Assembly: GCA_001782045.1 (NCBI GenBank)
Contig: MFNK01000002.1
Span: 1-48,228, forward strand
DNA: 48,228 nucleotides
Origin: Candidatus Levybacteria bacterium RIFCSPHIGHO2_01_FULL_36_15b
GTDB lineage: Bacteria; Patescibacteriota; Microgenomatia; Levybacterales; UBA12049
Reading direction: 5' to 3'
The position numbers and the translations under genes were made by a program. Every line of letters begins with the position of its first letter. Positions within the stretch are counted from its first letter, which is position 1. The notes beneath the pieces were generated by a model. The model made no database searches. It had not been told where the DNA came from and was given only the letters and a program-made list of their open reading frames with translations. Below, in pieces: positions 1 through 48,228 of the stretch.

Positions 1-59
1 GTACTTCCTACGTAATACCATCTCTTGATTTTACTTCTTAAAATGTAAACGTGCCACAT
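1..59 (-). CDS. GIY-YIG nuclease family protein, N-terminal fragment (runs off the left edge)
   Basis: Manual translation of the minus strand from ATG at 59-57 gives MWHVYILRSKIKRWYYVGST, matching the (Y/H)VYIL...YxG(S/T)T start of small GIY-YIG nucleases. Not in the ORF track because it is truncated. Confidence 0.75.
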   Translation of the reverse strand, partial: MWHVYILRSKIKRWYYVGS

Positions 60-63
60 TTTA

Positions 64-104
64 TCCTACCATTAGACCTGCCTGCGCAGGCAGGCGACTC
101 GGCA
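64..104 (-). tRNA. tRNA-like 5' fragment (acceptor strand plus D-arm, Gln-like), interrupted by an 18-bp palindrome
   Basis: Minus strand reads TGCCGAG TC G[CCTGCCTGCGCAGGCAGG]TCTAATGGTAGGA. Without the bracketed insert this is U1-start acceptor strand, U8, and D-arm GTC-TAATGGTAG-GA(T), typical of bacterial tRNA-Gln. No anticodon or 3' half is in the window. Confidence 0.5.
77..94. repeat. Perfect 18-bp GC-rich palindrome CCTGCCTGCGCAGGCAGG (REP-like)
   Basis: The sequence equals its own reverse complement. GC-rich in an AT-rich background. Confidence 0.9.
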
Positions 105-145
105 ATGGAATGATTGTATTTTACAGGATTTGAAGCCAAAAAGCA

Positions 146-946
146 TTAAATAGAAGCTCTTAATTCTTTTAAAAGAAGCTTACTGTCGCTACTAAGTGTA
201 TCTAGATTCTCCAGATAGCTTAACGCTGCATATTTGGGAAAGAAAAAAGATACCCATCTATTTAGTTTATTTTGTATTCTTTCATGTGTAAATATCCTCT
301 TTTTTAAATACTCTTTAATAATTCCGTATAAAGCAAGATGATAACCGCATTTGCAGTTATTTTCCAATCCCTTGACAGTTTTATTGAAGTCGCATATTGG
401 AATAGCAACATCAAAATTAGCAAATTTATTCTCGACAAAGCTATTATATTTATAAACTCCTTTGGTAATAAAATGGTAATAACAAGAGGCTGAATATTTT
501 ACTCCCAATTTGCTTTTTTGATTAAGCCTAGGAGCAATTATAGCCATAATTTCTTCAAATAAACGCTTTGATTTATTGCTTAATTTTATAGTATTTTGAT
601 GGGAAGAATAGCTTATCTTGGCCAAGGCAAGATGAATGTTGTCAGTATTTTCCGTCGCATTCATTTCACCAAGTTTGTCTTTAATTAGAGCATTAAATAG
701 GCTTCGTCTTTCTTTTTTTGATAGCTCAAGTATGTCACAGAATGTTTTAAGCTGTTTAAACGTAAAAAGCCTTGTCCCGTTTATTACTTTCGAAAGTACG
801 CTACTGTCTATCTCGGAGAAATGGAGCTTATCCCACATTTTTAAAGCCATCTGATTAAGAGAGGTATTATTTCTGAATACTACCCTATTTCCATCCCTGA
901 TGTAATATTTTGCAATTACATCTTTTAAATGCAAATAGTTGCCCAT
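146..946 (-). CDS. Putative transcriptional regulator with N-terminal XRE/Cro-like HTH
   Basis: 266-aa ORF. IDSSVLSKVINGTR..TFKQLKTFCDIL resembles an XRE helix-turn-helix. Divergent from the ABC operon. Confidence 0.5.
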   Translation of the reverse strand: MGNYLHLKDVIAKYYIRDGNRVVFRNNTSLNQMALKMWDKLHFSEIDSSVLSKVINGTRLFTFKQLKTFCDILELSKKERRSLFNALIKDKLGEMNATENTDNIHLALAKISYSSHQNTIKLSNKSKRLFEEIMAIIAPRLNQKSKLGVKYSASCYYHFITKGVYKYNSFVENKFANFDVAIPICDFNKTVKGLENNCKCGYHLALYGIIKEYLKKRIFTHERIQNKLNRWVSFFFPKYAALSYLENLDTLSSDSKLLLKELRASI

Positions 947-964
947 TTTGTTAAATTAGCGCTT

Positions 965-994
965 ATATTACATTTTATTGACATTTTTGTCAAT
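965..994 (-). promoter_or_regulatory. Sigma70-type promoter for the HTH gene, overlapped by the inverted repeat ATTGAC-N6-GTCAAT (977-994)
   Basis: Minus strand TTGACA (993-988), 17 nt, TAATAT (970-965). The inverted repeat ATTGACA-TTTT-TGTCAAT lies at 977-994. Confidence 0.6.
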
Positions 995-1030
995 GATTCA
1001 AGTGTCAACGTTTGGTAAGCTTACTCCAAT

Positions 1031-1789
1031 ATGCTTAAGATTCAAAGCTTAAGTAAATCTTACCAGAATAAAATCAAAAATAGAGTTTTCGAAAATTTCA
1101 ATCTGGAAATTGAGAATGGAGAATTTGTAGCTGTTTTCGGACCAAATGGATGTGGTAAGTCTACGCTTTTAAACTCGATTGCGGGATTAACGGATATTGA
1201 TAAGGGGGAAATTTTGTTTAATAACTCGACTATTGAAAATCTAAAGATCGGTTTTGTTTTCCAAGACTATAAAACATCTCTTTTCCCATGGCTATCCGCA
1301 GATGAAAATATCTCTTTTCCTCTAAAAGTTGGCGGATTTAACAAAAGAAAAAGAAATTTGATCGTGAGAAGGATGTTTAAAAAATACAAAGGCAATTTTG
1401 ATTTGAAATCATATCCCTATGAACTTAGCGGAGGTCAGCAGCAATTTGTGGCTGTGCTAAGAAGCATCGTTATTGAGCCTGATTTAATATTATTAGATGA
1501 ACCTTTTTCATCCCTTGATTACCAAACTACGCTTTTGTGGCTAGAAAGACTTAGTAAAATATGGCACGAATTAAAAATTACGACCTTGTTCGTTTCGCAT
1601 GAAATTGATGATGCCATATTCCTTGCCCAAAGAATTATCCTTTTAAGCAATAAGCCAACAAAAATAATTAAGATTTTTGAAGTTAATGAAAAATATCCAA
1701 GAAAATTATCTTTTATGGGATCTTCCAAATTTAATAGTTTAAAAAGAAACATCTTATCGCTTTATGAAAAGGAGATTAGAAAAAACTAA
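1031..1789 (+). CDS. ABC transporter ATP-binding protein, NitT/TauT/SsuB family
   Basis: Walker A GPNGCGKST, signature LSGGQQQ, Walker B LILLDEPF, H-loop VSHEI. Confidence 0.92.
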   Translation: MLKIQSLSKSYQNKIKNRVFENFNLEIENGEFVAVFGPNGCGKSTLLNSIAGLTDIDKGEILFNNSTIENLKIGFVFQDYKTSLFPWLSADENISFPLKVGGFNKRKRNLIVRRMFKKYKGNFDLKSYPYELSGGQQQFVAVLRSIVIEPDLILLDEPFSSLDYQTTLLWLERLSKIWHELKITTLFVSHEIDDAIFLAQRIILLSNKPTKIIKIFEVNEKYPRKLSFMGSSKFNSLKRNILSLYEKEIRKN

Positions 1790-1791
1790 TT

Positions 1792-2751
1792 ATGAAAAGA
1801 ATTTTTATAACAATTACAATTCTTGTATTCTCACTTTTGGTTCTGGTTGCTTTTAATAATTATAGCTCAAACAATAAACCGCAACCCAAAAGCAATTTAA
1901 CAAGAGTAAAAATTGCTTTTTCACCCTACGTTTCTCCTTTTTTTGTGGCAATAGACAAAGGAATTTTCGAAAAATACGGAATTAAGGCAGAATTGGTGTC
2001 CATACCTAGCTCCAACAATGCTATGTACGCGTTATCAAAGGGAGACATAGACGTGGTCTCTGCCCCTTATTCAGTATTTTTTGCATATGAAAATGCAGTA
2101 CCGGGAGAATTTAAAATTTTTTCCGGGGTAATAGAAACTCTAGATAAACCTTATAGCTTCTTAATCGTCAAAAAGGACATTAATTCTATTGGGGAGTTAA
2201 AAGGTAAAAAAATTCTGACACGTTCGGGGACAAACGGAAAAATGCAGGCAGAGTTGGTTTTAAAAGGGTTAGGAATAAACTTAGACGAAGTAGAAATTGT
2301 ACAGGTAAGCTCAACGCTAACTGCTCAAACTTTTGTAAAGCCAGACATTGCTGCAGCAATAGATAACGAGCCCTCATCAACCTCTATAGTTCAAAAGGCT
2401 GGTGGGAAAATATTAATAGAAGCCGTAAGACCAAAATATTTGACTAATCCATATGCTTCAACCGGAAATGCTTTTAGTACAAAATTTGCCAAGAATAAGG
2501 ACTTGGCAGACAGATTTACCAGAGCTAACGATGAAGCAATTGATTATTCAAGAAAAAATGATAAAGAGTTTAGGTCGATTAATCAAAAATATATAAAGCT
2601 TGATAAAGAAATTATATTTGCAATGCCAGAAAGTGTTTTTGAAAAATCAACTGAACTAAATAAAACTGCTATAAAAAATGAAATGCAATTAGAGTTAGAT
2701 AACGGTATTCTTGAAAAGGCGGTGGACTTATCTAATGTTTACTACAAATAA
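1792..2751 (+). CDS. ABC transporter substrate-binding protein, SsuA/THI5(NMT1)-like
   Basis: N-terminal membrane anchor, FFVAIDKGIFEKYGIKAELV motif, located between the ATPase and the permease. Confidence 0.85.
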   Translation: MKRIFITITILVFSLLVLVAFNNYSSNNKPQPKSNLTRVKIAFSPYVSPFFVAIDKGIFEKYGIKAELVSIPSSNNAMYALSKGDIDVVSAPYSVFFAYENAVPGEFKIFSGVIETLDKPYSFLIVKKDINSIGELKGKKILTRSGTNGKMQAELVLKGLGINLDEVEIVQVSSTLTAQTFVKPDIAAAIDNEPSSTSIVQKAGGKILIEAVRPKYLTNPYASTGNAFSTKFAKNKDLADRFTRANDEAIDYSRKNDKEFRSINQKYIKLDKEIIFAMPESVFEKSTELNKTAIKNEMQLELDNGILEKAVDLSNVYYK

Positions 2752-3490
2752 AGTTCCCCTTCAAATATTTGCACCAATTTTAATATTAATTTTGTGGATG
2801 ATTGCTGACGGACTAAAAATAGTTAACCCTGTATTTTTACCTTCTCTAAAAGACGTAGCTATAAATATTATTAATATCTTTCTATTAGACGGCTTCTATG
2901 CAGTAGGATTTACGCTCTACAGAACCTTCACGAGTTTGATTATTACCAGTCTTATTGCTATTCCTGTCGGGTTAATTCTAGGCCTAAATAAGAATTTATA
3001 TACTTCGACGGAATTATTGATTGATTTTTTTAGGTCTGTACCGGCAACTGCTTTTTTCCCTATTTTTCTGCTTTTCCTAGGAATCGGAGATATGGCAAAA
3101 ATAGGAATAAGTGTTTTTGTCTGCTTTTGGATACTTTTAATTAATACCTATTACGGAGTTAAAAATATCCCTGCTACGCGATTAAAAGTTGCAAAGGTTT
3201 ATAAAGCTGAAGGGTACAATTTGCTAAGATTTGTAATATTTTATGATTCATTGCCTCAAATTGTAATAGGTTTACGTTTAAGTCTTTCAATTTCTTTAAT
3301 TATTACAATTGTGGCCGAAATGTTTATAGGAACAAGATACGGTTTAGGAAAGATTATCTATGATAGTTATGCAATTTATGATACTGCACAATTGTTTGCT
3401 GCAATATTTATAACTGGGATTCTTGGTTATATCTTAAATAAATTATTTATAAGCACGGAGAAAAAGTTTATTCACTGGATTGGAAAGTAA
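2735..3490 (+). CDS. ABC transporter permease, SsuC/TauC family
   Basis: Multiple TM helices, RSVPATAFFP motif, EAA-like loop, AEMFIG motif. ATG 2735 overlaps the SBP stop region (ORF track starts at 2711). Confidence 0.9.
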   Translation: MFTTNKVPLQIFAPILILILWMIADGLKIVNPVFLPSLKDVAINIINIFLLDGFYAVGFTLYRTFTSLIITSLIAIPVGLILGLNKNLYTSTELLIDFFRSVPATAFFPIFLLFLGIGDMAKIGISVFVCFWILLINTYYGVKNIPATRLKVAKVYKAEGYNLLRFVIFYDSLPQIVIGLRLSLSISLIITIVAEMFIGTRYGLGKIIYDSYAIYDTAQLFAAIFITGILGYILNKLFISTEKKFIHWIGK

Positions 3491-3491
3491 T

Positions 3492-3509
3492 ATTGACAAA
3501 ATCGTCAAT
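3492..3509. promoter_or_regulatory. Inverted repeat ATTGAC-N6-GTCAAT overlapping a TTGACA -35 box of the methyltransferase gene
   Basis: ATTGAC AAAATC GTCAAT, with the same arms and spacing as 977-994. Confidence 0.5.
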
Positions 3510-3542
3510 GAATATTGTATAAGGATCAGTTAAACTTCAGAC

Positions 3543-4553
3543 ATGATTGAAAGATTAAATGAAGATTCGAATATTAACTTCTTGGGTAATTCTACTAGTG
3601 CAAGTGGAGTTGAAGTTATTATTCCTAAGATAGCAAGAATTCCAACTACACAGGAAAATCCATGGGAGGAGTCTCCTTTAAAAATTAAAGGCGCTGGAGC
3701 TGGTAGGTTAGAGTTTCATTTACCACATATAGCTGAAGCACTGCAAAAAGCTAGAAACAGATCTATAAAAAATGGTGAGATAACTGCGGGAGAGGATATA
3801 GCAAAAAATATTCAGGATTTGCTTAAACTGAAACCAGGTCAAGTGCTTGTTGATCTTGGAATGGGACCAGGAATTATAGCCAAACATATAAGTAAATACC
3901 TAGATGAAACTGGCTGGCTTTATTGCGTCGATGCTTCCCCGTCAATGCTGAAAGCTGCTCAAAAAGAACTACTTGGAAACAATGCAACTCTAATTCATGG
4001 AGATATTCATACGGTAGATAACCTAATTCACGAAAAAGCGGACGCCGCAATTTTATCCGGAAACGTACATCTTTTAACAAATAGGGAGTTAGCATTCAAA
4101 GCTATTTACAATATGCTAAAGCCTGATGGCAAATTGGTTGTAGTTACTCATGTTAACAGAAATGCCAAGAAGGAGACTACAAAATTTGCTTCTGAGATAG
4201 ACAAACTTGAGCAAACAAGACCAGATTTAAAAGTAGGTGGATTAAGGCTCCCGATGCTAACTGAAAAAGAATTAAAAGAAGAGGTCGTTCATAAGTTAGC
4301 AAAAGTAGGGTTTACGGTATTAGAAATAGATGCTGAAACTAACGCTCCGGACGTCAATGAGGTTTTAGGGCAAGGAAACATGCCATTACACGGTGTTGGA
4401 AAAAGATTAGCAATTATAGATGGAAGGGTGAATGAAACAAGAAGGGAAGAGATGGCAAAAGATATACTCACCTCGTTATACGAGGGGACTCAGATGCAAA
4501 CGTATTTATTATGTACAAAAAAACCCGCAAGCCTTCTTCCCAAACAAAAATAA
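3543..4553 (+). CDS. Class I SAM-dependent methyltransferase
   Basis: Motif I VLVDLGMGPG, motif II CVDASPSML, GDI motif, LKPDGKLVV. Confidence 0.85.
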   Translation: MIERLNEDSNINFLGNSTSASGVEVIIPKIARIPTTQENPWEESPLKIKGAGAGRLEFHLPHIAEALQKARNRSIKNGEITAGEDIAKNIQDLLKLKPGQVLVDLGMGPGIIAKHISKYLDETGWLYCVDASPSMLKAAQKELLGNNATLIHGDIHTVDNLIHEKADAAILSGNVHLLTNRELAFKAIYNMLKPDGKLVVVTHVNRNAKKETTKFASEIDKLEQTRPDLKVGGLRLPMLTEKELKEEVVHKLAKVGFTVLEIDAETNAPDVNEVLGQGNMPLHGVGKRLAIIDGRVNETRREEMAKDILTSLYEGTQMQTYLLCTKKPASLLPKQK

Positions 4554-4614
4554 ATCTTATATTAATTTCCCACTTGAAAAAAATTGAGAAAAAGACCATA
4601 TTCTTATTAAAGGC

Positions 4615-5112
4615 ATGAAATTAAAACTTGCCGCCTTTGGCTTTATTCTAACTTTTTTTCTAATTTTTGTGGGATTGGCTCCTAAAGCTTCTTTTGCAGA
4701 TGATTGCAGTAGCCAGCCTCCAAATGACGCCCCAAACTTATATTCTGTATCCATGAGCTCTTTTTCTGCTACCCTTTATTTTGTGCAGCCATCTACGGCT
4801 TTTGACGGATATACTATTTCATACGGGCTTACGCAAAGTGCAGACGCATATTCTGTAAAGTTTAACTTAGGCGTGTTAGATGGAGCTGTAAAATATACTG
4901 TTCATGACTTATTTCCCCAAACTAACTATTTTTTTAAGGTAAGAGCAAATAATGGATGCGCAGCAGGCCCTTGGTCAACTACCATTAGCACAAACGTAGC
5001 AAGCGCCTCTAGTCTTCCTGAAACAGGGCCAAACATTACAATTTTAGGAATTGGTATTGGCGGAATAGCACTCGTTCTTCTTGGTATTGGAGTTTTATTA
5101 TTTGCTCTTTAA
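4615..5112 (+). CDS. Secreted fibronectin type III domain protein with C-terminal LPETG plus TM segment (sortase-type sorting signal)
   Basis: Signal peptide, FN3 hallmarks (YTVHDLFPQTNYFFKVRANNGC..GPWS), LPETG followed by a hydrophobic tail. Confidence 0.75.
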   Translation: MKLKLAAFGFILTFFLIFVGLAPKASFADDCSSQPPNDAPNLYSVSMSSFSATLYFVQPSTAFDGYTISYGLTQSADAYSVKFNLGVLDGAVKYTVHDLFPQTNYFFKVRANNGCAAGPWSTTISTNVASASSLPETGPNITILGIGIGGIALVLLGIGVLLFAL

Positions 5113-6342
5113 ATTGGCTACAAAAAAATCCTTTCCATAGATTTGATTTAATTCCAAAATCCCAATTCCGCTCGTTTTTCCGCTTAAGAGGAAAAAAATT
5201 GTTTTAAATGGCACGTTTTCTTCTTTACTAAACTCTCTTATTGCAGAAAGCAGTTCTTCATCATCCCAGTTTTTAAGCTTCTTATCTAGAAAATTATTAA
5301 GTTTTTCTGCAATCTTTTCCTCTTCTTTTGTTTTTTTATTTTGTGGATCTTTTGATACTAAGTTTTTAAAATCAGCTAAAGTTCTCATTCTAGAAGTCGC
5401 TGCTTTTACCAATTCCTCTGATTTTTCACTTTTAATAATTTTGACTACTTCTTTATCATCAGAATAGAATTCGTTTAATCTTTCCTGTAATTCCTGTGTG
5501 GAGATACTACGAATCCAAACTCCGTTTAGCCACTCAAATTTAGTTTGATCAAAAATAGGATTGGCAGTATTTATATCTTTGATTTCAAATAAGCTTTCCA
5601 TCTCGGAAAGACTCATTTGCTCACGATCTCCTCCCGGATTCCAACCCAAAAGTGCCATATAATTTAATACTGCTTCTTTTAGATATCCCTCATTTTTATA
5701 GTCTAAAACAGACTTTGCCCCATGCCTTTTGGATAATTTTGTGTGGTCGCTTCCCAAAATTACAGGAAGATGAACAAATTCCGGATGTTCCCAGTTAAAG
5801 CTTTCATAAAGGTATAAATGTTTTGGGGTTGATGAAATCCACTCTTCTCCTCTAAATACGTGTGTTGTTCCCATTAAGTGATCATCAACTACGTTTGCCA
5901 GATGATAAGTTGGAAAACCATCTGACTTTAATATTACAAAATCCTCTTGAGTGCTGCCTTCGAATCTGATTTTTTTATTTCCTACTAAATCTGTCCATTC
6001 GAAGATCTTATCATCCGGCAAGCTTACCCATACAGCTCCGTCTTTTTCATAGGCAATTTTTTTCGAAACTAACTCATAAGCGTATTTTTTGTAAATCTCA
6101 AGACGCTCTGACTGATGAATTATCTCGCCCGAAGGCTGTATTTCAAGCCATTTAAGCATTTCAAAAATGGCGTTTTCTGCCTCTTTGACTAATCTTTTTT
6201 GGTCGGTATCTTCAATGCGAAGTAAAAATTCCCCTTTATTTTTTTTTGCGAACAGAAAATTGTAAAGTGCTGTTCGAATTCCGCCAATGTGCGCAATTCC
6301 CGTAGGACTAGGCGCAAATCTAACTTTAACTTTTGAGCTCAT
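5098..6342 (-). CDS. gltX: Glutamate--tRNA ligase (compact form)
   Basis: VRFAPSPTG, HIGG (HIGH), LRIEDTDQ, DGFPTYHLANVVDDH, KLSKR (KMSKS). Confidence 0.95.
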   Translation of the reverse strand: MSSKVKVRFAPSPTGIAHIGGIRTALYNFLFAKKNKGEFLLRIEDTDQKRLVKEAENAIFEMLKWLEIQPSGEIIHQSERLEIYKKYAYELVSKKIAYEKDGAVWVSLPDDKIFEWTDLVGNKKIRFEGSTQEDFVILKSDGFPTYHLANVVDDHLMGTTHVFRGEEWISSTPKHLYLYESFNWEHPEFVHLPVILGSDHTKLSKRHGAKSVLDYKNEGYLKEAVLNYMALLGWNPGGDREQMSLSEMESLFEIKDINTANPIFDQTKFEWLNGVWIRSISTQELQERLNEFYSDDKEVVKIIKSEKSEELVKAATSRMRTLADFKNLVSKDPQNKKTKEEEKIAEKLNNFLDKKLKNWDDEELLSAIREFSKEENVPFKTIFFLLSGKTSGIGILELNQIYGKDFFVANLKSK

Positions 6343-6383
6343 CTCTCTTGCATTGTAGCTTAAACTTTACATATACTCAATAT

Positions 6384-7433
6384 ATGCTCACCTTGACAGA
6401 CGCGAGTAAAGAAACCAAGCTAATATTAAAATGGGCGGGTATAATTCTTGCATCCTTGCTTGTGCTTGTCTTTGCATTTAGAACGCTTGTATTGATTAAG
6501 GACACTTTTTTTCCTACCCCTCCCCCAAAACCGACTGTTTTATTTGGAAAGATTTCACAACCTTCATTTCCCGCAAGTAGCGTTAATAAAGAACTTAAGT
6601 TTTCTATAGATACTTTAACCGGAGAGTTACCAAATCTTACGGACCAGATAAAAGTTTATAAAATTGAAACCCCTAAGGCTGACCTTTTAGCGCTAAAGAC
6701 CATAGGAGAAAACGTAGGCGCAGCTGGATTTGAGAACGGTCCTTTTAAGGTTTCTGATGAATTATATTTCTGGACAGACTCAAGTGGCAATTTCTTAAAA
6801 ACAATAAGAGTGAACATTCAAAACGGAAATTTTACAATGTTCTCCCCTTTTTATTTTAATGCCGGTATTTTATCCGCAAAAAATCTTCCAAAAGAAAAAG
6901 AAGCGGTAAATTATGCACAAAGATTTCTTTCCAATATGAATTACCTAAGCACAGATTTTGATTTATCTAAAACTAAAACCCAATTGATTTCAATACAAGA
7001 CGGACAGCTGGTAGGAGCAATAAGTAAGGCTTCTACCCATGCCTACAGAATCAATTTTTATCAAAAAAATGTTAATAATTATCCTATTTTTTATGAAAAA
7101 CCAAACGAGTCCAATATAAATGTTATTGTTGCGGGAGACTCATCAAGCTCTCATGTTGTAAGAGCAACTTATATATTGCAAAAACCCTCAAAGGAAAGCT
7201 CTACTTACCCAATAAAAACCGCAAAGGAAGCATATGAAGAACTAAAAGAAGGAAAGGCTTATATAGCATCTTTTTATGGAGAAAGTTCAAATATTAAAAT
7301 AAAAGACGTATTTCTTGCCTACTATATAGGAAGCAAAATTCAAGATTATTTATATCCAATTATAATATTAGAGGGAAACGATGGGTTTTTTGCTTATTTG
7401 CCTGCGGTTAGGGATGAATGGATAAATAAGTAA
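6384..7433 (+). CDS. Membrane-anchored extracytoplasmic hypothetical protein
   Basis: One N-terminal TM helix. Start moved to ATG 6384, which follows TTGCAT-18-TATACT by 6 nt. Confidence 0.7.
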   Translation: MLTLTDASKETKLILKWAGIILASLLVLVFAFRTLVLIKDTFFPTPPPKPTVLFGKISQPSFPASSVNKELKFSIDTLTGELPNLTDQIKVYKIETPKADLLALKTIGENVGAAGFENGPFKVSDELYFWTDSSGNFLKTIRVNIQNGNFTMFSPFYFNAGILSAKNLPKEKEAVNYAQRFLSNMNYLSTDFDLSKTKTQLISIQDGQLVGAISKASTHAYRINFYQKNVNNYPIFYEKPNESNINVIVAGDSSSSHVVRATYILQKPSKESSTYPIKTAKEAYEELKEGKAYIASFYGESSNIKIKDVFLAYYIGSKIQDYLYPIIILEGNDGFFAYLPAVRDEWINK

Positions 7434-8340
7434 GGTTTCCGCTGATAAGAGATAAGAGTTTTTGCGTATCAAAAAACCTATCATCGCTTCCCATAACAAC
7501 AATAATAATTGTATTTCCATCTTCTTTTTTAGAAGTAACTAAAACCTGACCCGCTTCTTCCGTATATCCTGTTTTTACGCCATTGACACCATCTGTACCT
7601 AATAATTTATTTAAATTTTCGAGCGTATAGACCGAACTTCCGGAAACATCGGTTATTGTTTTATATTGAGTTGAAACTATTTTTGCTAACTCAGGATAAT
7701 CTAGTGCAAATGAAGCTAGCCTTGCTAAATCAAAAGGGGTTGTATAGTTTTCTTTATCCAAAAGTCCTGCTGGATCACCAAAATGAGTGTTTTTTAGTAA
7801 AAAAAGACCTGCCTTTTCATTCATTTCTTCAACAAAACTATTTATTCCATCTGGATAATTTTGGGCTATAGTAAGTGCCGCGTCATTTGCGGAAGGAAGT
7901 AACAACGCATAGAGTAAATTTTCAAGAGTAAATTGTTCGCCGTTATAAACTCCTAAGATAGAGCCTTCTCTCGTCGCTTCCTTAACGGTAAGAATGTCAT
8001 TTGTTTTAAAATAATCAAGTGCTACAATGGCTGTCATTATTTTTGTAGTTGAAGCGGACGAAAATCTAAGCTTAGGATTTTTTGAATATAAAACAGATTT
8101 TGTTTTTGCATCCATTATTATCGCGCCGTTTGCGCTTATCTGCGGCAAATAGGATGATTTAAGAACCGGATATGCCAAATCTGATCTTGGTACTGACGGA
8201 GAGGAATTAATGGCATTATTAACTATCCAAAACCTAAGCATTACGCTTACAGAAAATAATACTAAAAATAGCGCAAACAGGGTAAACGCCAAGATTTTGT
8301 ATGGCTCATTAAGATTTTTTTTGGGTGGAAAGCCTTTCAT
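7408..8340 (-). CDS. dacA: D-alanyl-D-alanine carboxypeptidase (peptidase S11)
   Basis: SxxK (STTK), SxN (SANDAA), KTG (GVKTGYT) motifs and an N-terminal TM helix. Start uncertain (8340 or 8385). Confidence 0.9.
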   Translation of the reverse strand: MKGFPPKKNLNEPYKILAFTLFALFLVLFSVSVMLRFWIVNNAINSSPSVPRSDLAYPVLKSSYLPQISANGAIIMDAKTKSVLYSKNPKLRFSSASTTKIMTAIVALDYFKTNDILTVKEATREGSILGVYNGEQFTLENLLYALLLPSANDAALTIAQNYPDGINSFVEEMNEKAGLFLLKNTHFGDPAGLLDKENYTTPFDLARLASFALDYPELAKIVSTQYKTITDVSGSSVYTLENLNKLLGTDGVNGVKTGYTEEAGQVLVTSKKEDGNTIIIVVMGSDDRFFDTQKLLSLISGNLTYLSIHP

Positions 8341-9661
8341 CAATTCTTTCCATATCACGCGGAAATATACTTGCTTCGCGTACATTGGAAAGTTCTAAAA
8401 TTTGCATTGTCATTCTTTCTGCTCCTAAGGCAAATCCACCTTCCGGAGGTACGCCATATTGAAACGCTTCTAAAAATAACTTAATTTTATTTGGATCCAA
8501 TTTCCAATCTTTAACCTGCTTAGTTAACTGATCATAATCATTTACTCTACGTCCTCCTGAAAGCCACTCTAAGCCTTTACAAAGCAGATCCATTCCTTCA
8601 TTAACTTCCGGATTTTCAGGATTGGGGTAAACATAAAACGGCTTGTGCTTAGTAGGATAGCCGTAAATAAACACAAAATCGGAACCTGTTTCTTTTTTGA
8701 TTATTTCGCAAATTTCTCTTTCATCTTCAGGATTTAAATCTTTTTCTTCTCGTACATCCCTGCCTGAGTTTTTAAATATCTTTTCTTGAGCTTCTTTTAG
8801 GCTTAAATACGGGGTTTTATCAATCATTTTAGGCAATTCTACTTTGTACATTTTAAGCTCTTTTGCACAAGTATCTTCAACTCTTTTTAAAATACTTCTT
8901 ACTACTTGTTCTGCCATATCTTTAACATCAAGCCATGAATCAATAAATGCCATTTCAGCATCTAATGAAACTACTTCTGTTAAATGTCTCGTGGTAACAG
9001 AGGGCTCGGCTCTAAAAATTTTATTCACGGAGAAAACTCGTTCAAAAGCGGACATTACAATTTGTTTATAAAGCTGAGGACTCTGAGAAAGGTATGCTTT
9101 GTGTCCAAAGTAGTTTACCTCAAAAACAGCTGCTCCGCCTTCGGCCACTGCCGGCGCAATAGCGGGAGCCTGAAACTCTACAAAACCCTGGGTTTTAAGA
9201 TAGTTTCTAAACTCGTCGATAATTGCCGCTTGTACCTTAAAAATTGCAGCAATTTTAGGATGTCTTAGCGTAATTCCCCTATGGTCTAATAAAGTTGGGA
9301 GCTCCAGTTTTAAATCATCGCTGCCCATATCAAAAGGAAGGGTTGCGGCTTTTGCTAATATCTTAATTTCTGTTGCCTCAAGCTCAAATCCGCCACTTTC
9401 TAAATCTTTATTTACCGATTTTCCCGGGCGCTGGTTCACTTGTCCCTTAATTGAAACTGCGTATTCTACTCCTAGTTCTTGGGCAACTTTGTATGCAGAT
9501 TCCGAAACTTGAGGATTGACTACAACCTGAATAATTCCGCTTCGATCTCGTATGTCTAAAAAAATAAGCTTTCCGTGATCTCTTCTAATTCTTACCCAAC
9601 CCATAACCGTAGCTTGTTTACCGACGAAATCTTTTACATCCGAAACTAAAATTCTACTCAT
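8309..9661 (-). CDS. aspS: Aspartate--tRNA ligase, short archaeal/AsnRS-like type (probably non-discriminating)
   Basis: OB fold with RDHGKLIFLDIRDRSG, YLSQSPQLYKQ, motif 2 FRAE..TTRHLTE, motif 3 GGFALGAER. 450 aa, lacking the bacterial GAD insertion. Confidence 0.9.
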   Translation of the reverse strand: MSRILVSDVKDFVGKQATVMGWVRIRRDHGKLIFLDIRDRSGIIQVVVNPQVSESAYKVAQELGVEYAVSIKGQVNQRPGKSVNKDLESGGFELEATEIKILAKAATLPFDMGSDDLKLELPTLLDHRGITLRHPKIAAIFKVQAAIIDEFRNYLKTQGFVEFQAPAIAPAVAEGGAAVFEVNYFGHKAYLSQSPQLYKQIVMSAFERVFSVNKIFRAEPSVTTRHLTEVVSLDAEMAFIDSWLDVKDMAEQVVRSILKRVEDTCAKELKMYKVELPKMIDKTPYLSLKEAQEKIFKNSGRDVREEKDLNPEDEREICEIIKKETGSDFVFIYGYPTKHKPFYVYPNPENPEVNEGMDLLCKGLEWLSGGRRVNDYDQLTKQVKDWKLDPNKIKLFLEAFQYGVPPEGGFALGAERMTMQILELSNVREASIFPRDMERIDERLSTQKKS

Positions 9662-9669
9662 TTAATCTG

Positions 9670-9699
9670 ATAATACCATTCTATCTGCCTACTTGACAA
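9670..9699 (-). promoter_or_regulatory. Promoter of aspS (near-leaderless)
   Basis: Minus strand TTGTCA-18-TATTAT with a TG extension, ending 8 nt before the ATG. Confidence 0.5.
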
Positions 9700-9819
9700 G
9701 CTATTTTAGCAGTGATACGATTTGATGTGGATAAAATACTTATGAAATTATTTGAAATTATAGATTGACTTCCCAATGAAGCCATTTCTGTGCTTCAAAA
9801 AGGAAGTTTTTTGTTGTTT

Positions 9820-10161
9820 ATGGTAGAAAATATTGAACTTAGGATAACAAGTAAATCGATGAAAAGATGTGATATTGGATCCACTAGAGATCTTACTGAA
9901 GGATTAAGATTGGAAGGGTATGAATACAGCCATAGAAATGATTTTTTGGAAAAGGTTGTGCCTTTAAAGGACAGTGGAATAAGAATAAACTTTTCAAGCT
10001 TAGCCTCAAATTCAGATCTTTTGCCTTCCGAGTTAAGAGAGGCTATTGAAACTGCTAATAATTCTAACTATCTTTCTCGAAATGAACCAGTAGAAGATGA
10101 CAATACTGATCGTGTTAGAAGTGGAGTTAGATTAGAACCCGTTTTTGCTAGGCACCGCTAG
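9820..10161 (+). CDS. Hypothetical protein (no recognisable family)
   Basis: Open frame filling the gap between aspS and recJ. ATG 9820 chosen over GTG 9790. Confidence 0.4.
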   Translation: MVENIELRITSKSMKRCDIGSTRDLTEGLRLEGYEYSHRNDFLEKVVPLKDSGIRINFSSLASNSDLLPSELREAIETANNSNYLSRNEPVEDDNTDRVRSGVRLEPVFARHR

Positions 10162-11828
10162 TTTTTCTTTATATCCTTAATTTTAAGCTGGAGTTTTTTA
10201 TTTCCATTCCACTCATTAAGCGACAACGTATATGCAACCGAAACCTTATCGCCAATTACAAGTGAATTTTTTTCTCCAATACCAAACGCGATGGATTCAA
10301 AATATTTACCCTTTTCTGATTTAAGTCCGAGTCTAAGATGTTTTCCATCTTTTCCTACTGTTTTTATATCGGCAACATTCAAATTTTCTGTCAGAAACAA
10401 GGGTTCTGGATTTGCCATGCCAAAAGGAGATAGTTTTTGTATTGCAGAATATAGATCTAAACTAATAAGGTCTTCCGGCAAATTTAAATCTATGTTTAAT
10501 TTTCTTTCTAAATGGTCTTTATTAAGAAGCTTGGAAGCCTTTTTATACAAAAATTTTTCAAGCTCTTCCAGTTTTTTTGTTTCTACAGTAAAACCAGCCG
10601 CCATAGGATGCCCGCCTACATCAACTAACAAATCCGAGGCTTCTCTTAGAAATTCTACAATATTAAAACCAAAAACACTTCGAGCGGAAGCTTTGCTATA
10701 AACCTTACCCTTTGAAATAACAATTGATGGTAAATAATATTCTTCTACAAGTCTTCCGGCTACTAAGCCTATTATTCCTTCCTGATAAGATTTATCTGCA
10801 ATAAAAATTAGATTATTAAGCAAATTTTTTTTTGCTCCGTGTAAAGCGTGATTTAGAGTATCAATTGTAAGTTCTTGTCTTTGTAAATTGGTTTTTCCTA
10901 ATGAATTAGCAAGAATTTTTGCTCTTTCATTATTACGGGTACATATTAGCCTTAGGCTATCCATTGCACTTCCAATTCTACCCATCGCATTGAGCCTTGG
11001 AGCAATAATATGTCCTATTTCATACACACCAATGTTTTCTTTTTCGATACGGGATTCCCTAAATAGCTCTAAAAGTCCGGGACGTTTTGTTTTTTGCAAG
11101 GCCTGCAGTCCGTAATAAACAAAAATTCTATTTCCTTGCCTAAGAGGAACTAAATCCGCAATTGTTGCTAAAGCCACAAGCTCCAAATGGTTATCATAAG
11201 ATTTGAGATTTGATTTTTTATCTTTCATTTCCTGTGAGAGCATGTATGCAACCCCTGCCCCGCAAAGCAAAGTTGTATGAACAATTGTATATGCCTTAGG
11301 AAGCTTAAGGTTTTCAGGTCTTACATGATGATCTGTAACAATGACATCTACTCCCTTTTTGTTAGCATAGTCAACCGCCTCGCTTGCAACAATCCCGTTA
11401 TCCACTGTTATTATTAATTTCAAATCCGGATCTTGCGAAAGTACTTTATTTATACCCTTAACACTTAATCCATAACCTTCTTCGAACCTTGAGGGAATAT
11501 ATGGAAGACAGTTTGCTTTTAAACTACTTAATGTTTCCCAGAGAATAGCGCTTCCGCAAATTCCATCAACGTCATAATCGCCAAAAACTATAATTTTTTC
11601 TTTATTTTTAATAGCTTCTTTTATTCTTTCTATCGCTTTTTTGAGATTATTCTTATCAATTCTTACTGAGTCTAATGTTACTTGCCTAAAATTAGGATTT
11701 AGAAAACTTTCTTTCTCTTTTTTCGTTTTAATATTACGGTTTTCAAGAAGTATACTGACTATCTCTTCATCTTTGAGGCTTAAACTCTTATTCTGATAAA
11801 GCAAGTTCCATTTTTTCATTTCACTCAA
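10158..11828 (-). CDS. recJ: Single-stranded-DNA-specific exonuclease RecJ
   Basis: GDYDVDG, TVDNGI, TDHH (DHH), DHHA1 GGHPMAAG, PFGMANPEP. Confidence 0.95.
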   Translation of the reverse strand: MSEMKKWNLLYQNKSLSLKDEEIVSILLENRNIKTKKEKESFLNPNFRQVTLDSVRIDKNNLKKAIERIKEAIKNKEKIIVFGDYDVDGICGSAILWETLSSLKANCLPYIPSRFEEGYGLSVKGINKVLSQDPDLKLIITVDNGIVASEAVDYANKKGVDVIVTDHHVRPENLKLPKAYTIVHTTLLCGAGVAYMLSQEMKDKKSNLKSYDNHLELVALATIADLVPLRQGNRIFVYYGLQALQKTKRPGLLELFRESRIEKENIGVYEIGHIIAPRLNAMGRIGSAMDSLRLICTRNNERAKILANSLGKTNLQRQELTIDTLNHALHGAKKNLLNNLIFIADKSYQEGIIGLVAGRLVEEYYLPSIVISKGKVYSKASARSVFGFNIVEFLREASDLLVDVGGHPMAAGFTVETKKLEELEKFLYKKASKLLNKDHLERKLNIDLNLPEDLISLDLYSAIQKLSPFGMANPEPLFLTENLNVADIKTVGKDGKHLRLGLKSEKGKYFESIAFGIGEKNSLVIGDKVSVAYTLSLNEWNGNKKLQLKIKDIKKN

Positions 11829-12129
11829 CGCGCTCGAGGATTATTCTTTTTGAAAAAGAACCTCTTTTATTAGCCTTTTTCCTTTTCAGTTTATTCAACT
11901 CACCCAAGCTTACGCCTTTTAGATAACCGATCGCCTCAACAACTTCCATAATATCTACTAATTCTTCTAAATCTCCGCTTGATTTATATTCATTAACTTC
12001 TTCGGTTAATTTATCAACTAGAGCATTTTCAAATTCTTTTTCTGAAGCAACATGAGTAATTGGTTTTTTATTATCTCCGGTGATTATTTCAGGTATCCTA
12101 TTCCTGACTAATTTGTTATATTCCTTCAT
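11821..12129 (-). CDS. MazG-like nucleoside triphosphate pyrophosphohydrolase
   Basis: YNKLVRNRIPEII start and ExxE..EExxD metal-binding pattern (KLTEEVNE..EELVDIMEV). Confidence 0.8.
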   Translation of the reverse strand: MKEYNKLVRNRIPEIITGDNKKPITHVASEKEFENALVDKLTEEVNEYKSSGDLEELVDIMEVVEAIGYLKGVSLGELNKLKRKKANKRGSFSKRIILERVE

Positions 12130-12174
12130 TAATGTTTGCTATACTATAGCAAAGTAAACATTAGGCAACAAGTT

Positions 12175-13530
12175 ATGTTAAAAAATATTCCTAAAGAAGT
12201 TATTGATATCTATCAAAAACTTGAGAATGCAAAATTTGAAGTATATTTTGTGGGAGGAAGTGTAAGAAGTATACTTCTAAATACATATGTTAAGGACTGG
12301 GACCTAACAACCAATGCGAAACCTGAAGAAGTTTTAAAAGTTTTTCCAAATGGTTTCTATGATAACGAATTTGGCACAGTTGGAATTCCATATGAACTTG
12401 ATGGAGAAAAAAAAGTTGCAGAAATTACAACTTATAGGAAAGAATTAAGTTTTTCCCCTACACACAAACCGGAAAGGGTTGAATGGGGAAAAACAATAGA
12501 AGATGATCTTTCAAGACGCGACTTCACAATTAACGCAATCGCATTAAGAATTTCTGATAAAAATTTTAAGCTTATTGATCCTTTCGGCGGAGAAAATGAT
12601 TTAAAAGACAAAAGGATTGCAGCGGTGGGAGATGCAAATCTAAGGTTTAAAGAAGATGCGCTAAGGTTAATGCGAGCTATTAGAATCGCAACTGAATTAC
12701 AATTTAAAATTGAAGAAAATACGTGGGAAAGTATAAAAGAGGATGCAAAGCTTTTAGAGCACATTTCAAAAGAAAGAATACAAATAGAACTTTTAAGAAT
12801 TTTAAAGAGTGAATTTGCATACGATGGAGTTATGCTTTTATATAAAAGCGGACTCTTAAAATATATAATTCCCGAGCTTTTGGATGGAGTTGGAATTTCA
12901 CAAGCAAGACCCGGCAGGCACCATACGGAAGATGTATTTACCCATAATATATTGTCTTTAAAGTTTTGTCCCTCGACAAACCCCATTGTTAAATTTGCTG
13001 CTCTGGTACACGATGTTGGTAAACCTTCAGTTGTAGGAAAAGATAAAAATGGACTGGTAGTCTTTTACAATCACGAAGTCGCAGGGGCTAAAATTGTAGC
13101 AGAAATTTGTGACAGATTAAAATTTTCAAAAAAAGACAAGGATAAGGTGGTGACTCTTGTGCGATGGCATATGTTTAGTGTAAATGAAAATCTAACAGAT
13201 GCCGGCATAAGACGATTTATAAGAAAAATAGGAATTGAAAATGTAAAGGACATGATGGACCTAAGAATTGGAGATAGACTTGGCGGCGGAACGCAAACCG
13301 CAGAAAGCTGGAGATTAAAAAAATTTAAAGAAAGAGTTGCCGGTGAACTTGCTCCTAAACCATTCTCTATAAATGAGCTGGCTGTAGATGGAAATGATGT
13401 GATAAGAATTTTGGGCATTAAGCCGGGTCCAAGGGTAGGAAAAGTCTTGCATTTGCTTTTTGAAGAAGTAGATGAAAATTTGGAACTAAATAAAAAAGAA
13501 TATTTGGAAAAAAGAATTAAAGAGCTATAA
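12175..13530 (+). CDS. cca: CCA tRNA nucleotidyltransferase / poly(A) polymerase family with HD domain
   Basis: VGGSVR, DWD, DLSRRDFTINA, EDALRLMRA, HDVGK HD motif. Start moved to ATG 12175. Confidence 0.92.
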   Translation: MLKNIPKEVIDIYQKLENAKFEVYFVGGSVRSILLNTYVKDWDLTTNAKPEEVLKVFPNGFYDNEFGTVGIPYELDGEKKVAEITTYRKELSFSPTHKPERVEWGKTIEDDLSRRDFTINAIALRISDKNFKLIDPFGGENDLKDKRIAAVGDANLRFKEDALRLMRAIRIATELQFKIEENTWESIKEDAKLLEHISKERIQIELLRILKSEFAYDGVMLLYKSGLLKYIIPELLDGVGISQARPGRHHTEDVFTHNILSLKFCPSTNPIVKFAALVHDVGKPSVVGKDKNGLVVFYNHEVAGAKIVAEICDRLKFSKKDKDKVVTLVRWHMFSVNENLTDAGIRRFIRKIGIENVKDMMDLRIGDRLGGGTQTAESWRLKKFKERVAGELAPKPFSINELAVDGNDVIRILGIKPGPRVGKVLHLLFEEVDENLELNKKEYLEKRIKEL

Positions 13531-13537
13531 TTAAGCT

Positions 13538-13990
13538 ATGACAAAACAAGATCTACAAAACAAACTTAAAGACTCGATGCTTGCTAAAGATGAATTAAAG
13601 ACATCGGTATTGCGGATACTTCTTTCTGCTATTAATTATTACGAAATTCAAAAAGGTGGAGCAGGATACAGTGCAACAGATGAGGATGTATTAAGCGTAA
13701 TTGGTTCCCAGGCAAAACAGAGAAGGGATTCTATTGCTGAATTTGAAAAAGCACAAAGATTGGAGTTAGCAGAAAAAGAAAAAAAAGAACTGGAAATTTT
13801 ACAAGAATATTTACCTGAGCAAATGGGAGAAGATGAGGTGATAAGGATTATTGAACAAACAATTAGTGAAACCCGAGCAAGTTCAATTACAGATATGGGA
13901 AAGGTAATGGGAGCTCTTGGTCCCAAACTTAAAGGCAAAGCAGATATGGGAATGGTAAGCCAAATAGTAAGAGAAAAGCTGAATAGTTAA
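13538..13990 (+). CDS. yqeY: GatB/YqeY domain protein
   Basis: KQRRDSI..F....R.ELA..E..E...L..YLP and DMGKVMG motifs. Confidence 0.9.
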   Translation: MTKQDLQNKLKDSMLAKDELKTSVLRILLSAINYYEIQKGGAGYSATDEDVLSVIGSQAKQRRDSIAEFEKAQRLELAEKEKKELEILQEYLPEQMGEDEVIRIIEQTISETRASSITDMGKVMGALGPKLKGKADMGMVSQIVREKLNS

Positions 13991-13998
13991 AATTTGCT

Positions 13999-14214
13999 TT
14001 AGATAAGTATTCCGGTTACCTTTGGGCATGTAGCTTTTTTAAAACGCTCTACGGTTTTATTGTTGCTCGCAATTGTTTTTAAACCTGCTCCTCGCTCAGC
14101 TAGTCCAATGTCAAACAACTCGCACCTCTCACAAGTTAAAACTGACATTACAAAGTCCGGACTTTTATTAATTTTTTGATCTACCCTAACCTCACATTCT
14201 GCAGAATTTGGCAT
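13999..14214 (-). CDS. Possible small Cys-containing protein after secF
   Basis: 71-aa ORF exactly filling the gap, with CxxC. No family recognised. Confidence 0.3.
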   Translation of the reverse strand: MPNSAECEVRVDQKINKSPDFVMSVLTCERCELFDIGLAERGAGLKTIASNNKTVERFKKATCPKVTGILI

Positions 14215-14215
14215 T

Positions 14216-15115
14216 TTATGATCTCCTTTTTGAAATTATTTCTTGCCAAACAACCAACAAGGGAGCTGCGTTGAAAATCGAGGAATAAGTACCACTAATT
14301 ATTCCGATTAATAAAGCGACTACAAACCATCGTATTGTTTCTCCTCCGAAAATAAGAAGAGATGATAAAACTAAAACTACAGTAAGCGAGGTGTTAACCG
14401 ATCTGTCTAATGTTTGCAGGATTGAATCATTTACTGTATTCGCAAAATGTTCTCCGCCCTGCCGTTTGAGATTTTCCCTAATCCTATCAAAAACAACGAT
14501 GGTATCATGAACTGAAAATCCAATAACAGTTAAAACTGCAGTTACAAAAAGACTATCAATTTCTACTCCTAAAAAATGACCAAAAATGGAAAAAACTCCA
14601 AGCAGCAGTAAAACATCATGTATAAGCGCGATAATTGCGGCTATTCCGAATCTAATGCTGCTTGCGGGTTTTGGAACCTGTCTAAAGGAATAAGTTATGT
14701 ACAAAACTATTAAAAAGGACGCGATAATTATTGCCTTAATCGCGTTTAGAGTAATTTCATTACCAATCGTTGGTCCAATGGTTTCAAATTCTAATTGCTT
14801 AAAATCTGAAAATTCACTTTTTAGCTTACTTTGCAATTGCAAATCTTCTTTTTGATCCAGAGGCTGGGTTCTTACAAATACATTTTTTTCTGATTTTTCA
14901 ATTGTAGAGACTTTTATTTTGCTTTCTTCAAAAACATTTCTTATTTTTATAATTTGGTCGTTGGTAGCGTTTTTTGAAAATGCGAAAGTAAGCCTTGACC
15001 CACCTGTAAATTCAATTGATAAATTTAAACCATACAGAAATAACGAAACAATTCCAGGAATAATTAAAATTGCCGAAATTACAAAAAATAAATATTTTTT
15101 ACCAATTAGATTCAT
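14216..15115 (-). CDS. secF: Protein translocase subunit SecF
   Basis: IEFTGGS, ETIGPTIG, GFSVHDTIVVFDRIRE motifs. Confidence 0.95.
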   Translation of the reverse strand: MNLIGKKYLFFVISAILIIPGIVSLFLYGLNLSIEFTGGSRLTFAFSKNATNDQIIKIRNVFEESKIKVSTIEKSEKNVFVRTQPLDQKEDLQLQSKLKSEFSDFKQLEFETIGPTIGNEITLNAIKAIIIASFLIVLYITYSFRQVPKPASSIRFGIAAIIALIHDVLLLLGVFSIFGHFLGVEIDSLFVTAVLTVIGFSVHDTIVVFDRIRENLKRQGGEHFANTVNDSILQTLDRSVNTSLTVVLVLSSLLIFGGETIRWFVVALLIGIISGTYSSIFNAAPLLVVWQEIISKRRS

Positions 15116-16407
15116 TTATAAAAATACCTCAAAAGAGTTCTTGTAATAACTATTGCTGAAAACATTGATACTAATACTCCGAGTGCTAAAATTAACGCAA
15201 ATCCCTTAACTATTCCTGTTCCAAACTGGTATAACACAAAACTTGTAATTAATGTTGAAATATTTGAATCCCTAATAGACGTCCAAGCTCTTGAAAAACC
15301 AAGCTCTATGGCAACTGCTTTATCTTTCCCTCCTCTTAATTCCTCTTTCATCCTTTCAAATATCAAAATATTTGCATCAACTGCCATTCCAATAGATAAA
15401 ATAAAGCCTGCAATACCAGAAAGCGTAAGCGTAATTCCGTAAGGAGTAAGTGAGCTTAGTTTAAAAATTGCTAATACAAATAAAGTATAAAGAACCAAGG
15501 CAAGAGAGGCAAAAACCCCGAGCCTGCCATATAAACCTATCATAAAGACAACAATAATTATAAAGCCCAGTACTCCTGCAAAAAGACTTTTAGCAAGCGA
15601 AGCAGATCCTAAGGTGGGTTCGATAACATTTGTTGAAAGAACATTAAGAGAAACTGGTAAGGCGCCTGCATTAAGCTGAGTACTAAGTCGCTTAGCGGTT
15701 TCTGTAGTAAAATTGCCAGTTATAACCGCATCTCCCGTAAGAATAGCTTGATTTACAACAGGATTTTCAATTAACTGATTGTCAAGAACAATTGCAACTT
15801 GCTTTCCAATATTCCTTGATGTTATGTCCGCAAATTTTTTTGCACCCTCACTGGTAAATTGTAGCTGCACTTGAGGTTTTCCGGTATTTGTATCAAAAGA
15901 TACACTGGTTTGCTTAATATCAGCACCACTTAAGTTTGTTTTGATAAAACCGGCCCCTGTTGCGGAATTTGTAGCGATATTAGCAGAAGAGCTTGCCTCC
16001 TCCCAAAAAGTAAGTTGCGCAGTGGTTCCTATTAGATTTCGAACCTGATTTATGTCCGTAAGGCCTGGAAGCTCTACGATTATTCGGAAGTCTTCGTTAA
16101 CAATCGATGTTTGAATTACGGGCTCTGATACTCCGAAAAGATTAACTCTCTTCTCAATTACGAGCTTTGAACTGTCCAAAGCAGAGACACGCTGCGGCGA
16201 AGCTATGTCTTTCATATCTGCTTTTAAAATAAGGCTGGTTCCTCCCTCCAGGTCTAGTCCTTTCCGAAAAGTTAATTCTTTTTGTAAATTTAGCTTTTGG
16301 AAAATAATATTGGGGTCAAACTGTCCTATTTTAGGAAAGTTAATAAATAAAGATAAAATCGCAAGAAAAATTATGAGGGCGAGCAGTCTTCGCGGGTTTT
16401 TTTTCAT
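15112..16407 (-). CDS. secD: Protein translocase subunit SecD
   Basis: GLDLEGG, RVNLFGVSEP, GMAVDANILIFER motifs. Confidence 0.95.
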   Translation of the reverse strand: MKKNPRRLLALIIFLAILSLFINFPKIGQFDPNIIFQKLNLQKELTFRKGLDLEGGTSLILKADMKDIASPQRVSALDSSKLVIEKRVNLFGVSEPVIQTSIVNEDFRIIVELPGLTDINQVRNLIGTTAQLTFWEEASSSANIATNSATGAGFIKTNLSGADIKQTSVSFDTNTGKPQVQLQFTSEGAKKFADITSRNIGKQVAIVLDNQLIENPVVNQAILTGDAVITGNFTTETAKRLSTQLNAGALPVSLNVLSTNVIEPTLGSASLAKSLFAGVLGFIIIVVFMIGLYGRLGVFASLALVLYTLFVLAIFKLSSLTPYGITLTLSGIAGFILSIGMAVDANILIFERMKEELRGGKDKAVAIELGFSRAWTSIRDSNISTLITSFVLYQFGTGIVKGFALILALGVLVSMFSAIVITRTLLRYFYK

Positions 16408-16979
16408 GTAAGCATGGTCTCTTCATCTCCAAGGAGCATAACTCGGGATGCTGAAAGAATTGATAAAATAAACGGATCTCTTTTTTTCTTTCTAAAATTA
16501 AACTCCTCTTCGGTCATCACGGTATAATTTATTTCGGTTGCTAGTCTTTTTTCTTCTTCTCTTACTAAAAGTGCCAATTCCGGAAGCACAACCGTACCAA
16601 CAAGAAGTAGGTCTACTTCGTCTGCCTTTTCTTTAATTCTTCGCAAGAACTTACCCGAAAACATTGCGTATTTTATTTTGCCGAGCTTTACTCTGTTTTT
16701 AAGTATATCTCCTCCCAAACCCATATTTTTAGAGCCTATTCTAAGTAAGTCAAAATAAAAAGGATAATTTTTTGATAAGGAATAATAAACTCTATTTGCT
16801 CTTGGCTCTCTGTTTAAAATTCCCTTATTTTCTAAAAATGCAAGCTCTCTTCTTACAGCATTAATTTCATCTCCTGTCCTTCTTACCAATTCCCTAACAT
16901 GAAACATGTCATTGGGATTGGATAAAAATACAGAAAGGAGCTTAACCCGTGACTTAGATGTAATTAAATCTGAAAACAT
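16404..16979 (-). CDS. Winged-helix (ArsR-like) domain fused to a minimal nucleotidyltransferase-like domain
   Basis: N-terminal HVRELVR..INAVRRELAFLE..GIL wHTH. C-terminal DEVDLLLVG...EINYTVMTEEEF resembles a Pol-beta-like NTase fold. Confidence 0.6.
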   Translation of the reverse strand: MFSDLITSKSRVKLLSVFLSNPNDMFHVRELVRRTGDEINAVRRELAFLENKGILNREPRANRVYYSLSKNYPFYFDLLRIGSKNMGLGGDILKNRVKLGKIKYAMFSGKFLRRIKEKADEVDLLLVGTVVLPELALLVREEEKRLATEINYTVMTEEEFNFRKKKRDPFILSILSASRVMLLGDEETMLT

Positions 16980-17032
16980 AATTTATTCAAATGAAGTGAG
17001 TAATTTTTATCATAAAGATGGGGGAATTGCAA

Positions 17033-18202
17033 CTACTTTACGTTAACTGTTCCATCTGTGGCTAGGATATGAAACCAAATCAAACCCCTATTAAAAACTA
17101 TTTCTTTGCCGCTTTGATCTGTAAGAATTGTTCTTGCTGTTCTTGATTGTTTTTTCCATGTTGCGGTAATCTTTTTTCCATCTTTAAAGACAATTGCCTT
17201 ACCGCTTCCCTTTGTGCCGTAAAGTAAATGAACGTTATTCTCATATCCGTCATTCGCGTTTGACTCTCTCATAAATAAAACTACAACATTTTTAGCAGTT
17301 ATTTGTTTTCCTGTATTTTTATCTAAGTGGGAGGCGCCACCGTTTTCTCTTTTGTACAAATTACTTTTAGGATCATATTTCCAATCCACAAAATATTCTG
17401 AATTATTCCAATATTCCAAATTTATTGATTGAGCAGAAGCTCTTTCTGACGCTGCTGGATCGTCTACAAATTTGTAAGGAGTAAAGCTTGAGTCCCATGA
17501 TTTTCCGTCTTCGTCAACATTTGTAAGTTTTCTCTGTTTTGCCGCATATTCCCAAAGTTTTAATGCAGTTGAATACATTGTATGCTCCGTAGCAACGGTG
17601 TGGCCCAGTCTATCATAATCTCGCCAAAATGTAGGAAAACCTATAGAAAACTGATTTAAATCATTATGACTAGTCCAGCCATAAGTTGATAATTGTGATA
17701 TTGCATCAGCCGGTCCCGGCTGATTTGCACCTCCAACATGAGCATATAGGGGAAAATCCCCATATTCAGATGCAAAATCTATAAAGTAAGTTCTAGCTGA
17801 TCTGATAGGACCAAGTTGTCCAGGGTCTTGGCAGTAAAATATTCCCAGAAATCTTGTTATGCCTCCTTCTGCTACTATTTCGTATATAACATCTGCCTTA
17901 GAAAGACCTGATTGGGGCCTTGCTTCTTGATGATTTTCAATCATAACGGCCAATGGACCATGTGTATTCCACCAAGCTTCCTGTTGTTTAGAATATTTTG
18001 CACCATTAATAGGACACTCTTGAGTTTTGGGTAGTTTTTCATCAAAATTTACTTGCCCGTCTTGACCTACTTTGGGAAGAGGCACGGAAGTAGCTAGGGG
18101 ATTCTTGCCAAGTACGGAACCGAATAGAAAATATGATACTCCGGTTGAAAGAAAATATAAGGCAAAAGCCGCAAAAAGTATAATTAATTTTTTGTTATTC
18201 AT
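17033..18202 (-). CDS. DUF3048 (YerB-like) extracytoplasmic protein
   Basis: PLAVMIEN...ARPQSGL..ADVIYE..AEGGITRF...GPIRSAR motifs. Confidence 0.85.
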   Translation of the reverse strand: MNNKKLIILFAAFALYFLSTGVSYFLFGSVLGKNPLATSVPLPKVGQDGQVNFDEKLPKTQECPINGAKYSKQQEAWWNTHGPLAVMIENHQEARPQSGLSKADVIYEIVAEGGITRFLGIFYCQDPGQLGPIRSARTYFIDFASEYGDFPLYAHVGGANQPGPADAISQLSTYGWTSHNDLNQFSIGFPTFWRDYDRLGHTVATEHTMYSTALKLWEYAAKQRKLTNVDEDGKSWDSSFTPYKFVDDPAASERASAQSINLEYWNNSEYFVDWKYDPKSNLYKRENGGASHLDKNTGKQITAKNVVVLFMRESNANDGYENNVHLLYGTKGSGKAIVFKDGKKITATWKKQSRTARTILTDQSGKEIVFNRGLIWFHILATDGTVNVK

Positions 18203-18205
18203 GAG

Positions 18206-18673
18206 CTAATTTTTTACTGTTTCTCCCTCTTTTAGAACTTGTTTTTCTTCGTCTGATAATTCGTATTCGCTTCCTTTTCCCTCGACTACCCTTTTAGCAT
18301 ACCATCTTGTACCGGATCTTGAATAGAGTGCCGAGATAATTACACCGGTATTGGTACTATCTACTAATGATAAAACAAAACTTTGATCTCCACCAGTATC
18401 TTTAAAAGGGTTAAATCTTAACAATCCAATTTTTTGCACATGCAAAGATCCTTCTTTATCTAGTTTAGATGTGTACTCCTTTAATTGTTGTATATTTTTT
18501 TTGCTTAAGTCAACATCTTTTAGTAAATCTTCTAAAATTGTTTTTAGGCTTTTCTGACTTACTCCCCTGGAAAGGGTATTGTAGTGCCGCAATAATCTTG
18601 CAAAAAAAAATGTTAATGTTATAAGCCAAACTGCAACCGTTGCAAAGAATAAGAACAGTATATTGTCAGGCAT
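18206..18673 (-). CDS. DUF4446 family protein
   Basis: N-terminal TM, coiled coil, QKIGLLRFNPF.DTGGDQSF..LS.EE motif. Confidence 0.8.
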   Translation of the reverse strand: MPDNILFLFFATVAVWLITLTFFFARLLRHYNTLSRGVSQKSLKTILEDLLKDVDLSKKNIQQLKEYTSKLDKEGSLHVQKIGLLRFNPFKDTGGDQSFVLSLVDSTNTGVIISALYSRSGTRWYAKRVVEGKGSEYELSDEEKQVLKEGETVKN

Positions 18674-18735
18674 AATATCAATTTATCTTAGCCTCTTGAC
18701 AGGCCTTGTGTCAATAGTGTAGTCTAGCCTCTATC

Positions 18736-18999
18736 ATGGCTAAAAAAAGAAAGACTAAATTCCAGAAAAAATTAGCCGACAATAGACACACGTTCCATCA
18801 TCAAGCATCTCCGCTAATATATGAAGTAAAACCATCGATGCCCCAAACGCAGCCAAAAAAAAATCTTATAACTCATTCTTATTTAATGAAAGACTTAAGC
18901 AAGACCGCACTTTTGTCATCCGCAATAATTGCATTTCAAGTTATTTTGTTTTTTATTCTTAAAAATCATTTAATTAAAATTCCAGGAATTTCGTATTAA
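18736..18999 (+). CDS. Small basic protein with a C-terminal TM helix
   Basis: 87-aa ORF preceded by TTGACA(18696)-18-TAGTCT. Confidence 0.55.
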   Translation: MAKKRKTKFQKKLADNRHTFHHQASPLIYEVKPSMPQTQPKKNLITHSYLMKDLSKTALLSSAIIAFQVILFFILKNHLIKIPGISY

Positions 19000-19018
19000 T
19001 TGAAAGGGGGTGAATTAT

Positions 19019-19165
19019 ATGACAGTTACAATGTATTGCGTAAAAGACCGAGCAAAGAAAGAGGTTAATGATCCGGAAAGAGTCACAATGAAGAATGGAA
19101 AACCAGCTATGAAAGCAAAATGTCCGGATTGTGGAACGACAATGTTTAAAATCGGTGCGGCTTAA
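19019..19165 (+). CDS. Small zinc-ribbon-like protein, DUF5679-like (48 aa, missed by the ORF track)
   Basis: Manual translation MTVTMYCVKDRAKKEVNDPERVTMKNGKPAMKAKCPDCGTTMFKIGAA. Strong SD GAAAGGGGGTGA upstream and a terminator downstream. Confidence 0.85.
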   Translation: MTVTMYCVKDRAKKEVNDPERVTMKNGKPAMKAKCPDCGTTMFKIGAA

Positions 19166-19180
19166 TTTAATTTTTAAGAG

Positions 19181-19218
19181 ATATAAAAAACCCCTAAATT
19201 TGGAGGGGTTTTTTATAT
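19181..19218. terminator. Bidirectional rho-independent terminator
   Basis: 15-bp perfect stem ATATAAAAAACCCCT / AGGGGTTTTTTATAT with an 8-nt loop, between convergent genes. Confidence 0.85.
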
Positions 19219-19608
19219 ACTTAATATCGCATATATTGGTTTTCCTGGTAGTCTTTTTCTAAAGTCTGCTTTGGCGCTCAATTTCGGAAAATTTATCCAT
19301 GGGTCCATCCAACCACTGCGAGCATTACAAAGAAAATGGCCGGCCGGGTGTTTTGAATCTTTCTGTATGAAAATTATTGTTCCAGTTGGGTACTCATGAT
19401 TTTTTCTTCTCTTTACGTATTTAAAGAAATATTTCAACCCGTTTCGTTCTAGGGCTTGAATTATTTCCCTACAATAAAATCCTCTAAATTTTGCTCTTTC
19501 AGCCCCTTCGTCAAAACTTTTGAGTGCGTTTCGATAGTTAGTTTTCAATATAAAAGCAACGCAAGCTACGGCACAACCTGAAAAATGCTCTTGCCTAACT
19601 GCTTTCAT
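19213..19608 (-). CDS. Stand-alone C39-like (papain-fold) cysteine peptidase
   Basis: RQEHFSGCAVAC (oxyanion Gln and catalytic Cys), GHF (His), WMDP (Asp). Promoter TTGTAT-16-TACAAT lies 6 nt upstream. Confidence 0.65.
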   Translation of the reverse strand: MKAVRQEHFSGCAVACVAFILKTNYRNALKSFDEGAERAKFRGFYCREIIQALERNGLKYFFKYVKRRKNHEYPTGTIIFIQKDSKHPAGHFLCNARSGWMDPWINFPKLSAKADFRKRLPGKPIYAILSI

Positions 19609-19736
19609 TGGTCCATTGTAGATTTTAAATATTTATATACAAGAGGCAGATTTAGGCCTATATTTAATTTGTCAAGAGGCAAAAATAGCCTATTTTAAGG
19701 CCAAATGTAATATATAAATATATATAAATTATAAAG

Positions 19737-20225
19737 GTGTATAATCCCGCAGTTATGGAAAAAGACATTCAAAAAGAGAAAAATTATAGTTCTGATGTGG
19801 GCGTATTAATAGAGCCCATAATAGCTGCACTTCTTATAGCTTTAGCTATCGCTGCGGCGAAAACTTATGTAGATATTGAGAATGCCAAAACTTTTAATTT
19901 CTATCCTGAATTAGACTGTGGCATCGTAACTGAAGCCGGATATACTGCTGACATTACTAAACCAGTCATTAAATTAAATATCGGTGAGGGTGACATTCTT
20001 GCGTCTGCTATGAATAATGAAATGTTAGTAAAAACAGCTAAACCTTTTAAGATTGTTAATCCTGCTAATCCAATGGATGTCAGAATTGATGAAAATGGAA
20101 TTCATTTAGATAGCATTTCTTCGGTTTTAATAAACGTAAACGGAGCGAGTTACTTAATTGAAGGGTTGCCTGACTATCAAGAAAACAAACATGTAAGAAT
20201 AACTGCGGAATGCGATAGTGAATAA
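19737..20225 (+). CDS. Hypothetical protein with a single TM helix
   Basis: 162-aa ORF with a hydrophobic stretch VLIEPIIAALLIALAIAAA. Start may be ATG 19755. Confidence 0.55.
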   Translation: MYNPAVMEKDIQKEKNYSSDVGVLIEPIIAALLIALAIAAAKTYVDIENAKTFNFYPELDCGIVTEAGYTADITKPVIKLNIGEGDILASAMNNEMLVKTAKPFKIVNPANPMDVRIDENGIHLDSISSVLINVNGASYLIEGLPDYQENKHVRITAECDSE

Positions 20226-20232
20226 GCAAGTC

Positions 20233-20556
20233 TTATTTTTTTCTTATCAACTTAATCTCTTTGTCCATTTTTTTGAATCTTCTGTAACCCCAAACGAAAA
20301 TGAAAACCCCACATACAATTAAAAAAGCACCAAATAATTTTATGTAAAATTCAGAAAAGAAATGAATTAGGGTTCCACCAGCTGCAATTACTGCAAGAGA
20401 TGTTCTAATGTAGGCTAGAAAAGTAGATTCATTTGAAAGAACAGTTCTATCAATCGCCAAATGGTCTCTTAAAATAAGTTCTTCTTTTGTAAATTTATCG
20501 TAAAAACTTTTCTTCAAGTTAATTTTCTTCCTTTTTATTTGTTTTAATAATATCAA
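20233..20556 (-). CDS. DUF202 / YidH-like inner membrane protein
   Basis: LRDHLAIDRTVLSNESTFLAYIRTSL motif plus 2 TM helices. Confidence 0.85.
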   Translation of the reverse strand: MILLKQIKRKKINLKKSFYDKFTKEELILRDHLAIDRTVLSNESTFLAYIRTSLAVIAAGGTLIHFFSEFYIKLFGAFLIVCGVFIFVWGYRRFKKMDKEIKLIRKK

Positions 20557-21208
20557 TAACCTCTTCTAAATTATTCACTTTCTTCCAAGCTGATTTAATA
20601 AGGTCGCTATTTACCTTTCGCCACGGATCTTCAAAATCGGTTAAATATAATATCCCATGCTTAGTGAATTCAAAAGCTCTTATATCATTTGCAGAATCTC
20701 CTATATAAAATGTTTCTTCTGGATTTATATTTAATTTTTTACAAATATCTTTAATCTCTATATTTTTTGCTAGATGGTCATCTGTAATAAAACGGATGTT
20801 TGTAAAATTTCCCTTCTCATCAAAATCGAAAAAAGCATTACATCTCCATTTTTCAATTCCAAAATGTTCTGCAACTTCTTTTACATAATAATCAATTCCG
20901 CTTGAAATTATCGCAACATCTATACCTTGCGCTTTTATAGAGTCAATAAGTTTGCCCGCTTCTTTGTTAAAAAGAAAATTTTTCGCGTCCAATATGTCTT
21001 CAAATATTTTTCTTGTTAATTTGTTATTTTTATAATGGTTTACGACATTTTGGGTCCACTGAGCATGAGTTAACTTTCCAGAACTATATTCAGCCGCCCA
21101 TTCTTTATCGAGTGAGTCTGTAATACCCATTGTACGATGCAACCTATACCATGCATTTCCAGAAATTAAAACTCCATCGCAATCAAAAAAAACAATCTTG
21201 GGTTTCAT
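20519..21208 (-). CDS. HAD-superfamily phosphatase (phosphoserine phosphatase-like)
   Basis: Motif I FFDCDGVL, motif II ISSG, motif IV IGDSAND. Confidence 0.85.
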   Translation of the reverse strand: MKPKIVFFDCDGVLISGNAWYRLHRTMGITDSLDKEWAAEYSSGKLTHAQWTQNVVNHYKNNKLTRKIFEDILDAKNFLFNKEAGKLIDSIKAQGIDVAIISSGIDYYVKEVAEHFGIEKWRCNAFFDFDEKGNFTNIRFITDDHLAKNIEIKDICKKLNINPEETFYIGDSANDIRAFEFTKHGILYLTDFEDPWRKVNSDLIKSAWKKVNNLEEVIDIIKTNKKEEN

Positions 21209-22800
21209 TGACCTTTATAGTGGACTAACTTATAAACTTCTACAACAGAAACTTTCCATTTGCCTGCAATTTCTGCCCTGCCGAATCCTGCGATTTCCCA
21301 TAAAGAATGCCCCAAGGGCTCACAGGGAAGGCTTTCGCAAACTATAAAAAGCTGATCTGTAACTGTTTTATTTTCAGAACCATGTTCAATTGTAATAGGG
21401 GGATGGTTCCAGATTGTAAAGAAATATCTATAAGCATGGTCGCTATTTCCCCCCGTAATTAATGCAAAATTGAAAGGCTTAGCATCTGTTCTTGTCATTA
21501 CAAAATCAGCTATTGTTTTCATCTGATTTAATTGTCTATTCGGTGGGTATCTAAAAGGAATGCCGTATAAGTTTAAGACAAATATTATACCAAATATCAA
21601 TAAGGCGATAATTTTAAAATTTATACTATTTTTATATTTATAAATACCACCTATTAAATTTCCAACCAAAATAAACGGCAAGGGGAAAAGAAATTGAAAA
21701 TAATAATCATAAATTGGTTTTTTATAAAAACCAAAAAGGAGCACTCCAACAATAAACCATAAAACTATTAAAAGATACAATGGTTTTTTTTCGTCGTTTT
21801 TTCTTAGACTCTCATAAAATTTATACAGAAAAAAACCAAATGAGGTAACAGCAAGAAGTATTACTCCCATTGTCCAAAGCAATACTGCATCCTTACTATA
21901 ATTCACTATCTGTTCTGGAGGGGGGAAATTAGCTACTAAACGAGCAAATAGCCTAAAGAATACTTCTCCTATAATATTTATTATTCCCCCGTTACTGCTT
22001 ACGTTGGGAGAGTTAAAAATAAATTTAACGATACTTTGAGTATTGGGAAATCCATGTCTTGCCTCAAAAGCAAGAAATGGAGAAAATCCAATTACAAAGC
22101 CGGTTAAAATAAGTAAGTATTTTTTAAAAAGCAAGAATATTTGCTTTTTAAAATCATCTTTTTTTAAAAACTGTGTAATTAACAAGTATAAAAATATTAT
22201 TCCACCAACAAAAAACTCGATATAATGCAACTGCATTAATATACCGTATAAAGCCCCTGTGATTAAAAAATATAAATATTTATTCTTTAAAACTCCTTTA
22301 TAAAGTGTGTATAGGCACAGGAGTGTAAAAAAGGGCATTAAATTTGGGTTCCAAGAAGATCTGGAGTAGGAAACCACTAAAGGAGAAATCGCATAAAGCA
22401 AGCTTGCAAATATTGCTGCATTTTTACCGAGTATTTCTGATGTAACCCTATATAAAAGCCAAACAGTTGCAATACCAAAAAGGGCAACCATAACTGCTGG
22501 CCCGACGGGATTATAATTAAAAATCAGCAAAAATGGTGCCATAAAATAATAATAGATTGGTCCTAAGAAAAATCCCCCAACAGAAGAGGTTGGGCCAAGT
22601 AAAGTTAATTTACCATGTAAAATGTTATAAACTGCAAGAACATCTCTTCCTTCATCTCCTAAAAAAGTCATATAATCAGCAATTTTATAAAGTCTATAGA
22701 CTAGAGCAAGGATAAGAATAGAAATAATAGGAATATTTCTAAAAATTAGAGATTTAAAATTATTTAATTGAAATTGCATTAATGGGGTTTTCTTTTCCAA
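21205..22800 (-). CDS. GT-C fold glycosyltransferase, ArnT/PMT-like (GT39/GT83)
   Basis: Polytopic membrane protein, FLGDEGRD motif, GPIYYY, SWNPN. Start may be the second Met. Confidence 0.8.
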   Translation of the reverse strand: MEKKTPLMQFQLNNFKSLIFRNIPIISILILALVYRLYKIADYMTFLGDEGRDVLAVYNILHGKLTLLGPTSSVGGFFLGPIYYYFMAPFLLIFNYNPVGPAVMVALFGIATVWLLYRVTSEILGKNAAIFASLLYAISPLVVSYSRSSWNPNLMPFFTLLCLYTLYKGVLKNKYLYFLITGALYGILMQLHYIEFFVGGIIFLYLLITQFLKKDDFKKQIFLLFKKYLLILTGFVIGFSPFLAFEARHGFPNTQSIVKFIFNSPNVSSNGGIINIIGEVFFRLFARLVANFPPPEQIVNYSKDAVLLWTMGVILLAVTSFGFFLYKFYESLRKNDEKKPLYLLIVLWFIVGVLLFGFYKKPIYDYYFQFLFPLPFILVGNLIGGIYKYKNSINFKIIALLIFGIIFVLNLYGIPFRYPPNRQLNQMKTIADFVMTRTDAKPFNFALITGGNSDHAYRYFFTIWNHPPITIEHGSENKTVTDQLFIVCESLPCEPLGHSLWEIAGFGRAEIAGKWKVSVVEVYKLVHYKGQ

Positions 22801-23909
22801 ATTACCTTGCTATACATTGTAAAATTGTAAATAAGAAGTACTCCTGTAGCCACTATAAAATATACAAGTGGATATTTTCTCCCAAATAAATATTCACTTA
22901 ACTGGACAATTCCGGACTGAATAACTATAACTCCAATGTTGGATGATAAGAAAAACCCTACCATTTTAATTACATATTCTGAAAATGAATGAGCCTTTCT
23001 TTCTTTAAAGGTCCAGAGATTATTTAAATTATAATTAGAAAAAATTGCTAATTGAGCAGCAATCCAACTTGCCACACCAAGAAGTAAATTCGTATTATGT
23101 GCCAAATACCAATAAATAATAAATTGCAAAGTAAAACCAATTCCACCAACTACCAAAAACTTTCCGAAAGAACCAGTAGCAATTTCTTGAAATCTTACTT
23201 TAAACACAAACGCCAGTGTTTTAATAATTGTTTGCATTCCGGGAATTTTTGATTTCCCATGAGTTCTATCTTTTGCGTTAAATGGAACTTCGGCAATCTT
23301 AAACCCGTCTTTTACAGCATTCCATAAAAAACCTACCTGAAATGTATATCCCGTAAATGCACCCAGTTTTTCTTTTTCTTTCAAAAATACTTCTTTTTTA
23401 ACTGCTCTATATCCTCCAGTCCAATCGTGAATACCTTTTCTTCCAAATAAAACTTTAATAAAAATGTTTCCCCAAACTGACATAATTTTCCTATGCAATC
23501 CCCAATCTTTTGGAATTGAACCCCCGCCACTATATCGTGTTCCTACAACAAAATCGTAGCCTTCATCAATTTTTTGCAAAAAATCGGAAATTTTATTAGG
23601 ATCATGAAACAAATCCGCATCCATTTCAAATAGAATTTGTGCATTCATTTTTTCTATTGCATAATTCATTCCCCGAACGTAGGCTGCGCCAAGACCCTTT
23701 TTCTCTCCTGTTGTAATCTCAATATTTTTATACTTCTTTATATATTCTTTAACTACTTCGGCTGTCCCGTCGGGGGAATTATCGTCTGCTACGAGTATGT
23801 ACATATTGTGATTTTGTATTGTAGGAAAAATCTCTTCCTCTAATATTTCAATTAATCTTTCTATATTGCCTTTCTCGTTATATGTAGGTATTACAATTAC
23901 TGCATTCAT
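22779..23909 (-). CDS. Polyprenol-phosphate glycosyltransferase (GT2, DPM1-like) fused to a GtrA domain
   Basis: IPTYNEKGNI, DDNSPDGT, GLGAAY, MDAD. C-terminal KFLVVGG...NYNLNNLWTF GtrA pattern. Confidence 0.9.
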   Translation of the reverse strand: MNAVIVIPTYNEKGNIERLIEILEEEIFPTIQNHNMYILVADDNSPDGTAEVVKEYIKKYKNIEITTGEKKGLGAAYVRGMNYAIEKMNAQILFEMDADLFHDPNKISDFLQKIDEGYDFVVGTRYSGGGSIPKDWGLHRKIMSVWGNIFIKVLFGRKGIHDWTGGYRAVKKEVFLKEKEKLGAFTGYTFQVGFLWNAVKDGFKIAEVPFNAKDRTHGKSKIPGMQTIIKTLAFVFKVRFQEIATGSFGKFLVVGGIGFTLQFIIYWYLAHNTNLLLGVASWIAAQLAIFSNYNLNNLWTFKERKAHSFSEYVIKMVGFFLSSNIGVIVIQSGIVQLSEYLFGRKYPLVYFIVATGVLLIYNFTMYSKVIWKRKPH

Positions 23910-24859
23910 AAGCTCTTATAATATTCTATTGTATTATTTATTCCATCTTCGAGTCCAACTTTAGGCTCCCAATCTAACAGGCTTTTGGCTTTAGTTATAT
24001 CCGGCCTTCTCTTTTTTGGATCGTCTTCGGGCAAGTTTTCAAAAACAATTTCAGAGGCTGAACCTGTAAGCTTAATAATAAGCTTTGCAAAATCTAAAAT
24101 AGACCTTTCATTTGGATTTCCCAAGTTTATTACCTCTCCTTTTGATCTTTCCGAAAACATAGATTTTTTTATACCTTCAATCATATCTGTTACATAGCAA
24201 AAACTTCTGCTTTGACTCCCGTCCCCGTATATTGTAATAGATTTGCCTTCAATCGCCTGATTTATAAAGTTTGAAACAACACGACCATCGTCCTTTTGCA
24301 TATTTGGCCCGTATGTATTAAAAATTCTTATAATTCGTGTGTCTAAATTAAATTTTCGAAAATAGGTTTGAGTAATTGCTTCACCAAACCTTTTCGACTC
24401 ATCATAAGGAGATCTTATCCCATTTGGGTTGACATTTCCGAAATACTCTTCGTTTTGTGGAGAAACAGCTGGATCACCATATACTTCTGAAGTCGACGTG
24501 TAAAGAAATTTAGAATTGTTTTTAAGAGAAAGCTCTAATAGATTGTAAGTTCCAACGCTGTTAACAAGAAGAGTTTCTAAGGGAAAGTTAATATAGCTTT
24601 TCTTGCTTTTCGCATTCGGAGATGCGGGAGATGCAAGATGAAATATATAATCAATTTTTTCTGCTTCAAAATCTTTTTCTTTAATAATATCTTTTTCAAG
24701 AAGTTTAAAATTACTATTAGAAGTTAATGAATTTATATTAGCCTTATCCCCTGTAATAAAGTTATCAACACAAATAACTTTAAAATTTTCATCAAGAAGA
24801 CTTTTGCACAAATGCGAACCGATAAACCCTCCTCCCCCTGCGACTAAGCAAGTTTCCAT
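23906..24859 (-). CDS. UDP-glucuronate decarboxylase (UDP-xylose synthase-like) NAD-dependent epimerase/dehydratase
   Basis: AGGGGFIG, STSEVYGDP, YDESKRFGE, RIFNTYGP, DDPKKRRPDI. Confidence 0.85.
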   Translation of the reverse strand: METCLVAGGGGFIGSHLCKSLLDENFKVICVDNFITGDKANINSLTSNSNFKLLEKDIIKEKDFEAEKIDYIFHLASPASPNAKSKKSYINFPLETLLVNSVGTYNLLELSLKNNSKFLYTSTSEVYGDPAVSPQNEEYFGNVNPNGIRSPYDESKRFGEAITQTYFRKFNLDTRIIRIFNTYGPNMQKDDGRVVSNFINQAIEGKSITIYGDGSQSRSFCYVTDMIEGIKKSMFSERSKGEVINLGNPNERSILDFAKLIIKLTGSASEIVFENLPEDDPKKRRPDITKAKSLLDWEPKVGLEDGINNTIEYYKSL

Positions 24860-24929
24860 CTAATTTATTCTATCAAATCTTTTTAAAAAAACCTATTGTG
24901 CATGGTTTAACTATTTGCTAAAGTATTAA

Positions 24930-25943
24930 ATGATGGCTAAACAAGCAGTTATTATTGGGGTTTCTTCGCAAGATGGGTCATATCTTGCAGAACTACTGCT
25001 CGAAAAGGGATATAATGTAACGGGCACAATAAGAAGATCTACTAACTTTTATCAGGAAAATCTAACTCAGTTATACGGAAAAATAAAAATTGAAGCCGCA
25101 GATTTAATAGACGGAGAGTCTATTTCAAGGGTCATAAGAGATTCTAACCCTGACGAAGTATACAACATTGCCTCTCAAAGCGTTCCTCATGACAGTTGGT
25201 CTCATCCTTTCTATACAGGAGAAGTAACGGGACTTGGGCCTGTTCGTGTATTGGAAGCCGTACGTCACTTTGCACCAAATGCTAGATTTTATCAGGCAAC
25301 AAGCAGAGAAATTTACGGAAATGTTAAAGCAAAAGTAGCAAATGAAGAAACGCTTCTTGATGCAAATAATCCTTATGGCATTGCAAAAGCATATGCCCAC
25401 ATGATGGTAAGATGCTACAGAGAATCTTATGATATGTTTGCATGCGGAGGTATTTTATTTAATCACGAAAGTCCAAGAAGAAGTCTTCACTTTGTAACAA
25501 GAAAGATTACTGCAGCAGTAGCGTGTATAAAGAATGGAGTTAAAAACCCGCCCCTAAATGAATTGGGAGAACCACTAGTAGATAGCAATGGGAAACTACA
25601 TCTTGGAAATTTAGAATCCCAAAGAGATTGGGGTTATGCAAAAGATTATGTTGAAGCAATGTGGCTTATGTTACAAAATAAAGAACCTAAAGATTATGTA
25701 ATTGCAACAAATACGTCTTATTCTGTAAAAGACGCATGTACAATAGCCTTTGAATACGCAGGATTAAATTGGGAAGATCATGTTGTCTCAGATAAGCATT
25801 TACTTAGACCTACAGAAATAAAAGAACTAAGAGGTGATTATACAAATGCAAAAAAAGATATGGGATGGGAACCAAAAACTTCGTTTGAAGAACTTATGAA
25901 AATAATGGTTGATGCTGATTTAGAGCGTTTCAAAATCCACTAA
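24930..25943 (+). CDS. gmd: GDP-mannose 4,6-dehydratase
   Basis: QDGSYLAELLL.KGY, PYGIAK, GILFNHESP.R...FVTRKI, RDWGYAKDYV. Confidence 0.93.
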   Translation: MMAKQAVIIGVSSQDGSYLAELLLEKGYNVTGTIRRSTNFYQENLTQLYGKIKIEAADLIDGESISRVIRDSNPDEVYNIASQSVPHDSWSHPFYTGEVTGLGPVRVLEAVRHFAPNARFYQATSREIYGNVKAKVANEETLLDANNPYGIAKAYAHMMVRCYRESYDMFACGGILFNHESPRRSLHFVTRKITAAVACIKNGVKNPPLNELGEPLVDSNGKLHLGNLESQRDWGYAKDYVEAMWLMLQNKEPKDYVIATNTSYSVKDACTIAFEYAGLNWEDHVVSDKHLLRPTEIKELRGDYTNAKKDMGWEPKTSFEELMKIMVDADLERFKIH

Positions 25944-26896
25944 GATTTATTTCTCCAAAAATCAAGTATTCTTTTTAAACTTTCTTCTATTGGAATACTA
26001 GGCTTCCAATCTGTAAGTTTTTGAAACTTAGATGGATTACAGACAAGCTCAGGATTATCAATTGGCCGAAGCAGCGTTTGGTTTACTTTTACTTCAATTT
26101 TTTTGTTGGACAAAGAAAGAAGCATGTCTAAAATTTCAGACATCTTAAGGCTTTTTCCTGAACCAATATTATATACGTCTCCGTCCTTTCCATGCTGCAT
26201 AAGTAAATAGTATGCGTAAACCATATCCTCAACATCCGTAAAATCTCTCTTAGAATCCAAATTTCCTACTTCTAACACAGGCTCTATTAGTCCTTTTTCG
26301 ATTTCTACAATTTTTTTTGCAAATGCGGCAATAGAAAAGGCTTCAGTTTGTCCAGGACCTATATGATTAAATGGTCTAGCTCTTACTGTTTTAAGACCAT
26401 AAGTTAGAAAATACTGCAAACCCAAATAATCTTGTGCTATTTTAGAAACCGCATAAGGATTAGTCGGATTTAAAGGAGTTTCTTCATCTATTGGTAGATC
26501 TTTTAAGACAACCTTCCCATAAATTTCCGCTGAAGAAACAATAAGAATCTTAGAATTTAAGTTCAATCTTCTAACAGCTTCTAAAAGATTGACCTGAGCT
26601 TCAATATTGTTAGTTAAAACTTTGACTGGATCTTCAAAACTTTCCCCTGGAGCTGACAGTGCGGCTAGGTGGTAAATTTCATCGGGTTTTATTTCTTTTA
26701 TAGAGTTAAAAACCGAATCAGCATCTAAAAGGTTCAATCTAATAAAACTTGGTCCAGGTATATCAGAAAGCACTAATTTACTGTTTTCGCTTACATATGT
26801 ACCAAATAGGTTATACTCTTTTTTTGTGGAAAGATAGTGGATTAAATGTCTTCCTGCAAATCCGGTGGCTCCAGTAATTAAGATTTTTTTACTCAT
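25940..26896 (-). CDS. GDP-4-keto-6-deoxy-D-mannose reductase (Rmd-like), GDP-D-rhamnose pathway
   Basis: TGATGFAG, SSAEIYG, NPYAVSK, RPFNHIGPGQ, VGNL...RDFTDV. Adjacent to gmd. Confidence 0.75.
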   Translation of the reverse strand: MSKKILITGATGFAGRHLIHYLSTKKEYNLFGTYVSENSKLVLSDIPGPSFIRLNLLDADSVFNSIKEIKPDEIYHLAALSAPGESFEDPVKVLTNNIEAQVNLLEAVRRLNLNSKILIVSSAEIYGKVVLKDLPIDEETPLNPTNPYAVSKIAQDYLGLQYFLTYGLKTVRARPFNHIGPGQTEAFSIAAFAKKIVEIEKGLIEPVLEVGNLDSKRDFTDVEDMVYAYYLLMQHGKDGDVYNIGSGKSLKMSEILDMLLSLSNKKIEVKVNQTLLRPIDNPELVCNPSKFQKLTDWKPSIPIEESLKRILDFWRNKS

Positions 26897-28185
26897 TATC
26901 TACCAATACCTATGTAGTTGAATCCCTCGTTTCTTAAACTTTCCGGATCATAAAGATTTCTAGCATCAATTATATTTAGTGTCTTCATTCTCTTTTTAAT
27001 ATTTTTATAATCAAGTTCCTTAAACTCACTCCACTCTGTTAAAACAATTAATAAGTCAACTCCATCTGCAACGGAATATGCGTCGTCTTTATAATCAATA
27101 TCTTTTAGCACTGTTTTTGCATTGTGCCCTGCCTTAGGGTCAAAAGCAGAAATTTTTGCACCGTCATTTTGAAGCAAGTTAATAATATCAATAGAGGGAG
27201 CGTCTCTCATATCATCAGTATTTGCCTTATAAGCCAGACCCAAAATGCCTATCTTTTTTCCTCTTAAATCACCTAGCATTTTTCGTGCTTTTCTAACAAT
27301 GTCCCGCTTTGCCTGATGGTTTATATTCTCAACATCTTCAAGAAGCGAAAACGAATAATCAGCATCTTTTGCTATTGAAATTAATGCTTTTACGTCCTTT
27401 GGAAAACAGCTTCCTCCGTATCCTGGTCCAGGTGACAAAAACATGTCTCCAATTCTTCTGTCCTTTCCTATACCTTCTAAAACCTTTAAAGCGTCTGCTC
27501 CCAAAAGCTCCGAAAGCTTAGCGATTACATTTGCATAGGAAATTTTCATTGCCAAAAATGAATTAGCCGCATACTTTATTAATTCTGCTGTTTCAAAATT
27601 TGTTAAAACAAACGGTGCTTTAATAGGCTCATGAACTTTAACAAGTAAGTCTTGGGCTCTTTTGCTTTCCGTACCTACTACAATTCTATCGGGGTTTGTT
27701 GTATCCATAATTGCGCTTCCTTCTCTTAAAAACTCCGGGACCGAAGCGTAATCCACCTGCGCCCCCTTTGACTTTGAATCTTCCAAAATTTTCTTGACTT
27801 TTCTGTTTGTGCCTGTAGGTACCGTACTTTTAGTAGCAACAACTGTATATCCTTCAAGATATTTTCCTACCTCTTCTGCTACCTCTAAAACCGTAGAGAG
27901 ATCTGCGTCACCGGTTTTTGTCGAGGGAGTTCCTACGGCAATAAAAACTATATCAGAATTTGGAACAGATTCTTTATAACTAAGAGTGAAGATTAACCTT
28001 TTGGCTACTACATTTTTCTTGACAAGTTCTTCTAAACCAGGTTCATAAAAGGGTACTATTCCTTTTTTCAGCTTTTCTATTTTTTCCGGAGTATGTCCAA
28101 TAACATAAACTTTATTTCCAAAATCGGCAAAAACAGTGGCTGTTACAAGTCCAACATAACCGTGGCCAATAAATGTTAAAGTCAT
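26896..28185 (-). CDS. ugd: UDP-glucose 6-dehydrogenase
   Basis: GHGYVG, IAVGTP, PEFLREG, AELIKYAANSFLA.KIS, GYGGSCFPKD. Confidence 0.93.
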   Translation of the reverse strand: MTLTFIGHGYVGLVTATVFADFGNKVYVIGHTPEKIEKLKKGIVPFYEPGLEELVKKNVVAKRLIFTLSYKESVPNSDIVFIAVGTPSTKTGDADLSTVLEVAEEVGKYLEGYTVVATKSTVPTGTNRKVKKILEDSKSKGAQVDYASVPEFLREGSAIMDTTNPDRIVVGTESKRAQDLLVKVHEPIKAPFVLTNFETAELIKYAANSFLAMKISYANVIAKLSELLGADALKVLEGIGKDRRIGDMFLSPGPGYGGSCFPKDVKALISIAKDADYSFSLLEDVENINHQAKRDIVRKARKMLGDLRGKKIGILGLAYKANTDDMRDAPSIDIINLLQNDGAKISAFDPKAGHNAKTVLKDIDYKDDAYSVADGVDLLIVLTEWSEFKELDYKNIKKRMKTLNIIDARNLYDPESLRNEGFNYIGIGR

Positions 28186-29051
28186 AATTGTTTTTTAATT
28201 ATATTTAAACCTGCTTGAAAAGAATTCATGCCTACTCCAAGCTTTTGTATTTTATCATTGTTAAGTGCTGATGAAAAGGGTTCAGGCGGCCTTCCTATCA
28301 AAAACTCTTTTCTTGTAATTTTGTGGACCAGTAAACTATCAAGATTAAAAATCTTCGTAATTAAAATTGCTGCGTCATATATACTTAAAATTTCACTTCC
28401 CACTATATTGTATATGCCTTTTGAATCTTTCTTAATTAAAACATCTAGCGCATTTGCAATATCATCGATAAAAGTTGGGCTAATAATTCTATCTGTTAAA
28501 GCAGTTATTTGCGTACCATCTGTAAGGATTTTAATAAAAAGACGCACAAAATCTAATTTCTCAAAAGACGCTCTATACGGATAAGCAAGCCGCATGATAA
28601 GCCAGGGTGTAGGAAGTTCCCTCACAATTTTCTCCGCTTCATATTTAGTTTGAGCATACCAACTTAAGGGATTATAATTTGCATCTTCTTTAAAACCGCC
28701 ATCCGGCATATTCTCTCCGCCAACGACCATATCCGTTGAGAAATAAATTAATTTTTTTCCGGTTTCTTGACAAGCTCGAGCTACATTTTTTGTTCCTAAA
28801 ACATTAATTTTATAAGACTGACTATCTTCTTTTAGAGCTTTCTCTTCTTCAGCACCTTTAACATCCGTGTAAGCTGCTAAATGAATTAGTGTATTTGAAT
28901 CGGATGCTGAAAGGGCTTTTTTAACTGAATTATAGTCGGTTATATCTACTCCATTGCTTCTGCTAAGATTCTTAAAAGTATATTTTTCCGACAATAATTT
29001 AACTATCCTTGTTCCTATTAAACCATTCAGTCCGGTTCCAATTAATTTCAT
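28182..29051 (-). CDS. rmlD: dTDP-4-dehydrorhamnose reductase
   Basis: GLNGLIG, HLAAYTDV, FSTD, YAQTK (YxxxK), SPTFIDD. Confidence 0.85.
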   Translation of the reverse strand: MKLIGTGLNGLIGTRIVKLLSEKYTFKNLSRSNGVDITDYNSVKKALSASDSNTLIHLAAYTDVKGAEEEKALKEDSQSYKINVLGTKNVARACQETGKKLIYFSTDMVVGGENMPDGGFKEDANYNPLSWYAQTKYEAEKIVRELPTPWLIMRLAYPYRASFEKLDFVRLFIKILTDGTQITALTDRIISPTFIDDIANALDVLIKKDSKGIYNIVGSEILSIYDAAILITKIFNLDSLLVHKITRKEFLIGRPPEPFSSALNNDKIQKLGVGMNSFQAGLNIIKKQL

Positions 29052-29063
29052 ATCGAGGTTTTG

Positions 29064-30083
29064 TTATGCGTCTAAATTACCGAATTGTTTTTTGTAATAA
29101 TCTTTAAATTCACCTGATTTTATCTTTTTCCACCAGCTTTCGTTCTTTTTATACCATTCAACCGTAATTTTGAGGGCTTCATCTAAGTCATGCTTTGGCT
29201 CCCAGCCCAATTCGTTTTTAATCTTGCTCCAGTCTATATCATACCTTCTGTCGTTTCCCAATCTATCAGGCACCAGCTTTATTAAATCTTCGCTTTCACC
29301 AACCAGGACTAGAATTTTTTTAACAATATCTAAGTTTGAAATACCATTTCTAAGTCCTCCAACTAAATAAGTTTCCCCAATTTTTCCTTTCTGTAGAATA
29401 AGGTCAATTGCGGAAACATGATCATTAACAAATAGCCAATCTCTTTCGTTTTTTCCGTCTCCATGAATTGGAATTTTTTTATGTTCCAATGCGTTAGTTA
29501 TTGCCAAAGGAATAAGTTTTTCAGGATACATAGCGGGCCCAAAATTATTTGAACAATTGCTGATTGTTATTGGCAAACCATAAGTATAGTAATAAGCTCT
29601 AACTAGATGATCTGATCCTGCTTTTGTGGCAGAATACGGACTCCTTGGGTTATATAACGTATTCTCGTTAAATTTGTTTTTGTCATTTAAATCTAACGTT
29701 CCAAAAACTTCGTCTGTTGATATGTGATGAAATCTTTTAATGTTTTCTCTTCTTGCAACCTCAAGTAAAGTATATGTACCCACTAAGTTAGATTGTACAA
29801 ATGGCCATGGATCAAGAATTGATCTGTCTACGTGAGTTTCTGCAGCAAAATGAACAACGATTTCTACTCCTTCTATAACTTCTTCAACTAAAGACATATC
29901 TGAAATGTCACCTTTTATAAATTTATATCTTGGGCTATCCTGAACCTGTTGTAAGTTTGCTAAACTTGCTGCATAAGTTAAATTATCGAGGTTAGTTATT
30001 GAATCATCTGGATGGGAAGATAACCAGTGGTTAATAAAATGAGACCCAATAAAACCCGCACCACCAGTGACCAATAGCTTCAT
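29064..30083 (-). CDS. rmlB: dTDP-glucose 4,6-dehydratase
   Basis: TGGAGFIG, HFAAETHVDRSI, HISTDEVFG, SPYSATKA, EKLIP. Confidence 0.95.
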   Translation of the reverse strand: MKLLVTGGAGFIGSHFINHWLSSHPDDSITNLDNLTYAASLANLQQVQDSPRYKFIKGDISDMSLVEEVIEGVEIVVHFAAETHVDRSILDPWPFVQSNLVGTYTLLEVARRENIKRFHHISTDEVFGTLDLNDKNKFNENTLYNPRSPYSATKAGSDHLVRAYYYTYGLPITISNCSNNFGPAMYPEKLIPLAITNALEHKKIPIHGDGKNERDWLFVNDHVSAIDLILQKGKIGETYLVGGLRNGISNLDIVKKILVLVGESEDLIKLVPDRLGNDRRYDIDWSKIKNELGWEPKHDLDEALKITVEWYKKNESWWKKIKSGEFKDYYKKQFGNLDA

Positions 30084-30147
30084 ATTTATCTATTTATATT
30101 ACCATCTATTGTTTGTTAACACAATATTTTTCTGCTATATTAATGTC

Positions 30148-30777
30148 ATGTCTAAATACGATTTAATCATTTCCCCGACCGATGATTCATGGCCTAAAAT
30201 GATAAAAACAACAGAAATTCCGGGTCTTTTAATTTATCAAAGGGAAGTATTTGAAGATAACAGAGGGTTTTTTCATGAAATTATCGAGCTTAAAGATATA
30301 GAAAAAGTTCTTGGAAAGAAAATAAATATTGTTCAAAGTAATCATGCTAGGTCATATCCTAATGTAATAAGAGGCTTTCACGCAGAGCCATGGGAAAAAA
30401 TAATTTATGTTGCGAGCGGAGAAGCAATGGCTGTAATAGTAGACTTTAGGACAGACTCGGAAACCTTTGGAAAAGCAGTAAAAATAATGTTAGGAGAAAA
30501 AAATCACAATACTATCTATCTTCCTGAGGGCATGGGAAATTCTTTTTGTGTAATTGGGGATAAAACAGTTGAATATATTTACTACATTACTAATTATTTT
30601 GAAGGAAAACCTACACCCGCAGTATTTTATAACGATCCGATAATTATTAAACAGTTTGGGGGCTGGCCAATCGATAATCCTATTGTTTCCGAAAAAGATA
30701 AAAACTATCCAACACTAAAAGAAAAATTTGGAAATCTTGTGGATTTCTCAAAATTTTCCTGGCTACAAGGCGCTTAA
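30148..30777 (+). CDS. rmlC: dTDP-4-dehydrorhamnose 3,5-epimerase
   Basis: FEDNRGFF, QSNH..S...VIRGFH, cupin fold, IVSEKD. ATG 30148 lies 6 nt after TGCTATATT. Confidence 0.9.
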   Translation: MSKYDLIISPTDDSWPKMIKTTEIPGLLIYQREVFEDNRGFFHEIIELKDIEKVLGKKINIVQSNHARSYPNVIRGFHAEPWEKIIYVASGEAMAVIVDFRTDSETFGKAVKIMLGEKNHNTIYLPEGMGNSFCVIGDKTVEYIYYITNYFEGKPTPAVFYNDPIIIKQFGGWPIDNPIVSEKDKNYPTLKEKFGNLVDFSKFSWLQGA

Positions 30778-31686
30778 AGTTTTTCGCTCCAAAACATTTA
30801 TTCCCAGTTGAACCAAGTAGTAAATAAAAAATGAGTACTTATTCTTATAATTTTTTTCATAAAAAATTCTCATTGCTTTAAATCTTGCTATCTGCAATCT
30901 TTTTTTTGTCTCCAGATTAGCTGTTGTTATATTTTCGGAGTCTTTTTTTATGCCGCTAGCTGCTCCTCCTATGTGCATAATGCTAACTTCCCCTAAATAA
31001 TATATTTCATAACCTAATTTTTGAATATCAAAACATAATTGCAAATCCTCTCCGTAAAAGAAATAATCTTCATCCCACCATCCCACTTTCTCACCTATAT
31101 TGTAGGGAATCAACATGAATGCACCTTCTATTGCATCGACTTTATGAGTCGAATCTGAATTTTTCCAACCTTGGGTATAGCCTGAAAATAACCGGCTTTT
31201 TGGAAAAATTCTTTGTAATCCGGAAAAATAACAAAACGCGTTCCATGGAGTCGGAAAACCCCTATGGCAATTAAAATCAACTAAACCATCCTTGTTAATT
31301 AATTTACATGAAGAAGCGCCTACTTTGGGATTTTTATCCATAAAATCAATCATATGGTCTAAAGTGTCTTTGTATACTACCGTATCTGGATTTAAAAACA
31401 GTACATATTCGCCCTTTACATAAAAAATCCCTTTATTATTTCCTGCTGCAAAACCTAAATTAGACCCGTTATCAACTATTTGAAATAATTTTATACTCGA
31501 TGTCTTTTTATATTCATTAAGCGCTTCTATCGTTCCGTCTTTTGATTTATTATCACATACGATAAGCTGGAAAATGCCATCACTTACCTTATCTTTATAG
31601 TTTTTTTCTATAGATTTTATAGCATCAAGGGTTATATCTTTTGTATTGTAAGTAAGAATAATTACTGAAAGCTTAGGTGTATTCAT
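30763..31686 (-). CDS. GT2 glycosyltransferase (WbbL-like rhamnosyltransferase)
   Basis: NLGFAAGNN, LFLNPD, WDEDYFFYGEDLQLC. Confidence 0.85.
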   Translation of the reverse strand: MNTPKLSVIILTYNTKDITLDAIKSIEKNYKDKVSDGIFQLIVCDNKSKDGTIEALNEYKKTSSIKLFQIVDNGSNLGFAAGNNKGIFYVKGEYVLFLNPDTVVYKDTLDHMIDFMDKNPKVGASSCKLINKDGLVDFNCHRGFPTPWNAFCYFSGLQRIFPKSRLFSGYTQGWKNSDSTHKVDAIEGAFMLIPYNIGEKVGWWDEDYFFYGEDLQLCFDIQKLGYEIYYLGEVSIMHIGGAASGIKKDSENITTANLETKKRLQIARFKAMRIFYEKNYKNKYSFFIYYLVQLGINVLERKTLSAL

Positions 31687-32570
31687 TTAATGACAGATAG
31701 AGCCTCTTTGTATGTATTTTTTAAATACGAATTGCCGACTATGTAACCTATTAAGATTAATATTATTGCTTTAGTTATTAAAACCGTTTTTAAAATAAAA
31801 AATTCTAAATATGATCTGTGTTTTTTATAAAAATATAATAAATTCTTATATATATTTACAATTGCAAAGGTTCTATTAGTGGTACCATATTCTTTGTGGA
31901 GTATATTTAAATCGGGAAAGAAAAAAGTTTTATATCCCATTTTCTTTGCTCTATAACAAAGTTCCATATCCTCTATATACATAAACATATTTTCATCAAA
32001 TCCATTTAATAAGTTGAATATCTCTTTTCTTATCATTAAAAGTCCTCCTTTTACCCAATCTACCTCAGAAATTTTGTCAGGACTTTTATCTAAAAGTCTA
32101 TATTTTTGTAGACCTAAAAGTAACATAATGGCTTTTGCTAAAGTGTAAAAACTACCAGAACTTGGCTGCAAACTGCCATCAATATTTTTGAGCTGTCCGC
32201 CAAGAATGGCTACACTTGGACTTTGTTCTATATAAGTAACCATATCTAAAATACCTCTATCATTAACTACAGTATCGTTATTTAAAAAAAGTAAAAATTT
32301 TCCGCTTGAGCATGAGACTCCAATATTGCAGCCCTTACCAAATCCGTCATTCTTTTTATTTTCAATAATCCGAACATTATTATACTTTTTATCTTTAACT
32401 TCGGAATTTAAAACCTTTAAAGAGCCATCATTTGATGCGTTATCGACAATTATCACCTCAAATATATTTTCTGAAAATTCTTTTTTAAAATTGGTTATTA
32501 ATGAATTTAAACAAGAAATAGTTAAATTATATTTTTTATAATTAATTAAAACTATTGAAAGAAGCATCAA
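31683..32570 (-). CDS. GT2 glycosyltransferase (WbbL-like)
   Basis: VDNASNDGS, GFGKGCN, LFLNND, FDENMFMYIEDMELC. Confidence 0.85.
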   Translation of the reverse strand: MMLLSIVLINYKKYNLTISCLNSLITNFKKEFSENIFEVIIVDNASNDGSLKVLNSEVKDKKYNNVRIIENKKNDGFGKGCNIGVSCSSGKFLLFLNNDTVVNDRGILDMVTYIEQSPSVAILGGQLKNIDGSLQPSSGSFYTLAKAIMLLLGLQKYRLLDKSPDKISEVDWVKGGLLMIRKEIFNLLNGFDENMFMYIEDMELCYRAKKMGYKTFFFPDLNILHKEYGTTNRTFAIVNIYKNLLYFYKKHRSYLEFFILKTVLITKAIILILIGYIVGNSYLKNTYKEALSVIK

Positions 32571-32845
32571 ACTCTTCCCCCCACTATTATGAAAAAGATC
32601 ATAGATATACCAAGAAGACCAATTAGTAGGTACTCCAGCAATATTTTTGTACTTAGATCGTGATTTATCTTATGATGAACTATTCCCCATATAACGTAAA
32701 ATACTACAGTCAAAATTAGAGTCAAAAAAACAAGCGGCAAATTTGGATAAGAAACAATTGATGCAAAAAATCCTAAAACAAATATTAAAATCATTGAAAT
32801 ATAATACCCAAAATGTTTAAGAAACTTTTTCATTCTAAATAACAC
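32567..32845 (-). CDS. Small 3-TM membrane protein
   Basis: 92 aa, three hydrophobic helices, WGIVHH motif. Confidence 0.65.
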   Translation of the reverse strand: MLFRMKKFLKHFGYYISMILIFVLGFFASIVSYPNLPLVFLTLILTVVFYVIWGIVHHKINHDLSTKILLEYLLIGLLGISMIFFIIVGGRV

Positions 32846-33788
32846 TTCCTTTTAATAAAAAGAGAATTATAGCCAGTATCATCCCTAAGAATATTACGTG
32901 ATCCAGATTGTGACCTACAAATCTTAATATCTTTTTTCTTTCGATAATTACTACATCAAGAATAAGAACAAACATAAATAAAGTAACAGTTAAAGCAGCT
33001 ATGTTGGAAGAAAAAGTTTGCGCATTAATTAATGGCTTTATTTGTGAATTTGAAGCAAGCGCATTTGCTATGGCGGAAGGGGTTGCTTTTTCTTGAACTG
33101 GCTCCTTGACTTCTTCTTTAACCAAAGCAAGGGTTGGAGTTGGACTTGTTGTTTGCAAAGTAACTACAGGGGTTGGACTTATTGCTTGAACAGCTTGCTG
33201 TACGGCTACTTTATTTCCAACTGGCGCACCTGTATTTCCAAACATTTCAACAACCAAAACAGTATCTTCACCGGTTAAATTTCCTGTAACAACCGCAAAG
33301 CCAACATTGCTATACTTGCTGGACATAATATTATCTCTGTGAGTTGGACTTGCCAACCATGCGTTTAAAACATCACTCGTACTATTGTAGCCTCGTGCCA
33401 GATTCTCTCCTGCATAAATGTAGCTATACCCTGAATTTTTTATAAAATACCACGGCGTGGTCCCATCCGGAGCTATATGTGCCCAATAGTTTTTACTAAG
33501 CATATCATTTGCCTTATTATATGCAGCAGAAGTTAACTGACTATTTAAGGATAAAGGCGGGAGTCCATTCTCTTGCCTCCTTTGATTGGTTAATATTAAG
33601 AGCTCATCAGTAGAAACATTTGCCGAAATACCTAAAACTGATGGAAAATTTGCCCTTGTAAAAGACATTAAAATGCCGGAGGCAAAGAAAATAAGTATGA
33701 AAAAAGCCAATAACTGAGGATGCAAAATTCTTGCCCTATAATTATTAGATACTTGTGGGGTTAAAATATGACGCAATAATTTAAGCAT
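32835..33788 (-). CDS. CAP (SCP) domain membrane protein
   Basis: TNQRR..NGL..L, KANDML.KNYWAH, GENLA, WLASPTHRDNI, with N- and C-terminal TM helices. Confidence 0.85.
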   Translation of the reverse strand: MLKLLRHILTPQVSNNYRARILHPQLLAFFILIFFASGILMSFTRANFPSVLGISANVSTDELLILTNQRRQENGLPPLSLNSQLTSAAYNKANDMLSKNYWAHIAPDGTTPWYFIKNSGYSYIYAGENLARGYNSTSDVLNAWLASPTHRDNIMSSKYSNVGFAVVTGNLTGEDTVLVVEMFGNTGAPVGNKVAVQQAVQAISPTPVVTLQTTSPTPTLALVKEEVKEPVQEKATPSAIANALASNSQIKPLINAQTFSSNIAALTVTLFMFVLILDVVIIERKKILRFVGHNLDHVIFLGMILAIILFLLKGSVI

Positions 33789-33791
33789 ATT

Positions 33792-34697
33792 TTAATTATA
33801 TACGGCATTTTCCAAATCTCCAATCTTTTTATCATTAACCGGGATTTTTAAGAGAGACGACAAGGTGTTTGCAATGGTAATTCCTACCCTAATTCCAGTG
33901 AAAGAACCTGGACCTGTAGCAACTTTTATACCTGTTAAGTCTTTTATGCTAATTTCATTTTTTTTCAAAAATTCATCTATTAAGTTCAAAACAATCTCCC
34001 TTTTTTGTTCAGTTAAGGCTTTCTTAAATTTTATATTTTTATCGCCAATTTGTAGTCCTAGCTCAATTTCCTTGTTATTTGAAGTATTTATTAGAAGCAA
34101 AGCTTTTTTGTAAGACAAATTCTTAATCTTTAAGGCACCTTGTCTTAATGTCTTCCAAGGTTTTGTAGTGCAATCAATTACCGTAGAAATATTTTTTAAA
34201 CTACACTCTCCCACGACAACAAAATCTACCTGTTTTAAAAGATTTTTATCTACATCCTCTATTCTAAATGGCGTTTTTTCTCCATGAAAGTTTGCCGATG
34301 GACCAAGTAATGGAACTCCTACTTTTTCTATAATTTCTAGCATTATTGAATTATTCGGCATTCTCACTCCTATATTTTTTCCTCCTCCTCTAACGAGACT
34401 TGGAATTTTATCTATCTTTGCTAAAAACACTACTGTAAGTGCTCCCGGCCAAAATTTATTGATTAATTCAGACTCTACATCTTTTGGAATTTGCAAAACA
34501 TAGTCTTTAGCCATTTTTGTGCTTGAAATTAATACCGGTGTAGCTTGAGTATACGGTCTTTTTCTTAATTTAAAAAGTTTTTCAATTGATTTAACCTTAT
34601 CTATCCTACAGCCAATTCCGTAAGCAGTGTCAGTTGGGAAAATAATTATTCCTCCTTTATTTAAAACTTCGACTGCTTTTTGTATTTGATTATTCAT
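33792..34697 (-). CDS. tsaC: TsaC/Sua5 (YrdC) threonylcarbamoyl-AMP synthase fused to a truncated TsaB (YeaZ) domain
   Basis: N-terminal FPTDTAYGIG, K.R, FWPGALT, RMP, PSAN, STVID. C-terminal IKVATGPGSFTGIRVG is the TsaB motif. Confidence 0.85.
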   Translation of the reverse strand: MNNQIQKAVEVLNKGGIIIFPTDTAYGIGCRIDKVKSIEKLFKLRKRPYTQATPVLISSTKMAKDYVLQIPKDVESELINKFWPGALTVVFLAKIDKIPSLVRGGGKNIGVRMPNNSIMLEIIEKVGVPLLGPSANFHGEKTPFRIEDVDKNLLKQVDFVVVGECSLKNISTVIDCTTKPWKTLRQGALKIKNLSYKKALLLINTSNNKEIELGLQIGDKNIKFKKALTEQKREIVLNLIDEFLKKNEISIKDLTGIKVATGPGSFTGIRVGITIANTLSSLLKIPVNDKKIGDLENAVYN

Positions 34698-35115
34698 GTC
34701 TTTCCATTAGTATGCTTCTTGTATTTTCATCTACTTGTTTAAAGTGCAAATCAATTCTTTTTTGAGGCAGAACTTCGTTCAGTTTTTCCGCCCACTCTAT
34801 TGCAAGAATGTTTTCTCTGCTTTTTATAAGCTCTGTTATACCTAAAGGTATTAAATCATCTTTTCCGTAAATACGATATAAATCTATATGATAAAAGTTA
34901 TAATTTTTTATTTCATAACTTCTCATTATTATAAAAGTGGGAGAAATAATTCTTTTTGATATTCCTAGTCCTTTTGCAAGGCCCTGAACAAAAGAGGTTT
35001 TTCCGCTACCCAAATTACCATATAAACAAACTATATCGCCTTTCCTTAGTTTCCTTGCAAGCTTTGTTCCGATTTCTTGAGTTTGCTTAACGCTATTGGT
35101 TATTATTGTCTCCAT
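34690..35115 (-). CDS. tsaE: tRNA threonylcarbamoyladenosine biosynthesis ATPase TsaE
   Basis: GNLGSGKT, SPTF, YHIDLYR, IEW. Confidence 0.95.
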   Translation of the reverse strand: METIITNSVKQTQEIGTKLARKLRKGDIVCLYGNLGSGKTSFVQGLAKGLGISKRIISPTFIIMRSYEIKNYNFYHIDLYRIYGKDDLIPLGITELIKSRENILAIEWAEKLNEVLPQKRIDLHFKQVDENTRSILMERHE

Positions 35116-35956
35116 TTGTCTTTAATAAAGTCTTTATTTTAGGCCAGAAAACAACTATAACACAAAGACCAATAAAAACAATTCCTAGCAAAATTGATAT
35201 AACTCCAATCCAGTTTGTAAAGTTTATTGAAGCCAATTTAGTATTCTTTGGACTATCCTCTGATTCATTTTTATTTGTAAAAATTCCTAGGATTCCCTGA
35301 TTTTTAGATTTAGTGCCGGATGGAGAAATAGAAGCTTGTGCAATTTTGTCTGTTGGTGTTGGGGTAGTTGACTTAGTCGGTGTTGGGGTTTTGGTCGGAG
35401 TTGGAGTTTTGGTAGGCGTAGGAGTTTTGCTTGGGGTTGGAGAATTTGTTGGAGACGAAGTTGGAGCTTGAGTTGGCGTGTGCGTTGGACCCGATATAGC
35501 AATTATTGTTTCAGAAGACCATGTTGGAGAAGAACCACAACTTGAGGTATAACTATAACGTCCGACTTTGAACAAATATTCACCCGGGCCATTGTAATTC
35601 GAATTTTCTTTGTCGGGCTTGAATTTTAATGTTCCACTCCAACTACCACTTTGCAACTCACTTTGTGCAATTTTAAAAAATGTAGTGCAATTTGCTCCTG
35701 TTTCATTACTCCAGTTTCCGTTATTATCTTGCGTATAGCCAAAATAACTGCTTCCGCTTGGATAAAAAATACCACGAATATAAGAGTCGCTACAACCTGA
35801 ACACACTAAATTTACATTAACCCCAAATTCCCCTGACTCATCCACAGAAGAAGGATAATTATTTATTGTAACCGTTACTGCCAAAACCGAATTTGTCTTC
35901 GGCACAAAGAGTAGAAATAAGATAAAAATAGCTCCTGTAAGAAGAGCTTTTCTCAT
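35093..35956 (-). CDS. Surface protein with Ig-like N-terminal domain, Thr/Pro-rich stalk and C-terminal TM anchor
   Basis: Signal peptide, Cys pairs, PT-rich linker, TM helix WIGVISILLGIVFIGLCVIVVFW. Confidence 0.75.
   Translation of the reverse strand: MRKALLTGAIFILFLLFVPKTNSVLAVTVTINNYPSSVDESGEFGVNVNLVCSGCSDSYIRGIFYPSGSSYFGYTQDNNGNWSNETGANCTTFFKIAQSELQSGSWSGTLKFKPDKENSNYNGPGEYLFKVGRYSYTSSCGSSPTWSSETIIAISGPTHTPTQAPTSSPTNSPTPSKTPTPTKTPTPTKTPTPTKSTTPTPTDKIAQASISPSGTKSKNQGILGIFTNKNESEDSPKNTKLASINFTNWIGVISILLGIVFIGLCVIVVFWPKIKTLLKTNGDNNNQ
35351..35489 (-). repeat. Degenerate 18-nt coding tandem repeat (TPTPTK)n
   Basis: Encodes PTHTPTQAPTSSPTNSPTPSKTPTPTKTPTPTKTPTPTKSTTPTPT. Confidence 0.8.
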
Positions 35957-35989
35957 TATTCAGAGCATAACAAAAAATTCATTAAATTT

Positions 35990-37186
35990 TCAATTGGAAT
36001 AGACGTGAAGATAGAAAGTATCTAAACCATCATCGTTGTGATCCACCCTAACATAAGGCAACGTACATCCTTTATATCCTGCATAGCTACCTCTAAACAT
36101 AGTGCCGGATTTAACAGCTCTTACTGTTAAAGATGGACCAGAGATATCAATACCGTTATGGGTGGGATAAAAATGATAAGTTCTAACGTACCATGTATCA
36201 CCAAATCCCTGATTAAACTTAATTGGCGAATCTATCGGCCAATCCCAGCTTCCAGAAGGATTAAACGTATCCCCTCCTGAATTATCCGTGTATTCAATAG
36301 ATTTTAGAAATCCGAACGGGTCTTGCGCAGATCCATCTCTACTTACGGTAAAATGCAAATGAGGGCCCGTTGAATTACAGGAAGCAGTTGGAATAATCGT
36401 GGCAATTACATCTCCTTGATTTACCTTTCTTACCTCACTTTCTGTTCCTTTACCAGCAATAATCCCTACAATGGCTTCATATTCGGCTTTAGCTTGTGCA
36501 AGAAACCTCTGGTAATTCGCTTCACTCCCCTGAGTTTCTGAAAGCAATCGTTGTTTAGCTTGTTTTTCTTGATCAAGTTGATTTGTATAAGCAACAAGCT
36601 GTGCTTTCAATTTTTCTATTTCTTTCTTTTTATCTTCATAGATTTCTTTTTGGTTTGTGTAATCGATTTTTGCCTGCTGGGTTTCATAAATAAGCTTTTT
36701 GTCGTGTGCCTGAGCCCTTCTTAAATAATTAAGTCTCGATAAAAAATCTGAAGCGTCGGTTGATGTGAGTAATATTTGCAAAGGCTGAATAGTGCCAATT
36801 TCATAAGTAGCAACTACTCTATTCATCAACACCAAAACTAATTCATTTAAAGAATTCTCGAGTCCGGATATTTTTTTTGTTGCCGTATCAATATCGAGCG
36901 TTAAATTTGTTATTTGTTCTTCGGTTGAAGCAATTTGGTATTCCGTAAGCTTAATTTGATTGTTCATTACTGCAATTTGCGATGATAAAGTTCTCTCTTG
37001 GCTTTGTAAATCGCTTATTTTTGATTGAAGGTCGTTAATTTTTTTCTGCAAATCTGAAACTTGTTGCGAATTATCGGGAGTAGGCGTGGGTGTTGAGGTT
37101 TGCGCATTTGAAAAAGATGCAAAAATAAGAACTAAACCTAAAACTAATAATATACTCAGATGTCTAAAAAATCTATTAAGAAACAT
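35990..37186 (-). CDS. Coiled-coil protein with M23 peptidase-type domain (EnvC/PcsB-like FtsEX partner); M23 halves in permuted order
   Basis: Signal peptide, long coiled coil, STGPHLHF..DP, then WP..HNGID..YLH. Directly downstream of ftsX. Confidence 0.8.
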   Translation of the reverse strand: MFLNRFFRHLSILLVLGLVLIFASFSNAQTSTPTPTPDNSQQVSDLQKKINDLQSKISDLQSQERTLSSQIAVMNNQIKLTEYQIASTEEQITNLTLDIDTATKKISGLENSLNELVLVLMNRVVATYEIGTIQPLQILLTSTDASDFLSRLNYLRRAQAHDKKLIYETQQAKIDYTNQKEIYEDKKKEIEKLKAQLVAYTNQLDQEKQAKQRLLSETQGSEANYQRFLAQAKAEYEAIVGIIAGKGTESEVRKVNQGDVIATIIPTASCNSTGPHLHFTVSRDGSAQDPFGFLKSIEYTDNSGGDTFNPSGSWDWPIDSPIKFNQGFGDTWYVRTYHFYPTHNGIDISGPSLTVRAVKSGTMFRGSYAGYKGCTLPYVRVDHNDDGLDTFYLHVYSN

Positions 37187-37190
37187 AAAA

Positions 37191-38060
37191 TTATGTTTTT
37201 AGATAACGAAGGACTGCCAAATAACTTGAAATAATACCAAGAAGAGCTGCGAGTATTAGCTCTATCATAAGAAGCTCTAACAACGAAATAAAAGAAACAG
37301 GAAGAACCGGTATTCCTTTTAAGAAAGACTCTAAAAAGGGTGTGGCATACAAAAGCGTTCCAACAGCTATGGTCCATCCAATTAGCGCACCTACAACTCC
37401 ATAAGTAACTCCTTCTATAATAAACGGCCATCTTATGTACCAGCTAGTAGCCCCTATTAACTTCATAATTTCGATATCTTCTTTTTTATGCGATATCTTA
37501 ATGCCAATTATTGTCACCATTATAAAAATTGATACCGCAGAAAGAAGAATAACTAAAGCAAGGCCAATTTGCCTTATCGCGTTAGTCCAAGATGTTAAGG
37601 CAGAAACTACATCTTTTTGATAAATTACCTCAGATACGATTGTACTTTTCTTTAATGTGTCCGAAATACCTCCCAAATCTTCTATTTTTACTGCAGAAAT
37701 TTCAAATGATGCAGGTAAAACATCGGCTGTGACTAAATCCAAAAGTAGGGGGTCATCTTTGTTTTGCTGCTTATATATTTCTAGTGCCTGCTGTTTTGAA
37801 ACAAATTTTATTGAAGCTATTTCTCCGCTTTGCGATAATCTATTTTGTAAATCGTTTATGTCTTCCTGTTTAGCATCGTTTTTAAAAAATGCCGTAACTT
37901 GAGGCTTAGATTCAAAAAAATTAATTATAGTTGAAGATCCAACAAGAATAAAAACAAAAAACGAAATTACCAAAAACGTTAGAGTCATAATAAGTATTGC
38001 GGAAAACGCTTGATACGGAGACCTTCTAATATTTCTCCAAGCCGTATTAAAAAATTTCAT
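37191..38060 (-). CDS. ftsX: Cell division permease FtsX
   Basis: FVSKQQAL, LPASF, EIEIMKLIGATSWYIRWPFIIEG-like motif, 4 TM helices. Confidence 0.93.
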   Translation of the reverse strand: MKFFNTAWRNIRRSPYQAFSAILIMTLTFLVISFFVFILVGSSTIINFFESKPQVTAFFKNDAKQEDINDLQNRLSQSGEIASIKFVSKQQALEIYKQQNKDDPLLLDLVTADVLPASFEISAVKIEDLGGISDTLKKSTIVSEVIYQKDVVSALTSWTNAIRQIGLALVILLSAVSIFIMVTIIGIKISHKKEDIEIMKLIGATSWYIRWPFIIEGVTYGVVGALIGWTIAVGTLLYATPFLESFLKGIPVLPVSFISLLELLMIELILAALLGIISSYLAVLRYLKT

Positions 38061-38782
38061 TCTTTTTTATCCTCCTTTTCTTCTTCTTTTTTTTCTTTAT
38101 CTTTTACTCCGGTGTGTTTTTTATTTTCATCTTTAACTATTTTTCCTTTATCTATGTGAACGATTCGCTTATCCATGCTTTTTACAATATCCGTATTGTG
38201 AGTTGCCATAATAATTGTTGTTCCTTCCTTGTTAATGTCCGAAAGAATTTTAACAATTTCCCAAGATGTTGCAGCATCTAAATTTCCTGTCGGCTCATCA
38301 GCTAGTATTATTTCTGGGGATAATACTAAGGCTCTTGCAATAGCAACTCTTTGAAGTTCTCCTCCTGATAATTGAATAGGAAATTTATCTTTATGCTCAT
38401 AAATCCCCACTTTTCTTAAAATTCTTTCAACCTTTTCAGTCGCTTTTATAGCATTTTCACCAGAAACATCTAACGGCAGCATTACATTTTCAAAAATTGT
38501 TCTGTCGTTTAAAAGTTTTAAGTCTTGAAAAACAACCCCTATCATTTTTCGGAGCGTAGATAGCTTAGGTCTTGCAAGATTTACAACATCAAGTTCACCA
38601 ACTTTAACTTTTCCCTCTGTTGGGAGTAAATCCCTTATTAGAATTCTAAAAAGAGTTGTCTTTCCCGAGCCTGTCGCTCCAACCAAAAATAAAAATTCCC
38701 CTTTGTCTATTACGAGATTTATTTCAGAAAGTCCAAACGAACCAGTTCCAAATTTTTTGGATACGCCCTCAAGCTTTATCAT
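38057..38782 (-). CDS. ftsE: Cell division ATP-binding protein FtsE
   Basis: GATGSGKT, IGVVFQDLKLL, LSGGELQRVAIARA, ADEPTGNLD. Adjacent to ftsX. Confidence 0.93.
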   Translation of the reverse strand: MIKLEGVSKKFGTGSFGLSEINLVIDKGEFLFLVGATGSGKTTLFRILIRDLLPTEGKVKVGELDVVNLARPKLSTLRKMIGVVFQDLKLLNDRTIFENVMLPLDVSGENAIKATEKVERILRKVGIYEHKDKFPIQLSGGELQRVAIARALVLSPEIILADEPTGNLDAATSWEIVKILSDINKEGTTIIMATHNTDIVKSMDKRIVHIDKGKIVKDENKKHTGVKDKEKKEEEKEDKKE

Positions 38783-39264
38783 TACAATACCTCAATTTTA
38801 CCTACATCCATTAACCAACCTGCGTATTGTGCTTTTTGGGTTTGTCCCCAAACTTTTATTTTTTTACCTACAAATTGAGATAAATCAACAATCGATGAAG
38901 TTAAATAGACATTTTGACTTTCCCCACCCGAACGCTCTAAATGAAATGCCCCCTCATCTTCTATTCCACCTTCTTTTAGTACGCCTTCTACAGTATCTTT
39001 GAAGGTTTTAATATCATTTGAACCAACTATTGTTCCGGAGTCTGCCTGATTCTCTTTATTTGAAGTAGATGTATTTACCGATGTATTTATACCCTTTCCG
39101 GAAAGCATATATCCGCTAATTACGCCTAAAACAACAATTAAGCCTAGTAATGCAATTATTTTTGGAGTGAATGTTTTGCCTTGACCAAAGCTATGAATTA
39201 GGGGTTTACTAGTGGAACCAGAAATATTTTCTTGAGAATTTTGTTGTGTATTATTTTCTTCCAT
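38782..39264 (-). CDS. Membrane-anchored hypothetical protein with a small beta-barrel-like C-terminus
   Basis: One TM helix. YLTSSIVDLSQFVGKKIKVWG pattern. Confidence 0.7.
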   Translation of the reverse strand: MEENNTQQNSQENISGSTSKPLIHSFGQGKTFTPKIIALLGLIVVLGVISGYMLSGKGINTSVNTSTSNKENQADSGTIVGSNDIKTFKDTVEGVLKEGGIEDEGAFHLERSGGESQNVYLTSSIVDLSQFVGKKIKVWGQTQKAQYAGWLMDVGKIEVL

Positions 39265-39273
39265 CTATATTCA

Positions 39274-40311
39274 TCACCCATATCTAGTTAAGCACAAATT
39301 CCAACTTTTGGCAACTTTTAATCTTGTCTTCAATTTGTAACTATTAGCATGTGATAAATATCCAAGATAAGACTGGATACTCTGATTTAAAGAATAGTTA
39401 GAAATTTTTCCTTTTTTGTGCCCTTCAATTTTTTCGTTTACTTTTCTAAACAATCTTTTCTTAGTTTTGGTTCTTGGCAGAATATAGTTAGGCAAAATAA
39501 TATATCCCAGAAAATCTATTCCCCATGAAAGCTTTCTTAAGATAACTTTATCCGGATGTAGTTCAAGATTAAGTTTATCTTTTATAAATTTGCCAAGTAT
39601 ACATGTATACTTAGGTAGATGATTTTTGTTTGAAGATAAGATTACAAAATCATCTGCATATCGGATATAATATTTGATTTTTAATGTATGTTTTATAAAT
39701 TGATCTAATTCATCTAGGTAAATATTTGCAAAAATCTGGCTTGTTAAATTTCCAAGAGGAATTCCTTTTTCTAAACCTTGTTCTGAAGCAAAACTATTAA
39801 TGACGTCCTTCAATAACATCAGAATATTTTCATCGTCTATTTTCTTTTTTAGAAACTGGACTACTATTGCATGGTTTACGCTTGCAAAAAACTTTTTAAT
39901 ATCAAATTTTAGAGCAAAACAGTCTCTTGAATAATTTTTCGAGACAATCCTGGTAAATTTATAAAGCCTTTTAACTCCTTTATGTGTTCCTTTGTTTAAT
40001 CGGCAGGAATATGAATCATAAATAAAGGATTTATCGAAAATGTCGTAAAGGAATTTGTATAAGAGATGGTGAAGAATTCTATCTGCAACACTTGCTTTAT
40101 GGATATGCCGTCTTTTCGGATCGTTAACGAAAAAGTCCTCGTAGTCTCCGTGTCTATAAGTCTTGTGTTTCAATTTATGCTGAAGAGAAAATAGGTTATC
40201 TTCGAGGTTACGCTCGAAAATTTGAAGATCAAGTCTTTTCTTCTTTCCTCTCCTAAATTCAGCGTAGGCTTGAAAAAGATTTTCTATTGTTATAAGCTGT
40301 TGATAATTCAT
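39274..40311 (-). CDS. DGR reverse transcriptase
   Basis: PKRRHI..ADRILHH, FDIKKFF, GIPLGNLTSQIFANIYL (DGR-type LGxxxSQ), YIRYADDF, GIDFLGY. No maturase, endonuclease or RNase H domain. Start ATG 40311 (the MCVCVCV extension is the TG repeat read through). Confidence 0.95.
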   Translation of the reverse strand: MNYQQLITIENLFQAYAEFRRGKKKRLDLQIFERNLEDNLFSLQHKLKHKTYRHGDYEDFFVNDPKRRHIHKASVADRILHHLLYKFLYDIFDKSFIYDSYSCRLNKGTHKGVKRLYKFTRIVSKNYSRDCFALKFDIKKFFASVNHAIVVQFLKKKIDDENILMLLKDVINSFASEQGLEKGIPLGNLTSQIFANIYLDELDQFIKHTLKIKYYIRYADDFVILSSNKNHLPKYTCILGKFIKDKLNLELHPDKVILRKLSWGIDFLGYIILPNYILPRTKTKKRLFRKVNEKIEGHKKGKISNYSLNQSIQSYLGYLSHANSYKLKTRLKVAKSWNLCLTRYG

Positions 40312-40749
40312 ATGAGTAACAACAATAAATCTGTTCACACACACACACACACACACACCGATAGTAATTTAGCCCGCCCGCAAACGTCTGAGCGTAGCGA
40401 TGGCGCGCAGGATATTCCGATTTTTACCAAAACTTACGAGTTTTATAGACAGTTAACTGCTATAATTCCCTCTTTTCCTAAAACTAAAAGATATACTCTT
40501 GGACAAAGGCTCGATAATATAACTCTAGATATTTTCGAGCTCTTATTTTCTATTCCTGCAAGCTCAAATAAACTCCTAGTTTTGCAAAAATTTAGTGTTA
40601 AACTCGATCTCTTAAAAGTTTTGATACGACTCTCTAAGGATTCTCAAGTGCTAAGCAATAATAATTACTTAAAACTTCAGGAAATATTACAGGAAATTGG
40701 CAAAATGCTTGGAGGATGGATAAAAGCCTCCAAGCAAGCCTCGCCATAA
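40312..40749 (+). CDS. avd: DGR accessory variability determinant Avd (four-helix bundle)
   Basis: IPIFTKTYE, FPKTKRYTLGQRL, LDLLKVLIRL, EIGKMLGGWIK are Avd-family motifs. Adjacent to RT and TR. Start moved to ATG 40312. Confidence 0.88.
   Translation: MSNNNKSVHTHTHTHTDSNLARPQTSERSDGAQDIPIFTKTYEFYRQLTAIIPSFPKTKRYTLGQRLDNITLDIFELLFSIPASSNKLLVLQKFSVKLDLLKVLIRLSKDSQVLSNNNYLKLQEILQEIGKMLGGWIKASKQASP
40336..40358. repeat. Dinucleotide microsatellite (CA)11C
   Basis: CACACACACACACACACACACAC counted directly. Encodes HTHTHTHT in Avd. Confidence 0.97.
40372..40408. repeat. GC-rich imperfect inverted repeat (REP-like) in the avd 5' region
   Basis: Arms GCCCGCC / GGCGCGC (6 of 7 pair). 27 of 37 bases are G/C. 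Confidence 0.55.
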
Positions 40750-40763
40750 ATTTATTACCAGAT

Positions 40764-40880
40764 ACTATCAGAGGAGAAGCCCAAACATTGTCATTGCCAT
40801 TATCACGATTCCAGTTGTTGACGTTAAGGCCATTATCGGGATTGAAGTTGCCGACATTGGCAACATTGGACTCAACTTTT
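40764..40880 (-). ncRNA. DGR template repeat (TR)
   Basis: 117 bp with 103/117 identity to 41190-41306. All 14 differences are at TR adenines (minus strand). Rich in AAY codons (12 Asn). Confidence 0.95.
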
Positions 40881-41167
40881 ATACATCTCTCCGTTTTAAG
40901 AAAACTCACCAAAGATTCTATTACAGTTTCTTTTGTATTTTATCCGCCCCAAGTATTGCCGAAGGGCAAAGAAAGATATACGTAGTGTCTAGTAAATTTT
41001 CATTAAGCACTCTCCTCACCAAAAAAAGTAAAGACTCTGACTTTAAAAATTCTAGAGATAAACGAGGAATAAAACTTGTTTAAGCCTACACTGCTTATCT
41101 TAATTGAGGTTACCAAAAATTTGGACGGATTCCAAGAGACAAAAAAAACAAAAATCCAAGAATCCAA

Positions 41168-41851
41168 TTACTTAGTTCCAGATGTTGGCACTACCAGAGG
41201 AGAAGCCCAAACATCGCCATGGCCATGAGCACGATGCCAGTAGTTGACGCTAAGGCCATTATCGGGATTGAAGTCGCCGACAGTGGCAACATGGGACCCA
41301 ACTGTTGGAGTCTGAGTTCTTGTGTAATTGTAGTCGTATTTTTCTCCAAATAATTCATTGTTTTGAAAAGCTAGCTCTATGTAGTCTGCTGCTTCTCCGA
41401 GTATAGCTTTTACCCCTGATATTCTTTGGGAAAGAGCTTTATTTTGTTCTTCTACCATTTCAAGCTGCTTGTCTAAGGTTTTATTGTTGGAGTCAGGAAT
41501 GAAGAACTCATCGGGGTCAGTCTTTATTGCAACTTGTCCGACTCTAGACTGCAGGGTTTCGAATTGGGGATTTTGCTCATGCCAGGTTGACCAAAATTTA
41601 AAACCTTTAGCTTTAAGAGTTGCTATTGATTCTCCAGTTAGAGTATATATTTGATATCCTTCTTCTTCGAGTAATCTTGTCTGTTCTGAAGTGAATGTAC
41701 CTTCCTCCCTTGTTTCGGGTGCTTGAAGCTCTACATCTTCAGCAAGAAGCTCTTCTGCAGCCTTATGCGTTGGTTTACCACGCACATTATACGGATCTTG
41801 ATCTACCCACTCATCTGGCCTTTGAAAATCATCTTTTTTTGGTTCAGGCAT
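41168..41851 (-). CDS. DGR target protein with C-terminal variable region (CLec-fold-like)
   Basis: 227 aa. The C-terminus TVGSHVATVGDFNPDNGLSVNYWHRAHGHGDVWASPLVV is the diversified copy of TR. No signal peptide or TM helix seen. Confidence 0.92.
   Translation of the reverse strand: MPEPKKDDFQRPDEWVDQDPYNVRGKPTHKAAEELLAEDVELQAPETREEGTFTSEQTRLLEEEGYQIYTLTGESIATLKAKGFKFWSTWHEQNPQFETLQSRVGQVAIKTDPDEFFIPDSNNKTLDKQLEMVEEQNKALSQRISGVKAILGEAADYIELAFQNNELFGEKYDYNYTRTQTPTVGSHVATVGDFNPDNGLSVNYWHRAHGHGDVWASPLVVPTSGTK
41190..41306 (-). repeat. DGR variable repeat (VR)
   Basis: Ungapped alignment to TR at offset 426. Substitutions: A>G x6, A>C x7, A>T x1. Confidence 0.95.
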
Positions 41852-41857
41852 AAGAGT

Positions 41858-41866
41858 ATTATAACA
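41858..41866 (-). promoter_or_regulatory. Extended -10 promoter TGTTATAAT of the DGR target (leaderless)
   Basis: Consensus TGnTATAAT ending 6 nt before ATG 41851. Confidence 0.65.
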
Positions 41867-41874
41867 AAAATGAA

Positions 41875-42879
41875 CTATAGCTTCCTTAAGGCCTCGTCAA
41901 TGAAGACATCTATCTCACCGTTGAGTACTGCTTCAGTGTTAGATGTTTCATATCCAGTTCTTAAGTCCTTCACCATTTTATAAGGATGCAGCACATAAGA
42001 GCGAATTTGGTTTCCCCAACCCGGTGTTTTATAAACGCCTTTTGCGGCTACCTCTTCTTTTTTTCTTTCTTCTTCTTGCATTAACCAAAGCTTGCCTCTA
42101 AGTAAATTTAGAGCATACTCCCTATTTTTACCTTGATATCTTTCGCTATGAGCAGTAACTATTATACCTGTAGGTTTGTGCTTTAGCCTTACAGCAGTTG
42201 AAACTTTATTTACGTTTTGTCCGCCATGTCCTCCGCTTCTGAAAAAATCCCAGTCTAAATCTTCTTCCTTAATCTCAACACTTCCGTTCTTTGCTAAATT
42301 AGGCAAAACCTCAACAAGCGCAAAAGATGTTTGTCTTAATTTATCTGCATTAAAAGGCGACTGCCTTACTAATCTGTGCACCCCCGCTTCGTGTTTTAAA
42401 AACCCATATGCAAATTCTGCCTCAACCGTTATGGTTATGCTTTTCATGCCAGCTTCATCACCAGGAGTCTCATCGATGGTTTCAAACTTCCAGCCTTTTT
42501 TCTCAAAAAATCTGCTATACATTCTAAATAACATTTGGGTCCAATCCATTGCTTCTACGCCTCCTTGTCCTGCGTGAAGAGACATAATTGCTCCATCTTT
42601 ATCAAAGGGATGCGAAAAATATAAATAAGTCTCAAGTTTTTCAACTAAATTTTCTAAGCCATTAGTGTCACTGCCATCTATTTTTTCGGAAAGTAACTGA
42701 AGATCTGTTATTTCTTCCTGAATTTTTGCCAACTCTTTCATCTTGGAAGTTGCCTCTTGTGGATTTTTCCAGAAATTTGGTTCTGAAGATAACGCCTCTA
42801 ATTGAAAGGCTGTAAGTCTTTTTTCTTCCAAGTTTGCTTTTTCTAAAATTTTTTTAGCTCGCTTCTGTAAGTTTTCCAT
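41875..42879 (-). CDS. prfB: Peptide chain release factor 2 (continuous frame)
   Basis: HAGQGG.EA.DW..ML.RMY, SPF anticodon mimic (RQSPF), GGQ (GGHGGQNVN), WGNQIRSYV. Confidence 0.95.
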
Positions 42880-44141
42880 TATAAAAAGAGTGTTATTAAG
42901 ATGGCTACTCCAACAACCGACATAATTGCAGTTATTATCCAGCCAAAAATATTTGTGAATTTAGAATTGGTATATTCTCCCATAATTTTTTTATTGTTAG
43001 AAATTATCATTATCATAAATAAAAGCGGCGGCGCCACAATTCCATTAAGTATAGCTGCATAATAAAGCATTTTAAAAGGTGGAATAGATGTAAAGTTAAT
43101 TAAAAGTCCAATTAAAGTAGCAACGGCAATTATTCCATAAAATCCCCATGCTTGGGATAATTTCCTGTATAAGCCTTCCTTCCATCCAAATACCTCTGAC
43201 ATGGCATATGAAGCTGATCCTGCCAAAACCGGCACGGCCAAAAGTCCTGTTCCAAGTATTCCCAGGGCAAACATCCCGCTTGCAAAGCTTCCGGCAAATG
43301 GCTCAAGAGCTAATGCGGCATCACTTGCTGTTTCTATATTTAGAATTCCATTTTTATTTAAAGTAGCCGCACATGTAAGAATAATAAAAAACATAATCAA
43401 GTTAGAAAAAAACATTCCGATTATTGTATCTAACCTAATAAGCCGGATATCTTTTTTTGTTATTCTTGGAACCCCAGCCCCCATCATCCTTATTTTTCCG
43501 CTCTTAACTTCCTCTTCTACTTCTTCACTTGTTTGCCAGAAAAAAAGATAAGGCGATATAGTCGTACCAAGAATTGCTGCAATATTGAATACATAATCTT
43601 TACTAAAAGAAATGGTTGGAATGAGAGTCGAAGAAAAAATCTTAATCCAGTCTCCTTTTATAACAATAGCTACAGCAATATAGGCAAATAATGAAAACGT
43701 AAGATATCTTAAGTATTTAGAATAAACCTTATAGGAAACAAATATTTCAAGAATAAGAGTTATAGCGGTTATTATTATTAAAATTGCTATAAATGGAATT
43801 CCAATAACCAATTGGGTTGCCGAAGCCATTGCTCCCAAATCAGTACCTATGTTAATTACATTTGCAAAAAGCAGCAGCAATACCGACGAATACAAAACTT
43901 TTTTAGAATAGTTATGCTTTATTACCCCAGACAACCCTTTTCCGCTTACGGCGCCAATTCTTCCGCACATCTCTTGCACTACGGTCATAAAGGGAAAAGA
44001 AAAAAGTGCCGTCCAAAGTTGGCTATAACCGAAAGCCGCTCCTGTTTGGGAATAAGTTGCAATTCCAGATGGATCATCATCAGATGCTCCAGTAATAAAT
44101 CCCGGACCGAATAATTTAAAAATCTTTCTTATTCTTTTCAT
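42879..44141 (-). CDS. NRAMP-family divalent metal transporter
   Basis: [34 protein letters not shown], multiple TM helices. Confidence 0.9.
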
Positions 44142-44491
44142 TAAAGTCCGTTACAAATCCTTTCGCATGTATTTTTAAGTTCGTTTTTAGGAACATCTTT
44201 AAGGAACTTTAAATCATTAATTACTTTCTGAATCTGAGGGGAAGATGATGCAACTTCTTCAATATTTAAGCTTTCTGCCTGCTCCTGCAAATTTTCTACT
44301 GTTTCCTGAATGTTTTTAGATACATCTTGCGCACCAATCCCTTCAATTTGCGTCTTAGGTTTTTGCAGGGGTTCGTCAGAATTAAAACCTGCGAGGCGGT
44401 AGGATAGAAATAAGATAACAAAAATTACAACTGTTGAAAAAACAATGATCTTTTTCTTGTCCCAATTCACTTCTTCTTTCAAGGGTTTCAT
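44141..44491 (-). CDS. Membrane-anchored hypothetical protein
   Basis: One TM helix, coiled region, C-terminal CERIC. Confidence 0.65.
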   Translation of the reverse strand: MKPLKEEVNWDKKKIIVFSTVVIFVILFLSYRLAGFNSDEPLQKPKTQIEGIGAQDVSKNIQETVENLQEQAESLNIEEVASSSPQIQKVINDLKFLKDVPKNELKNTCERICNGL

Positions 44492-44534
44492 GAAACAATT
44501 GTAGGCAAAAAGCCACGCTATTGCAAACTAAAAT

Positions 44535-44543
44535 TGTTATAAT
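44535..44543 (+). promoter_or_regulatory. Extended -10 promoter TGTTATAAT of uppP (leaderless)
   Basis: Consensus TGnTATAAT ending 6 nt before GTG 44550. Confidence 0.6.
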
Positions 44544-44549
44544 AAATTC

Positions 44550-45323
44550 GTGGATTTAATAGATGTAATAATTTTCTCTGTGGTAGAAGGTATTACTGAG
44601 TTTTTGCCAATCTCCTCAACTGGACATCTTATTCTTACTTCGAAAATTTTATTAATCCCCCAAAGTACTTTTGTAAAGGACTTTGAAATTATCATTCAGC
44701 TTGGCGCCATATTGTCAATTATTTACCTCTATTTCGACAAATTAATAAAAAATAAAGAAGTTTGGAAAAAAATTTTAACTGCATTTATTCCGACAGCTCT
44801 TGTTGGATTTATTTTGTTTAAATTTATTAAAGATTTTTTACTCGGAAACTTATATTTAACTTTAACCTCTCTTTTACTTGGAGGAGTTTTACTCATTATT
44901 TTGGAAATAATTTATAAGGAAAAAGACAACCACGTTGAGGAAATAGAAAAAATTTCGTATTCTAAGGCTTTTATTATTGGGCTTTTTCAATCGCTTGCGA
45001 TAGTTCCTGGAGTTTCAAGAAGCGCCGCAACAATTATTCCTGCGCTGTTTTTAGGTACTAAAAGAAAAACCGCTGCAGAATTTTCTTTTTTATTAGCTAT
45101 CCCAACAATGCTGGCAGCAACCGGACTGGATTTGATAAAAAGCGAATTTACCTTTTCTATTAACGAATGGGTTATACTTGCTGTTGGCTTTATAGGAAAT
45201 TTTATCACAGCTTTACTTGTAGTTAAATGGTTTCTTGTTTATATCCAAAATCATAGTTTTATTGCGTTCGGAATCTATAGAATTTTAGTTGCCCTGATTT
45301 TTTGGTATATATTAATAAAATGA
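44550..45323 (+). CDS. uppP: Undecaprenyl-diphosphatase
   Basis: VEGITEFLPISSTGH, IQLGAIL, PGVSRS, AAEFSF.LAIP. Confidence 0.96.
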   Translation: MDLIDVIIFSVVEGITEFLPISSTGHLILTSKILLIPQSTFVKDFEIIIQLGAILSIIYLYFDKLIKNKEVWKKILTAFIPTALVGFILFKFIKDFLLGNLYLTLTSLLLGGVLLIILEIIYKEKDNHVEEIEKISYSKAFIIGLFQSLAIVPGVSRSAATIIPALFLGTKRKTAAEFSFLLAIPTMLAATGLDLIKSEFTFSINEWVILAVGFIGNFITALLVVKWFLVYIQNHSFIAFGIYRILVALIFWYILIK

Positions 45324-45390
45324 CCCGTTCGATACTTCGACTGAGCTCAATCGAATGTCCAGGCTCAGGGTCATAGTGAGTAAAATCGAA
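45321..45390. repeat. Nested palindromic (REP-like) element
   Basis: TGACCC..GGGTCA arms. Inner TTCGA-c-TGAGCTCA-a-TCGAA hairpin. Outer TTCGA...GCTCA/TGAGT...TCGAA. Confidence 0.65.
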
Positions 45391-45393
45391 TCT

Positions 45394-45690
45394 ATGAATA
45401 TTTTTGGCAGCGTTTACGAACTTGTAGCCAAGGTTCCAAAAGGAAAAGTGACAACTTATGGGGCTCTTTCTAAAATTGTTGGAGTAGATCCAAGAGTTAT
45501 CGGTTATGCACTACATTCAAATAAAGACCCAGAAAATATTCCGTGTCACAGAGTAATAAAATCTGATGGAAAAGTGGCAGTAGGTTTCGCCTTTGGCGGT
45601 CCGCAAGTTCAGCAGAAGATGTTGGAAAAGGAAGGAATTAATTTTATAAAAGGAAAAGTAGATTTAAAAAGATTTGGATTTTTTCTTTAA
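45394..45690 (+). CDS. MGMT/ATL family alkylated-DNA repair protein (DNA-binding domain only)
   Basis: VPKGKVTTYG, PRVIG, IPCHRV, LEKEGI. Start moved to ATG 45394, past the palindrome. Confidence 0.88.
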   Translation: MNIFGSVYELVAKVPKGKVTTYGALSKIVGVDPRVIGYALHSNKDPENIPCHRVIKSDGKVAVGFAFGGPQVQQKMLEKEGINFIKGKVDLKRFGFFL

Positions 45691-46014
45691 CTTTTTAGCC
45701 TCTTGAATATCTTCCAATAATTCTTTTTTTACTCTTTTAATAGTGTTTTCAATTTTTCTATTGGCATTTTTAATTTTTTGATTTAAATGCTGCCATAATT
45801 TTTTGTGATTGCCTTCAGATAAATGTTTTAAAAATATTTTTTTGTCTTCCGGGCTTAGCTCATCAAGAACAGCAGAAACCACACTCGCATGAATATTAAC
45901 CTCAAAAAGAGAAAGTAAGTTTACTCTTTCCTGTTTTTGAATGTCCAGCTCTGCTATTTCCAAAGTTATATCTGTTGACTGAATTAGATGTGAATAAAAA
46001 TGTTTATGTTTCAT
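45664..46014 (-). CDS. Hypothetical protein
   Basis: 116-aa helical ORF overlapping the upstream gene by 4 nt. Confidence 0.65.
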   Translation of the reverse strand: MKHKHFYSHLIQSTDITLEIAELDIQKQERVNLLSLFEVNIHASVVSAVLDELSPEDKKIFLKHLSEGNHKKLWQHLNQKIKNANRKIENTIKRVKKELLEDIQEAKKLKKKSKSF

Positions 46015-46880
46015 AGGCTTATTGGCCCTAGTTTAAGTTTATTTTCAGGATCATCAATAAAAAAATATAAAACAGGACCTTTTTGGGATCCGTCGTACCT
46101 TTCTAAATAGCTCATTACTTCCGGTGATCCACCTAGGTGTTTTCCTGTCCATTCTGCCGGACCTGCATCAGCAACATCAACAATCATTGCTTTACCATTT
46201 TCCGGATTTACAACCAACATTTTCCTGTATTTAAAAAACTCTACATATCTTGATCTATTTTCATTAAAACCTGGAGCAAGAAATGTTTGTACGGCGATGT
46301 AGTATTTTTCCCTATCACTGTCTTCTTTTGTCATTGTTTCCTTAGAGTCTGCAAAATATCTCCAAGCCGAAAGTCCCGGAGCCATTCCATATTTTAGATA
46401 TCTTTGTTGATCTTCCGGTGTATCAAAATGGGAATAAATATTATCTCCGGGAAATCTTGCTAAATGCTGTTCTTGTCCTATAAAACCATATTGCGTATTT
46501 AATCTTATTCCAGACATTTCTGCCTTTACGCTCATTCCAAAGGTTCTATCTAAAACTTCCATAACTTTTTGCTCTTCCTCTAAATTAAGAGGTCGAACTT
46601 CAGAAGGCAAAACATTTTTTAAATCATAAATCAAAAAAACCTTTTTATCAAAGGGCACAGTTTGCGCAGCTGCTTCAAAGGTATGAGGAATTTCAGAGAG
46701 TATTGGCGAGGTTAGAAGATAAAGCCCTGCAGCTGATCCTACAATTAGCTGTTTTGAATTACTTTCAAGCCAGTCAAATGCATCTTTGTGTTTAGTAAAT
46801 AATTCTTTCTGAAGATCCTCATGTTTTTTTGTCCAAAGTTTTTTAAGATGAACGTAGGACCTGCTACTTTTATTGGGCAT
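46011..46880 (-). CDS. Hypothetical protein with a C-terminal RlpA-like double-psi beta-barrel motif
   Basis: LVVNPENGKAMIVDVADAGP..WTGKHLGGSPEV resembles RlpA N..NG..V.V.V.D.GP...R..DLS. Confidence 0.5.
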   Translation of the reverse strand: MPNKSSRSYVHLKKLWTKKHEDLQKELFTKHKDAFDWLESNSKQLIVGSAAGLYLLTSPILSEIPHTFEAAAQTVPFDKKVFLIYDLKNVLPSEVRPLNLEEEQKVMEVLDRTFGMSVKAEMSGIRLNTQYGFIGQEQHLARFPGDNIYSHFDTPEDQQRYLKYGMAPGLSAWRYFADSKETMTKEDSDREKYYIAVQTFLAPGFNENRSRYVEFFKYRKMLVVNPENGKAMIVDVADAGPAEWTGKHLGGSPEVMSYLERYDGSQKGPVLYFFIDDPENKLKLGPISL

Positions 46881-46901
46881 ACTTAAAGTTTATCAAATTA
46901 G

Positions 46902-48228
46902 CTATCCAAAAGTGAAAGCATAAAGCTCTGCATTGCCGTCTAAAAATTCTAAACGAAGAATGTGTCTTCCTGCTTCCTTTAAATTGATTAATGGATATAA
47001 TTTGTCTGCATCTGCAATAACGGTTTTTATAAACTTGCCATCCAGATAAACATTTACCGCCACAGTTGTATTTTCCTTGGGTCGCATAACTAAAAATACG
47101 TCTTTCGCTTCAAAGCTTAGAAAAAGACTAGCTCCTTTTACTGGAGCTGCATACTCACTTGTTATCGTCCACATGCCGTTAAACGCTACGGAATTATCAG
47201 GGATCATTTCAGGGGCCTTATATTCACTAAGATTATCTTGGGCGATTGAATCTAAAGATGAAAAATTAGAAATTCTTTTATATCCTAAGTAGGTTTCTGG
47301 AGTATTAGAATCAATTTTATAACTCAAATTTTTAATAGGTAAGCTTGCGCTTGTTCCGGTTTCTGAAAGCAATTTCTGTATCACTCTTTCGCTTTCATCG
47401 TAAGCCCCCTCCCCGAAATGAGCGAAACGGATAAACCCATCTTTATCTATAAAATACTTGGCAGGCCAGTATTGATTTTCATAAGATTGCCATGTTGCAA
47501 AATTATTATCCTGGACAACAGGATACTTAATGCCGAAGTTCTTTATTGCGTCTGCTACATTTTTTGATTCTTTCTCAAACTCAAACTCGGGAGAATGCAC
47601 TCCAATTATTACTAGGCCCTTATCCTTATATTTCGTATACCAGTTTTTAAGATATGGGAAGGTACGCTGGCAGTTAATGCACGAATATGTCCAGAAATCT
47701 ATTAGAACTACCTTTCCTTTTAGCTCTGATACCTTAAGTGGCTTGCTGTTAAACCATTCCCCACCCTGAATTATTTCCGGGGCTTGTGGTCCTTTTTGCA
47801 CGACGTCGGACATGGGTTTTCCCATATCTTCCTTTTTAATCTCCGGGGCATTAAGCTTACTTAGCTCGTTGTGTACAAAATTGTTGTTCTCTATCTTAGT
47901 TAAACCGACACCATAATTTGGAAATTTGTTTATAATAAATGACTGGAATTTTCTATCAAAATTAAAAAATATGGCAAATGCAGTTAACACCATTACTATT
48001 CCAAATATTTTTTGGACGTTTGCCGAATTGCTAAGCAACCAAGGAACTTTTTTCAAAACATTTTGCCCACCAAGCATTATTAAAAACATAGGAATTGCAG
48101 TACCCAAAGAAAAAGCAAAGGTAATAAAAAATGCATTTAAAGTAACACTCCCGGCAATCGCTAAAGAGATAACTGATGCAAGAATTGGTCCGACACAAGG
48201 GGACCAAAGAAGTCCCAAAGATAAACCA
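46902..48228 (-). CDS. dipZ: DipZ-like protein (CcdA-type TM domain plus TlpA redoxin plus C-terminal beta domain); 5' end off the window
   Basis: WSPCVGPILA, GKVVLIDFWTYSCINC, GVHSPEF.FE, YWPA.Y, TPETYLG. Confidence 0.85.
   Translation of the reverse strand, partial: GLSLGLLWSPCVGPILASVISLAIAGSVTLNAFFITFAFSLGTAIPMFLIMLGGQNVLKKVPWLLSNSANVQKIFGIVMVLTAFAIFFNFDRKFQSFIINKFPNYGVGLTKIENNNFVHNELSKLNAPEIKKEDMGKPMSDVVQKGPQAPEIIQGGEWFNSKPLKVSELKGKVVLIDFWTYSCINCQRTFPYLKNWYTKYKDKGLVIIGVHSPEFEFEKESKNVADAIKNFGIKYPVVQDNNFATWQSYENQYWPAKYFIDKDGFIRFAHFGEGAYDESERVIQKLLSETGTSASLPIKNLSYKIDSNTPETYLGYKRISNFSSLDSIAQDNLSEYKAPEMIPDNSVAFNGMWTITSEYAAPVKGASLFLSFEAKDVFLVMRPKENTTVAVNVYLDGKFIKTVIADADKLYPLINLKEAGRHILRLEFLDGNAELYAFTFG

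Follow-up and report, generated by a model that had tools for sequence, protein, structure and literature searches.

The left edge of the 48,228-nucleotide stretch of Candidatus Levybacteria DNA analysed here (hereafter the window) carries, on its minus strand, a tRNA-like piece split by a palindrome and followed by the start of a nuclease gene. Read 5′ to 3′ on that strand, CAT and TGCCGAGTCG (107..95) are followed by CCTGCCTGCGCAGGCAGG (94..77), by TCTAATGGTAGGA (76..64), by a TAAA spacer that joins the tRNA-derived fragment to the ORF, as read directly from the sequence (63..60), and by an ATG (59..57), from which 19 codons, MWHVYILRSKIKRWYYVGS, and 2 further nucleotides run to position 1 (1..59), the remainder of an 82-amino-acid GIY-YIG ORF lying past the left end of the window. 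TGCCGAGTCG comprises the acceptor 5′ strand, positions 8-9 and G10 of a tRNA, and TCTAATGGTAGGA comprises three nucleotides of the D-stem, the D-loop and three nucleotides of the returning D-stem (standard positions 11-24). Between them, at the 10/11 junction of the tRNA and so within the D-stem, sits CCTGCCTGCGCAGGCAGG, a perfect 18-bp palindrome, here called P, which is predicted to fold as an 8-bp RNA hairpin. P is present as a single copy in the window, and 0 of 100 shuffles matched it even with up to three mismatches; no second GC-rich palindrome of at least 14 nucleotides was found in these 48 kb, which have a GC content of 32-38%. ARAGORN called no tRNA in the window and Rfam gave chance-level matches only, as would be expected of a 23-nucleotide piece with an insert. 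A mini-ORF of three codons (ATG GTA GGA TAA; 72..61, minus strand) begins at the D-loop ATG and stops at 63..61; in some homologues this D-loop ATG is in frame with the nuclease ORF, giving the N-termini MVGLMW and MVGQMW. The right part of the fragment also contains an AGGA, 4 nucleotides before the ATG of the nuclease ORF, which an earlier note on this DNA had likened to a Shine-Dalgarno sequence. That proposal is plausible at the window locus but does not hold generally, since the spacing to the ATG differs among loci.

We extended the sequence past position 1 by way of the neighbouring 266-amino-acid ORF (146..946, minus strand), which is encoded on 20 public contigs. The region past position 1 is covered by L001, a 281-kb contig from the genome of the window, and by NCBI assembly GCA_001782415.1 (Candidatus Levybacteria). 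On L001 the full nuclease ORF is 82 codons long, and ARAGORN places an intact tRNA-Gln(CTG) 3 nucleotides past its stop codon (Rfam RF00005, 54.3 bits, E = 5.4e-11), so that a complete tRNA copy indeed follows the nuclease in the region where the earlier note had advised looking for one. Once P is removed, the fragment in the window equals CAT plus the first 23 nucleotides of this intact tRNA, identical at 26 of 26 nucleotides (13 of 13 in the left part, CAT and positions 1-10, and 13 of 13 in the right part). The upstream piece, correctly suspected to be a tRNA-Gln-like acceptor strand and D-arm, is a genuine copy of the 5′ end of the adjacent tRNA, split after G10 in the D-stem. The whole unit is a cassette made of a dead 5′ copy of tRNA-Gln with P in it, the nuclease ORF and an intact tRNA-Gln; the edge of the window is its 5′ border. 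This cassette measures roughly 370 bp, with an insert of about 0.3 kb, and contains one 82-amino-acid ORF.

The GIY-YIG assignment, which had been made from the window sequence, is borne out by the full 82-amino-acid ORF, which scores 56.4 bits with the Pfam profile PF01541 (cut-off 22.6 bits; E = 3.8e-15). The match covers residues 1-69 of 82 and no further domain is present; the protein is a bare catalytic core with one basic helix and without a DNA-binding module. Residues Y16, G18, R26, E29, H30, N31 and E62 are invariant in 25 homologues, and Y5 is nearly so; the catalytic-type residues of the GIY-YIG superfamily (the Tyr of GIY and of YIG, Arg, His/Asn, Glu) are thereby kept, the Tyr, Arg, His and Glu positions being those of the UPF0213 and Slx1 cores. 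In a profile search of the PDB, UPF0213 proteins ranked first (1zg2, E = 2.6e-8; 1ywl, E = 1.1e-7), ahead of SLX1 (1.7e-4) and I-TevI (0.047). Similarly, an AlphaFold model (pLDDT 87) gave Foldseek TM scores of 0.64-0.71 to Slx1 nuclease domains versus 0.55 to I-TevI. By sequence and by fold the protein thus belongs to the UPF0213/Slx1 branch of the GIY-YIG superfamily, its best matches being Slx1 nuclease domains and UPF0213 (YhbQ-like) proteins (PDB 1zg2, 1ywl, 6seh, 7cq3). Slx1 proper has a C-terminal zinc finger of the RING/PHD type and needs its partner Slx4, whereas the cassette has neither, its protein ending after core and helix; nor does the protein have the catalytic domain tethered to a DNA-binding domain of I-TevI and the Seg proteins. 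PADLOC and PHROGs gave no match to the protein, and no relative was found on viral contigs. The wider family comprises 16,338 cluster representatives at E ≤ 1e-3 and 3,001 at E ≤ 1e-10.

A profile built from 25 homologues (57-70% identity) yielded 44 loci in species-representative genomes, from many lineages of the candidate phyla radiation (CPR), among them Levybacteria, Nomurabacteria, Jorgensenbacteria, Wildermuthbacteria, Kaiserbacteria, Saccharibacteria and Paceibacterota. A tRNA-Gln (CTG or TTG) lies on the same strand 4-80 nucleotides after the ORF in 41 of the 44; L033 and L036 have a tRNA-Gln too, overlapped by the end of the ORF. Loci that lack a downstream tRNA-Gln are contig ends and one distant Acidobacteriota homologue. 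In fact, approximately 40 of the 44 show the entire arrangement just upstream of the ATG, namely tRNA positions 1-10, then P, then positions 11 to about 21-36, so that a search for pairs of tRNA fragments and GIY-YIG genes in CPR genomes, as proposed previously, succeeds in most related loci. Within these tRNA-Gln loci P is always inserted between positions 10 and 11. Positions 1-10 of the fragment are identical to the local tRNA in 31 of 40 loci, with 12 different acceptor sequences represented, and the right edge of the fragment varies between loci from position ~21 to 36, extending up to the anticodon in L011. Mean pairwise identity of the ORF at codon positions 1, 2 and 3 is 0.66, 0.74 and 0.42, the pattern of strong purifying selection on the nuclease. 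P has a mean pairwise identity of 0.96, above that of every other part of the cassette.

The ORF and the intact tRNA are packed tightly. From the stop codon to tRNA position 1 there are 0-7 nucleotides in 26 loci, while in 12 others the ORF extends into the tRNA; the TAA of the D-loop serves as stop codon in 9 of the 12 (C-termini ...CGIV). Such packing leaves no space between ORF and tRNA for a promoter of the tRNA's own. Upstream of the fragment, on the other side of the ORF, a -10-like hexamer (at least 5 of 6 matching) lies within 20 nucleotides in 17 of 41 loci, as compared to 9 of 205 control windows. In the window itself, the overlapping hexamers TAAAAT and TACAAT are found at 113..123 (minus strand), TACAAT ending 8 nucleotides upstream of fragment position 1. 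They are likely to be the native tRNA promoter, now reading into the cassette. This stretch is approximately 70% alignable with the orthologous region of L007, a locus in a second Levybacteria species, and a strict two-hexamer sigma-70 scan returned no promoter directly upstream of the fragment in the window.

Comparison of loci revealed patchy occurrence, decay, duplication and exchange of the cassette. Cassette-free tRNA-Gln genes with the same D-arm occur (L085, L128), one of which, L128, has a downstream gene in common with occupied loci. Some ORFs are broken (L027, L032, L048) and some units are tandem or duplicated (L030, L132, L179). Between L001 and L007 the flanking orthologues are 69-73% identical in nucleotide sequence versus 94-99% for the cassette, and this high identity begins at fragment position -2 and ends at the last base of the tRNA. 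A cassette so much more alike than its flanks, and bounded by the tRNA ends, indicates a recent horizontal exchange between the two Levybacteria. Ordinary homologous recombination of two cassettes already in place could also account for such an exchange, with the nuclease uninvolved. Contig L006 has the L007-type cassette allele, which differs by two compensatory base-pair changes in the anticodon stem of the tRNA, within L001-type flanks on both sides. On contigs L005 and L176 the flanks switch exactly at the tRNA, and these may be recombinants or assembly chimeras. In four metagenomes the module of P and fragment reaches 100-fold the depth of the flanking genome, and assembled contigs stop there. 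The optional presence and the spread above host background that are expected of a free-standing homing gene can both be read from these alignments. A further layout, here type B, was seen at L020, L021 and L029, where the ORF is followed by an intact tRNA, flanked by an inverted repeat of 7-10 bp, and then by a full-length tRNA copy with P at 10/11.

The arrangement is found at other tRNAs as well. For sister subfamilies of the nuclease the layout recurs at tRNA-Leu, -Glu, -Asp and -Ser, and the D-arm again contains a GC-rich hairpin, either P or a different one. In family representatives whose N-termini were called too long, the extensions are translations of P (LPAQAG, PACAGR, CLRRQ) or of tRNA segments. 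For example, in dead copies of tRNA-Leu P follows GGCAGA or GGTAGA (L179, L180) or GGTGGCG (L182), and in those of tRNA-Glu ATCGTC is followed by a 20-nucleotide variant, CCTGCCTGCCGGCAGGCAGG (L181), or by another variant of P (L183). At a tRNA-Asp (L132) P lies at 13/14 and is accompanied by a second palindrome, CCCCGAG-NN-CTCGGGG; at a tRNA-Ser (L184) a different GC-rich hairpin occupies the D-loop of the dead copy; and at a tRNA-Tyr (L110) the arrangement is a mirror image, with the 3′ half duplicated. Overall, P or a near variant sits at 10/11 in tRNA-Gln, 12/13 in tRNA-Glu, 21/22 and 12/13 in tRNA-Leu and 13/14 in tRNA-Asp. Since the hairpin is always in the D-arm of the dead copy, at a position that differs with the tRNA family, either repeated acquisition or strong selection is implied.

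P is also dispersed away from these cassettes. A scan of metagenome loci that excluded the tRNA-Gln context revealed at least 127 distinct sites in at least 120 loci. Among the matches listed, these solo sites lie mostly in contexts of 30-50% GC, for which by our own estimate about one chance occurrence would be expected in the whole collection, and many are in frame within long ORFs, mostly as the six residues LPAQAG. Examples include a CysRS-like gene (L018) and an unannotated 834-amino-acid ORF in L092 that we read as PolA-like; in L042 a variant of P directly adjoins a tRNA-Thr on its 5′ side. At 65% of the solo sites listed, P is preceded and followed by the same base, as compared to 31% of shuffled controls, a signature of 1-nucleotide duplication that most D-arm sites lack. 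The flanks of the listed solo sites gave no target consensus, and clustering of the ORFs near them returned housekeeping genes only, with no recurrent gene or candidate mobilising enzyme. Variants of P covary in a shifted register, as CCTG, a 5-bp stem and a GCAG loop (CCTG-s-GCAG-rc(s)), in six cases; six scrambled motifs gave 0 cases, and the reverse-complement pattern recovered P itself only, as expected. Dead tRNA copies can contain further P-like units, as in the anticodon loop at L020 and the T-loop at L032, and others are nested inside P (L018, L038, L044, L046). The window and L001 (~58 kb) hold one P only, and the density of solo P in cassette-bearing loci is weakly raised, at 3 in approximately 260 kb. 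Viral contigs gave 25 matches to P, mostly on high-GC contigs and without a tRNA or GIY-YIG context, which look unrelated to the cassette. We also considered whether solo P might be templated filler derived from the cassette and rejected this, as the solo flanks are unlike the cassette flanks. The earlier suggestion that the nuclease is tied to the spread of small palindromes stands as an association, given that several nuclease subfamilies have P in the D-arm of their dead tRNA copy and that P is scattered over other places too, but its causal part remains conjecture.

Taken as a whole, we favour, with a probability of roughly 60%, a selfish nuclease cassette of a homing-like kind, resident within the tRNA-Gln transcription unit; the earlier idea of a tRNA-targeting mobile unit that duplicates tRNA ends was in essence right, in view of the ~40 loci and of the exchange between species. 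The order is a probable native tRNA promoter, a dead 5′ copy of tRNA-Gln (1-24) with P in its D-stem, the nuclease gene and the intact tRNA-Gln. The nuclease gene, being placed between an essential tRNA and the promoter of that tRNA, is probably co-transcribed with it; transcription would start from the tRNA promoter and RNase P would release the tRNA. The duplicated 5′ part would keep one tRNA copy whole, and an imprecise deletion of the cassette would kill the tRNA. The tRNA sequence at both edges, the sole DNA conserved between species, could serve as arms for copying or recombining into other tRNA-Gln genes. Here the nuclease would cut cassette-free tRNA-Gln DNA and thereby prompt copying, its target being perhaps the D-arm, the anticodon region, or structured or cloverleaf DNA. 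With a break in the D-arm, the left end might pair with fragment positions 1-10, synthesis would copy first P, then the ORF and the new 5′ part of the tRNA, after which the nascent strand would re-anneal to the right end, a proposed scheme of break repair that would account both for the layout and for the arrays. P would be an integral, functional component: it might label the cut site of the dead copy or render it immune, interrupt the direct repeat of 23-36 nucleotides so that the cassette is not deleted, and/or form a protective 5′ RNA hairpin. A role as spacer or generic hairpin does not explain why the sequence of P is nearly invariant; conservation at the level of sequence requires something that reads P specifically, perhaps this nuclease and perhaps another factor.

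Some observations run against this reading. In its D-arm the intact tRNA next to the ORF does not differ from the cassette-free tRNA-Gln genes, so that a nuclease recognising this D-arm would cleave its own locus as well, and an immune donor allele is a requirement of classical homing. We had considered donor immunity by way of an altered D-arm in the linked tRNA and rejected it on this ground. Sequence-specific homing is doubtful also because the protein is a bare catalytic domain of 82 amino acids, nearer to the structure-specific Slx1/UPF0213 enzymes than to I-TevI. The empty result of the strict promoter scan directly upstream of the fragment counts against the reading too.

Other explanations have to be weighed against the selfish, homing-like cassette. 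One of them, which is compatible with it rather than exclusive, makes the nuclease a trans-acting mobiliser of P, as RAYT is for REP, with the tRNA-Gln locus as master and the solo copies of P as its non-autonomous products. That no other part of the cassette is as conserved as P would fit, as would its presence, or that of a near variant, at differing D-arm positions in several subfamilies, which implies repeated acquisition, and the extra P-like units in dead tRNA copies and within P itself. So would the scattering of P through low-GC metagenome contigs with no other recurrent gene near the listed sites, the excess of 1-nucleotide duplications at those sites, and the covariation of variants as a tetranucleotide plus hairpin. 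We nevertheless consider it unlikely, as the window and L001 have a single P, solo copies are barely enriched around cassettes, the D-arm sites mostly lack the duplication seen at solo sites, and we know of no GIY-YIG enzyme that transposes DNA alone. A somewhat less probable view still is that the nuclease has been domesticated for the benefit of the host. It would, for instance, repair or process structured DNA and simply be expressed together with tRNA-Gln, while the fragment and P would form a regulatory or stabilising 5′ leader. The strong purifying selection and invariant catalytic residues, the closest likeness to cellular UPF0213/Slx1 proteins, the folding of P as a 5′ hairpin together with the potential of the AUG region to pair with downstream codons (z = -2.3), and the lack of matches in the phage and defence libraries or of viral copies are all in keeping with such a role. 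A beneficial host gene is, however, hard to square with patchy occurrence and cassette-free tRNA-Gln genes, with pseudogenised ORFs and tandem arrays, with cassette identity far above that of flanking orthologues, and with the repetition of the same arrangement at five other tRNA species by sister subfamilies; moreover, a leader would need no copy of the acceptor strand of the local tRNA.

Two further readings start from the tRNA itself. Partial duplication of a tRNA is the classical scar of integrase-mediated insertion (PMC9897764), and direct repeats of tRNA sequence do lie on both sides of the insert, so that a small circular or foreign DNA might have been integrated at an att-like core in tRNA-Gln by a recombinase encoded elsewhere, the repeats being attL and attR. 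We regard this as very improbable: the cassette of ~0.3 kb carries no recombinase and none is conserved nearby, the duplicated part is the 5′ one and not, as usual, the 3′ one, the right edge of the fragment wanders between ~21 and 36, and one of the two repeats always contains P. Membership among the tRNA-integrating islands was likewise set aside, as neither a recombinase inside the element nor a fixed att core repeat was found. The idea, raised in the earlier note, of a tRNA gene with a nuclease-encoding intron drew on the start of the ORF where the anticodon arm would be expected to start, and fragments that reach up to the anticodon in some loci, such as L011, would suit it. It is refuted, and we give it practically no weight, since a complete tRNA restarting at position 1, rather than a 3′ half, follows the ORF, since Rfam matched no intron family at E ≤ 1, and since the ORF fills the whole interval and leaves no room for a ribozyme. 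Going beyond the selfish, homing-like cassette, one may picture a new minimal class of mobile element at tRNA-Gln, -Glu, -Leu, -Asp and -Ser, in which a structure-specific, Slx1-like nuclease of ~80 amino acids would drive the cassette into tRNA genes and mobilise P in trans, and P would insert in frame in CPR housekeeping genes and disable rival tRNA copies, as a natural system resembling cleave-and-rescue. We offer this wider picture tentatively and think it rather doubtful.

A full-text literature search found no description of the cassette. The nearest documented phenomena are the partial tRNA genes left by integrases (PMC9897764) and SegB, a GIY-YIG homing endonuclease gene in the tRNA gene cluster of T4 (PMC2330249). 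Like the cassette, the Seg genes of T-even phages are GIY-YIG genes among or in tRNA genes, occur patchily and are inherited with flanking tRNA sequence, in exchanges bounded by homologous flanks. Seg proteins, however, have at least 200 amino acids and DNA-binding modules, in contrast to the 82-amino-acid, UPF0213/Slx1-type catalytic domain of the cassette; Seg genes are not known to come with a palindrome or a partial tRNA duplication; and their host is a phage, whereas the cassette resides in CPR bacterial chromosomes and no viral copies were found. Where integrase-carrying islands or prophages have entered a tRNA gene, a partial tRNA copy is left in addition to a complete one (PMC9897764), so that, as here, the insert is flanked by both and tRNA function is preserved. 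Such islands are of kilobase scale and encode a recombinase of the tyrosine or serine type, and it is usually the 3′ part that they duplicate, at a fixed core, unlike the cassette, which has approximately 0.3 kb, no recombinase, a duplicated 5′ part, a variable inner boundary and a partial copy that always contains a GC-rich hairpin. In the literature searched, no tRNA-nested gene arrangement was found for UPF0213 proteins.

Small mobile palindromes are represented by REP sequences with their RAYT transposases, by the Rickettsia palindromic elements and by the GC clusters of yeast mitochondria. P resembles them in being short, GC-rich and dispersed in AT-rich genomes; it is often in frame in protein genes, as are the Rickettsia elements, and its variants appear to keep the form of a tetranucleotide plus hairpin, as do REPs. 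P differs from the REP/RAYT pair in having only 18 bp and in that its sole linked gene is a GIY-YIG nuclease rather than an HUH (Y1) transposase; its mobility is putative, as is any enzyme behind it. Engineered cleave-and-rescue gene drives link a nuclease gene to a working copy of an essential gene. In a similar manner, the other tRNA copy at type B loci is disrupted, but the linked tRNA of the cassette is not recoded against cutting, and disruption by the nuclease is conjecture. We read the cassette as a free-standing selfish nuclease gene, of a variant for which no earlier description was found.

If the selfish reading is true, the cassette would be among the smallest self-contained selfish DNA units known, with ~0.3 kb and one 82-amino-acid protein. 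It would represent a way to occupy an essential, intron-less RNA gene without breaking it, by duplicating the 5′ part, using the promoter and borrowing the D-loop TAA as a stop codon. The cassettes and P act as repeats shared across genomes, breaking or mis-joining metagenome assemblies at tRNA genes, and they cause false N-terminal extensions in gene calls. In addition, an 18-bp palindrome emerges that is more conserved than any coding part of the cassette and is scattered in CPR genomes, including as in-frame insertions of six amino acids in housekeeping proteins, and a large uncharacterised family of small GIY-YIG proteins of the UPF0213 type gains a biological context.

The palindrome P, the 18-mer CCTGCCTGCGCAGGCAGG that splits the D-stem of the dead tRNA-Gln copy in the window, is not confined to the nuclease cassette. 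At least 127 other sites were found, mostly in low-GC contigs (metagenome loci L051-L170, and also L018 and L011), and solo examples lie at L092:10885, L051:4237, L089:8356, L018:180 and L011:2731. Among these sites P is often contained in-frame within long open reading frames, one of them a CysRS-like gene, where translation as LPAQAG is commoner than as PACAGR or CLRRQ. An identical base stands on either side of P at 65% of sites, as compared to 31% in controls. P also occurs in altered and compound forms. In the stem variants CCCGC, CATGC and CTTGC both pair members are altered, within a register of CCTG, 5 bp and a GCAG loop. Nested palindromes of 36 nt carry an 18-nt P-like unit within P at 7/11, in both orientations, and the dead tRNA copies hold further P-like units in the anticodon loop and T-loop; loci with nested or extra units include L018, L038, L044 and L046 (upstream of the ORF), L020:3392, L032:3433 and L146:7335. 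At L042:296-313 another variant, CCTGCCTGCGCAGATAGG, directly adjoins a tRNA-Thr(CGT) on the 5′ side of that tRNA; the variant's left flank, gtATCG, is similar to gATCG, the flank of the tRNA-Gln insertion.

The cassette plan itself recurs with sister GIY-YIG subfamilies at other tRNAs, namely tRNA-Leu (L179, L180, L182), tRNA-Glu (L181, L183), tRNA-Asp (L132), tRNA-Ser (L184) and tRNA-Tyr, and the D-arm of the dead copy in these loci holds either P or another GC-rich hairpin. The tRNA-Tyr locus (L110:4390-4830) presents the mirror-image order of tRNA, ORF and duplicated 3′ half. At L114:8985-9245, perfect 15-bp inverted repeats (CCCCTCACATAAATT and AATTTATGTGAGGGG) lie on both sides of a small GIY-YIG ORF, which looks as if it had been inserted at the centre of a palindrome. 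A second arrangement exists at tRNA-Gln, in which the ORF is followed by the intact tRNA and then by a full-length copy with P at 10/11 (L020:3244-3460; L021:3003-3200, which is the same as L171-L178; L029:3250-3450; L032:3260-3470). Here a 7-10-bp inverted repeat on the flanks of the intact tRNA-Gln lengthens its acceptor stem. In L021 the acceptor and T arms differ between the two tRNA copies, and 11 nt of the ORF end recur downstream of the intact tRNA.

On the minus strand of the window (30-76), the D-loop ATG starts a three-codon mini-ORF (MVG-stop) that ends 1 nt upstream of the nuclease ATG, and in the predicted RNA fold codons 5-8 pair with the AUG region over 10 bp (overall z = -2.3). 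Public gene calls of the family frequently carry false N-terminal extensions, such as SPACAGRSNGR and DRLPAQAGLMVG, which are translated tRNA fragment plus P; miscalled starts or fusions affect proteins P0009, P0014, P0003, P0006 and P0032-P0054, among others, and tandem copies are merged into single calls in P0027 and P0030. Beyond the cassette, a 4.4-kb block (window 147-4555) separates it from an fn3-domain gene and is missing from the orthologous place in a related species (L007). Within it are three ABC-transporter genes (for an NMT1-type binding protein, a permease and an ATPase), a methyltransferase gene and a 266-aa ORF with no family matches.

At two loci (L005:1440-1520 and L176:2900-2940) the cassette and one flank are kept while the sequence of another genome begins exactly at or inside the tRNA; either the tRNA was a site of recombination, or the contigs are chimeras of metagenome assembly formed at this shared repeat. 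In four metagenome runs, the contig depth of P plus the fragment (window 61-120) was ~100x that of its flanks, about 1300-1600 versus 12, and assembled contigs stop at this module. The P/fragment module is a community-wide repeat.

Follow-up and report, generated by a model that had tools for sequence, protein, structure and literature searches.

The window analysed in this study, a stretch of 48,228 nucleotides of contig MFNK01000002.1 from a member of the Candidatus Levybacteria, harbours an active DGR of the standard CPR layout, architecture B3. Its genes and associated features are located as follows (coordinates refer to the window):

39274-40311, minus strand: RT, the DGR reverse transcriptase, 345 residues from its ATG, matching Pfam RVT_1 (1.4e-21)
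40288-40296, plus strand: TGTTATAAG, a candidate avd promoter proposed in an earlier note on this DNA, extended -10-like, with TTGAAA 15 nt upstream (40270-40275)
40309-40314, unstranded: CAT/ATG junction of the abutting RT and avd starts, zero spacer
40312-40749, plus strand: avd, 145 residues, antisense to the other components of the DGR
40315-40410, plus strand: N-terminal extension of avd, about 32 codons, containing an SSR and a GC-rich 33-mer (40372-40405)
40336-40357, unstranded: (CA)11/(TG)11 microsatellite, avd codons 9-16, between the ATG and the Avd core
40706-40736, unstranded: hairpin of avd 3' codons with perfect 10-bp arms and an 11-nt loop, extendable to about 18 bp
40764-40880, minus strand: TR, aligning from 40880 to 40764 with the VR from 41306 to 41190
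40867-41043, minus strand: conserved structured non-coding RNA directly 5' of the TR, defined by covariation
41168-41851, minus strand: DGR target gene, 227 residues, with the VR at its 3' end (the C-terminus of the protein)
41190-41306, minus strand: VR, a 117-nt ungapped match to the TR

The RT carries the motif GIPLGNLTSQ, whose LGNLTSQ portion we take to be typical of DGR RTs, and shares 31-61% identity with RTs adjoining TR/VR pairs in 27 loci; an identical copy of the protein is found on 8 contigs. Upstream of its ATG the reading frame is open as far as GTG 40356, which is located inside the repeat. The avd ORF matches the Pfam profile bAvd (PF22296, 2.3e-19) over residues 39-139 only and its C-terminus contains the motif IGKMLGGW, which is conserved in an alignment with 26 relatives. 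The N-terminal extension preceding this core is missing in most relatives, where the ATG is found 2-5 codons before the core, and in the window ATG 40312 constitutes the sole canonical in-frame start upstream of it. The 33-mer of the extension was found again, with 2 mismatches, in deep short contigs with different flanks.

DGR targets with a VR at their 3' end usually adopt a C-type lectin fold; the target ORF at 41168-41851 did not match any Pfam family. The sequence TGTTATAAT is located 6 nt upstream of its ATG. All 14 mismatches between TR and VR in the 117-nt alignment reside at adenines of the TR on the minus strand, whose composition includes 34 A, and the VR continues to diversify in nature, as is evident from metagenome runs X1-X4, where each of the 26 positions that vary among contigs is placed opposite to a TR adenine. 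Similarly, in a comparison of the window with each of four other assemblies of the same organism (L071-L074), 14-16 substitutions were counted, none of them outside the VR. At the 3' ends of VR and TR, where IMH and IMH* would be expected, both repeats share the GC-richer block GGGCTTCTCCTCTG, past which the homology is imperfect and interrupted by a 6-nt gap; beyond the TR end this weaker, IMH*-like homology reaches about 40744. Apparent deletion joints, such as 40366->40693 in all four runs, were rejected as such in view of a shorter side of only 20-34 nt and the presence of many contigs of 90-95% identity, and we read them as fragments of other DGRs of the community.

Conservation of the head-to-head arrangement

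The earlier note had placed target, VR, TR and RT on the minus strand and avd, located between the latter two, on the plus strand, in agreement with the coordinates and profile matches described here. It had further described the contact of both starts within TCATATGA (40308-40315), where CAT 40309-40311 directly adjoins ATG 40312-40314, and the position of the avd stop codon (TAA 40747-40749) within a second palindrome, ATAAATTTAT (40746-40755), both of which we could confirm. The palindromes themselves are either automatic or expected by chance: TCATATGA contains nothing beyond CAT and ATG and one flanking pair, and ATAAATTTAT is present twice in the window, whose GC content is 34% and in which 85 perfect 10-nt palindromes (1.76 per kb) were counted. 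CATATG occurs at 12 sites in the window and only at 40309 do long ORFs, of 145 and 345 residues, extend in both directions. A misassembled inversion of avd is countered by the same arrangement in the four other assemblies, which are independent. We also considered an invertible avd segment and rejected it, since the inverted repeats flanking the gene are only short AT-rich pairs with 75-92% complementarity.

The minus strand is organized in the order of target gene with VR, structured non-coding RNA, TR and RT. The avd gene is located between the last two and read from the plus strand, and its transcription is therefore directed towards the TR RNA and, in a head-to-head arrangement, away from the RT. 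This arrangement is found throughout the clade. In our survey of RT relatives, which covers 37 non-redundant lineages, avd is located on the opposite strand in 32, the spacing between RT and avd starts clusters at 0, +2, +4, -2 and -11 nt, and it is exactly zero in 8 of the 21 relatives with callable starts. The zero spacer of the window recurs in L002, L004, L011, L012, L016, L020 and L056. The layout is not new, an outcome that the earlier note had named as one that would lower its novelty, as according to the main text of Wu et al., 2018 (PMC5758913), architecture B3, with its TR-(avd)-RT order and reverse-strand avd, accounts for 90% of CPR DGRs and is nearly absent elsewhere, and in gene order, strands and upstream location of target and VR we found no difference between that description and the locus in the window. 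The head-to-head layout by itself, already being the textbook form in CPR, thus adds little. A term search of the same main text (PMC5758913) returned no mention of abutting or overlapping starts, of repeats in avd or RT or of frame-broken RT genes.

From this anatomy it follows that the avd promoter has to reside inside the RT gene, as had been stated previously. It is probably contained within the first RT codons, and both mRNAs would have very short leaders or none. A scan of the region 39200-42000 with consensus promoters and terminators, which is uninformative for this organism, detected nothing at the candidate TGTTATAAG and found 4 promoter-like sites compared to 9.1 expected from shuffled sequences, hence no enrichment.

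RNA structure on both sides of the TR

A pronounced feature of the locus is the structured RNA that precedes the TR. Its elements, all on the minus strand, are:

40970-40961/40898-40889: P1
40957-40955/40949-40947: P2
40946-40934: single-stranded AAAUAAAAUACA
40933-40929/40915-40911: P3
40910-40907: GGUG

In an alignment of 22 loci, all 18 of 18 pairs covary, with 88% of cells being able to pair compared to 39-50% in slid controls, and none of 500 shuffles was as good. The derived covariance model, R1, scores 69.6 bits at the window locus and also detects L024, L038 and L002, which were not part of its training set. The motifs RT-1 to RT-19 were discovered in the vicinity of reverse transcriptase genes (Weinberg et al., 2017; PMC5737381), and one of them, Rfam RT-16 (RF03019; a 158-nt model), aligns over its full length to this RNA, on the correct strand and beside a DGR RT, with CUAC, UAAAAUACA and GGU blocks common to both. 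However, its score of 30.1 bits is weak and below the gathering score of 50, and R1 stands on its own covariation. When 20 relatives were searched with Rfam at the gathering threshold, only tRNA and rRNA and no RT-n family were found.

The location of this RNA bears on the question of priming. In BPP-1, the priming of cDNA takes place at Sp A56 of a 144-nt structured spacer 3' of the TR, nearly all of which is required (Handa et al., 2018; PMC6182149), and the motif of this spacer corresponds to Rfam RT-10 (Weinberg et al., 2017; PMC5737381). By analogy, the earlier note had proposed that antisense avd sequence serves as priming spacer and that overlapping sense and antisense RNAs could regulate activity. 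Such a model would involve a single minus-strand RNA, running from the target gene via VR, TR and antisense avd to the RT, and its pairing with the avd mRNA. In line with such a role, the distance between TR and the avd stop is just 14-18 nt in the window and the first structure past the TR end, starting after 28 nt, is the strong hairpin of avd codons at 40706-40736, which is preserved in L031 by compensatory changes; moreover, the 454-nt minus-strand RNA, whose folding had been suggested as a check, folds better than shuffled sequences (z=-3.1). These observations contrast with the lack of even a single conserved pair in the post-TR, antisense-avd stretch across 22 aligned loci, the lack of any match to RT-10 at E<=1 at the window locus and the covariation being found on the other side of the TR. 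Additionally, most relatives (at least 11) contain between TR and avd stop a hairpin with A-run, GC-stem and U-run, resembling a bidirectional terminator, at a position that is matched by the hairpin in the window, and such an element would stop the TR RNA before it reaches avd. The assignment of antisense avd as priming spacer is thus weakly supported, and we consider the model as a whole unlikely. The junction RNA (40430->40300) shows no structure upon folding (z=+1.05), and a complementarity between the 5' border of the TR and the hairpin loop, which is not seen in L031, was attributed to chance.

A repeat of variable length in avd

The (CA)11 tract, which the earlier note did not mention, is the sole dinucleotide SSR in the 48 kb of the window. 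On the minus strand it is located 25-46 nt upstream of the RT ATG, and the translation of RT from ATG 40311 is not gated by it. We have compared its length as read from assemblies, Logan contigs and unitigs, and found n=8 in L071, n=10 in L072-L074 and n=11 in the window, n=9 in a 377-nt contig of X4 with 0 mismatches and values of 9, 10 and 12 in minor contigs. Within the cassette, the five assemblies of this organism differ in the VR and in this tract and nowhere else, with identical flanks, and the tract length determines the frame of the avd ATG, which is in register with the Avd core at n=8, 11 and 14 only. Correspondingly, only the assemblies with n=8 and n=11 had avd annotated by gene callers. 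In L030 and L031, the closest relatives, the position of the tract is taken by (GT)7 and the avd ATG is not in frame. Three hallmarks of SSR phase variation, namely a repeat within an ORF, its length variation among otherwise identical genomes and the shift in frame, are thus found at this locus.

Repeat tracts in related DGRs

Tracts of this kind are common among the relatives, where 32 of 45 loci bear an SSR of poly-G, GA or GT type, often with a broken frame. G/C tracts of at least 8 nt are found 27 times in avd and RT (53 kb) and twice in the flanks of the same contigs (184 kb), which corresponds to an enrichment of SSRs by about 46-fold (p=4e-17 with dinucleotide tracts counted). In mid-RT, different tract types (G9-12, (GA)9 and (GA)19) occupy the same position, and at 12 of 16 fully readable loci the two halves of the RT are in different frames across the tract, with TR/VR mismatches at frame-broken loci still restricted to adenines. 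At six loci of a second type, the tract resides at the junction, where RT and avd overlap in antisense, and in 6/6 cases the same tract length places both genes in frame. Length differences are also evident in near-identical pairs (G10 in L032 vs G9 in L033; G8 in L037 vs G10 in L056) and between samples, as illustrated by the mid-RT G10 of L012, which is replaced by G9 and G8 in another sample.

Discussion

Our analysis suggests that the (CA)n tract in this active B3 DGR probably acts as a phase-variation switch for Avd. As judged from the reading frames, slipped-strand mispairing at the repeat would turn Avd ON or OFF in a heritable and reversible manner and, given the dependence of RT on Avd, mutagenic retrohoming would be switched as well. 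As the frame of avd changes with the tract from one natural sample to another, mutagenesis appears to be switched by a second mutable site. Tracts of poly-G, GA or GT might accomplish the same in related DGRs, some of them being located in a loop of the RT and others at the avd/RT junction, where a single repeat would act on the two overlapping ORFs. On balance, we lean towards the broader view that contingency tracts in avd and/or RT are built into the DGRs of CPR bacteria and of at least one DPANN archaeon (L026), and that hypermutation is stochastically switched by them, with junction tracts co-switching both genes.

A different role of the repeats would be in programmed slippage during transcription or translation, whereby genomes with out-of-frame tracts produce low, steady amounts of Avd or RT, keeping a dangerous enzyme scarce. 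Such a process would account for the signature of adenine mutagenesis that the VRs show even though the frame is broken in most assemblies, and for the same correction of one G fewer being needed by 9 of 16 mid-RT tracts. However, all three frame states occur among the latter, the DNA itself shows length changes of 1-3 units in either direction when samples and assemblies are compared, and with 9-13 G or 7-20 dinucleotide units the tracts far exceed ribosomal slippery sites. It thus appears doubtful that programmed slippage is what the tracts serve for, although it is compatible with switching at the DNA level and the two do not exclude each other.

It is still less probable that avd starts past the tract at a non-canonical codon such as ATT 40417, with (CA)n being a spacer in a control region shared by avd and RT that tunes promoter geometry or the leader and leaves the frame unchanged, a role known for the TA repeat between hifA and hifB in Haemophilus influenzae. 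The onset of the bAvd profile at residue 39, the close proximity of ATG and core in most relatives and the position of the tract upstream of the RT ATG would all conform to a late start. In contrast, there is no ATG, GTG or TTG between tract and core, no stop codon within the tract interrupts the ORF of ATG 40312, and L030 and L031 have kept a similar leader peptide (MSNHFKGS.. and MQTSKGSS..) together with a repeat encoding (HT)n. The in-frame lengths shared by both ORFs at the six junction loci would also be relevant only if the tract is translated. Finally, homopolymers and microsatellites are prone to errors and Logan unitigs fragment at the tract, but an inversion of avd by misassembly, or sequencing and assembly errors in decaying pseudogenes, can hardly explain a layout that is kept in 32 lineages, an orientation common to five independent assemblies, three of which agree on n=10 within base-identical flanks, the 46-fold enrichment of SSRs in avd and RT, the joint frame of both genes at all six overlapping loci and VRs that still diversify.

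The switch proposed for Avd shares general properties with known SSR contingency loci, such as the poly-G tracts of Campylobacter jejuni, Neisseria and Helicobacter or the TA repeats between hifA and hifB in Haemophilus influenzae. In both cases, long mono- or dinucleotide tracts in AT-rich genomes either separate divergent genes or occupy the 5' end of an ORF, and their length, which varies among otherwise identical genomes, sets the frame. Known loci mostly gate surface structures and restriction-modification systems, whereas here the proteins to be gated would be the enzymes of targeted hypermutation, and in several of the relatives one tract would gate two ORFs overlapping in antisense, which is unlike these known cases. 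In the searchable literature we have found no description of a link between DGRs and SSR switching.

The comparison with BPP-1 (mtd-avd-TR-brt) reveals a system that is alike in its use of RT and Avd, in the adenine-specific mutagenesis between TR and VR and in the location of the VR at the 3' end of the target. It differs in the position of avd, which in BPP-1 is on the same strand upstream of the TR and here in antisense between TR and RT, and in that of the structured RNA, which in BPP-1 follows the TR and here precedes it, with no RT-10-like motif.

The activity of DGRs is costly and potentially self-damaging. To our knowledge, almost nothing is known about their regulation in uncultured lineages, where they are most abundant. 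If correct, a slippage switch would explain why many RT genes of CPR DGRs look frame-shifted despite diversifying VRs, and it would provide a clear natural case of second-order evolvability control. As a consequence of their frame-shifted appearance in assemblies, such RT genes are discarded or called pseudogenes by DGR-finding pipelines. The same model predicts a correlation between tract length and VR turnover in time series. On the RNA level, the covarying structure on the 5' side and the terminator-like hairpin on the 3' side delimit a compact candidate DGR RNA for the reconstitution of a CPR DGR in vitro.

Organization and conservation of the cassette

The diversity-generating retroelement (DGR) of the window combines a reverse transcriptase (RT), an accessory variability determinant (avd), a template repeat (TR), a variable repeat (VR) and a target gene in the following arrangement:

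39274-40311, minus strand: RT ORF (Pfam RVT_1, 1.4e-21)
40312-40749, plus strand: avd ORF (Pfam bAvd PF22296, 2.3e-19)
40309-40311 (CAT; RT, minus strand) and 40312-40314 (ATG; avd, plus strand): abutting starts, read directly from the sequence
40880->40764, minus strand: TR, from its ungapped 117-nt alignment to VR
41306->41190, minus strand: VR, from its ungapped 117-nt alignment to TR
41168-41851, minus strand: target ORF of 227 aa closed by the VR, from the ORF listing

The touching starts of RT and avd on opposite strands, which had been described in the earlier note, are borne out by the sequence, the ORF listing and the Pfam matches. Eight contigs encode an identical RT protein, and gene order and orientation are the same as in the window in all four independent assemblies that were retrieved (ENA ERZ4903055; NCBI GCA_001782415.1, contig MFON01000001.1; ENA ERZ27254752; JGI 3300025317). 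Across the 2,578-bp cassette, these assemblies differ from the window by 14-16 substitutions, every one within the VR, by a sole SNP outside the VR at position 40325 in L071 (another assembly of the same organism) and, as third and last difference, by the length of one repeat. In the ungapped 117-nt alignment, TR/VR mismatches are confined to adenines of the TR on the minus strand, and in contigs from four groundwater/soil metagenome runs all 26 of 26 variable positions are located opposite TR adenines, which account for 34 of its 117 nt. Judged by these sequence patterns, the DGR is a real and active element. Misassembly or an invertible avd segment is ruled out by the assemblies, by the clade-wide conservation of the layout and by a search for inverted repeats flanking avd, which found no credible pair.

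An antisense avd is already known, since the architecture B3 of Wu et al. (2018; PMC5758913) is defined by the order TR-(avd)-RT and a reverse-strand avd, and the layout is not unusual. Our survey covered 70 loci with relatives of the RT. GTDB genomes, for the most part Patescibacteria/CPR MAGs, contributed 29 of them and metagenome contigs the other 41, and an iterated Avd profile identified avd in 46 of the 70. Once near-identical loci were merged, 32 lineages had avd and RT on opposite strands, and the 5 lineages with both genes on one strand were found among more distant RTs of at most 45% identity. The layout is thus standard among related DGRs, which by the measure of the earlier note itself lowers the novelty of its observation. 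Among the lineages with two callable starts, 8 (the window among them) have a start-to-start distance of 0 nt; the others show +2 (2 lineages), +4 (2), -2 (2), -11 (6) and -12 (1). A zero spacer thus recurs within the clade and is not peculiar to this genome.

The avd stop was correctly placed within the palindrome ATAAATTTAT. Still, no special meaning is assigned to this or the second palindrome, since perfect 10-nt palindromes are common in the 34%-GC window (85 in total, with ATAAATTTAT present twice) and TCATATGA consists of the abutting CAT and ATG plus one flanking pair. Among 12 CATATG sites in the window, only the RT/avd junction opens long ORFs in both directions.

A variable (CA)n tract in avd

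In the window, a ~32-codon extension separates the avd ATG from the match to the Avd profile, which starts at residue 39, a feature that is absent in most relatives, where the ATG is found 2-5 codons ahead of the core. This extension harbors a (CA)11 tract (40336-40357), the sole dinucleotide repeat of at least five units in a 48-kb window that is also free of G/C runs of eight or more. The tract varies in length between assemblies of the organism and metagenome runs (X1-X4):

Length of the (CA)n tract and reading frame of avd
n=8; L071; in frame, called, 143 aa
n=9; 377-nt contig of run X4, zero mismatches; out of frame
n=10; assemblies L072, L073, L074; out of frame, missed by gene callers
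n=11; window; in frame, 145 aa
n=9, 10, 12; minor contigs of runs X1-X3; out of frame

The unitig graph of runs X1-X3 breaks exactly at this tract. Rebuilding the sequence with other lengths places ATG 40312 in frame with the Avd core at n=8, 11 and 14 only, and the window contains no ATG, GTG or TTG between tract and core. Since the RT ATG is located downstream of (CA)n on its own strand, the tract does not gate RT translation that starts at 40311 in the window. We consider it probable that the cassette is a standard active B3 DGR equipped with a microsatellite switch, where slipped-strand changes in (CA)n length would gate the reading frame of avd, and that it exemplifies a habit, common across the clade, of equipping avd and RT with contingency tracts.

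The same extension contains a GC-rich 33-mer (40372-40405), which recurs with two mismatches in runs X5-X8, both in very deep (~50-130x) contigs of 31-32 nt and in longer contigs whose flanks are unrelated. It is some repeated element of the community, perhaps a CRISPR repeat or the end of a mobile element.

Repeat tracts in related DGRs

The closest relatives, L030 and L031 (61% RT identity), carry (GT)7 at the position of the (CA)n tract and a similar leader peptide, and a single slippage step would bring their avd ATG into frame. Other loci contain tracts within ~55 nt of the RT start, namely (GA)10 in L001, (GA)20 in L044 and G8-G13 in L007, L008, L032, L033, L035, L036 and L064. In six of them (L001, L032/L033, L035, L036, L007 and L008), RT lacks a start codon between tract and core, and its ATG thus resides beyond the tract, so that RT and avd form an antisense overlap of ~50-80 nt that spans one poly-G or GA repeat. 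In all six, the same tract lengths bring both genes into frame, with a chance of 1/3 per locus, a coincidence that would be expected only if both ORFs were translated through the tract and had to be ON together; one tract would therefore switch both genes. Long repeats were also noted near more distant DGRs, as (GA)20 in L044 (~2946-2985) and as (AG)15 in L009 (1985-2014), the latter ~1.6 kb upstream in a locus with avd on the RT strand.

In a second group of loci, the tract is found within RT, ~535-655 nt from its ATG, in a variable linker directly preceding the motif G(L/I)P(I/L)GNLTSQ. It is G8-G12 in ~20 loci (L002, L004, L011-L020, L023, L024, L034, L037, L049, L050, L053-L056, L060), (GA)9 in L043 and (GA)19 in L040, and the use of unlike repeats at one position speaks for repetitiveness, and not the encoded glycines, as the selected property. 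Among 45 non-redundant loci, 32 have at least one tract, with 27 G/C runs of eight or more inside avd+RT (53 kb) versus 2 in the flanks (184 kb) and 5 versus 2 dinucleotide tracts (combined binomial p=4e-17). Near-identical loci differ in tract length (G10 in L032 versus G9 in L033; G8 in L037 versus G10 in L056), as do samples of one study for L012 (G10 in each of two runs versus G9 and G8 in another).

Of 16 fully readable loci of this group, 12 have an RT whose halves do not share a frame; repair requires one G fewer in 9, one G more in 2 and one additional GA unit in L043. Frame-broken loci show TR/VR differences almost exclusively at adenine sites (for example, 12/12 in L011, 16/16 in L016, 20/20 in L019, 22/22 in L032). 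Hence these elements have not decayed. Programmed transcriptional or ribosomal slippage at the tracts would account for the bias towards one extra G and for most assemblies being out of frame; we regard it as an unlikely explanation, which would be compatible with a switch at the DNA level. With respect to such a switch, our full-text literature searches found no paper linking DGR control to simple sequence repeats, although an earlier mention is possible, and a term-based search of the Wu et al. (2018; PMC5758913) main text was likewise negative on this link.

Two further cases were observed. A T9/A9 run splits avd into two frames in the lineage of L015, L053 and L054 (~3780-3788 / 2780-2788), besides the G9 in RT. 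In L026, a Candidatus Micrarchaeota MAG, the two halves of RT differ in frame (query residues 126/132) at the same place as a C10 run (4408-4417), and the habit may thus reach as far as DPANN archaea.

Organization of the DGR RNA

Two structured elements flank the TR, the first of which overlaps a weak database match:

40867-41043, minus strand: three-helix RNA adjoining the 5' side of TR, with strong covariation; likewise among L001-L056 in most B3-type loci
41034->40876, minus strand: weak full-length match to Rfam RT-16 directly 5' of TR (30.1 bits versus a gathering score of 50)
40706-40736: hairpin of 10 perfect pairs from the last avd codons

An alignment of 175 nt ending at the TR start in 22 loci defines three helices of 18 pairs with compensatory changes in all. 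Pairing is found in 88% of cells versus 39-50% with partners slid, the covariation score is 0.84 versus 0.14-0.26 in the same slid controls, and none of 500 shuffles reached the observed values. A derived covariance model detects the motif, always on the RT strand, also in the non-training loci L024, L038 and L002. The conserved single-stranded blocks ACUnCUUG, AAAUrAAAUwCA and GGUG are part of this RNA, which resembles RT-16 only weakly.

On the 3' side, at least 11 relatives (L005, L011, L013, L017, L020, L032, L034, L036, L043, L050, L055) contain a strong hairpin (-13 to -24 kcal/mol) that begins 1-14 nt past the TR and ends just before the avd stop. These hairpins, often composed of A-run, GC-stem and U-run, resemble bidirectional terminators. 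The window and L031 leave too little space for one between TR and the avd stop, and an equivalent hairpin is formed there by the last avd codons, including a short C-terminal extension of Avd (ASKQASP / STKQTSL), with compensatory changes between both loci. The simplest reading, tentative because terminators leak, would be a compact TR RNA, consisting of the 5' structured element, TR and 3' hairpin, which converges with avd, and a separately expressed RT.

For the window, the earlier note had proposed that the spacer priming cDNA synthesis must be antisense avd and that overlapping RNAs could regulate activity. In BPP-1, the Bordetella phage DGR, the RNA 3' of TR primes cDNA synthesis (Handa et al., 2018; PMC6182149), and the RT-10 motif was placed between TR and RT (Weinberg et al., 2017; PMC5737381). 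The hairpin of avd codons in the window agrees with a part of this proposal. Comparative support is lacking, as an Rfam scan gave no RT-10 match at E<=1 and the same alignment approach found no conserved pairs in 200 nt from just before the TR end, and we assign the model a low probability. The hairpin loop (40715-40726) is complementary at 11 of 12 nt to the 5' border of TR (40876-40887), probably by chance; no such complementarity is evident in L031.

Promoters and leaders

Because no intergenic base separates the genes, the avd promoter has to reside within RT codons, as anticipated from the zero-spacer sequence. The proposed site TGTTATAAG (40288-40296), preceded by TTGAAA at a distance of 15 nt, makes a plausible candidate for an extended -10 element, although it is not among the sites reported by a consensus scan, which found fewer promoter-like sites than in shuffles. 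In relatives, GAAATAAT is conserved 12-19 nt ahead of the avd ATG; since it also corresponds, on the other strand, to conserved RT codons, its conservation permits no conclusion on a promoter. The mRNAs of avd and RT are likely leaderless or carry very short leaders. The (CA)n tract might also act as a non-coding part of this shared control region, a distinctly improbable reading that is possible for the window but fits poorly to the loci with overlapping ORFs. An artefact is very unlikely in light of the agreement between assemblies. At the target gene, TGTTATAAT (41852-41866, minus strand), which shares 8 of 9 bases with the proposed avd promoter, ends 6 nt ahead of the ATG at 41851 with no Shine-Dalgarno sequence, and its position suggests an extended -10 promoter and a leaderless target mRNA.

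Follow-up and report, generated by a model that had tools for sequence, protein, structure and literature searches.

A CA repeat near the start of avd as a probable phase-variation switch on a Patescibacteria DGR

A perfect CA repeat close behind the start codon of the avd gene, within the first 50 nt of its reading frame, is probably a slipped-strand phase-variation switch on avd, and hence on DGR hypermutation. This reading is drawn from sequence comparisons, and we give it a probability of roughly 0.7. The window, by which we mean the whole stretch of 48,228 nucleotides that was analysed, carries the repeat and the other parts of the DGR in the following arrangement.

39274–40311, minus strand: DGR reverse transcriptase (RT) gene, divergent from avd.
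40312–40749, plus strand: avd open reading frame, 145 aa.
40312–40335, plus strand: avd start codon (ATG at 40312–40314) and the pre-tract leader, MSNNNKSV.
40336–40358, plus strand: the (CA)11C tract, reading CACACACACACACACACACACAC, 23 nt and perfect, (GT)n on the RT strand; the hypermutable element.
40359–40371, plus strand: post-tract linker, which finishes the last Thr codon (ACC) and then encodes DSNL.
40372–40410, plus strand: GC-rich hairpin of 39 nt, ARPQTSERSDGAQ; an in-frame insertion of 13 codons that is absent from most relatives.
40411–40749, plus strand: four-helix-bundle core of Avd, D34 to P145, with the stop codon, as delimited by Pfam bAvd, AlphaFold and 473 homologues.
40764–40880, minus strand: template repeat (TR), from the comparison of TR and VR.
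41190–41306, minus strand: variable repeat (VR), within the target gene listed next.
41168–41851, minus strand: target gene of the DGR, 227 aa, whose 3′ end (C-terminus of the product) contains the VR.

This locus is a complete, bona fide DGR of the CPR architecture, with RT, Avd, TR, VR and target gene all present. The RT matches Pfam RVT_1 (E = 1e-21), Avd matches Pfam bAvd (E = 2e-19) from residue 39, which corresponds to profile position 5, and no Pfam family was matched by the product of the 227-aa target gene. All 14 of the 14 differences between TR and VR fall at TR adenines. On the minus strand the order is the target gene with its VR, the TR, avd (inverted) and the RT, and the layout with inverted avd corresponds to the 'B3' architecture reported for 90% of CPR DGRs (Wu et al., 2018, PMC5758913). 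Moreover, in the public groundwater metagenomes that contain the genome of the window, the VR haplotypes differ among runs X1–X4 at TR-adenine positions, and two haplotypes occur together in X3; therefore, the element has been diversifying in the groundwater population. According to an Rfam scan of 38500–42500 on both strands, neither the tract nor the hairpin has a match; the only nearby hit, a weak RT-16 match upstream of the TR, reached 30 bits where the gathering score is 50, and no RT-associated family reached its gathering score in 20 related loci.

The proposed mechanism would operate as follows. Slipped-strand mispairing in replication would add or remove CA units, each of which would shift the reading frame by 2 nt, such that tracts of 8, 11, 14 and further such numbers of units would join the ATG at 40312 to the Avd core. 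Any other length would lead to a peptide of 14–22 aa, with no alternative start for the core. Cells with an out-of-frame tract would make no Avd, mutagenic retrohoming of the target VR would stop, and rare slippage would turn retrohoming back on. Hypermutation would be switched at random, inherited by daughter cells and reversible. The reverse transcriptase of the Bordetella phage, bRT, is inactive without Avd (PMC6182149). Because cDNA synthesis by DGR reverse transcriptases depends on Avd, out-of-frame cells should stop retrohoming, and by this analogy the RT of the window presumably requires Avd as well. We infer, in addition, that translation starts at ATG 40312, that out-of-frame alleles lose Avd and that switching is reversible within a lineage.

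The preliminary description of this DNA had read the tract as 23 nt of C(AC)11 that begins 24 nt after the avd ATG and encodes HTHTHTHT, and both the sequence and the open reading frame agree: the tract begins 24 nt past the first base of the start codon, and its codons in the avd frame form four CAC ACA pairs, the last Thr codon being ACC. The RT start codon (40311–40309, minus strand) abuts that of avd in a shared CATATG, and the coordinates place the tract 25–47 nt upstream of the RT ATG on the opposite strand, as had been described. The description had also seen no comparable dinucleotide run elsewhere. Indeed, the 48 kb of the window contain no other run of five or more dinucleotide units. 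When the window was simulated 200 times with a first-order Markov model, the longest run of a dinucleotide had a mean length of 8.6 nt and a maximum of 14 nt, compared with the 23 nt of the real tract.

The consequences for the reading frame are unambiguous at the level of the sequence. When the open reading frame was rebuilt with 6–15 units, full-length Avd was obtained at 8, 11 and 14 units only (143, 145 and 147 aa), and every remaining length led to a stop after 14–22 residues, with peptides ending in ...HTHTHR* or ...HTPIVI*. The earlier claim that a change of one or two units would frameshift Avd is thus borne out, as is the claim that the present allele is ON, its 11 units being in frame with ATG 40312. 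An in-frame ATG between the tract and the core had been reported absent; from the tract to the core (D34, codon 40411–40413) there is indeed no in-frame ATG, nor any GTG or TTG. No ribosome-binding site is recognisable ahead of ATG 40312. The single-strand folding of 40300–40440 is, on both strands, no more stable than that of shuffled sequence, and we therefore propose no structured RNA around the tract.

The structure of Avd appears compatible with a leader of variable length. In an AlphaFold model built with 43 homologues, residues 34–143 form a four-helix bundle (pLDDT >90) and residues 1–33 are disordered (pLDDT about 40). According to this model, the segment encoded by the repeat can be a structurally dispensable leader that tolerates changes in length. 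Near-copies of the GC-rich hairpin that follows the linker occur on about 36 other contigs per run; no further copy was found in the window and none in viral contigs, and about 700 kb of related loci contained it nowhere but in avd.

If the tract is a switch, its length should vary in nature. The preliminary description had named a repeat length invariant across deep reads as evidence against switching, and what we found is variation from 8 to 12 units. The lengths below were read from assembly unitigs and contigs, and the depths are assembly depths, which show the commoner alleles and their approximate proportions.

X1: 11 units (depth 5.2) and 10 units (depth 4.6), with a flank depth of 10.5.
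X2: 10 units (depth 8.6).
X3: 9 units (depth 6.3), 10 units (depth 3.6) and 12 units (depth 7.3).
X4: 9 units (depth 2.7).
X7: 9 units (depth 3.5).
L001, an independent assembly of the same species: 8 units, with flanks 99.6–100% identical to the window.
Window: 11 units.

Two or three alleles thus coexist within single runs, at depths comparable with one another and with the flanks, and no base substitution was reported in the flanks of the tract variants in the groundwater assemblies. A sister species gives the same picture, with one locus in frame (L002) and another out of frame (L007); the two are one CA unit apart, and their 650-nt flank is 100% identical. At first glance, these variants might be artefacts of PCR or sequencing stutter or of assembly. 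Dinucleotide runs stutter in amplified libraries, and the public assemblies break at the tract into short bubble pieces that differ in tract length alone. However, the depths of variant unitigs equal or exceed that of the reference allele, some runs contain a variant as their sole allele, and different lengths are fixed in independent assemblies from different studies. The unitig depths and these fixed differences exclude stutter as the explanation. The protein databases add a further argument, as length classes 2 aa apart are found there on many contigs; full-length Avds that cluster at 90% identity or more are one HT or one ER (6 nt) apart. In our view, an artefactual origin of the variants is extremely improbable.

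The relatives of this DGR provide strong comparative evidence for the switch. The 473 Avd homologues returned by a protein search come without exception from Patescibacteria (CPR). In many, (HT)n of varied length stands right before the DIPIFTKLY core, others have PPP or ERERER at this place, and some begin at MDIPIF. We then compared 160 related loci from species-representative genomes and metagenomes, 152 of which are distinct. RT and avd lie head to head in 154 of the 156 loci that contain an RT, and the distance from the RT ATG to the Avd core is only 15–120 nt. In this interval, 53 of the 152 distinct loci carry a repeat, although many of the loci are phylogenetically related and the counts are not independent events. 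The leader motifs are (CA)4 to (CA)20.5, (AG)12, poly-C of C7 to C14, (CAGGA)7–10 and (CAGA)4.5; the tracts are 8–49 nt long and lie 4–65 nt from the RT ATG. Non-A/T repeats reach 6.7 per kb in the leaders compared with 0.045 per kb in the other 625 kb, an enrichment of approximately 150-fold. It had been suggested that SSR or homopolymer tracts be sought at the avd 5′ ends of related genomes, and they are present there in 53 DGRs with five motifs. Because five motifs occupy one site, and units of 4 and 5 nt are unable to encode a constant peptide, we consider this pattern to point to selection for instability and not for any one sequence.

The same comparison bears on whether the repeat has been kept for its peptide. 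A His-Thr peptide might have a function of its own, for example in metal binding, and the length variation would then be an in-frame protein polymorphism. The frequency of (HT)n at Avd N-termini in the clade is what such a function would lead one to expect. However, other relatives have PPP, ERER or peptides encoded by penta- or tetranucleotide units, or lack a leader altogether. In addition, most of the length changes found in nature are of sizes not divisible by 6 nt, and the segment is predicted to be disordered. A functional His-Thr peptide was rejected on the basis of the other motifs at the same site, and we regard this explanation as very unlikely.

A switch at the level of translation requires that the tract be translated, and four observations indicate that it is. 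The first is an upstream ATG, which lies 3–34 nt before the tract with an open frame into it in 51 of the 53 repeat-bearing relatives; in the poly-C group, no nucleotide separates ATG and tract (ATGCCCCCCC). The second is the linker behind the tract, which is open in the frame of the core at 52 of 53 loci, compared with a chance expectation of about 68%, our estimate for the same linker lengths and base composition. The third is the conservation of the linker peptide: DFGL, DFTL, AYSSL, DSNL and PIVGL are kept in the frame of the core, in in-frame and out-of-frame loci alike. The fourth is that no downstream start is conserved: a TTG stands directly ahead of the core in a single locus of the 53, and 27 loci lack even a near-cognate start between tract and core. 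Translation of the core from a non-ATG start downstream of the tract, which had been named as an observation that would speak against a switch, would have no in-frame ATG, GTG or TTG to use in the window or in almost all relatives. These points, all read from the sequences of the loci, say that the tract is translated.

Nevertheless, the leader might be neutral and unstable, with Avd made whatever the length of the tract; the route would be a non-canonical start, ribosomal frameshifting, transcriptional slippage or reinitiation behind the short leader reading frame. Long poly-C tracts can support transcriptional slippage, and a few lineages have a TTG directly before the core that gene callers use as the start. 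In 19 of the assembled loci the upstream ATG is in frame with the core and in 32 it is not, and 19 of 51, about 37%, is near the one third expected without a constraint on frame. However, an in-frame fraction of about one third fits a switching locus as well as a non-coding tract, and the frame statistic alone therefore does not discriminate between them. The arguments against a neutral leader lie elsewhere. No start is conserved between tract and core, and the open, conserved linker and the upstream ATG are unexpected for a non-coding spacer. Drift also leaves unexplained the enrichment of five motifs at one site, and it does not account for the complementary repeat inside the RT gene described below, where no alternative start would rescue the enzyme. 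We consider it unlikely, although worth stating, that the leader is neutral in this sense. For the switch reading, the gene calls are of interest as well, with truncated Avd called from internal codons on approximately 120 contigs versus approximately 66 with full-length Avd.

A second repeat site is found inside the RT gene of other, more distant relatives. Among 136 relatives in which the mid-region of the RT is covered, 18 carry (AG)n of 8–71 nt or G10 on the RT coding strand, and none of these 18 also bears an avd repeat. The site corresponds to residues ~176–183, and in-frame alleles read ...RERERE... just before the GIPIGNLTSQ motif. Four of the RT-repeat loci keep the reading frame; in 12 it is shifted, and stop codons follow right behind the tract, upstream of the YADD catalytic motif. 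No near-identical pairs (at least 90% flank identity) occur among the RT-repeat loci. One species (L149) differs in its RT tract between runs of one aquifer study: the dominant RT allele keeps the frame in X21 and X24, and the one in X22 and X23 lacks 2 nt but is otherwise identical over 116 nt. X21–X23 share their dominant VR contig; in this comparison of contigs, from which rare variants are dropped, allele state and VR diversity showed no link. For the RT site, there is no doubt that the repeat lies in coding sequence. Because unstable repeats thus occur in the gene of either essential protein, avd or RT, the second site represents strong independent support for a switch function.

The position of the tract also raises the question of which of the two divergent genes it acts on. 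The tract lies upstream of the RT start as well, and an effect on RT expression is therefore inseparable from an effect on avd. It may be that the tract acts mainly on the RT gene, through promoter geometry or the 5′ UTR, and that the avd frameshift is secondary, an effect that may coexist with a switch on avd. Two facts are in keeping with this view. Across the relatives the tract is always between the divergent starts, within the distances from the RT ATG given above, and in the window the abutting start codons mean that the promoter of each gene must sit within the other gene. However, a scan for promoters and terminators beside the tract, limited to the sigma-70 consensus, found none and no −35/−10 pair around it. 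In addition, the range of tract lengths between species is incompatible with a fixed promoter spacer of 16–18 nt, an ATG that abuts the tract, as in the poly-C group, is typical of translational switches, and the relatives in which the RT is targeted carry the repeat within the reading frame and not in a promoter. A primary action on the RT gene therefore seems to us rather improbable, and the switch on avd is preferred.

The preliminary description had further proposed that hypermutation is toggled stochastically. The genetic part of this proposal is supported by the length variants, by the lack of a start that would bypass the tract and by the relatives; the effects on expression and on retrohoming are those that the mechanism above would predict. 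A search for RNA sequencing runs that contain the locus listed none.

Several known systems resemble this locus. In the classical contingency loci, such as Haemophilus influenzae lic1 with (CAAT)n, Neisseria opa with (CTCTT)n and the poly-G tracts of Campylobacter, a perfect repeat lies just past the start codon, as it does at avd. In these loci and at avd, the frame changes with each unit gained or lost, several alleles occur side by side in a population, the repeat is retained in orthologues at varied lengths, and genomes present a mixture of in-frame and out-of-frame states. At the level of sequence, the avd tract matches a translational contingency locus in every feature that we tested. 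The differences concern the gene, the host and the unit. Classical contingency loci belong to surface or restriction-modification genes of host-adapted pathogens, and dinucleotide units are uncommon among them; avd encodes an accessory protein of a hypermutation retroelement in free-living or episymbiotic groundwater Patescibacteria, and its tract has a dinucleotide unit. The (TA)n tract of H. influenzae hifA/hifB is similarly a dinucleotide tract between divergent genes of one system. However, that tract lies between promoters, whereas the avd tract is inside a reading frame, has no recognisable −35/−10 elements and spans a wide range of lengths. A promoter-spacer switch of the hifA/hifB type was considered and rejected, as no sigma-70-like pair brackets the tract and the 8–49 nt range is too variable.

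The DGR itself shares with that of BPP-1 (mtd-avd-TR-brt) and with the CPR 'B3' elements an RT, an Avd four-helix bundle, adenine-specific TR/VR differences and a VR at the 3′ end of the target. For BPP-1, however, as in the surveys that we read, no repeat-based switch is described, and the head-to-head abutment of the avd and RT start codons is a feature of the window DGR. Phasevarions, with their mod methyltransferases, and mutator genes under the control of repeats offer a further parallel, as in them and at avd a hypermutable repeat stands over a diversifying system in a two-tier form of bet-hedging. Their effect is genome-wide, whereas the DGR of the window is directed at one site, a single VR. 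In the literature that we searched, which did not extend to the main CPR DGR survey, that of Paul et al. (2017, PMC5436926), we found nothing that ties DGRs or Avd to repeat-mediated phase variation. What is new is therefore apparently the application of a known switching mechanism to a hypermutation retroelement, as a recurrent design.

Surveys find many DGRs that look intact but inactive, which raises the question of how DGR activity is controlled. An unstable repeat that governs whether Avd is made, or in relatives the RT, would be a purely genetic and reversible switch. It would add a second level of bet-hedging, in which what varies is whether to diversify at all, and its state could be read from metagenomes as tract length. 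Extending this from the window to the group, we lean slightly towards the view that repeat-driven phase variation is a general and repeatedly evolved control layer of Patescibacteria (CPR) DGRs, placed at the avd leader in some lineages, with at least five motifs, and in the middle of the RT gene in others. Hypermutation would then be stochastic and heritable, and approximately two thirds of natural populations would be OFF at any time. Because assemblies break at the tracts, and truncated Avd or split RT calls occur at approximately two thirds of loci, censuses of CPR DGRs probably under-count or mis-annotate functional elements. If this view is true, many of the DGR genes that look 'broken' or truncated in metagenome assemblies would represent OFF phases and not decay.

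In related Patescibacteria (CPR) DGR loci, a repeat also occurs inside the RT gene. We identified, on the RT coding strand of 16 named loci, an (AG)n tract of 8-71 nt or a G10 tract at RT residues ~176-183 (L026, L034, L051, L061, L065, L074, L077, L079, L082, L132, L134, L147, L149, L150, L156 and L159). Two examples, in the coordinates of each locus, are as follows:
L149:1906-1926, RT-internal tract
L065:1848-1918, RT-internal tract
The tract encodes RERERE directly ahead of the GIPIGNLTSQ motif, and it is in frame in 4 loci and frameshifted with immediate stops in the other 12. The avd-leader repeat, represented in the window by the (CA)11C tract, is absent from all of these loci. Moreover, in the species represented by L149, the length of the RT-internal tract varies by 2 nt from sample to sample.

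The third recurrent repeat site of these DGR cassettes lies 50-90 nt past the RT stop codon, where several distant relatives carry long tetranucleotide tracts (CCAA, TCCA or CCAT) of 23-49 nt or a (CT)7.5 tract:
L031:1407-1447
L048:1356-1378
L066:1408-1439
L144:344-392
L042:1345-1359
A clear ORF context was not found for the tracts in these five loci.

The avd gene of the window also contains a second sequence element:
40372-40410, GC-rich hairpin of 39 nt, outer stem GCCCGCC/GGCGGGC
This hairpin is an in-frame insertion of 13 codons, with the post-tract linker DSNL on one side and the start of the Avd core, DIPIF, on the other, and within avd it is restricted to the closest relatives. Each groundwater run also contains near-copies, with 2-4 mismatches and unrelated flanks, on ~36 further short contigs, and their summed depth is ~1800x, compared with 10x for the window genome. 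The hairpin has the appearance of a small palindromic element that is dispersed.

At 40309-40314 (CATATG), RT and avd are arranged head to head with directly adjoining start codons, as in most related loci; in some relatives the two start codons even overlap. Because the intergenic distance is zero, the promoter of each gene must sit within the other. At the opposite end of avd, positions 40693-40725 encode the Avd C-terminal motif EIGKMLGGWI. This stretch reaches a depth of 100-275x, contributed by ~10 other contigs per run, and is therefore conserved as DNA in other community members. It is antisense to a region a little 3′ of TR on the TR/RT strand. In the Bordetella DGR, the Avd-binding spacer RNA is located shortly 3′ of TR on that strand, a position that matches this region. 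Immediately upstream of TR, Rfam gave a weak match (40876-41034, - strand; 30 bits against a gathering score of 50, E = 0.09) to RT-16 RNA, a reverse-transcriptase-associated motif; none of 20 related loci matched RT-16 at the gathering score.

Two further genes of the window were considered:
41168-41851, - strand, DGR target protein of 227 aa
35093-35956, - strand, protein of 287 aa, with a tandem repeat (18-nt unit, 3.7 copies) at 35376-35442
The target protein matched no Pfam family and is recognisable as a target solely by its C-terminal VR segment (…NPDNGLSVNYWHRAHGHGDVWASP…). The 287-aa protein is predicted to be secreted or membrane-anchored, and its repeat encodes KTPTPT units of a Pro/Thr-rich linker; because this repeat is in frame, it alters the length of the protein and not the frame.

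In eight public groundwater metagenome runs (X1-X8), contigs matching 40336-40371 also come from other, more abundant organisms (5-12 kb, depth 15-66x). These contigs terminate exactly at a (CA)n tract, which is followed by the same CCGATAGTAATTT linker. Evidently, the assemblies of other DGR-bearing species likewise break at their own tracts.
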